A stretch of DNA of 32,000 nucleotides from an uncultured Opitutales bacterium (lineage in GTDB: Bacteria; Verrucomicrobiota; Verrucomicrobiia; Opitutales; Intestinicryptomonadaceae). A model generated the notes under the pieces. It was given only the letters and a program-made list of their open reading frames with translations. It was not told the origin of the DNA and did no database searches. Each line of letters begins with the position of its first letter. Position 1 is the first letter of the stretch. Shown piece after piece: positions 1 through 32,000 of the stretch. The translations under genes were made by a program, and so were the position numbers. Where the stretch lies: positions 562,717 to 594,716 of the forward strand of contig CAKTSY010000001.1 in assembly GCA_934613415.1 (NCBI GenBank), read 5' to 3'.

Positions 1-18
1 ATATAGACAAAAGTTTCT

Positions 19-36
19 ACATTTGCCGGCAAATGT
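19..36 (-). terminator. Possible terminator hairpin downstream of the ppx-like gene
   Basis: Perfect palindrome ACATTTGCC/GGCAAATGT just past the stop codon at 42-44. Only a weak T-run follows on the minus strand. Confidence 0.35.
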
Positions 37-41
37 CAAAA

Positions 42-938
42 TCAAAAAAAGCCCCTAAAATGCTCCATACACATACCCCATCTTAGGCTTTTCCGGGTAT
101 AGTATATTTTATCGGCGTCGAAATACTCTAGGGCTGCCAATATGCAAGTAAAAGCCGCAGCAATTATGTCGGAACGCGCGGGCTCTATCCCGTATTTTTC
201 GGAACGCTCTTTTGCCGAAGAAGCCGCAATTTTCTTTAGCGCAAATTTAAGCTGCCCAAGCTCTAACGGCGAACCGTTTGGTGTTTTTTGCATTAAGCGC
301 GCGGCAGCCACCGCTCCGCCCGTGGCTATAACACATCTGTTGTGCGACTTAAAGTTTGCAGCTTTAAGCTGGGCTAGGCAATAGTCGTTTATCTTTAAAA
401 TAGTTTCCTCTAAAACGGGCATTTGAGGGTTTTTTATAAACTTTTTTGTAAGCCTTACCGCCCCTATGGGTATAGACACCGCCTTTTCGGGCTTTCCGTT
501 TTCGCAATAACCGCATTCCATACTGCCGCCGCCTAGGTCGAAAAACACGCATTTGTCGAATTTTGGCAGCGCAGAATCCGACAACGCTCCCGACATAGAA
601 AGCATTGCCTCGGTTTGCCCCGAAATTATGTTTATTTTAACGCCGCACTTGTCGTAAATATACCTGCAAATTTCGTCGGCATTTTGCGCCCCCCTTAATG
701 CGGAAGTAGCGCACGCAATTATGTCGAAACTTTCGCTCTCTTTTTTTGCAAGCTCTATAAAATCGCAAATTGCTTGAACGATAAGCTCTTTTGCGTTGCC
801 TACAAGCCCGTTTTTGCCGCAAATTCTAAAATTGGCGGTATTCGTAAAAATTTCCCTAATAGACAGCTGCGCCTTTTTTGCAAACAGACACTTTATTGTG
901 TTCGAGCCTATGTCTATAGCCAATACATATTCGTTCAT
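42..938 (-). CDS. Ppx/GppA-family phosphatase (exopolyphosphatase / pppGpp phosphohydrolase-like, short ~300 aa form)
   Basis: 298-aa ORF. The N-terminus LAIDIGSNTIKCL and a later DLGGGS motif are typical ASKHA/Ppx-GppA phosphate-binding motifs. The start overlaps the rsmI stop by 4 nt. Confidence 0.8.
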   Translation of the reverse strand: MNEYVLAIDIGSNTIKCLFAKKAQLSIREIFTNTANFRICGKNGLVGNAKELIVQAICDFIELAKKESESFDIIACATSALRGAQNADEICRYIYDKCGVKINIISGQTEAMLSMSGALSDSALPKFDKCVFFDLGGGSMECGYCENGKPEKAVSIPIGAVRLTKKFIKNPQMPVLEETILKINDYCLAQLKAANFKSHNRCVIATGGAVAAARLMQKTPNGSPLELGQLKFALKKIAASSAKERSEKYGIEPARSDIIAAAFTCILAALEYFDADKIYYTRKSLRWGMCMEHFRGFF

Positions 939-1618
939 ATTTGGTATCCTTCGGGTGCAATTATAACCACAAATTCGCCCTTAACCGCGCTTTTTAAAAG
1001 CTCTTGGCGCACGCTTTCTATTGTGCCCGTAAAAAAGCGTTCGTGCATTTTTGTAAGCTCTTTTGCTATGCAAATTGCACGGTTGGGGCCAAAAACTTCA
1101 AGGGCGTCGTCTACAAACTTGGTTATTCTGTGCACCGATTCGTAGAATATTAGCGTGTGTTCGCTATTGGCATATTTTGTAAAGCACGCAATTCTTGCCG
1201 AAGTTTTTGGCGGCAAAAAGCCCAAAAACAAAAAGGCGTTTGTGGGCAACCCCGATGCGCTTAGGGCTGTTGTAAAGGCGCAAGGCCCCGTAAGCGGCAC
1301 AACATTAATTTGGTTTTTGCGGCACAAGCGCACAATTCTAAACCCCGGATCGCTTATGCAGGGGGTTCCGGCGTCGGAAACCAAAGCTACGTTTTTGCCC
1401 GCCTGCAATTTTTGCAAAAGATAGTCGGCATTGGCAACTTCGCGCACGTCGGAATATACAACAAATTCTTTCGAAACCCCCAAATGCGCGGTAAGTTTTG
1501 AAGAAACCCTGGTGTCTTCGCAGGCTACAATGTCGCATTCGCGGATTGTTTTTGCCGCCCTTTCCGACAGGTCTTCAAGGTTGCCTATAGGTGTAGGTAC
1601 AATAAAAAGCGTTCCCAT
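935..1618 (-). CDS. rsmI: 16S rRNA (cytidine1402-2'-O)-methyltransferase RsmI
   Basis: 227 aa. N-terminus GTLFIVPTPIGNLEDLS...ACEDTR is characteristic of the RsmI tetrapyrrole-methylase fold. Confidence 0.9.
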   Translation of the reverse strand: MGTLFIVPTPIGNLEDLSERAAKTIRECDIVACEDTRVSSKLTAHLGVSKEFVVYSDVREVANADYLLQKLQAGKNVALVSDAGTPCISDPGFRIVRLCRKNQINVVPLTGPCAFTTALSASGLPTNAFLFLGFLPPKTSARIACFTKYANSEHTLIFYESVHRITKFVDDALEVFGPNRAICIAKELTKMHERFFTGTIESVRQELLKSAVKGEFVVIIAPEGYQI

Positions 1619-1623
1619 AATCT

Positions 1624-2106
1624 TTACATTTCGTATTTTGCAAATATTTCGCTTTTAGGCAAAACTTTTATTATTTCGCGCTCGAAAGGAAAGGCCTCGG
1701 CAAAAGTTTGGTCGTTGCAAAAATCCCTTAGGGGGACATATACAAACTGCCTTTCCTTCCACTGCGCGTGCGGAATTTTTAAAGACTGCATATTTATGCG
1801 CGTTTCGCCGTAAAAAATTATGTCTAAATCTATCGGGCGCGGCGCGTTCCTAAAAGTGTTAACGCGCCCCATTTTTTTCTCTATTTGCTTTAAGAAGCAA
1901 AGCAACTCGAAAGGCGCGCATAGCGTAGTTCCAAAAACCGCCCCGTTAAGGAAATCGCCCTGGTCTAGGTAGCCTACGGGCTTTGTTTCGTATATGCGCG
2001 ACTTTTTTAAAACTCCTACCTTTTCGGATAACGCCGCAAGCGTGTTTTGCAAATTTGCAAGCCTGTCGCCCATATTCGAGCCCATTGCTATTACGCAGTA
2101 TGTCAT
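1624..2106 (-). CDS. folK: 2-amino-4-hydroxy-6-hydroxymethyldihydropteridine pyrophosphokinase (HPPK)
   Basis: 160 aa. IAMGSNMGDR start and RPIDLDIIFYG motif. Overlaps the folB stop by 4 nt. Confidence 0.9.
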   Translation of the reverse strand: MTYCVIAMGSNMGDRLANLQNTLAALSEKVGVLKKSRIYETKPVGYLDQGDFLNGAVFGTTLCAPFELLCFLKQIEKKMGRVNTFRNAPRPIDLDIIFYGETRINMQSLKIPHAQWKERQFVYVPLRDFCNDQTFAEAFPFEREIIKVLPKSEIFAKYEM

Positions 2107-2465
2107 TGCCTATGCCTGTTTATTTTTACCGCAATTTTCGAAAGCCCGAAATTTTTTTCGCATAAAAGTTTGCGCAGCTGCAGTTCAATGCTCTGAATTT
2201 TGTCGAAATTAAAAAACAAATCCTGCGCGATTTTTTCGGCAAGGCTTTCTATTAAATTGTATCTGGTATTTGCAACGGTTTGCCTTACGCATTCTATAAC
2301 GCTAGGGTAGTCTACACTGTCAGAAAGCGAGTCGCTTTTTGCGCATTTGCCGAAATCGAAACCGAGTTTTAGCGATACGTTAAAATCCTGCGCGTGCAGT
2401 TTTTCCTCTTCGGTGCACCCGCAGCTGCCCGATGCTATAATTCCCTCTAAAATAAGCTCGTCCAT
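2103..2465 (-). CDS. folB: Dihydroneopterin aldolase
   Basis: 120 aa. Size, the EEEK...F.V motif pattern and the position between folP and folK support the call. Confidence 0.8.
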   Translation of the reverse strand: MDELILEGIIASGSCGCTEEEKLHAQDFNVSLKLGFDFGKCAKSDSLSDSVDYPSVIECVRQTVANTRYNLIESLAEKIAQDLFFNFDKIQSIELQLRKLLCEKNFGLSKIAVKINRHRQ

Positions 2466-2471
2466 TTTATG

Positions 2472-3302
2472 CTATTTGTTTTGCAGCAAAAACAAGTCCA
2501 GACAAATTTTTGCCGCCCTTACATTGTGTGTTCTAAAAATATCCGCTCCGCATTTTGCCAGCGCAAAAGCGTAGGCTGCAATAGTCGCAAAATCCAAATC
2601 GCCCAGGTTTAAGCCCGCAACTTTTTTTAGTGTAGACTTTCGCGAAACGCCCAGCAAATGTGGATATTCCAGCTCGGAATAGTCGCATATATTTTTAAGT
2701 ATGTCGATGTTTGTTTCGGCATTTTTGTTAAACCCGAAACCGCAGTCTATAATTATGTCGCTTTTTGGCATACCGCATTCTTGTGCGATTTTGGCGGAAT
2801 CTAAAAGGTCTTTTACAACGTCTTTTGCAAAAGTGCGCGGCTTGTTGTGGGTTATAACAACGGGACACTTAAGCTCGGCACAGGTTTTATACATATTTGT
2901 TTCGTCACGCGCGCAGTCGAAAGCCCCGCCAAAAACATCGTTTACAATGTCGGCTCCTTCGCCTACCGCGTAGCGTGCAACGTCTTCTTTATAGGTATCT
3001 ACCGAAATGCAAATGTCGGGAAAGTTTTTTCTTAAATCCGGCAAAATTTCGGAAAGGCGTTTTACCTCCTCTTCGGCGGAAATTCTAAGCGAGTTGGGCC
3101 TTGTAGATTCGGCCCCCAAATCTATAATTGCAGCCCCCTGCAAAATCATTTCCTCGGCGTGCTTTAACGCCGAAGTTTTGTCGAAATACTTGCCGCCGTC
3201 GGAAAACGAGTCGGGAGTAAAGTTCAATATGCCCATAATTTGGGGCGTATCTAAACTTATAAAGCCCGAGTTGTGCGGCGTTCTAATTTTTAGATTTTTC
3301 AT
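2472..3302 (-). CDS. folP: Dihydropteroate synthase
   Basis: 276 aa. MGILNFTPDSFSDGG signature about 22 aa from the start, as in E. coli FolP. The start overlaps the upstream TPR gene by 20 nt. Confidence 0.92.
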   Translation of the reverse strand: MKNLKIRTPHNSGFISLDTPQIMGILNFTPDSFSDGGKYFDKTSALKHAEEMILQGAAIIDLGAESTRPNSLRISAEEEVKRLSEILPDLRKNFPDICISVDTYKEDVARYAVGEGADIVNDVFGGAFDCARDETNMYKTCAELKCPVVITHNKPRTFAKDVVKDLLDSAKIAQECGMPKSDIIIDCGFGFNKNAETNIDILKNICDYSELEYPHLLGVSRKSTLKKVAGLNLGDLDFATIAAYAFALAKCGADIFRTHNVRAAKICLDLFLLQNK

Positions 3303-4506
3303 CTTTAATATAGTGCGCCAAACTTTCTATGGCGGCATCGTATTTTTGCGAATTAAATTTTGATTTTAAGTCGGTTAAAAGCTGCAATGCCGTTTTGTAG
3401 TCGCCAATTTCGACTGCAATTTTCGCAAGCATTGTAGTTGCGCTTTTATAAAAGGCTTTGTCGAAGGTAGCCTTAGAATAATAATATTGGGCTTTTGAAT
3501 ATTTTTTTTGGGCGTATAAAACATAGCCCATTTGGCACATAATTTCGGCGGTAGGTTCGGCGGTTTGCAAAAACGCGCGCTCAAAAGATTTTTCGGCATT
3601 TTCAAACAAACCTTTGCCGCCATAGGCAATGCCCTTTGCTGTGTTGCCAAAAAATGTGTCGGGCGCAATTTTAAGGGCAATCTCGTATTCGCCGGCTTTT
3701 GCAAGCAAAAGCGAAATTCTGCCAAGCCTTTCGGGCGCAACGGCTTTGCCTGCATTTTTGTATGCGTCTACAGCAAAAGAATACATTTGAAGATTAAAAT
3801 ATAAGTCGCCCATGACGGAGTAGTCGTCGGCGTTTGCAAGGTTTAGGCTTTGCAGGCTTTTTATTGCGGCAAGCGCGTTTTTATAGTCGCCAATTTTCGT
3901 GTAGGCGGCGCACAACATACGCCAGCTTTGCGCATCGCTTTTGTCGAGCAACACAAGCTCTTTTGCCTGAGCTATGCACTTTACGTTTTCGCCCAGTTGC
4001 GAAAGGCAATATAGCCTGTTTTTCTTCAGCAAAATGTCGCTTTCGTCCAGCATTATTGCGTTGTTTAGGGCAAAAAGCGCGCTTAAATAATCGCCGCTTT
4101 GCATATGACAAAGCGCAATGCACTTATACATATCGGCGTCTAGCGAAGATGTTTTTGAAACCTTTGCCGCATACTGCAACGCTGTTTTATAGTCGCCAAC
4201 CTTTGCGCATTCGTAAGTAGCGTTTTTTAAGGCCGCCGTAAATTCGGGCATAATTTTAAGCGCGCGTTCGTAATAGGCAATTGCCCTTTTATGCTCGTTA
4301 TGGCTTGCGCATATATTGCCCATATTAAACAAAATTGCGGGCGAATTTTCGCAATGCTTTTCCATATATTCCAACGCCTCGTTTTTGTCGGCAAATTGAG
4401 CCGCCTTTTTTATAACGGCAGCCTCGCTTGCGTCTATTTTTGGAGAATCGGCAAAAGAGCTAAAAAACGCAAACAGCGCAAAAAGTATAAATGTTATTTT
4501 TTTCAT
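3283..4506 (-). CDS. Secreted tetratricopeptide-repeat protein (TtpD-like last gene of the TonB cluster)
   Basis: 407 aa. N-terminal signal peptide MKKITFILFALFAFFSSFA. Repeated A..Y..AL/G.Y..A TPR-like periodicity. Overlaps the tonB stop by 4 nt. Confidence 0.75.
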   Translation of the reverse strand: MKKITFILFALFAFFSSFADSPKIDASEAAVIKKAAQFADKNEALEYMEKHCENSPAILFNMGNICASHNEHKRAIAYYERALKIMPEFTAALKNATYECAKVGDYKTALQYAAKVSKTSSLDADMYKCIALCHMQSGDYLSALFALNNAIMLDESDILLKKNRLYCLSQLGENVKCIAQAKELVLLDKSDAQSWRMLCAAYTKIGDYKNALAAIKSLQSLNLANADDYSVMGDLYFNLQMYSFAVDAYKNAGKAVAPERLGRISLLLAKAGEYEIALKIAPDTFFGNTAKGIAYGGKGLFENAEKSFERAFLQTAEPTAEIMCQMGYVLYAQKKYSKAQYYYSKATFDKAFYKSATTMLAKIAVEIGDYKTALQLLTDLKSKFNSQKYDAAIESLAHYIKDEKSKN

Positions 4507-5201
4507 TTTAAAATTCTAAATGGAATTGGCAGCGTAAAGCGCGCCCTTACCGGTTTGCCGTTAATTGTGGGGGGTTCGTAGCGCAGTTTTTGCGCGGCAT
4601 AAATTGCCTGTTCGGCAAATTCTGCATAGTCGCTTTTTTCAACTTTTTCTACGCTTAAAAGGCCGTTTTCGTCTATAACCACAACAAGAACAACCGTACC
4701 TTGTATACCCCTTTTTAAAAGATTTTTTGGATAGTTTATTTTAACCGAGTTTAGCCTTTTTGGAATTTTGTCGAGCGAGGCGAGTTCAAAAATTTGCATA
4801 GAATATCTTTTTGCATCGCCCCTTTGCATTGAAAGGCGCAAAGCGTCGGAGTTGTCTGCTGCGTTAAATTCGCCAAAGACCGCATATTTGCCGCTGCTTG
4901 CCAACGAAATTTGCGCCGGCTGCATTTGCATTTTTTGCAGATTTACCTCTAAAGGCGGCGTTTTAAAACTTGCAGTTTTTTCGGCTGCAATGTCGCAAAG
5001 CAACTTGTCTGGCGGCGTTTGTTTTCTTTGCAATGCCTTGGGCTTTTGCGCAATCGAAAACGAAATTCTTTGCTTTTGTTCGGGCTTTGCAACGGGGCTA
5101 GCATTCAGCAAAAGATGCAGCAAAAGCACAAATATAAGCGAAAGAAAAAGCGGTAGCATTCTCTTTAAGCGCATAAAAAGTTTTTGCCTAGACATTTTCA
5201 T
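4503..5201 (-). CDS. tonB: TonB-family energy transducer
   Basis: 232 aa. One N-terminal transmembrane segment, a K/P/Q-rich linker, and a C-terminal TonB domain (YPKNLLKRGIQGTVVLVVVIDENG...YEPPTINGKPV). Confidence 0.85.
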   Translation of the reverse strand: MKMSRQKLFMRLKRMLPLFLSLIFVLLLHLLLNASPVAKPEQKQRISFSIAQKPKALQRKQTPPDKLLCDIAAEKTASFKTPPLEVNLQKMQMQPAQISLASSGKYAVFGEFNAADNSDALRLSMQRGDAKRYSMQIFELASLDKIPKRLNSVKINYPKNLLKRGIQGTVVLVVVIDENGLLSVEKVEKSDYAEFAEQAIYAAQKLRYEPPTINGKPVRARFTLPIPFRILK

Positions 5202-5599
5202 TTTTGCTTTTCGGCAAGCACAAACACGTCTTTTATGCCGACCCTTTTTGCGGCGTCCATTAAGGCCACCAATTCGCGCACGTTTGCCGAAGAATCTGCA
5301 TCTATCAGCAAAACGGGGGTTTCTTTGGCTTTTTTAGCCAACTGCTTTTCTATAAAGGCCAATTTTTGCTCTTTGGAATTTAGGTAGTAGCGACCCAGTT
5401 TGTCTATTAAAACCGTAATTTTGCCGCCTTTGGGCTGCTGGGCTTCGGTGGCTACGGGGCTTTCTATTTGCAGCGCGCTTTTGCGCGAAAACGCCGTTGC
5501 CACCGCAAAAAATATCAGCAAAATAAACATTACGTCTATAAGCGGCGAAATGTTTATTTCGCTATCGTTTAATGGCTCGTCTAAATCGCGGCGTCTCAT
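5198..5599 (-). CDS. exbD: ExbD/TolR biopolymer transport protein
   Basis: 133 aa. EINISPLIDVMFILLIFF transmembrane motif typical of ExbD/TolR. Confidence 0.9.
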   Translation of the reverse strand: MRRRDLDEPLNDSEINISPLIDVMFILLIFFAVATAFSRKSALQIESPVATEAQQPKGGKITVLIDKLGRYYLNSKEQKLAFIEKQLAKKAKETPVLLIDADSSANVRELVALMDAAKRVGIKDVFVLAEKQK

Positions 5600-6078
5600 A
5601 ATGCACCCCCGTTTTTTTTGCGGGGCAAAGCCGCATTTTGCAAATTACCGGCCAAGCGCGTTTTTAAATATTTTGCGCAAAAAACGAACACGAACGACGG
5701 CAGCGACAATACCAAACCCGCCTGCGTTGTAAGCAATGCCTTTGAAACACCAAGGGCAACAATGTCGTAGCTACCCGAGTTCGACACAAAGCAAATTTCC
5801 ATACCCAAAACAGTGCCCAACAAACCCAACAGCGGCAACGCCGCCGCCAATGCCGCCGCCAATTTAAGCTTTAAATTTACGGCCTTAAAATATGCAAAAT
5901 ATTTATTTTGCAAACTCCCAAATTCTTCGCTTATGCCCAATTTTTGCACGCTTTTATTTTTGGAATACAACTCTAATATTAGCGAAAATAAAATGTTGTA
6001 TAGAACAACCGCCACCGCAAGCATTGCGTAGGCCACAACACCCGAAGTTTCGAAATAATAGGCAAACGAATTTTGCAT
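5596..6078 (-). CDS. exbB: MotA/TolQ/ExbB proton-channel protein (short form)
   Basis: 160 aa. LPLLGLLGTVLGM and ALLTTQAGLVLSLP motifs. Confidence 0.88.
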   Translation of the reverse strand: MQNSFAYYFETSGVVAYAMLAVAVVLYNILFSLILELYSKNKSVQKLGISEEFGSLQNKYFAYFKAVNLKLKLAAALAAALPLLGLLGTVLGMEICFVSNSGSYDIVALGVSKALLTTQAGLVLSLPSFVFVFCAKYLKTRLAGNLQNAALPRKKNGGAL

Positions 6079-6081
6079 TCG

Positions 6082-7110
6082 TTAATTTCCCTTTTTGTTA
6101 AAGTAAAGCTCAAATGCCGCCGATATTTGCCGCATATTTGCCGAAACCGTTTTTGCCCTGCGCGAAATTACCGCAAAAACTATGTACGACGGAATTGCCA
6201 AAACCAGGCCGAATTCGGTTGTAATTAAAGCTTCGCCTATGCCGCCGCCAAGCATATCGGCATTTACACCGCCGTATAACGACAACGCCGAAAAGGTTTT
6301 TATTATTCCCGTTATAGTACCCAAAAGCCCCAACAGCGGCGCAACCGAAGCGGTAATTGAAACTATCGGCAAAAACGAGCACAACTTTGAATTGCCTTCA
6401 AATTCCAGCGCATACGCCTTTTCAATAACATAGTCTTTGCCGAAAGATACGCTTTCGAGCAAATCGCACGCAAATTTTGCGTAAAATTTCGGCAGATTTT
6501 CTGCGGCTTTTTGCGCCGATTGCAAGTCGCCTTTTTTTAGACTTTCGGAAAGCGCGTTTACTAATTCGCCTTTTATGCCGCCAACAGAATATATGCGTAT
6601 TGCAGAATATAGCGCGGCAAAAAACGCCAAAACCGCAAAGAAAGCTATTGGGTAAACCCATATGCCGCCGCGTTCGAATTTTTCGGCAAACGACATGGGC
6701 TTTTCGTCGGCAAACTTGCCCGCGCTTAAATCTATGCAAACGCCGCTTTTTTGCGCTGAATTTTCGCCCGTGGCATATAGATATTTTTGCGGAAACCGCG
6801 AAAGCTTTTCAAAATTGGCCGCGCCGTTTTTTAGATCGAAAACAACGGCATCTAAAGCGTCTAGCTGCTGCAAAGTTTTTTCTATTCGGCTTTCAAGCTC
6901 GGCATTTTGCCCCGACAAAAAATCTAAATTTGGAGTTTTGTTGTCGTTTAACTGCGCTTTTAAGGAATCTATCTTTTTATATGCTTCGTCTTCGCGTTGC
7001 GACAAACTTGCCATTGTTTTTTCGAAACTTTGCGCGGTTGTGTGCTGCGTTTTTGCAACGCCGCTTTGCAAAAAGCAAAGGCAAAAAAGTATGTATAGAA
7101 CAATTTTCAT
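6082..7110 (-). CDS. MotA/TolQ/ExbB-family protein with a long periplasmic N-terminal extension (TtpC-like)
   Basis: 342 aa. Signal peptide, coiled-coil-like N-terminal half, and C-terminal APLLGLLGTITGII...ALITTEFGLVLAIP channel motifs. Confidence 0.85.
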   Translation of the reverse strand: MKIVLYILFCLCFLQSGVAKTQHTTAQSFEKTMASLSQREDEAYKKIDSLKAQLNDNKTPNLDFLSGQNAELESRIEKTLQQLDALDAVVFDLKNGAANFEKLSRFPQKYLYATGENSAQKSGVCIDLSAGKFADEKPMSFAEKFERGGIWVYPIAFFAVLAFFAALYSAIRIYSVGGIKGELVNALSESLKKGDLQSAQKAAENLPKFYAKFACDLLESVSFGKDYVIEKAYALEFEGNSKLCSFLPIVSITASVAPLLGLLGTITGIIKTFSALSLYGGVNADMLGGGIGEALITTEFGLVLAIPSYIVFAVISRRAKTVSANMRQISAAFELYFNKKGN

Positions 7111-7805
7111 TTGCTTTGCTCCAAATATACGGGGGTAATTTTCGCCGCGTTTTGCGCCATATCAAAAAGCCTTTTAATGCTTGCGTCTTTAATTTCTACC
7201 GGAGTTTTGCCGCTCATTTTGCCGCACTCTTTTGTAGACAAAATTTGATAAAAGCTACAGCTTAGACCGAAGGTTAAAAACTTTGCAGCCTTGCCGTTTA
7301 GGGGATACTCGTATAGCTTATATTCTTTAGAATCTGCACAAATGCTTTCTAAAAACGCAATTTTGCGCGAAATTGCCGAAACGCCGGAGCCTGCAATTTG
7401 CGCTTTGTTTGCCTTTGCAGAATATATTTCGTTTAGCGGATAGGGCAAAGTTTTTACATATTCGGCGCACTCGGCAAAAATTTTTTCGACTGCGTTTGTA
7501 AGGATTTGCAACTGCTTTTTGTTGTTTTCCACTTTTTCTAGCAAAAGTTTTTCCGCATTTTTTGCCTTGGCGTTTTCGGATTGTTTCGCATTTAGCAACT
7601 TTTGCATAGCCGCAATTTGCGCGTTTAACGCTTCAAGCCTTGAAGTTAGTTCAACAATCTTTTCCTTTGCCAACAATTCGGTTTTGGCAACGGCAATTTC
7701 CGACTCTACATTTTTTGCGGAATGCTCGAAAAGCGTTTGCGCGCTTTCGCCCAAAAGCGAATGGCAGGCAAGGCAAAGGCAAAATGTGGCAAACAAAGCT
7801 TTCAT
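7107..7805 (-). CDS. Secreted coiled-coil protein, DUF3450-like (TtpB-like first gene of TonB2-type clusters)
   Basis: 232 aa. Signal peptide, a heptad-rich K/E/L/A N-terminal half, and a position directly upstream of the long ExbB paralogue. Confidence 0.6.
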   Translation of the reverse strand: MKALFATFCLCLACHSLLGESAQTLFEHSAKNVESEIAVAKTELLAKEKIVELTSRLEALNAQIAAMQKLLNAKQSENAKAKNAEKLLLEKVENNKKQLQILTNAVEKIFAECAEYVKTLPYPLNEIYSAKANKAQIAGSGVSAISRKIAFLESICADSKEYKLYEYPLNGKAAKFLTFGLSCSFYQILSTKECGKMSGKTPVEIKDASIKRLFDMAQNAAKITPVYLEQSK

Positions 7806-7808
7806 TTG

Positions 7809-8804
7809 CTAGAACAATATTTTTAAGCTTGCATACGAGTAGCACCGCAACGAGCCCTTTTGGTTTTCAAATTCGTCGCTTTGAATCATAAAAGTGTAGT
7901 CTAGCTGAATATAATCGTAGCGCAAAGAGGCGCCGAAACGCGCAGTTCCTACCACATATTCTTTTTCCACACTGCGGGGACTATGCCTAAAGGCGTTGCC
8001 GTCTAAAGTGATATCGTAGCCTACAACTTGGCCTGTCGCCCCCGCAAAAAGATAGGCGTGCCAATTTGCGCCGTTTGTTTTTGCAATGCCAACGTCTTGA
8101 GAATTACTATAGTCTATGCAGCCTGAATCGAAAGAATTGGGCAAATTGTAGCCGAACCTAAGCAGAATGTCGGCTTGCCCCGAAACTTTTATGTTGCCCA
8201 AGTTTGCAGAACACGAGGCTACAACGTCGCCCCCGAACGAGCCTTTTTGTATTTTATAAACCCTTTCGGCGTGGCGGTAGTTAAACAAAAATGCGGGCTC
8301 TGTTTCTATTTGGTTGTGCCAGCCCATTGGCCATTTGGCTTCGGTGTTTATGCTGTGCACAAATTTTTGGGTTGCTTCGGCAAACGAGTATTTGCCCGTA
8401 AGGCCAATATTAAGCCCGAAGCTGTCCAGCGAATTTTCGCGCATTATGTGCGATGTTGCAAAAAAATACAGCAATCCGCAATAGGGTCTGTCGTCGGCTG
8501 GCGGGTTCGGATCGCTAATATCGTAGCCTACATACATTCCCTGCCCAAAGCCTGCGGTTTGAAATTTTTGCGTCTTTGAATTTTCGTCTATAAAAAGTTC
8601 CAACAACTTAAACTGCAGTTTGTTTGCAAGCCAGTCCGAGCCGTTGTCGGTATACGAAAGCCTTACGCCGTTGGTATAGTAGCGGTCGGTAAAGCCCAAA
8701 TCGTTTTCGAAGTCTAACGCCAAAACCGATTTGTATTGCTTTTCTTCGGCAAAAACCGATATTGGCAAAAGTACAAAAAATAAAGCTGCATTTAACCACT
8801 TCAT
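7809..8804 (-). CDS. Outer-membrane protein of the LpxR / DUF2219 (lipid A deacylase-like) family
   Basis: 331 aa. Signal peptide, LDFENDLGFTDRYYTNGVRLSY motif as I remember for DUF2219/LpxR, and a beta-barrel-like alternating pattern ending in aromatic F. Confidence 0.55.
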   Translation of the reverse strand: MKWLNAALFFVLLPISVFAEEKQYKSVLALDFENDLGFTDRYYTNGVRLSYTDNGSDWLANKLQFKLLELFIDENSKTQKFQTAGFGQGMYVGYDISDPNPPADDRPYCGLLYFFATSHIMRENSLDSFGLNIGLTGKYSFAEATQKFVHSINTEAKWPMGWHNQIETEPAFLFNYRHAERVYKIQKGSFGGDVVASCSANLGNIKVSGQADILLRFGYNLPNSFDSGCIDYSNSQDVGIAKTNGANWHAYLFAGATGQVVGYDITLDGNAFRHSPRSVEKEYVVGTARFGASLRYDYIQLDYTFMIQSDEFENQKGSLRCYSYASLKILF

Positions 8805-8817
8805 AATACGCGACTAT

Positions 8818-9411
8818 ATGAGAATAAGCTCTGGATTGGCAAGAGGATTCAACCTAAAAAGCCCCAAATCGGACAAAACCAGACCCGCCACCGACGCTGG
8901 CAGGCTTGCGCTGTTTTCGTCGCTGGCAAACGCGGTAGAAAACGCAGCCGTGCTAGACCTTTTTGCGGGAACGGGAGCCTACGGGCTTGAAGCTTTAAGC
9001 CACGGGGCAGTTTCGGCGACTTTTGTGGAAAAAGACAAAGTAGCCCTACAGTGCCTAAAGGCAAATTGCAGCGGCATTACCTCCTACATAAAAAACGCCG
9101 ACATAAAAATAAGCGCGTGCGACTGCTTTAAGTTTAAAAGCACCCAAAAATTCGACTTTATATTTTTAGACCCGCCCTACCCACTGCTGCTGGCAAATGC
9201 GGCAGAAATTTTTAAACTTGTAAAAGGGCTGTGCTCTACAAACACAACCGTTGTGCTAGAAGCCCCGTTTGAATTTACACCCCCCGAAGGCTACTTTGAA
9301 ATAATAAAAAGGCTGGGCAAAAAATCGCGCGGCAAACCAACCGAACTTATTATGCAGCCGCTTTTAAGCGAAAGCGAACCCGAAAAAACAAGCGCGCCCG
9401 AAAACGCCTAA
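8818..9411 (+). CDS. rsmD: 16S rRNA (guanine966-N2)-methyltransferase RsmD
   Basis: The in-frame ATG at 8818 gives 197 aa (the track ORF from 8731 overlaps the divergent gene). Motifs: RPATDAGRLALFSSL, LDLFAGTGAYGLEALSHGA and DPPY. Confidence 0.85.
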   Translation: MRISSGLARGFNLKSPKSDKTRPATDAGRLALFSSLANAVENAAVLDLFAGTGAYGLEALSHGAVSATFVEKDKVALQCLKANCSGITSYIKNADIKISACDCFKFKSTQKFDFIFLDPPYPLLLANAAEIFKLVKGLCSTNTTVVLEAPFEFTPPEGYFEIIKRLGKKSRGKPTELIMQPLLSESEPEKTSAPENA

Positions 9412-10121
9412 AGCCTGTTTTTTGCAAACTGCATAACCGCCAAATTGCCCAATGCAATTCCGAAAGCCGCGGTAATAAAAGGCGAGCTGCCAATCACCTT
9501 TTTCTGACCTGCTGCCGACGAAACCAAATGGCTTTCGCCACAAAGCTGCTCGTCGGAAAACACGCAGTCGAATTTGCCGAATGCGCCGCGTTTTCTAAGT
9601 TCTTTTCGCATACGCGCGGCAACGGGGCAGCCGCACACCTTCCAAAAATCGCCGGTTTTTATTTTTGTTAAATCCTTTCGGCGGGCAGCCCCCATACTTG
9701 AAACTAGCACCTTACCGCTTTTTTGGGCAAATTCGGCAATGTCGCATTTCGACGAAATGCAGTCTATTGCGTCTATAATAATGTCGCATTTGCCGAAGAG
9801 ATTTTCGAGCGTATCGGCGGCTATAAAGGCGTTTACCGCCTCTACATTCGCATCGGAATTTATCGACAAAATCCTGTCGCGGGCAACAAGCCGCTTTTCC
9901 ATTCCCACAGTGGTTTCCAGCGCAAAGAGCTGGCGGTTTATGTTGCTTGGGTCTACCGTGTCGCAGTCGACAACAACAAAATTTTTTGCGCCGAAGCGCG
10001 CAAGGCTTTCGGTTGCATACGAGCCAACCGCACCCAAGCCCGCAATGCCGAACACTGCGTTTTCAACCCTTTGCCTTAGCTCTTTTGTATATAAAATGTC
10101 GCTGCGCTGAAATTTATTCAT
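9408..10121 (-). CDS. tcdA: tRNA threonylcarbamoyladenosine dehydratase (TcdA/CsdL, ThiF/E1-like)
   Basis: 237 aa. GLGAVGSYATESLARFG...VDCDTVDPSNINRQ Rossmann/NRQ motif and C-terminal CPVAARMRKELRKRG. Confidence 0.8.
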   Translation of the reverse strand: MNKFQRSDILYTKELRQRVENAVFGIAGLGAVGSYATESLARFGAKNFVVVDCDTVDPSNINRQLFALETTVGMEKRLVARDRILSINSDANVEAVNAFIAADTLENLFGKCDIIIDAIDCISSKCDIAEFAQKSGKVLVSSMGAARRKDLTKIKTGDFWKVCGCPVAARMRKELRKRGAFGKFDCVFSDEQLCGESHLVSSAAGQKKVIGSSPFITAAFGIALGNLAVMQFAKNRL

Positions 10122-10774
10122 TTGCCGTATACTCTTAAAAAATTTTCGTTTAAAATTTTGCCTATCTCTTTTTCGCCCCTAATTGCCGCCAATTTTGCTG
10201 CGGCGTCTTCTAGGGTTTGTTGGCTGCAAAAGCCGTCGCTTTCTATAAGCAAACGGTCTATTGGCGCAGCTTGCGCGGTTTTTTGCGCCTTTTTAAAACA
10301 CAAACTTTTTGCCGAAAAAGAAAAATATGCGTTTTTTAAAACACTGTTTTCGGGAACGAAATTCGGCGAATGAAAAACCGCCACAACTCCGCTGTTTTTA
10401 AGGATTCCGGCAAGGGTTTTGTAGGCGTTTACGCAATGTATTACAAGGGGCAAAGCAAAATCTTTAGCCAAAGAAATATGCATCTTAAAAACCTCTATTT
10501 GCGTTTGCGCAAACTGCATATATTGCGGGCGAAAATCCAAACCCGTTTCGCCAATGGCAGTAGCCCCGCTTAAAAATTCGGGCAGTTTTTCCATATCGGC
10601 AATTTGGTTTGCGCGCATAGGGCAAAGCCCGTACGCCTTTTTTTCGCACGCAAAATTTTTCAAAACAAGCCAATCAAAACAGTCTATCGCGCTCGACACA
10701 AACCGCATTCCTTTCGGAATTTGCATACCGTTAAACTCCGCAAAATGTGCGTGGCAGTGCGCATCGAAAAGCAT
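10118..10774 (-). CDS. TatD-family metal-dependent hydrolase/DNase
   Basis: 218 aa. MLFDAHCH start, internal GETGLD and ESD motifs. Confidence 0.8.
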   Translation of the reverse strand: MLFDAHCHAHFAEFNGMQIPKGMRFVSSAIDCFDWLVLKNFACEKKAYGLCPMRANQIADMEKLPEFLSGATAIGETGLDFRPQYMQFAQTQIEVFKMHISLAKDFALPLVIHCVNAYKTLAGILKNSGVVAVFHSPNFVPENSVLKNAYFSFSAKSLCFKKAQKTAQAAPIDRLLIESDGFCSQQTLEDAAAKLAAIRGEKEIGKILNENFLRVYGK

Positions 10775-10776
10775 TT

Positions 10777-11850
10777 TTACTTAAAACTTTCGAATAGATT
10801 TTGCAATTCGCGCTCGTCGGAATACTCGGTTGTAAACGATTGCCCTATGCCACGCATAAGCACAAACCTAAGCTTTGCCCCGTGCGATTTTTTGTCTTTG
10901 TGCATTGCGTCTACCAGTTTTGCGCTGCTTAGCGATTTGTCGATTTTTACGGGGATTGCGTATTTTTCCAGCAGCACCCTTGTCTTTTGCGAAATGTCTT
11001 TTGCAAACCCTAGCTTTTCAGACAACTTTGCCGCCATAAGAAGCCCAATGCCCACAGCCTCGCCATGAAGATAAACGCCGTAGCCTGCGCAGTTTTCTAT
11101 TGCGTGCCCGAAAGTGTGCCCCAAGTTGAGAAGCGCCCTGCCGTTTTCGGGGCTGTTTTCAAACTCGTCTTTAGAGACAACATCGGCCTTTATGGCGCAG
11201 CAGCGTTTTATTGCAGCCGCAGTCTTTGCGCGGCATTCCAGAATGTTGTCGTTGTTTAGAATATCGAAAAATTCCGCATCGCAAATAAGGGCGTATTTTA
11301 TAACTTCGGCCATGCCCGCAGCTATTTCCCTTTTAGGCAAAGTGTCTAAAAACGAGGTGTCTATATAAACAGCTTTGGGTTGATGGAAAGCCCCAACCAG
11401 ATTTTTGCCCGCCTTTAAATTTATGCCTGTTTTGCCGCCTACAGAAGAATCTACCATAGAAAGCAATGTTGTGGGAACCTGATAAAAATCTATGCCGCGC
11501 ATATAGCTTGCAGCCGCAAAGCCGGTAATGTCGCCTACAACGCCGCCGCCTATTGCAAACAGCGCACTTTTGCGGTTTAAGCGTAAATCGGCAAGCTTTT
11601 CGCAAATGGCTTCGAAATTGGCAAAGCTTTTTGTAGTTTCGCCCGCGGGCAGAACTATAAGGCTACCGAATTTTGATATTTGCTCGAGCTTTTCGGAGTG
11701 GGCTGCCTTTACATTTTCGTCGGTTATAAACACGTTTTTCTTGCCCAAAGCGGCAAGTTGTGCCGCCTTATTTTGGGCGTTTGAAAACGCGTTTTCGGCA
11801 ATTTCTATTGTATACGATTTTTCGCCGAGATTTACATTCAGGCTTTCCAT
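10777..11850 (-). CDS. aroB: 3-dehydroquinate synthase
   Basis: 357 aa. GGGVVGDITGFAAASYMRGIDFYQVPTTLLSMVDSSVGGKTGIN and GHTFGHAIE motifs. Confidence 0.93.
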   Translation of the reverse strand: MESLNVNLGEKSYTIEIAENAFSNAQNKAAQLAALGKKNVFITDENVKAAHSEKLEQISKFGSLIVLPAGETTKSFANFEAICEKLADLRLNRKSALFAIGGGVVGDITGFAAASYMRGIDFYQVPTTLLSMVDSSVGGKTGINLKAGKNLVGAFHQPKAVYIDTSFLDTLPKREIAAGMAEVIKYALICDAEFFDILNNDNILECRAKTAAAIKRCCAIKADVVSKDEFENSPENGRALLNLGHTFGHAIENCAGYGVYLHGEAVGIGLLMAAKLSEKLGFAKDISQKTRVLLEKYAIPVKIDKSLSSAKLVDAMHKDKKSHGAKLRFVLMRGIGQSFTTEYSDERELQNLFESFK

Positions 11851-11855
11851 TTTAA

Positions 11856-12770
11856 TTACTCCAATCCGAAAATTCCGTTAACGTAGGCCTTTGGGTTGAA
11901 CTTTTGAAGGTCGTCTACCGATTCTCCCAAACCGACATAAAATATTGGAAGTTTTAGCTCTGAATACACGCCCGTAAGTGCCCCGCCCTTGGAGGTGCCA
12001 TCGAGCTTAGTTACAATAAGCCCGTTTAGGGGGAATGCTTTGTTGAACGCCCTTGCTTGCTGAATGCTGTTCGAACCCAACGAACCATCGGCAACCATAA
12101 AGGAATAGTGCGGGCAATTTGGGTCACACTTTTTAAGAACACGCTCGAATTTAGAAAGCTCGTTCATTAAATTTTCCTTATTATGCAGACGGCCTGCGGT
12201 GTCTAAAATAAGATATTTTGCGCCCCTCGCCTTTGCCGCGTGCCACGCGTCGAATGCAACTGCGGCAGAATCGGCACCGTGCTGGCTTTCAACCAAATCT
12301 ATATTAAGTCTTTGCGCCCAAATTCTAATCTGTTCGTTGGCGGCGGCTCTAAAAGTGTCGCAGGCTCCCATCAAAACCTTGCCTTGCTCGGAAAGCAACT
12401 TTGCCAACTTTGCGCAGGTGGTAGTTTTGCCCGAACCGTTTACGCCTATAAGGCAAATAACCGTCGGGTTTTCGCCGCCAAGAGGTTTAATTTCGGCCTG
12501 CGAACCGTCTAAAATCTTTTCCAAAACGGCAGCCCCTATTTCTGCGGCCTCTTTGCCCCTAAGCTCTTTGTTTTTAGAATATTCTTTTTTTATAGCGTCT
12601 ACAACCTTTTCGGTTGTGTCGAAGCCGAAATCCGCACCGTATAGTGTTTCCTCTATAAGGTCTATGTCTTGCGGTTCTATTTTTTTTGCAAACAAGCCAG
12701 AAATTGCCCCCAACGCATTTTGGGCGGTTTTCTTTAGCGAGTCTCTAAACTTTTTGAATATCGAAAACAT
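11856..12770 (-). CDS. ftsY: Signal recognition particle receptor FtsY (NG domain only)
   Basis: 304 aa. GVNGSGKTTT (G1), DTAGR (G3) and TKLDG (G4) motifs. The ATG overlaps the nusB stop (TAATG). Confidence 0.93.
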   Translation of the reverse strand: MFSIFKKFRDSLKKTAQNALGAISGLFAKKIEPQDIDLIEETLYGADFGFDTTEKVVDAIKKEYSKNKELRGKEAAEIGAAVLEKILDGSQAEIKPLGGENPTVICLIGVNGSGKTTTCAKLAKLLSEQGKVLMGACDTFRAAANEQIRIWAQRLNIDLVESQHGADSAAVAFDAWHAAKARGAKYLILDTAGRLHNKENLMNELSKFERVLKKCDPNCPHYSFMVADGSLGSNSIQQARAFNKAFPLNGLIVTKLDGTSKGGALTGVYSELKLPIFYVGLGESVDDLQKFNPKAYVNGIFGLE

Positions 12771-13255
12771 TATTTTTTAACTGCTTGGCGCATTGGTCTT
12801 TTTAGCGACAGCGAAATTTTGTCGAGCAGCCCGTTTACAAAGCGTTTCGAATCGTCTCCCGAAAACTCTTTTGTAAGGTCTACCGCCTCGTTTATGGTAA
12901 CAACTGGCGGAATGTCGTCTCTAAAAAGCAGCTCAAAAACGGCAAGCCTTAAAATTGCCAATTCAACTTTTGCGATTCTGTCTATAGACCAGTTTTTTGC
13001 GTTTTTAGATATTTCGCCGTCTATTTCTTTTGCATGGGTAAAAGCCCCAACAATAAGCTCTCTTGCAAACTGAAAATACCCCTTGCGGACGGCAAGCTCG
13101 GTTTCCTTATTGGTTAAAAAGCTTTGCAAAGCCTCTTCAAAAGGCCCGCTTTCGTTCATATCGCGCATATAGATGAACTGCATTGCCGCAATTCTGTTTT
13201 CGTGTCTGCCCCTTAATGCGTGGGGCTTTTCGTTTTGCGAATTTTCCGATTGCAT
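12770..13255 (-). CDS. nusB: Transcription antitermination factor NusB
   Basis: The start is taken at the ATG at 13255 (161 aa), 1 nt after the ribH stop. The track ORF extends further into ribH. The RIAAMQFIYM...VVTINEAVDLTKEF pattern is NusB-like. Confidence 0.8.
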   Translation of the reverse strand: MQSENSQNEKPHALRGRHENRIAAMQFIYMRDMNESGPFEEALQSFLTNKETELAVRKGYFQFARELIVGAFTHAKEIDGEISKNAKNWSIDRIAKVELAILRLAVFELLFRDDIPPVVTINEAVDLTKEFSGDDSKRFVNGLLDKISLSLKRPMRQAVKK

Positions 13256-13256
13256 A

Positions 13257-13742
13257 TTAAAACTCCGTTTCGTCGAGCAATAAAGATGTCTGCCAAGCCA
13301 TTTGAATTGCGGCCTCGGCAAATTCAACGCCTCGGGCAATTTTGCCTATGGTTCTGTTTGCCGCCTGCTCATAGTTGTTTGCCACAATAACGCCGTTTAT
13401 TACGGGCACTGTAGTTTCTACCGCAATTTTTTGGAATGCGTTGGCCGTGCTGTGGGCTATAATTTCGTGGTGCGGGGTTTCGCCCGCAATTACAACGCCA
13501 AGGACAACAACGCAGTCGTATTCCGAAGAATCCGCCAAAATAGAGGCTATTACGGGAAGCTCGCAAGCCCCCGGAACGCGCACAATCTTAAGCGATTTTT
13601 CGGGTACGCCGGCCCTTTTAAATGTTTTTACGGCGTCGTTTAAAAGGGCGTCTACCATATTTTGGTTAAAGCACGAGGCAATTACTGCAAACTTAAAGCC
13701 GCTTGCGTCTACGTCGGGCATTTTTGCTTTGTCGAGACTCAT
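13257..13742 (-). CDS. ribH: 6,7-dimethyl-8-ribityllumazine synthase
   Basis: 161 aa. KFAVIASCFN...VRVPGACELP...LGVVIAGETPHHE motifs. Confidence 0.92.
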   Translation of the reverse strand: MSLDKAKMPDVDASGFKFAVIASCFNQNMVDALLNDAVKTFKRAGVPEKSLKIVRVPGACELPVIASILADSSEYDCVVVLGVVIAGETPHHEIIAHSTANAFQKIAVETTVPVINGVIVANNYEQAANRTIGKIARGVEFAEAAIQMAWQTSLLLDETEF

Positions 13743-13760
13743 AAGAACTATATAGTTTTG

Positions 13761-14834
13761 TTAAATTTTTGTTTGGGATACAATCTGCAAGCCGTAGCCT
13801 TCGGGCATATAGTGCGCACCGGGGTGCGTTGTTAGCAGGTTTATCTTTTTAAAGCCAAGCTCCTTTAAAATTTGCGAGCCAATGCCGTAGTCTACCTTGT
13901 TGGGCAAAATAGGCTGGGCGGCGTTTATGTCTACCCCCCAGTTTTCGACATTAACGCAAACAAGCGCGCCGCACTTTGCCCCGGCAATTTTTGCCATTGC
14001 GCGCCTAAAGGAATCGGCGGCGTCGGAAAACGACTTTGCGCGGAACAAATCCGCAAAAATATTCTGCGCGTGAACCCTTGCAAACGCGCCGTCTTTCGAC
14101 AAATCGCCCATAGAAAGGGCAAAATGGAATTTCTTGTCGGCTTCGTTTCTGAAAATGGAAAAATCGAACTCGCCGAATTCGGTGTCTACCTTGCTCGACG
14201 AAATTTTCTTTAAAATTCTGTCGTTTTTAAGCCTGTATTCTATAAGGCTTGCAACGCTTATAAGCCTGTAGCCGAACTTGTTTTTAAATTCTATTATATC
14301 GGGCAGGCGCGCCATTGTGCCGTCGTCCTTAATTATTTCGCAAATTACGCCAACGGGCGGCAGATTTGCAAGCTTGCACATATCTACGGCGGCCTCGGTG
14401 TGCCCCGCCCTTTCGAGAACGCCGCCGGGCCTTGCCCTAAGCGGGTTTATATGCCCCGGGCTTACAAAGTCTGCCCCCGTAGAAGTTGGCTGCGCCATAA
14501 GTTTTAAAGTTCTTGCCCTGTCGGCCGCGCTTATGCCAGTGGTAATGCCGTCGGCGGCGTCTACGGTAACGGTAAAGGCAGTTCCCTTTTTGTCGCGGTT
14601 AATCTTTACCATATCGTCTATGCCCAGCCTGTTTAGCACAGCCGTAGTGGCTGGAGCGCAAATCAGCCCCTTGCAGTGGCTTATCATAATGTTAACCGCC
14701 TCGGGCGTAATTTTGCTTGCCGCAACAATAAGGTCGCCCTCGTTTTCGCGGTTTTCGTCGTCTACAACAACAATGGGTTTGCCCATTGCAACGTCGGCAA
14801 TGGCATCTTGAATATCGTCGAAAATCTTCTCCAT
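13761..14834 (-). CDS. ribB: 3,4-dihydroxy-2-butanone-4-phosphate synthase fused to a degenerate GTP cyclohydrolase II-like domain (RibBX-like)
   Basis: 357 aa. The N-terminal half carries DHBP synthase motifs (DDENRENEGDLI, GHTEAAVD). The C-terminal half aligns to RibA, but the three Zn-ligand cysteines are absent (ARVHAQNIFADLFRAKSFSD replaces VRVHSECLTGD....RCDC). Confidence 0.85.
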   Translation of the reverse strand: MEKIFDDIQDAIADVAMGKPIVVVDDENRENEGDLIVAASKITPEAVNIMISHCKGLICAPATTAVLNRLGIDDMVKINRDKKGTAFTVTVDAADGITTGISAADRARTLKLMAQPTSTGADFVSPGHINPLRARPGGVLERAGHTEAAVDMCKLANLPPVGVICEIIKDDGTMARLPDIIEFKNKFGYRLISVASLIEYRLKNDRILKKISSSKVDTEFGEFDFSIFRNEADKKFHFALSMGDLSKDGAFARVHAQNIFADLFRAKSFSDAADSFRRAMAKIAGAKCGALVCVNVENWGVDINAAQPILPNKVDYGIGSQILKELGFKKINLLTTHPGAHYMPEGYGLQIVSQTKI

Positions 14835-14859
14835 TTTGTTATCCCCTTATAAATGTTTT

Positions 14860-15585
14860 TTACGACTGCATTAGCAGTTTTTTAATGTCTACTTGCCCAA
14901 GCCTTTTATATTGCCCCTCGGGAATGCGCTTTAAAACGTAGCCGCCAATTTGGAACCTTTTAAGCTCTTTAACAAAGTAGCCAACGCACTCGAACATTCT
15001 TCTGATTTCCCTCTTTTTGCCCTGGTGCAGCCAAACTTCAAGCCTTTTGGTTTCGTTTTGCTCTCCTTCTATGCCAAGCGGGATTATCTTTGTAGCCACA
15101 AGTTTTTCGCCCTCGAAAACAACGCCGTGCTCTAGGGTTTTAATAAGCTTGTGGTCGAAAGGCCTGTTTAAAAGCACCGTATACTTTTTCATTACCCCGT
15201 ACGACGGATGCGTTATTCTGTTTGCCAAATCGCCGTCGTTTGTTAGGATAAGCAACCCCTGCGAATTCATATCAAGCCTGCCGCAACAGAAAAGCTTCAT
15301 CTTATTATAGGGCATAGGCAGCAGATCGAACACGGTTTGCGCGTGAAAAGGGTCTGCATTGCTGCACAAATAGCCCTTGGGCTTGTTGAAGGCCAAAACC
15401 ACCTTGTCTTCTACCGGAAGCGAAATTTTGCGCCCTTCAAAAACAACGCTGTCGGAATTTTCGTCTATATCCTGCCCTATCTGGGCAACTTTCCCGTTTA
15501 CGCTTACAACGCCCTCGGCGATTTTCTGCTCGGCGGCTCTGCGCGAACAAACTCCGCATTGGGATATGAACTTTTGTATTCTCAT
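14860..15585 (-). CDS. RsuA/RluB-family rRNA pseudouridine synthase with an N-terminal S4 domain
   Basis: The start is taken at the ATG at 15585 (241 aa; MRIQKFISQCGVCSRR S4 motif). Catalytic GRLDMNSQGLLILTNDG. The longer track ORF (to 15789) adds a non-homologous extension. Confidence 0.85.
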   Translation of the reverse strand: MRIQKFISQCGVCSRRAAEQKIAEGVVSVNGKVAQIGQDIDENSDSVVFEGRKISLPVEDKVVLAFNKPKGYLCSNADPFHAQTVFDLLPMPYNKMKLFCCGRLDMNSQGLLILTNDGDLANRITHPSYGVMKKYTVLLNRPFDHKLIKTLEHGVVFEGEKLVATKIIPLGIEGEQNETKRLEVWLHQGKKREIRRMFECVGYFVKELKRFQIGGYVLKRIPEGQYKRLGQVDIKKLLMQS

Positions 15586-15684
15586 TTTCGCCGAATAGAC
15601 TTTCAAATATGGCCGAAAAACGCAACCATTTTTGAAAAAAAGCTTGAGGAAAGTCGCATAAAGGCAAGCATACTTGAACTTATC

Positions 15685-16692
15685 GTGAATATATTTACAT
15701 ACATATACGGCAAATTGAACAAAATCGGGCTGGACTGGTTCATTTTGGGACTGGGCGGCGCAATACTTTTGGCGTACATAGCCCCGCAAATAGGATGCAC
15801 AAGGGAAAGCTTTTCGCCATCGGAACTGGCAAACTGGCTTTTAACCCTTATCTTTTTCTTTTACGGCCTTAGGCTGGACTTTGCGCAGATAAAAAAAGGT
15901 CTTTCAAACTATAAGCTGCACATAGTTGTGCAACTGGCTACATTTGCGCTGTTTCCGCTTCTGCTTTTGGCGTATACCGCCGTTTTCGGCGCGTTTAAAG
16001 ACCAATACCTATATTTGGGCGTGTTCTTTATGTGCGCGCTGCCGTCTACGGTGTCGTCGTCGGTAGTAATGGTTTCTATTGCAAGCGGCAACATACCCGC
16101 GGCGATTTTCAACGCAAGCTTGTCGGGCATATTGGGCATATTCATAACCCCGCTTTTAATGAGCTTTGCAATGCAGGGCGCTATGCCCGACGCCGAGTTG
16201 AGCCCAATTTTTGCCAAGCTTTTTGCGCAGGTGCTGCTGCCCGTTGTTTTGGGCGTTTTGCTTAACAAAAGATTCGGCGAATGGGCAAAGACAAAAAAAC
16301 GCCTTTTTAGGAACTACGACCAAAGCGTTATTCTGCTTATCGTATACACTTCGTTTTGCGACAGCTTTTACAAGGATATGTTTAGCGCGCTTTCGCTTAA
16401 AGACATTGTTTTGCTTACCATTGGGCTGGCGGCAATGTTCTTTGCCGCCTACGCCGTAATTTTGCTGGTTTCAAAGCTGCTAAAATTCGACCGCAACGAC
16501 ACAATTACAGCCCTGTTTTGCGGTTCTAAAAAATCGCTGGCACACGGGGCCGTTATGTCGAAGGTTATAGTACACGACCCTTCCAAAATTGCCATAATAA
16601 TTTTGCCTATTATGATATACCACGCATTCCAGCTGGTGGTAGCCTCTATAATAGCAAAAAAACTGGCAAAAAACGCGCCTAAAGAAGACTAG
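15685..16692 (+). CDS. Bile acid:sodium symporter-family transporter (YfeH/SBF-like)
   Basis: Collinear with my recollection of E. coli YfeH (LDWF...ALPSTVSSSVVM...FCGSKKSLAHG...MIYHAFQL). There is no in-frame ATG near the homologous N-terminus, so the start is GTG 15685 or TTG 15715. The track ORF from 15337 is an antisense extension over the divergent gene. Confidence 0.8.
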   Translation: MNIFTYIYGKLNKIGLDWFILGLGGAILLAYIAPQIGCTRESFSPSELANWLLTLIFFFYGLRLDFAQIKKGLSNYKLHIVVQLATFALFPLLLLAYTAVFGAFKDQYLYLGVFFMCALPSTVSSSVVMVSIASGNIPAAIFNASLSGILGIFITPLLMSFAMQGAMPDAELSPIFAKLFAQVLLPVVLGVLLNKRFGEWAKTKKRLFRNYDQSVILLIVYTSFCDSFYKDMFSALSLKDIVLLTIGLAAMFFAAYAVILLVSKLLKFDRNDTITALFCGSKKSLAHGAVMSKVIVHDPSKIAIIILPIMIYHAFQLVVASIIAKKLAKNAPKED

Positions 16693-16713
16693 TTTTAGGC
16701 GAATTTGCCATGC

Positions 16714-16744
16714 AAAAATGCGCTCTTATCTGAGCGCATTTTTT
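16714..16744. terminator. Bidirectional rho-independent terminator between the convergent transporter and GH2 genes
   Basis: AAAAATGCGCTC-ttatct-GAGCGCATTTTT: a 9-bp GC-containing stem flanked by an A-run and a T-run. Confidence 0.8.
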
Positions 16745-16770
16745 GTTTGAATTTACGCAATGTAATTTTA

Positions 16771-19209
16771 CTACTTTGTCTTTAGTTTTACAATCTTAGT
16801 CGGCAACCCACCGGCTTTAATTGTCAGTTTAATCGAGTCGTCGGCACTTTTGCCGGCGCGAAGTATTGCAACCGCCCTACCGCAATATAGCGAACGGGAA
16901 TTGCCAACAGCCAGTTCGTTGCTTGCCATATCTCCGTTGTCTACATCGATAAGCTTTGCGTTTCCTTCAAGCGAAAACGTTAGCTTGTTATCTGCAATCG
17001 GGTATAGGCGGCCAAACTTGTCTACCGCCGAAATTTTTACAATCTGTAAATCCATTCCGTCGGCCCTCCAATTTGCATTTACCAATTCTGCGGCAAGTTC
17101 GGCGGGGTCGTCGGCGCTTTCAAGGCTATGCTCGCCCACAACTTTGCCGTTTGTTTTTGCAACCGCTTTTAGCTCGCCTTGTTCAAACTTTACATTTTCC
17201 CATATAATTTTATTTCTTATACGAATATTAGAACGGTCGTTTTTACGCACACCCAGCGATTTGCCGTTTAAAAACAATTCGGCTTCGTCTGCATTTGTAT
17301 AGACAACCACATCGGCAAAACTGCCGTCTTTGCGGTTCCAATTTTCGTTTTCGGGCATAAGCCCTATGGTTTGCCCCGTAGGCGCAACATAGACACCGGT
17401 TTGTACATCGCGCTCGCAAACTCCGACATAAACAACCGGGGCTACTCCGTCTAAGAACGTGGCTTTCATCCAATATCCCTGCGGCTTTATGTTTAGGGCG
17501 GTATCTATATAGGCTTTGGTGCTCCAGCCCTTTTGCGGCCAACCGCCAGACTCGCCCCAATAGGCGATAACACCCCAATAGGCAGCTCCCGCTACCTTGC
17601 TATGGTTTAATTCGTAGAAATTTTCGGCCAAACCTCCCGTAGTCATTTCGCTTTGGTAAAAAATCATATTAGGATAGTTTTTGGAATCGTTTTCAAAAAA
17701 ACACCCCGTATAGTTTTGAGAAGAAACATCGGTGGCAAACGCAAGCTCTGCAGGCTTGGTAAGTTTCCATTGTTCTTTGCTTATGTGCCACGGGTCTAAC
17801 CCCTTTTCTCTGGCGGGGAATTGCCCCACTGTATAGGGGCGCGTATCGTCGAATTTTTTGGCATAATCCCGCTTTATTTTATACATTGTTACAGCGTAGT
17901 CTCCATACTTGTCTGTAGGGTTAGGATATGTTCCGTGTTGACAATCTAGTTCGTTGCCCAAGCTCCACATAATAACGCTTGGGTGGTTTCTGTCGCGCTT
18001 GATAAACTCGGAAAGCGCGTAAGGCCATACCTCGTCTTCGTGTTTTCTCCCGCCCAAATAGGCTTTGCTCCATTTATCGAAAACTTCGTTTACAACCAAA
18101 ATACCGTGCTTGTCGGCCAAAGCTACAAACGACTCACTATATGGATTGTGCGAAGTTCTTATATTGTTTACTCCAAGCGATTTTAAAAGCAAAATGCGCC
18201 TTTCTATTTCAGAATCGTAAACGGCGGCCCCAAGTGCCCCCAAATCGTGGTGAAAATTTGACCCCTTAAGCAAAACTTTTCTTCCGTTTAGCAAAAAGCC
18301 CTGTTGCGGGTTAAATTCTATGGTTCGCACGCCAAAGTTAGATTTTTTATAATCCAACACTTTGTCGGAATCAAGAACTTGCACGACGACCGAATAAAGC
18401 GTTGGCGAATCAATGTCCCAAAGCGAAGGATTTTTTATGTCAAAAAAAGCTTCGTCCGTTGCTGTCGAATTTGCGGCGACAACAACTGACTGTGTTTTCT
18501 CTGCAAGTTTTTCGCCTTTTGGAGAATACACCGTAGATTTCACATGTATTTTGCGTTCGGCGTTCAAAGTGTTTTCAATTTCCGTTTGAACTTTTACTTT
18601 TGCCGATTTTCTCGAAATTTGAGGCGTTGTAATATAAAGACCGTGTCGGGCAACGGAAATTGGCTCTTTTTGCAATAAGTATACATTTCTGTAAATTCCC
18701 CCGCCCGTGTACCAGCGCGATACATATTTCGGAGAAACCTCAGCAAAAACGGCAATTACATTTGGGTTGTTGTAATCTATGAAGTTTGAAATGTCTACCT
18801 GAAAACCGCTATATCCATATTCGTTCGACGCAACTTTATGTCCGTTAATATACACGTCGCAAACTTGCATTACCCCTTCAAAATCCACTATTACTCGCTT
18901 GTTTTTCCATTGCGGATTCGCAACAAAAGTTTTGCGATACCATGCCTGGCTGTAGGGTTTAAAACCTCTACCTTTATCCTCCGTTTTATTTTTAATTTGC
19001 TCTTTAGTAGGTTCTATAAAGGGCTGTTCAATTTGAAAATCATGGGGTAAATCAAGCAAACGCCATTTAGAATCGTCGCAATCTCTCAAATGTGCTTCGT
19101 CGTTTTTCCCATAATAGAATTTCCAATCAAAATTCCATAGTTGCCGCTGCGTTGCATTAACAAGCAACACAGCAAACAACATAAACACAAAAACAATCCT
19201 TCTCATCAT
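16771..19209 (-). CDS. Secreted glycoside hydrolase family 2 enzyme (beta-galactosidase/beta-glucuronidase-like)
   Basis: NHPSVIMWSLGNE acid/base motif, GH2 sugar-binding N-terminal region and a signal peptide MMRRIVFVFMLFAVLLVNA. Start chosen at the ATG at 19209, 7 nt after an AAGGAG Shine-Dalgarno (19217-19222). The track ORF starts 6 codons earlier. Confidence 0.85.
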   Translation of the reverse strand: MMRRIVFVFMLFAVLLVNATQRQLWNFDWKFYYGKNDEAHLRDCDDSKWRLLDLPHDFQIEQPFIEPTKEQIKNKTEDKGRGFKPYSQAWYRKTFVANPQWKNKRVIVDFEGVMQVCDVYINGHKVASNEYGYSGFQVDISNFIDYNNPNVIAVFAEVSPKYVSRWYTGGGIYRNVYLLQKEPISVARHGLYITTPQISRKSAKVKVQTEIENTLNAERKIHVKSTVYSPKGEKLAEKTQSVVVAANSTATDEAFFDIKNPSLWDIDSPTLYSVVVQVLDSDKVLDYKKSNFGVRTIEFNPQQGFLLNGRKVLLKGSNFHHDLGALGAAVYDSEIERRILLLKSLGVNNIRTSHNPYSESFVALADKHGILVVNEVFDKWSKAYLGGRKHEDEVWPYALSEFIKRDRNHPSVIMWSLGNELDCQHGTYPNPTDKYGDYAVTMYKIKRDYAKKFDDTRPYTVGQFPAREKGLDPWHISKEQWKLTKPAELAFATDVSSQNYTGCFFENDSKNYPNMIFYQSEMTTGGLAENFYELNHSKVAGAAYWGVIAYWGESGGWPQKGWSTKAYIDTALNIKPQGYWMKATFLDGVAPVVYVGVCERDVQTGVYVAPTGQTIGLMPENENWNRKDGSFADVVVYTNADEAELFLNGKSLGVRKNDRSNIRIRNKIIWENVKFEQGELKAVAKTNGKVVGEHSLESADDPAELAAELVNANWRADGMDLQIVKISAVDKFGRLYPIADNKLTFSLEGNAKLIDVDNGDMASNELAVGNSRSLYCGRAVAILRAGKSADDSIKLTIKAGGLPTKIVKLKTK

Positions 19210-19372
19210 ATACCATCTCCTTCTCATATATTATATCGAATAACTGTCAGCCTAGCCTATCAGATAAATCGTTTTTATATCAAGACTAAAATTCAAGAAA
19301 ACTAAATCAAAACAACCATTTTCGCATACATTTCTTTGACATTTTTATTGTTTTTCCCGTTTAACATGCAAC

Positions 19373-19411
19373 AAAAAACCCTTTCGAGAATTCCGAAAGG
19401 GTTTTGATTTT
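19373..19411 (-). terminator. Rho-independent terminator of clpB
   Basis: CCCTTTCG-agaattc-CGAAAGGG hairpin. On the minus strand it is followed by TTTTTTG. Confidence 0.75.
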
Positions 19412-19423
19412 TTAAAGAGCCTG

Positions 19424-21985
19424 TTATTCTTTTACTTCGTACACGCCGTCTTTTGGAAGCGTGCCCGATATAATCGCCCTTGCCAGCGGGTTTTCTATCT
19501 TTTCTACAATCATTCTCTTTAAGGGACGCGCGCCGAAAGTCGGGTCGTAGGCGGTTGTAGCCATATTGTCCAAAGCCTTTTTCGAAAGCTTTACATACAC
19601 GCCCTGCTTTTCCAAACGCTTGTTTAGGTTTGCAACTTGAAGTTGGACAATTTGCTTTACCTGGTCGAGCGTTAGCGCGTTAAAGATTATAATGTCGTCT
19701 ATTCTATTCAAGAACTCGGGCTTAAAGTGCGCTCTTAAGTCGGCGTTAATGGCGTTCTTTGCGCTTTCGGGAAGGTTGCCGTCTTTGTCGGCAACGGCGT
19801 CTAAAATGTACGAAGAACCCACATTCGAGGTCATTATAATAACCGTGTTTTTAAAGTCTACCTTGCGACCCTGACCGTCGGTAAGAATACCGTCGTCCAT
19901 AATCTGCAAGAGGGTATTTAAAACTTCGGGGTGCGCCTTTTCGATTTCGTCGAAGAGAACTACCGAGTAGGGTCTGCGCCTTACGGCCTCGGTAAGCTGG
20001 CCGCCCTGTTCGTAGCCAACATAGCCCGGAGGCGAACCTATAAGTCTGGAAACCGAGTGCTTTTCCATATATTCCGACATATCTATACGCACCATATTGT
20101 CTTCCTTGTCGAACAAGTTTGCGCTTAGCGCCTTTGCCAATTCGGTTTTGCCTACACCCGTGGGCCCCAAGAACATAAACACGCCTATGGGTCTTTTCGG
20201 GTCTTTTATGCCCGCCCTGCTTCTTAGGATTGCATTGGCAACGCTTTCTACAGCCTTGTCTTGGCCTATTACCCTCTTATGAAGGGCGTCGGGCAGGTGC
20301 AAGATCTTGTCCTTTTCGCTTTGTACAAGCTTCTTTACGGGTATGCCCGTCCATTCGGAAACAACGTCGGCTATTTCGGAAGGGCCTACAATTTCCCTTA
20401 CCATTGCGTTTTCGCCTTTGGTTTTCGAAATTGCCTTGTCTAATTGAGCCTGCAATTTGGGCAGAACGCCGTATTTAATTTCGGCAGCCTGATTGAGATT
20501 ATACTCCCTTTCGGCATGCTCCATCTTGATTTTGGCCTCCTCTATTTGCGCCCTTAGCTTGTTTGCCAAAGCCGACTGCTGCTTTTCGTCTTCCCACTTG
20601 CTGCGCAATACCGCCGACTGATTCTTTAAATCGGCAAGCTCTTTGCGGACTTCGGCTAGGCGTTTGTCGTCGCTCTTTTCCTTTACAAGGGCTGCCTCTT
20701 CTATCTGCAACTGCATTTGCTTGCGCATAATGTTGTCGAGCTCTACGGGAACGGAATCCATTTGGGTTCTTATTCTTGCGCACGCTTCGTCTATAAGGTC
20801 TATCGCCTTGTCGGGAAGCTGCCTGCCCGTTATGTACCTGTCGGAAAGCGTTGCGGCCTCTACCAAAGCCCTGTCTTGAATTTCAACGCCGTGGTGGGTT
20901 TCGAAACGCTGCTTTAAGCCCCTTAATATTGCAATGGAATCTTCAACCGAAGGTTCTGCAACATATACGGGTTGGAAACGCCTTTCCAAAGCCGCGTCTT
21001 TTTCGATGTTTTCCCTATATTCGTTAAGGGTTGTTGCTCCTATACAACGCAACTCGCCTCGGGCAAGCATTGGCTTAAGCATATTGCTGGCGTCTAGCGA
21101 ACCGTCGGTTTTGCCCGCGCCTACAATTGTATGCAATTCGTCTATAAAAAGAATTATCTTGCCGTCCGACTCCTTAACTTTGTTAAGAACGGCCTTTAGC
21201 CTTTCCTCAAACTCGCCTCTATATTTTGCGCCCGCTATAAGCGATCCCATATCCAAAGCGAAAATCGTTTTGTCTTTCAAACCTTCGGGAACGTCTTTGC
21301 GGACAATCCTTTGCGCCAAACCTTCGGCTATTGCGGTTTTACCTACACCCGGCTCGCCTATAAGAACGGGGTTGTTCTTTGTCTTTCTCGACAAAATCCT
21401 TATAACCCTTCTTATTTCCTCGTCTCTGCCAATTACGGGGTCTAGCTTGCCTTTGCGGGCAAGTTCTACAAGGTTAGAACCGTATTTTGCCAAAACTTCG
21501 TACGAAGCTTCGGGGGTTTTGCTGTCGATATTTTTGCTCGAACGCATTGTAGATAACACCGTTTTTACCTCGCTTGTGGAAATTTGAAGCGAGGCAACCA
21601 TATCGGCAAAGTCGCTGGGTTCGGGCTTTTCGAGAATTGCCAAAAACAAATGCTCGGTAGAAACAAAAGCGTCGCCCATATTTTTGGAGATTTCCAACGC
21701 GCGCGAAAGCGTGGCCGAAAACGCCGCGCTGGGATATAGCTCGGCACTGGCTCCATTAACTTTGGGTTGCGCTTGCAAATAACGCTGTAAAGAAAGTCTT
21801 AAGACCTCTTTTTTGGAGCTCATTTTTTCGAGAATGGCGGGAACAATGCCGCCTTCCTGATTGGCGAGAGCCTCCAACAAATGCGCCTGTTCAAGCTGCG
21901 ATGCATTGTAGCGCCTTGCAACTTGCGAGGCCTCGTTTATGGCCTCTATAGATTTTTCTGTAAAATTGTCGGGATTTATATTCAT
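19424..21985 (-). CDS. clpB: ATP-dependent chaperone/disaggregase ClpB
   Basis: 853 aa. Two AAA+ modules (GEPGVGKTA and GPTGVGKTE Walker A motifs), a long coiled-coil middle domain and a Clp N-domain. Confidence 0.97.
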
Positions 21986-21997
21986 ACCTTATTCCTT

Positions 21998-22013
21998 AGC
22001 AAATAGCGTGCCA
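21998..22013 (-). promoter_or_regulatory. Sigma-54 (-24/-12) consensus-like element immediately upstream of clpB
   Basis: The minus strand reads TGGCACG-CTAT-TTGCT, an exact fit to the TGGCACG-N4-TTGCW core. It ends only 12 nt before the clpB ATG, so function is doubtful (see findings). Confidence 0.3.
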
Positions 22014-22112
22014 AACCTATCTACAAGTATCGGACAAGAACCCCGCGCCATAATGGCCAATTTATAGAGACATTTTGTACCCCGTGCGACAAAATGTTTC
22101 GAATTTAAAGCC

Positions 22113-22688
22113 CTACTCGGAAATTGCGGCTATAATAGAGTCTATATCGGCAAGTCTGCCAACGCCCTCTTTGCCGCAGGCAAGCATACCGCTTTGGGGA
22201 GCTATAAAGTTTACGCCCCACTCTTTAAGCGTTTTTATATTTTTTTGAACCGCAGGCGAATTATACATATTGCAGTTCATTGCCAACGCCACATATTTTT
22301 TTGCGTTCGACGCCATAAAACAGGTAGAAAGAAAATCGGGAGCCAAGCCGTTTGCAAAATTGCCCAATGTGTTTGCCGAACACGGAGCTACCAAAAATAT
22401 TTGCGCAAAATCGGCAAGGGCAACGTGCTCTACTTCCCACTGCCCCTGATTTTCCCACATAGAAACATACACTTTGTTTTTTGAAAGAGTTTGGAATATA
22501 AGCGGGTTTACAAGCTTGGCGGCGTTTTCGGTCATTACAACTTTAACGCAGGCTCCCGCCTTTACCAATTTAGAGGTTAAATCGGCTGCCTTGTATACGG
22601 CAATAGAGCTGCATACCCCCAACAAAATGTGCTTGTCTTTTAGCGGATTCACGCAGAATATAATTTTACTGAAATTTTGAATAATCAA
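22113..22688 (-). CDS. coaC: Stand-alone flavoprotein of the phosphopantothenoylcysteine decarboxylase (CoaC/HFCD) family
   Basis: HILLGVCSSIAVYKA and PCSANTLGNFANGLAPDFL motifs. No CoaB (synthetase) domain is attached. The track start is TTG at 22688; the alternative GTG at 22652 fits the usual N-terminal length better. Confidence 0.7.
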   Translation of the reverse strand: MIIQNFSKIIFCVNPLKDKHILLGVCSSIAVYKAADLTSKLVKAGACVKVVMTENAAKLVNPLIFQTLSKNKVYVSMWENQGQWEVEHVALADFAQIFLVAPCSANTLGNFANGLAPDFLSTCFMASNAKKYVALAMNCNMYNSPAVQKNIKTLKEWGVNFIAPQSGMLACGKEGVGRLADIDSIIAAISE

Positions 22689-22700
22689 GCAAAAATTTAT

Positions 22701-23444
22701 ATGTCGGGAATAAGAGCATACGCCGAAAATTTAGAGGGCAACACAATTCGTCTAAACCAGTTTGAAAGCCGCCACCTTATTGCCGCAAGGCGCGCGCGCT
22801 GCGGCGACAGTGTGTCGGTTTTCGACTTGTCGGGCAACGCGTATCTATGCAAAATAGTTTCGGCAAACCCCAAAAAGACCGAGCTTGAAAAGGTAGAAAA
22901 GCTGCAGGTTTTAAGAAATCCCTTTACGGTTGCGCTTGGGCAGGCAATACCCAAAGGCAAAACTTTCGACGACATCTTAAGGCAAAGCATAGAGTCAGGC
23001 ATAGATGCGCTGTTTCCCATTTTGTCGGAAAATTGCGAGGTAAAAATATCTCCCGAAAACGCGCAAGACAAACGGCAAAAGTGGCTAGCGCAAATTGTCG
23101 AAGCCATAAAACAGTCGTCTAATATGGCAAAGTTCGACTTGCATGACCCCGCTCCTTTAAACGCTTTTTTTGAATATTCTAAAGATTTTGACGTAAAAAT
23201 CATCGCCAGCTTAGAAAGCGTTGCAAAGCCGATTTTAAATGTCCTAAAAGAATCGGTAAAAAGCAATGAGGCAAAAATTGCAATTTTAGTTGGCCCCGAG
23301 GGCGACTTTTCGCTCAGCGAATATAAGGCCGCCTACGAACACGGGTTTTTGCCCGTAAAAATAGGCAATCAGGTTATGAAAGCCGAAACTGCCGCCTTGG
23401 CAGTATCTAGCTTTTGCGAAAATTATATGCTTGCAATGCAATAA
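22701..23444 (+). CDS. rsmE: 16S rRNA (uracil1498-N3)-methyltransferase RsmE
   Basis: Start taken at the ATG at 22701 (247 aa). ESRHLI..RRAR.GD N-terminal PUA-like motif and LVGPEGDFS SPOUT motif. Confidence 0.85.
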   Translation: MSGIRAYAENLEGNTIRLNQFESRHLIAARRARCGDSVSVFDLSGNAYLCKIVSANPKKTELEKVEKLQVLRNPFTVALGQAIPKGKTFDDILRQSIESGIDALFPILSENCEVKISPENAQDKRQKWLAQIVEAIKQSSNMAKFDLHDPAPLNAFFEYSKDFDVKIIASLESVAKPILNVLKESVKSNEAKIAILVGPEGDFSLSEYKAAYEHGFLPVKIGNQVMKAETAALAVSSFCENYMLAMQ

Positions 23445-23521
23445 GTTAAAATTTTTAAAACAAACAACACCAGTCAAAAAAATTTCCGCATAACCAAAAA
23501 AATCGGGGTTTATTCTACAAC

Positions 23522-23560
23522 AAAAAAGCTTCGAAGCGCATAAAACTTCGAAGCTTTTTT
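23522..23560. terminator. Bidirectional terminator between convergent rsmE and aspS
   Basis: AAAAAAGCTTCGAAG-cgcataaaa-CTTCGAAGCTTTTTT. Confidence 0.8.
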
Positions 23561-23580
23561 GTTTTTTTATTGGCGTTTTG

Positions 23581-25365
23581 CTATTCGGCAGAATCAACCG
23601 AAATGTGCAATTCTTTAAGCTGCTTTTCGGTTGCATAGCTGGGGCTTTGCGCCATAAGGTCTTGCCCTTTTTGTGTTTTGGGGAATGCAATAACGTCTCT
23701 AATGCTCTGACGGCCGCAAAGCATTGCAACCATTCTGTCGAGACCTAAGGCAACGCCGCCGTGCGGGGGCGCGCCGTATTTAAAGGCCTTAAGCATATAG
23801 CCGAAACGGCTTTTAACGGTTTCCGGCGGAATTTTAAGCACGTCTTCAAACACCTTCTTTTGCAAGTCGGGATTGTGAATACGAATTGAACCGCCGCCAA
23901 GTTCTACGCCGTTAAGCACAATGTCGTAGTGCTGGCCGCGAACGCGCTTCGGGTCGGTATCCAAATACTTTATGTCTTCCTCTACGGGAGCTGTAAATGG
24001 GTGGTGCGCCGAAACGTATCTGCCCTGCTCTTCGTCGAACAACATAAGCGGGAATTCTATTACCCACAAGAAATTGTATTTGTTTTGGGGGATTTCCAAC
24101 TTGCCGCGCTTTTGCAAAAGCTTTGCGCTTTCAAGCCTAATTCTGCCCATAATGGTGCAGGCTCTTTCCCATTCGCAAGCCGCAAAGAAAACCAAGTCGC
24201 CGTCTTCTATGTTAAGAATGCGTTTTAGGTCGTCTTGTTCCTGTTGCGAGAGGAATTTCAAAATGGGGCTTTTCCATGCACCATTTTCGCTCTTTATATA
24301 AGCCAAGCCCTTTGCACCCAAAGTTTTGGCAATGTCTTCAAGCGATTTAATTTCGCCCTGAGTAATGTCGGACAAGCCTTTTGCGTTAAACGCCTTAATT
24401 GCGCCGCCGCTTTTTACCACCGAAGAAAATACCTTGAACTGGCTGTCTTTAAATACGTCGGTCAATTCCTGAATTTCCAAGCCAAAACGCGTGTCGGGCT
24501 TGTCTATGCCGTATTTGTTCATTGCGTCGAAATACGAAATTCTGGGGAAAGGCGTGGGAATGTCCATATCCAAAACGTCTTTCCAAACCTTCTTTAGCAT
24601 ACCTTCAATAAGGGCATACATATCTTCGCGTTCAACGAACGACAATTCTATATCTACCTGAGTAAATTCAAGCTGGCGGTCGGCGCGCAAATCTTCGTCT
24701 CTAAAGCAGCGTGCCAACTGGTAGTAGCGTTCAACACCCGCAACCATAAGCATTTGTTTATACTGCTGGGGCGACTGGCTTAGCGCATAGAACTGCCCTG
24801 GATTTACGCGACTGGGAACTAAAAATTCTCTTGCGCCTTCGGGCGTGCTCTTGAACAAAGCGGGAGTTTCAACTTCAATAAATTCCTGGCTGTCGAGATA
24901 GTCGCGTATAGCCTTTGTTGCCTTGTGCCTTTTCTGCAAAAAGCCCAAATTGCGCGGTCTTCTAATGTCTAAATAGCGGTATTGCAAACGCAAGTCTTCG
25001 TTTACTTTGTCTGCCTGTTCGTCTCCCATCGGGAAAGGCAAAACTTCGCAAACGTTGTGTATTATAAGCTCTTTTGCGTCTACTTCTATTTCGCCCGTTG
25101 CCATATTGTGGTTAACGGTGTCGGCGTCGCGCTTGCACACAGTGCCCGAAATTTGAATTACGCTTTCGTCTTTCAACTTTTGCGCCTGCTTGTAAATTTC
25201 GTCGTTATCGGGGTGGAAAACAATCTGGATAATGCCCGAGCGGTCGCGCAAGTCTACAAACAAAACGCCGCCGTGGTCTCTTACGGTGTCTACCCAACCT
25301 ATTAGCTTCACCGACTTTCCTTCGTCGGCAAGTCTCAATTCATTGCATTTATGCGTTCTTTTCAT
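23581..25365 (-). CDS. aspS: Aspartate--tRNA ligase (bacterial type, possibly non-discriminating)
   Basis: 594 aa. Class II motif 2 (FRDEDLRADRQLEFTQ) and motif 3 (GGVALGLDRMVAML), and an OB-fold N-terminus. Confidence 0.96.
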   Translation of the reverse strand: MKRTHKCNELRLADEGKSVKLIGWVDTVRDHGGVLFVDLRDRSGIIQIVFHPDNDEIYKQAQKLKDESVIQISGTVCKRDADTVNHNMATGEIEVDAKELIIHNVCEVLPFPMGDEQADKVNEDLRLQYRYLDIRRPRNLGFLQKRHKATKAIRDYLDSQEFIEVETPALFKSTPEGAREFLVPSRVNPGQFYALSQSPQQYKQMLMVAGVERYYQLARCFRDEDLRADRQLEFTQVDIELSFVEREDMYALIEGMLKKVWKDVLDMDIPTPFPRISYFDAMNKYGIDKPDTRFGLEIQELTDVFKDSQFKVFSSVVKSGGAIKAFNAKGLSDITQGEIKSLEDIAKTLGAKGLAYIKSENGAWKSPILKFLSQQEQDDLKRILNIEDGDLVFFAACEWERACTIMGRIRLESAKLLQKRGKLEIPQNKYNFLWVIEFPLMLFDEEQGRYVSAHHPFTAPVEEDIKYLDTDPKRVRGQHYDIVLNGVELGGGSIRIHNPDLQKKVFEDVLKIPPETVKSRFGYMLKAFKYGAPPHGGVALGLDRMVAMLCGRQSIRDVIAFPKTQKGQDLMAQSPSYATEKQLKELHISVDSAE

Positions 25366-25393
25366 CTTAACTTATATAAAATTGTTTATATAT

Positions 25394-25428
25394 AAAAAAT
25401 CCGCAGGCCGCCTTGTTCGGGGCGGCCT
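25394..25428 (-). terminator. Terminator downstream of pfp
   Basis: AGGCCGCC-ttgttcgg-GGCGGCCT hairpin. A T-run follows on the minus strand after 5 nt. Confidence 0.6.
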
Positions 25429-25440
25429 TGGGTTAAAGGG

Positions 25441-26706
25441 CTATTCTCCGAAGTTGTAGGAGGGCAATTTAGGCTCTACCATAACTTTCGAAAGCTTTAC
25501 AAAATTCGGCAAGCCGTTCTCGTAGGGAACTTGAACTTCGCCCTGAATGAGGGGCAAAATGTACTTGTTGAATTTGTACGAAATCGACATTTTGTCTTCG
25601 CCGAGCCAAAGTTCGGGGAACTTCTTTTCAACATTGGCAACGTCGGAAAGGGGAATCATTGTTGTCGAGCACGAATACTTTTCGGTGTCGCCGCGAACCA
25701 ACGCAACCATAAGGCCGCTTTGACCTTCAACCGCCGCCTTAACGGCTTCCTGACCGCAAAGGAAAGCTTCGTTCGAATCTGTCAACGACGAAACCGTAGA
25801 AGCCGCCCTTTGAATGTGTCCAAGCTTCGACGAGCGAGCCTTTACGCCCGGCAAAGAGGAGGAAACCAAGTTTTCGAGATATTCGCCAACGCCGCCCAAC
25901 TGCGAGTGGCCAAAAGCGTCTGTCGAAGTGCTTGCCGCAACATAGTTGCCGTTTTCGTCTTTTAAGCCTTCGCTTACTGCAACCAAGCAGAATTTGTTTT
26001 CTTTAAGAACTTCCTGAACGCGGGCGATAAAGCTTTCGGCGTTAAAGGCAACTTCTGGCAAAAGAACAATATGGGGAGCGTCTTCGGGGTGGTTCTTGCG
26101 TTTTGCAATGGCTGCCCCTGCGGTTATCCAACCGGCGTTTCTGCCCATAAGCTCTACAATAGAAACCAAGTCGTGGTTGCCCATGGCTTCGTGATCGCAC
26201 GAAAGTTCGCGGATTGTAGAAGCAATGTACTTTACAACGCTGCCGTAGCCGGGGCAGTGGTCGGTAACGGGCAAGTCGTTATCTATAGTTTTAGGAATGC
26301 CTATTACGCGCATTTTGTGGCCGAACTTTTCGGCTGCAATCGACATCTTGTTGGCGGTGTCTTGCGAGTCGTTACCGCCAATGTAGAAAAAGTAGCGAAT
26401 GTTGTGGGCTATGCAAACTTCTATAACTCTGGCATAGTCTTGTTCCTTCTTAAGCTTAAAGCGGCAAGTGCCCAAAGCCGCCCCGGGGGTATGGCGCAAG
26501 CCCCTTATGTTTTGCTGGCTTTCGGCGGCCAAGTCTATAAGCTGTTCGTTCATTATGCCGGCTATGCCGTTAAGACCGCCGTAGATTTCTTCTATGCATT
26601 CGTGATTAAGAGCTTCGGTTATAACGCCCGCCAAGCTGGCGTTTATTACTGCAGTCGGCCCGCCCGATTGCGCAACCAACACGTTTCCTATAAGTTCTTC
26701 TGCCAT
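25441..26706 (-). CDS. pfp: Pyrophosphate-dependent 6-phosphofructokinase (PPi-PFK)
   Basis: Start at the ATG at 26706 (421 aa; MAEELIGNVLVAQSGGPTAVINA), preceded by an AAGGAAAG Shine-Dalgarno. It has IGGNDS (Asp at the E. coli Gly104 position) and PKTIDND (Lys at the Gly124 position), the residue pair associated with PPi rather than ATP use. The track ORF to 27165 is a spurious extension. Confidence 0.85.
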   Translation of the reverse strand: MAEELIGNVLVAQSGGPTAVINASLAGVITEALNHECIEEIYGGLNGIAGIMNEQLIDLAAESQQNIRGLRHTPGAALGTCRFKLKKEQDYARVIEVCIAHNIRYFFYIGGNDSQDTANKMSIAAEKFGHKMRVIGIPKTIDNDLPVTDHCPGYGSVVKYIASTIRELSCDHEAMGNHDLVSIVELMGRNAGWITAGAAIAKRKNHPEDAPHIVLLPEVAFNAESFIARVQEVLKENKFCLVAVSEGLKDENGNYVAASTSTDAFGHSQLGGVGEYLENLVSSSLPGVKARSSKLGHIQRAASTVSSLTDSNEAFLCGQEAVKAAVEGQSGLMVALVRGDTEKYSCSTTMIPLSDVANVEKKFPELWLGEDKMSISYKFNKYILPLIQGEVQVPYENGLPNFVKLSKVMVEPKLPSYNFGE

Positions 26707-26746
26707 AAATTTAGTCTTTCCTTTATATTTAAAAATTGATTCCAGT

Positions 26747-26771
26747 TTGCCAAAAATACGCCGTTTGGCAA
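26747..26771. promoter_or_regulatory. Dyad-symmetric candidate operator in the pfp/ppgK divergent intergenic region
   Basis: TTGCCAAA-N9-TTTGGCAA: perfect 8-bp inverted arms. Confidence 0.3.
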
Positions 26772-26851
26772 CACTAATATTATCAATTTTACGCCTTTTT
26801 TTTGTTGAGAATGCCGACGATAAATGGAATAATGCATTAAACATAAAAATT

Positions 26852-27631
26852 ATGGCTATTACTGCAAAAAACAAAGTTTTAGGCATCGACATTGGCGGCT
26901 CTGGCGTAAAAGGCGCCATTGTAGACATAAAAAAAGGCGAATTTGCCAGCGAAAGGGTTAGAATTCCCACGCCCGTTCCCGCAACAAAAGAGGGGCTTAT
27001 TGCCGCCATAGGCGAGATAATAAAAACGCTGAACTGGAAGGGGAAAATAGGCTGCGGCTTTCCCGGCATTGTAAAAGACCAGGTTATAGAAAGCGCCGCA
27101 AATTTGGGCGACGACGTTTTTAGAGGCACAAACCTTGCAGAGGAAATTGGCCGCAATTTCGGCAACGACGCCTGGATTATAAACGACGGCGACGCCGCGG
27201 GCCTAGCCGAGCTTTATTTTGGGGCCGCCAAGGGGCGAAAAGGAACTGTTATAATGCTTACCATAGGCACTGGCATAGGCTCTGCAATATTGTTCGACGG
27301 CCACCTTTTGCCCAATAGCGAGCTTGGGCACATAAGGGTTGCCGACCCGAAGAAAAAGGGCAAGGCAATTTCGGCCGAAAAGCTTTATAGCGATGCCGCA
27401 CGCAAAAAATTCGAATACGGCTGGAAACAATGGGCAGTAAAGTTCAATGAGTATATAGCTTATGTGGAAAGACTTTTTTCGCCAAACCTTATTGTTTTGG
27501 GCGGGGGTGCCGCAGCCAAGGCCGACAAATATTTTAAATATCTGCACAGCACCTGCGACATAGCCATTGCCGACCTCGAAAACAAAGCGGGCATTATAGG
27601 CGCAGCCTACCGCGCCCACCAAAAGCTCTAG
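26852..27631 (+). CDS. ppgK: Polyphosphate glucokinase-like ROK-family sugar kinase
   Basis: Start at the ATG at 26852 (259 aa). LGIDIGGSGVKGAIVDIKKGEF..ERVRIPTPVPAT closely matches the N-terminal pattern I recall for actinobacterial PpgK. The length (~260 aa) also fits. Confidence 0.7.
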   Translation: MAITAKNKVLGIDIGGSGVKGAIVDIKKGEFASERVRIPTPVPATKEGLIAAIGEIIKTLNWKGKIGCGFPGIVKDQVIESAANLGDDVFRGTNLAEEIGRNFGNDAWIINDGDAAGLAELYFGAAKGRKGTVIMLTIGTGIGSAILFDGHLLPNSELGHIRVADPKKKGKAISAEKLYSDAARKKFEYGWKQWAVKFNEYIAYVERLFSPNLIVLGGGAAAKADKYFKYLHSTCDIAIADLENKAGIIGAAYRAHQKL

Positions 27632-27635
27632 GCGC

Positions 27636-27831
27636 CTTTTGTGGTCGAACCTGGCGTTCTCGTCTCCTACTGCTTACAACAAAAAAGGCTCCGTTTTCAC
27701 GGAGCCCTTTTTGGTTGACCAGTAGGCATTGGACTCGCTCGCTTGGTTTTGCTTTCGCAAAATCCGCGCTGTTCTCGCCCTTCGGGTAAATGCTTCCGCA
27801 TTTATCCTCCACAAAAGCTCGCATCCTGCGA
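27636..27831. repeat. Repeat unit 1 (X1 27636-27726 + Y1 27727-27831)
   Basis: X1 contains the ppgK terminator and a 15-nt copy of the tRNA-Gln 3' end (27712-27726). Confidence 0.95.
27681..27712 (+). terminator. Rho-independent terminator of ppgK (copy 1 of the repeated bidirectional terminator)
   Basis: AAAAAA-GGCTCCG-ttttca-CGGAGCC-CTTTTT. The stem is perfect in this copy. Confidence 0.8.
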
Positions 27832-28026
27832 CTTTTGTGGTCGAACCTGGCGTTCTCGTCTCCTACTGCTTACAACAAAAAAGGCTCCGTTTTCACGAAG
27901 CCTTTTTGGTTGACCAGTAGGCATTGGACTCGCTCGCTTGGTTTTGCTTTCGCAAAATCCGCGCTGTTCTCGCCCTTCGGGTAAATGCTTCCGCATTTAT
28001 CCTCCACAAAAGCTCGCATCCTGCGA
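27832..28026. repeat. Repeat unit 2 (X2 27832-27921 + Y2 27922-28026)
   Basis: Contains a second orphan tRNA-Gln 3'-end copy (27907-27921) and a terminator copy. Confidence 0.95.
27877..27907. terminator. Repeated terminator hairpin, copy 2
   Basis: GGCTCCG-ttttca-CGAAGCC with A-run and T-run flanks. The stem has one C/A mismatch on the plus strand, which becomes a G-U wobble on the minus strand. Confidence 0.6.
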
Positions 28027-28116
28027 CTTTTGTGGTCGAACCTGGCGTTCTCGTCTCCTACTGCTTACAACAAAAAAGGCTCCGTTTTCACGAAGCCTTT
28101 TTGGTTGACCAGTAGG
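28027..28116. repeat. Repeat unit 3 (X3 only), continuous with the intact tRNA-Gln gene
   Basis: Its last 15 nt (28102-28116) are the genuine 3' end of the tRNA. Confidence 0.95.
28072..28101 (-). terminator. Rho-independent terminator of tRNA-Gln (copy 3)
   Basis: On the minus strand, immediately after the CCA: AAAAGGCTTCG-tgaaaa-CGGAGCC-TTTTTTG. Confidence 0.8.
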
Positions 28117-28175
28117 GACTCGAACCCCAACAAAAGGTGCCAGAAACCTTTGTGCTACCATTACACCACTGGTCA
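28102..28175 (-). tRNA. tRNA-Gln (anticodon CUG), CCA encoded
   Basis: Hand-folded 74-nt cloverleaf: acceptor TGACCAG/CTGGTCA (U1-A72), D arm GTGT-AATGGTA-GCAC, anticodon arm AAGGT-TTCTGGC-ACCTT, T arm TGGGG-TTCGAGT-CCCTA, discriminator A, CCA. Confidence 0.93.
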
Positions 28176-28190
28176 ATTTATAAAGGCGCT

Positions 28191-28218
28191 ATTCTCTTAT
28201 ATTCTTTAATTATGTCAA
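28191..28218 (-). promoter_or_regulatory. Sigma-70-type promoter candidate for tRNA-Gln
   Basis: On the minus strand, TTGACA (28218-28213), a 16-nt spacer, then GAGAAT (28196-28191). This would start transcription about 10 nt before the mature 5' end. Confidence 0.5.
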
Positions 28219-28274
28219 GAACAATTTGAATTTTGCCTAAATGCAAAGCATATACTTGTTTGACAACATAAAAG

Positions 28275-28314
28275 TTTAAAGTGCCATTTTAAAGTGCCAA
28301 AATGGCACTTTAAA
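28275..28314. promoter_or_regulatory. Three 12-bp TTTAAAGTGCCA sites (direct, direct, inverted): candidate protein-binding array
   Basis: Sites at 28275-28286, 28288-28299 and the inverted copy at 28303-28314. All three are perfect. Confidence 0.4.
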
Positions 28315-28617
28315 TTTACTAAGTCTCTTTCAACCCTACAGATTTTGCGAATATTAAGCGTTTGCCATTTGCAAAGTTTTTTTGATTGGCTGGCAGTGCA
28401 GATAGGAAGTTTGCAACCTATATAAACACTACCGGGAATTTTTAATGTCAGTTTTAAATAAATATACGCTTTTGTTTTGATATAGTGTAGTGCCTTTGCC
28501 CTACCCTAAAGGAAATCGGCAAAAGACTTATTGAATTTTACCAAAACAAAAAAACACTGTTTTTTCAGGATATAGACATTTTATATACAAATTGTTTTAC
28601 CCATTCTAATAATTTAA

Positions 28618-28647
28618 TTGACTAAAAACCCTTTGTTTGCCTATATT
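28618..28647 (+). promoter_or_regulatory. Sigma-70-type promoter candidate for the TRL lipoprotein gene
   Basis: TTGACT (28618-28623), an 18-nt spacer, then TATATT (28642-28647), about 50 nt upstream of the ATG at 28698. Confidence 0.5.
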
Positions 28648-28697
28648 TTTGGCAAGCAATGCAAGGTTGCATTTGCAAAACTTAAAGCAATATAGAT

Positions 28698-29009
28698 ATG
28701 AAGAAATCACTACTTATTTTGGGCGCGGCAGCCTCTGCCGCAATTTTGTCGGGTTGCGCTTCAACTATCCCCACAGGCGCGTTTTATACCGATGTTAGAG
28801 TTCCAGTTTCGGCAACCACAAACGAAGTCGGCACAAAAATCGGCAAATCTACCTGCAAAAGCTATGTAGGCGTTGTAACAATTGGCGATGCCAGCATAGA
28901 AGCCGCAAAGAAAAACGGCGGCATAACCAAAGTTGTTTCGGTAGACTGGAAAGCCAAGAGCATTCTCGGCATAGTCGGCGAATACGAATGCATAGTCCGC
29001 GGCGAATAG
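28698..29009 (+). CDS. Small TRL-family lipoprotein
   Basis: 103 aa. Lipobox LSGC. The pattern GAFYTDV..P......VGTKIGKS.C.SY.G.V..GDASIEAAKKNGGITKV..VD......LG....Y..IV.GE matches the TRL-like lipoprotein family as I recall it. Confidence 0.75.
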   Translation: MKKSLLILGAAASAAILSGCASTIPTGAFYTDVRVPVSATTNEVGTKIGKSTCKSYVGVVTIGDASIEAAKKNGGITKVVSVDWKAKSILGIVGEYECIVRGE

Positions 29010-29030
29010 TAGGCTAACTACTCTGCAACA

Positions 29031-29064
29031 AAAAAGCCTTTTTAGGAATTCCTAAAAAGGCTTT
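29031..29064. terminator. Bidirectional terminator between the convergent TRL and pentapeptide genes
   Basis: AAAAAGCCTTTTTAGG-aatt-CCTAAAAAGGCTTT. Confidence 0.8.
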
Positions 29065-29090
29065 GCGTTATATTCTGAACATTTAAATTT

Positions 29091-30284
29091 TTATTTGCGG
29101 CGGCGATACACTGCCAAGCCCAACGCCAACGCGCCAAAGATCGCCGCAACGGTTGCGGGTTCGGGAACATTAGCATTTACATTAATATTTAATGAACCTG
29201 TCGATGAATCGAAATCAAAGCCCCATTTTTCCGAATCGTAGGCTTCACCATTTATGTTTAGGATTACGTTTTCCTTTTTGAGTGAATCAGTACCTATTAC
29301 CTGCGAACCCACCACAGTCTCTATTACTGAAAACGTGTAAGAATCGTCAGGAGAAATTACACCGTCTAGATTTATCGTAATTTTACTGTCCGAATCGAAA
29401 ACGAGCTTTGAGTTTTCTCCAAGCAGAATTTTTGTTGCATCGGTCGCAGCATCTACATTGAAAATAATTTCGCTATTATCTGCAACGGTAAGCGTTTTAC
29501 CAGCCATTATTTCTAGTATCGCCCCCTCTTCAAGAGTCAACACCGCCCCGCCAGAAATAGAAGCGTTGTCAACAACCCTCGCATTTATCATAGCTCCGCC
29601 AGAGGTTGCGGGAATATACTTACGAATAGTCAAACTATCGTCCGCTGATGTCATCGAGAAGTTCGTGATAATGCCATCAGTTCCTATAGTGTTCTTGTAT
29701 ATTGCGGAACCTGACGTGCTTGTAAATATTGCACCTCTTAAATCACTCTTCTCAAAATTTACACCAGTAATATCTGTTCCCGTGAAATTTGTCCGCATTA
29801 AATTTACTTCTGAAAAGTCTACTGATGTCCCATTCCAAGATAAAAACTGATAATGAAGAATGCTGTTTTTAAAACTTGCTCCAGTTAAATTTGCACCTTT
29901 GAAATTACAACGCGTAGACATTGCAGTATAGCTTGTAAATTCGGTGACACACGATGTCAATGTTGCCCCATCGAATATCGCATTTGTCAAATTAGCATAT
30001 GAAAAATCTACAGAAGCACCATCAACACATCTAAATCCATAAGATGATGCCGAAAGAATGGAATCTTTAAAATTAGCTCCTGTAAGGTTTGTTGCAATAA
30101 ATGTTGCCGCTTTTGATCCACCACCATTTGACGAATAGGCTCCTTTGCATTTTTCCCATACGGATCTTCTCATAGAAAGACCTGTAAAGTTTTTAGTATA
30201 AATATCTTGCTCACTATAGTCTTCTCTGTCGGCAAAACACGTAATTGTTACAAACATTGATATTATTGCTATATACTTTTTCAT
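29091..30284 (-). CDS. Secreted pentapeptide-repeat protein with a beta-helix-like C-terminal region and a PEP-CTERM sorting signal
   Basis: 397 aa. Signal peptide. Several A(N/D)L.G.NF/ANLTNAIF pentapeptide runs. C-terminus VPEPATVAAIFGALALGLAVYRRRK (PEP motif + transmembrane segment + basic tail). Confidence 0.8.
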   Translation of the reverse strand: MKKYIAIISMFVTITCFADREDYSEQDIYTKNFTGLSMRRSVWEKCKGAYSSNGGGSKAATFIATNLTGANFKDSILSASSYGFRCVDGASVDFSYANLTNAIFDGATLTSCVTEFTSYTAMSTRCNFKGANLTGASFKNSILHYQFLSWNGTSVDFSEVNLMRTNFTGTDITGVNFEKSDLRGAIFTSTSGSAIYKNTIGTDGIITNFSMTSADDSLTIRKYIPATSGGAMINARVVDNASISGGAVLTLEEGAILEIMAGKTLTVADNSEIIFNVDAATDATKILLGENSKLVFDSDSKITINLDGVISPDDSYTFSVIETVVGSQVIGTDSLKKENVILNINGEAYDSEKWGFDFDSSTGSLNINVNANVPEPATVAAIFGALALGLAVYRRRK

Positions 30285-30288
30285 AATT

Positions 30289-30675
30289 TTAGTATCCTAG
30301 ATATTTGAAAATTGAAGGAAGAAGTGGGTCTAGATGAATATTAAATGGGCCTTTCCAAGTAGCTCCATTAGATTGGGTATAGCTTGAAACCGAATATTCG
30401 CTAGGATTCCCAGATTTTGTAAATTGCCCGTGTAATGAATTAAAATATGTCGCTATTTGAACATATTCTTTTTGGCGAACAACAAATGATGTATGCCCTG
30501 GAGCGAGATATAAAGTTTCAATCTCTCCATTTGTTTTGTCCAACGACAAAATATTGCAACCGGCACCGCCTTTGTTTCCCATCGATGGAATATGCAATGG
30601 CAGTTTATTGCCAGTTAAAACTAGTTGCGAAACGATATCGTTTATGCAAACGGATATATTTAATGGTGCTGACAT
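30289..30675 (-). CDS. Hypothetical protein, no recognisable family
   Basis: Open frame ending 4 nt upstream of the pentapeptide gene start. Start is the ATG at 30675 (128 aa, preceded by GAAAGAG) or the ATG at 30744 (151 aa). No signal peptide is visible. Confidence 0.5.
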   Translation of the reverse strand: MSAPLNISVCINDIVSQLVLTGNKLPLHIPSMGNKGGAGCNILSLDKTNGEIETLYLAPGHTSFVVRQKEYVQIATYFNSLHGQFTKSGNPSEYSVSSYTQSNGATWKGPFNIHLDPLLPSIFKYLGY

Positions 30676-30821
30676 AACTCTTTCAAAGTAATTATGTACG
30701 GGTATATGGTATTTAGAATACCATATGCTGCAAAATTTGTGCAATACTCTGATTATCAGACAAAATTATTTATTGAAATATTGATTCTTTTAAAGCCTAT
30801 CTTTGAAAAAGAAATCCTGGA

Positions 30822-30874
30822 ATTGTCAACAAACCAAACAGTACAAAAGTTTTTTGGCTTTTGCTGTTGACAAT
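30822..30874. promoter_or_regulatory. 10-bp perfect inverted repeat just upstream of the integrase start
   Basis: ATTGTCAACA (30822-30831) and TGTTGACAAT (30865-30874), 33 nt apart. Each arm contains an outward-facing TTGACA. Confidence 0.3.
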
Positions 30875-30889
30875 GGTATTCTAAATACC

Positions 30890-31888
30890 ATGAACAATGA
30901 ATTGATATCAGCGAGGGCTCTTTTAAGGGGCAAAAACATTAGCGTGTTAGATGCAGCTAGGCTTATTTGCAATATTGCAGATTTTATGCCCAAAAAATCC
31001 AAACTTACTACCCTTCAGTTTTGCGCCAAAGTAATTGATATTGGCAAAAATAACTTTAGGCAAAACGAAATGCCCATAGCCAAAGGCTTTGATATTTATT
31101 TGCAGACAAAGCAGGATTTGCGAAAAGCCTCGTTTAGCGACATTAAATATTTGGGCAATAAGTTGATGAAAGCCAAACCCGAATTTGCCAAGCGCAATTT
31201 TTCGGAGCTTAGTGTTGCAGACTGTGAAGAGTGGCTAAATTGTGCTTTTACAACCCCAAGCCAATACAACAAAGGACGCGCTATGTTGCACGGGTTGTTT
31301 GAATTTGCCCTAAGGCGCGAGTGGTGTGATAAAAACCCGATAAAGCGAATTTTAAGAAAAAAGGTAATAGAAAAAGAAATTTTGCCACTAAAGCTATTTG
31401 AAATTAAAAGAATTATAACCAATGCCAAAAAGGAGAAAAACGGCATATATTTGCCTGCCGTTGCCCTTTTGGTCTTTGCAGGCATTCGCCCGCGCGAAGT
31501 TAGGCGTTTAACTTGGCAGGATATTGATTTGCAGGAAAACACAATAACGGTGCGCTCGCTGTGTTCCAAAACAGGCGGGGTGCGCCAAGTAGAAATTATG
31601 CCGCAATTAAAGCGCATTTTGCTAAGCTATAAACCGAAACCCCAGCAAAAAATATGCCCTGTAAACTGGCAACGACGTTGGCGCAAAATACGCAACCATT
31701 CGGGCTTTAGCGGCCGCTGGGTGCAAGACGTTTTGCGCCACACCTACGCCAGCTTTTTTGCCAAGCGTTTTAAAGACTTGCCGCGCCTACAGCTAAATAT
31801 GGGGCACAGCAACCAAATGCTTCTGCGAAGCCGCTACATAAATATGCGCAACATCTCGCGCTTTGAAGCCGAAAAGTTTTTCAACTAA
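30890..31888 (+). CDS. Tyrosine-type site-specific recombinase/integrase
   Basis: Start taken at the ATG at 30890 (332 aa; the track ORF begins at an upstream TTG). Catalytic signature in order: AGIRPREV (Arg I), VLRHTYAS (Arg II region), MGHSN (His) and RSRYI (Tyr). Confidence 0.85.
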   Translation: MNNELISARALLRGKNISVLDAARLICNIADFMPKKSKLTTLQFCAKVIDIGKNNFRQNEMPIAKGFDIYLQTKQDLRKASFSDIKYLGNKLMKAKPEFAKRNFSELSVADCEEWLNCAFTTPSQYNKGRAMLHGLFEFALRREWCDKNPIKRILRKKVIEKEILPLKLFEIKRIITNAKKEKNGIYLPAVALLVFAGIRPREVRRLTWQDIDLQENTITVRSLCSKTGGVRQVEIMPQLKRILLSYKPKPQQKICPVNWQRRWRKIRNHSGFSGRWVQDVLRHTYASFFAKRFKDLPRLQLNMGHSNQMLLRSRYINMRNISRFEAEKFFN

Positions 31889-32000
31889 GGCTTTGCGTTT
31901 TGGGGCAGCCAAATAAAAATTTTTACAGTTTCATATAAATTAAAGGGTATGTCCGCCCCTGTTCGTCGCACGGTGTTCGTTTATACGGCTTAAAGCCAAG

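Follow-up and report, generated by a model that had tools for sequence, protein, structure and literature searches.

A probable tandem array of RtT-type tRNA-linked repeats at the tRNA-Gln(CTG) gene of an uncultured human-gut Opitutales bacterium

The RtT family of tRNA-linked repeats (TLRs) was first seen beside E. coli tyrT in 1978 (Egan and Landy 1978; PMC8144298). TLRs are defined by their location and by the identity of their 3' end with the last 18–19 bp of the upstream gene (Egan and Landy 1978; Rudd 1999; summarised in PMC8144298). They are found in tRNA or rRNA operons, where they immediately follow a tRNA or 5S gene and share its orientation, in one to several copies which are often arranged in tandem (PMC8144298). 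In the tyrT-tyrV operon, the RtT or 178-bp repeats (Egan and Landy 1978; rttR; RF00391) form 3.1 tandem copies 3' of the tRNA and co-oriented with it. Each unit has a 5' arm complementary to its end, carries GAGAA, AGGTTCGA, CCCGAAGGGCGA and the hairpins in a set order, and closes with the tRNA 3' end and an 8-nt tail. The rrn TLRs of E. coli (rrA, rrB, and rrF) follow 5S rRNA genes as a single copy per locus, lie between two terminators (T1/T2), repeat the 3' end of the stable-RNA gene that precedes them, have GGA motifs in loops, and bind Hfq and CsrA in vitro (PMC8144298). The TLR between T1 and T2 of rrnB is reported to be made by terminator read-through (PMC8144298). TLRs of tRNA operons have low predicted CsrA-binding scores in E. 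coli, and no function has been established for them (PMC8144298). As far as we searched the literature, TLRs and RtT have been reported from Gammaproteobacteria alone (Enterobacterales, Pasteurellaceae, Xanthomonas).

Here, we analysed a stretch of 32,000 nt (the window) from an uncultured human-gut Opitutales bacterium (Verrucomicrobiota). At 27616-28116, directly 3' of tRNA-Gln(CTG), the window contains 2.5 tandem copies of a 195-bp unit, each of which closes with the last 15 nt of the tRNA. We consider it likely (probability about 0.8) that this is a tandem array of RtT-type TLRs joined to the tRNA gene. The best reading is thus a known type of element in a new lineage and phylum and not the footprint of an integrating mobile element. 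The evidence comprises the anatomy of the unit, its match to the family, the covariation of the core hairpins across the family, and the link between the 5' arm and the identity of the tRNA. The coordinates are given in Table 1.

Table 1 Features of the tRNA-Gln locus (positions in the window; TLR units and their parts are putative)
Feature	Position	Strand	Evidence or remark
tRNA-Gln(CTG), intact, CCA encoded	28102-28175	minus	ARAGORN; Rfam tRNA 60.1 bits
Sigma-70-like promoter of tRNA-Gln, TTGACA-16-GAGAAT	28218-28191		
Proximal full TLR unit, 195 nt	27907-28101	minus	Sequence, fold, Rfam RtT (sub-threshold), model R1, motif-pair match
Proximal unit: terminator hairpin and U tract	28101-28072	minus	
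Proximal unit: antisense arm	28071-28044	minus	Includes closing strand CAGTAGG (28063-28057) and GAGAAC (28052-28047)
Proximal unit: motif A, AGGTTCGA	28043-28036	minus	
Proximal unit: hairpin H1, AGGAU loop	28035-28004	minus	
Proximal unit: hairpin H2, GGAA loop	27999-27982	minus	
Proximal unit: motif B, CCCGAAGGGCGA	27981-27970	minus	
Proximal unit: hairpin H3, GAAA loop	27960-27940	minus	
Proximal unit: CGAGTCC	27932-27926	minus	
Proximal unit: tRNA 3' copy, CCTACTGGTCAACCA	27921-27907	minus	
Middle full TLR unit	27712-27906	minus	Direct-repeat search; R1 match 27749-27848; motif-pair match 27775-27848
Distal truncated unit	27616-27711	minus	Direct-repeat search, terminator scan; weak R1 and nhmmer matches 27630-27652
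ppgK, ROK-family polyphosphate glucokinase, convergent with the tRNA	26852-27631	plus	ORF list; Pfam ROK

The first unit begins at the base after the CCA of tRNA-Gln and lies on the same strand. An earlier note on this DNA had located three 15-nt blocks of tRNA 3' sequence at 27712-27726, 27907-27921, and 28102-28116, the last being the end of the gene itself, and all three were confirmed. Tandem Repeats Finder calls the repeat at 27632-28116 with a period of 195, 2.5 copies, and 98% matches. When framed as 27706-27900 and 27901-28095, the two full units are 100% identical in the direct-repeat search, and the sub-features of the middle unit are those of the proximal unit at an offset of 195 bp. 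Because the copies are nearly identical, the amplification appears to be recent, as the note had proposed. It had counted one substitution and one 1-nt indel among the copies; the indel is there, while the distal unit has two substitutions (27635 C/A and 27698 G/A). The block of identity that includes the tRNA end (X) covers 90 bp, 75 bp of which are non-tRNA sequence with the terminator. The sequence between the blocks (Y) is, as the note stated, not what follows X in the tRNA. Likewise confirmed are the T-loop-like CGAGTC with a 5-nt insertion at its tRNA-proximal edge and the likeness between CCACAAAAGCTC (27809-27820) and the 3' end of ppgK (27616-27628).

The distal unit retains the terminator (a perfect stem on the plus strand at 27687-27706 in the terminator scan), the antisense arm, AGGTTCGA (27652-27645), and an H1-like hairpin, and it has no H2, motif B, or H3. 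The 3' strand of the H1-like hairpin overlaps the stop codon and the last codons of ppgK. The last five codons of ppgK (AHQKL) overlap the truncated unit and are non-conserved when the C-termini of homologues are compared. ARAGORN found no extra tRNA genes within the units, and the ORF list of the window contains no credible ORF between the tRNA 3' copies. A 64-codon ORF was rejected as a gene: family members with CCCGAAGGGTGA have an in-frame stop, and the start is not conserved with respect to E. coli tpr.

The proximal unit is predicted to fold with -80.4 kcal/mol (z = -7.1). The 5' arm copies the 3' third of the tRNA in antisense, with imperfections; it covers part of the acceptor 3' strand and the T arm, and its T loop is altered to GAGAAC. 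The sense T-arm half AGGTTCGA follows the antisense arm. Where the T loop would continue, there is instead a core of about 105 nt (H1, H2, CCCGAAGGGCGA, and H3), followed by the last 15 nt of the tRNA with CCA. Hence, the topology described in the note, with displaced tRNA 3'-end copies and homology that breaks in the T arm, is borne out. In the minimum-free-energy fold, the 5' arm and the terminal tRNA copy pair in a closing helix (CAGUAGG/CCUACUG), which begins 13 nt before motif A and leaves a single-stranded tail of 8 nt: four acceptor nucleotides, the discriminator base, and CCA. Each 195-nt unit also contains an intrinsic, bidirectional terminator.

At the gathering threshold, Rfam detects only the tRNA and no RtT in the window. 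In a scan by E-value, RtT (RF00391) is the sole non-trivial family on the units, with 19.5 bits, an E-value of 0.43, and the full model spanned. The gathering score of RtT is 45 bits, which 16 of the 18 non-enteric relatives tested do not reach either. Each of the four E. coli tyrT RtT copies scores 133-137 bits. AGGUUCGA and CCCGAAGGGCGA in the units are identical to the RtT consensus, and H2 is in register in the Rfam alignment. Compared by hand, the order of the parts is that of the E. coli copies: 5' arm, GAGAA, AGGUUCGA, H1, H2, CCCGAAGGGCGA, H3, and tRNA 3' copy; H3 aligns poorly. H3 and the stretch after motif B are longer in the window than in the family. The only two matches to AGGTTCGA-N54-CCCGAAGGGCGA in the window lie in the array, and 100 shuffles gave none; therefore, the motif pair is not explained by chance.

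The array thus shares with the tyrT-tyrV repeats the tandem, co-oriented position 3' of a tRNA and all parts of the unit listed above. It differs in the tRNA (Gln instead of Tyr), the host (Verrucomicrobiota instead of Enterobacterales), the period (195 bp vs 178 bp), the longer H1 and H3, the intrinsic terminator inside every unit, and the Rfam score. The tRNA copy of E. coli tyrT RtT has 19 nt, and the canonical length is 18-19 nt, whereas here a contiguous stretch of 15 nt (16 nt in other strains) is identical and a further 7 nt (CGAGTCC) follow past the 5-nt insertion. A copy of 15-16 nt falls within the 12-19 nt range of our family scan. Like the rrn TLRs, the units lie between two terminators, carry the 3' end of the stable-RNA gene before them, and have GGA motifs in loops. 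In contrast to the array, the rrn TLRs follow 5S rRNA and are single-copy at each locus; it is for them that binding to Hfq and CsrA in vitro is on record.

To place the units in a wider family, species-representative genomes were scanned with AGGTTCGA-N30-60-CCCGAAGGGYGA, which gave at least 120 loci. Among the matches listed, at least 84 are distinct units whose motif pair lies close to a tRNA on the same strand, as a rule 35-90 nt 3' of that tRNA. An exact copy of the tRNA 3' end follows 22-40 nt after the motif pair in the listed units and is 16-19 nt long in nearly all of them. The linked tRNAs among these matches are Tyr, Lys, Gln, Arg, Ser, and Pro, and the hosts are mostly Gammaproteobacteria. 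Matches were discarded when AGGTTCGA was the T loop of a real tRNA (six loci) or when they lay within coding regions (six loci, for example). The core is placed at T-loop position 58/59. Tandem TLR arrays occur elsewhere, with 3.1 copies in E. coli, 9 in Photorhabdus, 3 at locus L043, and 2 at L058, and a terminator between tRNA and TLR, or inside each unit, was seen at seven other loci. Also close in form are non-enteric gammaproteobacterial TLRs by Gln, Arg, Lys, Ser, and Pro tRNAs (seven loci and others). Some of them stand at tRNA-Gln, their H1 is long and has GGA in its loop, several have a terminator between tRNA and unit, and some form arrays of 2-3 units. Unlike the window, they have a tRNA copy of 18-19 nt and a shorter 3' segment after motif B (22-40 nt vs 63 nt in the window), and they belong to a different phylum.

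Across the family, the sequence of the arm corresponds to the tRNA to which the unit is linked. In 75 of 77 units, the 5' arm fits the antisense of the cognate tRNA 3' end better than that of the average non-cognate tRNA; the arm in the window matches its cognate antisense at 16 of 20 positions with one gap. The geometry of the closing helix (13 nt and an 8-nt tail in the window; 9-17 nt and 5-9-nt tails in the family) indicates the same design varying with the tRNA. For the closing helix, covariation is an ambiguous sign: the 5' arm repeats the tRNA end in inverted form, so that paired changes could reflect the origin of the unit rather than selection for pairing. The core hairpins H1-H3 were assessed in 18 cores from outside the window. 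Here, 83.8% of the cells are paired (57% when shuffled and 31-40% when the partners are slid), and compensatory changes are found in 18 of 18 pairs. RNAalifold on MAFFT alignments recovered the closing helix, P2, and H3 alone; H1 and H2 are from a hand-drawn structure. A covariance model built from these 18 cores (R1) matches only the two full units (29.1 bits, E 2e-5), with the truncated unit as runner-up, and an nhmmer profile gives E 1.3e-4 on the units, although these E-values are not independent because the family set was retrieved with two motifs taken from the alignment of the window with RtT.

Elements which target tRNA genes sit on the 3' side of the tRNA, and integrases with crossover in the T loop recombine in the T arm or T loop. 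The earlier note had read the tRNA 3' copies as att sites of tyrosine-integrase elements and the units as either minimal mobilisable or satellite elements or the amplified stump of an island. The copied segment, from the T arm to CCA, is indeed the place of such recombination, and direct repeats of this segment are also the mark of tRNA att sites and cis-mobilisable remnants. In addition, the window holds a Phage_integrase-family gene (30803-31888) in a lower-GC stretch, and contigs of other samples break near the ends of this gene, which suggests a repeated or variable segment there. However, this sole gene of the family lies on the 5' side of the tRNA at a distance of 2.6 kb, with three other genes in between. 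There is no integrase between or beside the copies on the 3' side, and no tRNA-Gln fragments were found near the integrase gene. Nor does the repeat look like an att core, as it runs 75 bp past the tRNA with a terminator and the whole unit is in tandem. In other phyla, sequences homologous to Y stand beside other tRNAs, and the hairpins of Y covary. In E. coli, TLRs occur inside tRNA operons between functional tRNAs and after 5S, with no integrase near (PMC8144298). Among about 17 assemblies of the locus, none has an empty site (X without Y). Viral contigs show no enrichment either: a scan of 2.9 million of them gave eight matches, of which five are chance matches in coding DNA. The three true matches are all host tRNA-operon DNA at prophage edges, and a link to phages or satellites was rejected. 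Since Y is the conserved, structured RtT/TLR core rather than element-specific cargo, and the block carries a terminator and an antisense third of the tRNA, we regard an integrase footprint as very improbable. What holds from the proposal of an island stump is unequal crossing-over between copies, which is likely. An ancient att-like origin of the TLR family as such is conceivable because a copy starting in the T loop is also left by T-loop-crossover integrases.

The note had also raised mis-assembly of a single X into a stacked repeat. In its favour, many short-read contigs end 34-39 bp past the stop codon of ppgK, and the array is interrupted by N gaps in two scaffolds. Yet ten ENA and Logan assemblies, made independently from other samples, have the same layout. 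At least eight independent assemblies, which differ in sample and assembler, span X-Y-X or X-Y-X-Y-X; their junctions are identical and Y is present in every one, so that an assembly artefact is effectively excluded. Metagenome assemblies of the same species contain one or two full units and never none (1.5 copies in some, 2.5 here); the exact number is uncertain because these are short-read assemblies. In other strains, the tRNA match is 16 nt, with GGGATTGG in place of GGCATTGG. Homologues of ppgK at 58-63% identity (three loci) have no tRNA-Gln downstream, so the orthologous site is not comparable.

The identity of the two full units and the variable copy number between assemblies would also fit a neutral tandem duplication, that is, recent slippage or unequal crossover of ordinary intergenic DNA without function, with a coincidental or vestigial likeness to RtT. 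The terminator after the tRNA may block expression, and TLRs of tRNA operons are without an established function, as mentioned above (PMC8144298). This explanation is unlikely, as it leaves unexplained the 20-nt motif pair identical to E. coli RtT, which is not expected by chance, the GAGAAC block, the in-register hairpins, the antisense tRNA arm, and the terminal tRNA copy. On the expansion of the array, neutral duplication is compatible with a TLR array; the two differ solely on the unit being a TLR.

If the units are TLRs, their expression probably depends on terminator read-through, and the array probably changes in size by unequal recombination. The units would be transcribed from the tRNA-Gln promoter, solely when the polymerase reads through the terminator after the tRNA, and each unit's transcript would stop at the next terminator. 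The tRNA-identical 3' end would then recruit the normal maturation of tRNA 3' ends, giving a compact RNA of about 165 nt. On the TLR model, this minus-strand RNA is predicted to start near 28071-28063 and to end in ...CUACUGGUCAACCA (27907 and 27712), to be far less abundant than tRNA-Gln, and to rise in level if termination is weakened. With a strong terminator immediately 3' of the tRNA, expression of the units could be close to nil. Copy number would shift when the identical 195-bp units undergo unequal homologous recombination or when replication slips between them. As regards a role, the H1 loop reads CAGGAUG, like a CsrA-type site, and the core in the window has four GGA motifs in hairpin-loop contexts compared with 1.2 in shuffles (P ~0.03). 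GGA loops are not enriched across the TLR family; hence, a role as a protein-titrating small RNA may be suggested only as a weak lead for the window and the subfamily with long H1.

All 20 motif bases are identical in Gammaproteobacteria and this PVC-group bacterium. A tentative and rather doubtful extension is that the TLR core (H1-H2-CCCGAAGGGCGA-H3) is a discrete element, mobile or horizontally spread, which colonises the tRNA T loop between positions 58 and 59 in two forms. In one, the core may lie inside an otherwise complete tRNA copy (six loci); in the other, a foldback, an antisense tRNA 3' third may replace the tRNA body (E. coli RtT and the window). If this were true, the motif bases shared across phyla would imply either a new mechanism which copies tRNA 3' ends and makes inverted duplications, or a conserved RNA function tied to the recognition of tRNA 3' ends, e.g., as a decoy for a protein with affinity for tRNA 3' ends or GGA loops.

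For annotators, the locus is a caution against taking every stack of tRNA 3' ends for att sites. The antisense 5' arm, the core at T-loop position 58/59, and the three covarying hairpins offer experimental handles on the role and origin of TLRs. A gut member of the Opitutales that shares the core motifs and the geometry of pairing, adjusted to a different tRNA, would mean that the design is very old or transferable between phyla.

Tandem Repeats Finder reported one large array in the window, lying between ppgK and tRNA-Gln (see table). In it, X (90-91 bp, the tRNA-Gln 3' 15 nt plus 75 bp from downstream) alternates with Y (105 bp). The 15 nt read CCTACTGGTCAACCA on the tRNA strand, and the two full units are 100% identical. 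The earlier note had placed and described this layout correctly but had miscounted the differences: the distal partial unit departs from the full units by 2 substitutions and one 1-nt indel. Its similarity extends to 27616, within the final ppgK codons.

Features of the array and its surroundings
Feature	Position	Strand	Remark
Tandem array	27632-28116		period 195, 2.5 copies, 98% matches
tRNA-Gln(CTG)	28102-28175	minus	ARAGORN and Rfam; single tRNA in the window
Further copies of tRNA-Gln 3' 15 nt	27907-27921; 27712-27726
Full units	27706-27900; 27901-28095
H1-like hairpin, truncated distal unit	27616-27644
Terminator stems	27687-27706; 27882-27901; 28077-28096		first is ppgK-nearest
Bidirectional terminator	28101-28072
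Promoter-like site	28218-28191		TTGACA-16-GAGAAT
64-codon ORF	27802-27996	minus	with stop, exactly one period (195 nt)
Near-perfect palindrome	28272-28317		19-nt arms, 95% complementary
Tyrosine recombinase gene	30803-31888	plus	Pfam Phage_integrase, 3.5e-14
Chance tRNA-Gln 11-mer	22617

Same-species assemblies from ENA and Logan carry X-Y-X (ppgK stop and tRNA 5' end 349 bp apart; L132, L134, L135, L137, L139) or, like the window, X-Y-X-Y-X (544 bp; L133); the L008 contig spans two Y and then ends. Y was present in every independent assembly of the species from these two sources. Because they read through the array, it is not an assembly artefact, an option the earlier note had raised. Unit number differs between assemblies of the species, and per-strain counts, as assembled from short reads, are provisional because many short-read contigs end 34-39 bp past the ppgK stop and two scaffolds have N gaps inside the array, the fashion in which repeats break such assemblies. 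The samples carrying the species are human-gut metagenomes (Hadza, Nepal, others). NCBI proteins with 90% identity or more to AspRS and ppgK of the window carry the name 'Opitutales bacterium' (MAG). The closest named ppgK relative is that of Intestinicryptomonas porci (Verrucomicrobiota, Opitutales), with 58% identity.

In an Rfam search with an E-value threshold, both full units, read on the minus strand, matched RtT RNA (RF00391) over its full length, although their 19.5 bits fall short of the gathering score of 45. AGGUUCGA and CCCGAAGGGCGA are the same as the RtT consensus in this alignment, and the intervening hairpin is in register. In E. coli, RtT is the RNA encoded by 178-bp repeats that follow tyrT (L011): 3.1 tandem copies, with one more in the tyrT-tyrV spacer. 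These four copies score 133-137 bits, and each terminates in the tRNA-Tyr 3' 19 nt. E. coli and window units have a common order of parts: 5' strand, GAGAA(C), AGGTTCGA, core hairpins H1 and H2, CCCGAAGGGCGA, core hairpin H3 and tRNA 3' copy. The 5' strand is complementary to the start of the tRNA copy (GGGGAAGG/CCTTCCCC in E. coli, CAGTAGG/CCTACTG in the window). In both, H2 is capped by a tetraloop and the closing helix has an 8-nt tail of 4 acceptor nt, the discriminator base and CCA. Compared with canonical members of the family, the tRNA copy in the window is shorter and interrupted, H1 and H3 are longer, and every unit has a terminator of its own. For the window unit, the predicted minimum-free-energy fold (-80.4 kcal/mol, z = -7.1 vs shuffles) includes the terminator hairpin, closing helix, H1, H2 and H3. 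The window unit was shown to agree with the family in every tested feature but one, as H3 aligns poorly.

One period of the array also accommodates an ORF with GGAGGA 3 nt ahead of AUG and a very basic predicted peptide. CCCGAAGGGCGA is translated P-E-G-R in it, and the frame is that of tpr, the 'protamine-like' ORF found within E. coli RtT. Conserved coding is unlikely, since this frame is closed by a stop codon in family members bearing GGGTGA.

In the literature, such elements are named tRNA-linked repeats (TLRs); the tRNA and rRNA operons of E. coli K-12 contain 22 of them, spread over ten loci (PMC8144298). Those linked to rrn lie between terminators T1 and T2, are produced by T1 read-through and bind Hfq and CsrA in vitro, and a link to the stringent response was claimed early and later withdrawn (PMC8144298). 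RtT has been noted via Rfam in Xanthomonas (PMC3300014) and Pasteurellaceae (PMC4986893). Our literature search found no TLR/RtT reports beyond Gammaproteobacteria.

We scanned one genome per species with the pattern AGGTTCGA-N30-60-CCCGAAGGGYGA (motifs A and B, flanking H1-H2), which gave at least 120 loci; among the matches listed, at least 84 distinct units were left once chance matches were removed. In these 84 units, the motif pair has a tRNA close by on the same strand and usually follows it by 35-90 nt. An exact tRNA 3'-end copy follows 22-40 nt past the pair; among the matches listed it measures 16-19 nt in nearly all units, and T-loop position 58 or 59 is its typical starting point. 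The tRNAs linked in these matches are Tyr, Lys(UUU, CUU), Gln(UUG, CUG), Arg(CCG, ACG, UCG), Ser and Pro. Hosts among the matches listed are chiefly Enterobacterales, the others being Thioalkalivibrio, Ectothiorhodospiraceae, Sedimenticolaceae, Woeseiaceae, Lysobacterales, Salinisphaera, Kangiella, Legionellales and Pseudomonadales, together with a Kiritimatiellales MAG (L072), a member of the PVC group, as is the window's host. Tandem arrays are common among these matches (Photorhabdus L045, 9 copies; L043, 3; L058, 2). L031, L050, L070, L121, L131, L150 and L151 also have a terminator, either between tRNA and unit or within every unit, the latter being the window's arrangement. Only 2/18 non-enteric members among the matches listed pass the Rfam RtT threshold; hence, the low score of the window is typical of distant members.

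Three gammaproteobacterial-type loci carry Firmicutes or Gemmatimonadota labels: L077 (Vagococcus sp. WN89Y, enterobacterial tRNA-Tyr-type), L090 (Gemmatimonadales MAG, tRNA-Arg-linked) and L095 (Paenibacillus camelliae, a 426-bp contig too short to type). These are probably contamination or mis-binning, not genuine hosts.

The 5' arm, in the window and in family units, is an antisense copy of the 3' third of the linked tRNA. In E. coli it reads GGGGAAGGATGAGAAGCTTCGA vs antisense tRNA-Tyr GGGGAAGGATTCGAACCTTCGA, and in the window CAGTAGGAGACGAGAACGCC vs CAGTAGG-GACTCGAACCCC; in L075, 25 nt are aligned, extending into CCA. Among the matches listed, the arm scored higher with the cognate tRNA than with the mean non-cognate one in 75/77 units. 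Conserved GAGAAC is therefore a modified antisense T loop, and some family members retain an intact ATTCGAACC. The 'closing helix' and the 'P2' helix (GAACC/GGUUC) are halves of one arm/sense-tRNA duplex, which is broken at the T loop by the core; hence, the arm tracks tRNA identity. As the arm is an antisense copy of the tRNA, its covariation alone is no proof of selection for pairing.

At a further set of loci, termed 'Form 1' (L043:2350-3151, L057:4330-4700, L098:2340-2610, L116:3550-3830, L037:3860-4140, L122:7800-8000; Gammaproteobacteria, Legionellales and 'Rickettsiales' MAGs), a tRNA-like copy (Gln, Arg or Trp) is complete except that its T loop is interrupted by the core (H1-H2-CCCGAAGGGYGA-H3). 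The core is flanked by GGTTCGA before and ATCC after, without an antisense arm. An intact copy of the same tRNA then follows in all but L122, where the locus is too short; L043 has three interrupted copies in tandem. This layout suggests that the TLR core was inserted into the T loop, at position 58/59. Both 'Form 1' and the description of the 5' arm as antisense may be new.

H1, H2 and H3 are under structural constraint. In an alignment of 18 non-window cores, 83.8% of cells are paired vs 57.3% in shuffles and 31-40% with partners slid. Compensatory changes occur in 18/18 pairs of the core hairpins, and the covariation score is 0.552 vs 0.164, exceeded in 0/500 shuffles. The covariance model built from these cores matched only the two full units in the window (29.1 bits, E about 2e-5), the truncated unit being third best with 9 bits; an nhmmer profile gave E 1.3e-4. 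These scores are not independent of motifs A and B, which were the search key. Independent support for family membership comes from features outside that key: tRNA position and strand, terminal tRNA copy, antisense arm with GAGAAC, helix geometry, H1 loop type and tandem repetition.

In the same non-window alignment, RNAalifold pairs GUUC of motif A with conserved GAAC just past H1 (columns 3-6 with 34-37). In foldback units the same GGUUC is able to pair with upstream GAGAACC instead, and the Rfam structure pairs UUCG with CGAA of motif B. As both motifs were fixed by the scan, covariation is uninformative on the pairing partner of motif A.

The earlier note had read the tRNA 3' copies as att-like, with integrase activity at tRNA-Gln among its possible explanations. 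The window does hold a tyrosine recombinase gene, but on the 5' side of the tRNA, 2.6 kb off, with genes for a TRL lipoprotein, a pentapeptide/PEP-CTERM protein and a hypothetical protein in between. Its stretch is lower in GC (0.30-0.45 vs 0.45-0.52 to the left), and contigs of other samples break near both gene ends, at distances of 90-176 bp, a sign that this segment may be repeated or strain-variable. The T-loop start of the copied segment is compatible with a T-loop-crossover integrase, as such enzymes also leave copied segments starting there; however, the repeated block holds 75 bp of non-tRNA DNA, and the sequence between the copies is the conserved TLR core. The window contains no further tRNA-Gln fragments except one chance 11-mer. 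No integrase is near the E. coli TLRs, which lie between functional tRNA genes, and a scan of 2.9 million viral contigs gave only 3 true TLRs, all on host-DNA edges of predicted prophages. Together, these points make the att reading of this array very improbable, although the TLR family itself may ultimately have had such an origin. Rather than a mobile-element novelty, the array is a member of the TLR/RtT family, in a phylum for which our literature search found no earlier report.

The final five ppgK codons (AHQKL) and stop form the 3' strand of the H1-like hairpin, and this C-terminal tail is not conserved among ppgK homologues. The junction directly past the stop differs by strain (GCGCC, GCGAC or GCGGTAACTTGG). 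A G/A difference falls in the terminator stem: the ppgK-nearest copy has a perfect Watson-Crick stem on the plus strand (ppgK sense), and the stems of the other two, closer to the tRNA, carry a C-A mismatch there and a G-U pair on the minus strand (tRNA sense). In some strains every copy has the A form. In the AT-rich spacer that precedes tRNA-Gln, roughly 100-140 bp from the 5' end of the gene, the palindrome contains TTTAAAGTGCCA twice as an internal direct repeat; it may serve the upstream region as a terminator or act as an operator-like site.

We propose that tRNA-Gln is driven from the promoter-like site and that the bidirectional terminator would halt most transcripts. Read-through transcripts would include one unit, fold as predicted and end at the next terminator. 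By analogy with rrB and rtT, tRNA 3'-end maturation enzymes may then trim the tRNA-identical 3' end to leave an RNA of ~165 nt. Slippage or unequal recombination, with one identical unit aligned to another, would let the array expand and shrink. The H1 loop is CAGGAUG, and the window core has 4 GGA motifs in loop contexts vs 1.2 expected (P about 0.03). This enrichment does not hold across the TLR family, and the motifs are a weak lead to function. With this array, an element unexplained for 45 years is now extended across phyla, with a testable structure.
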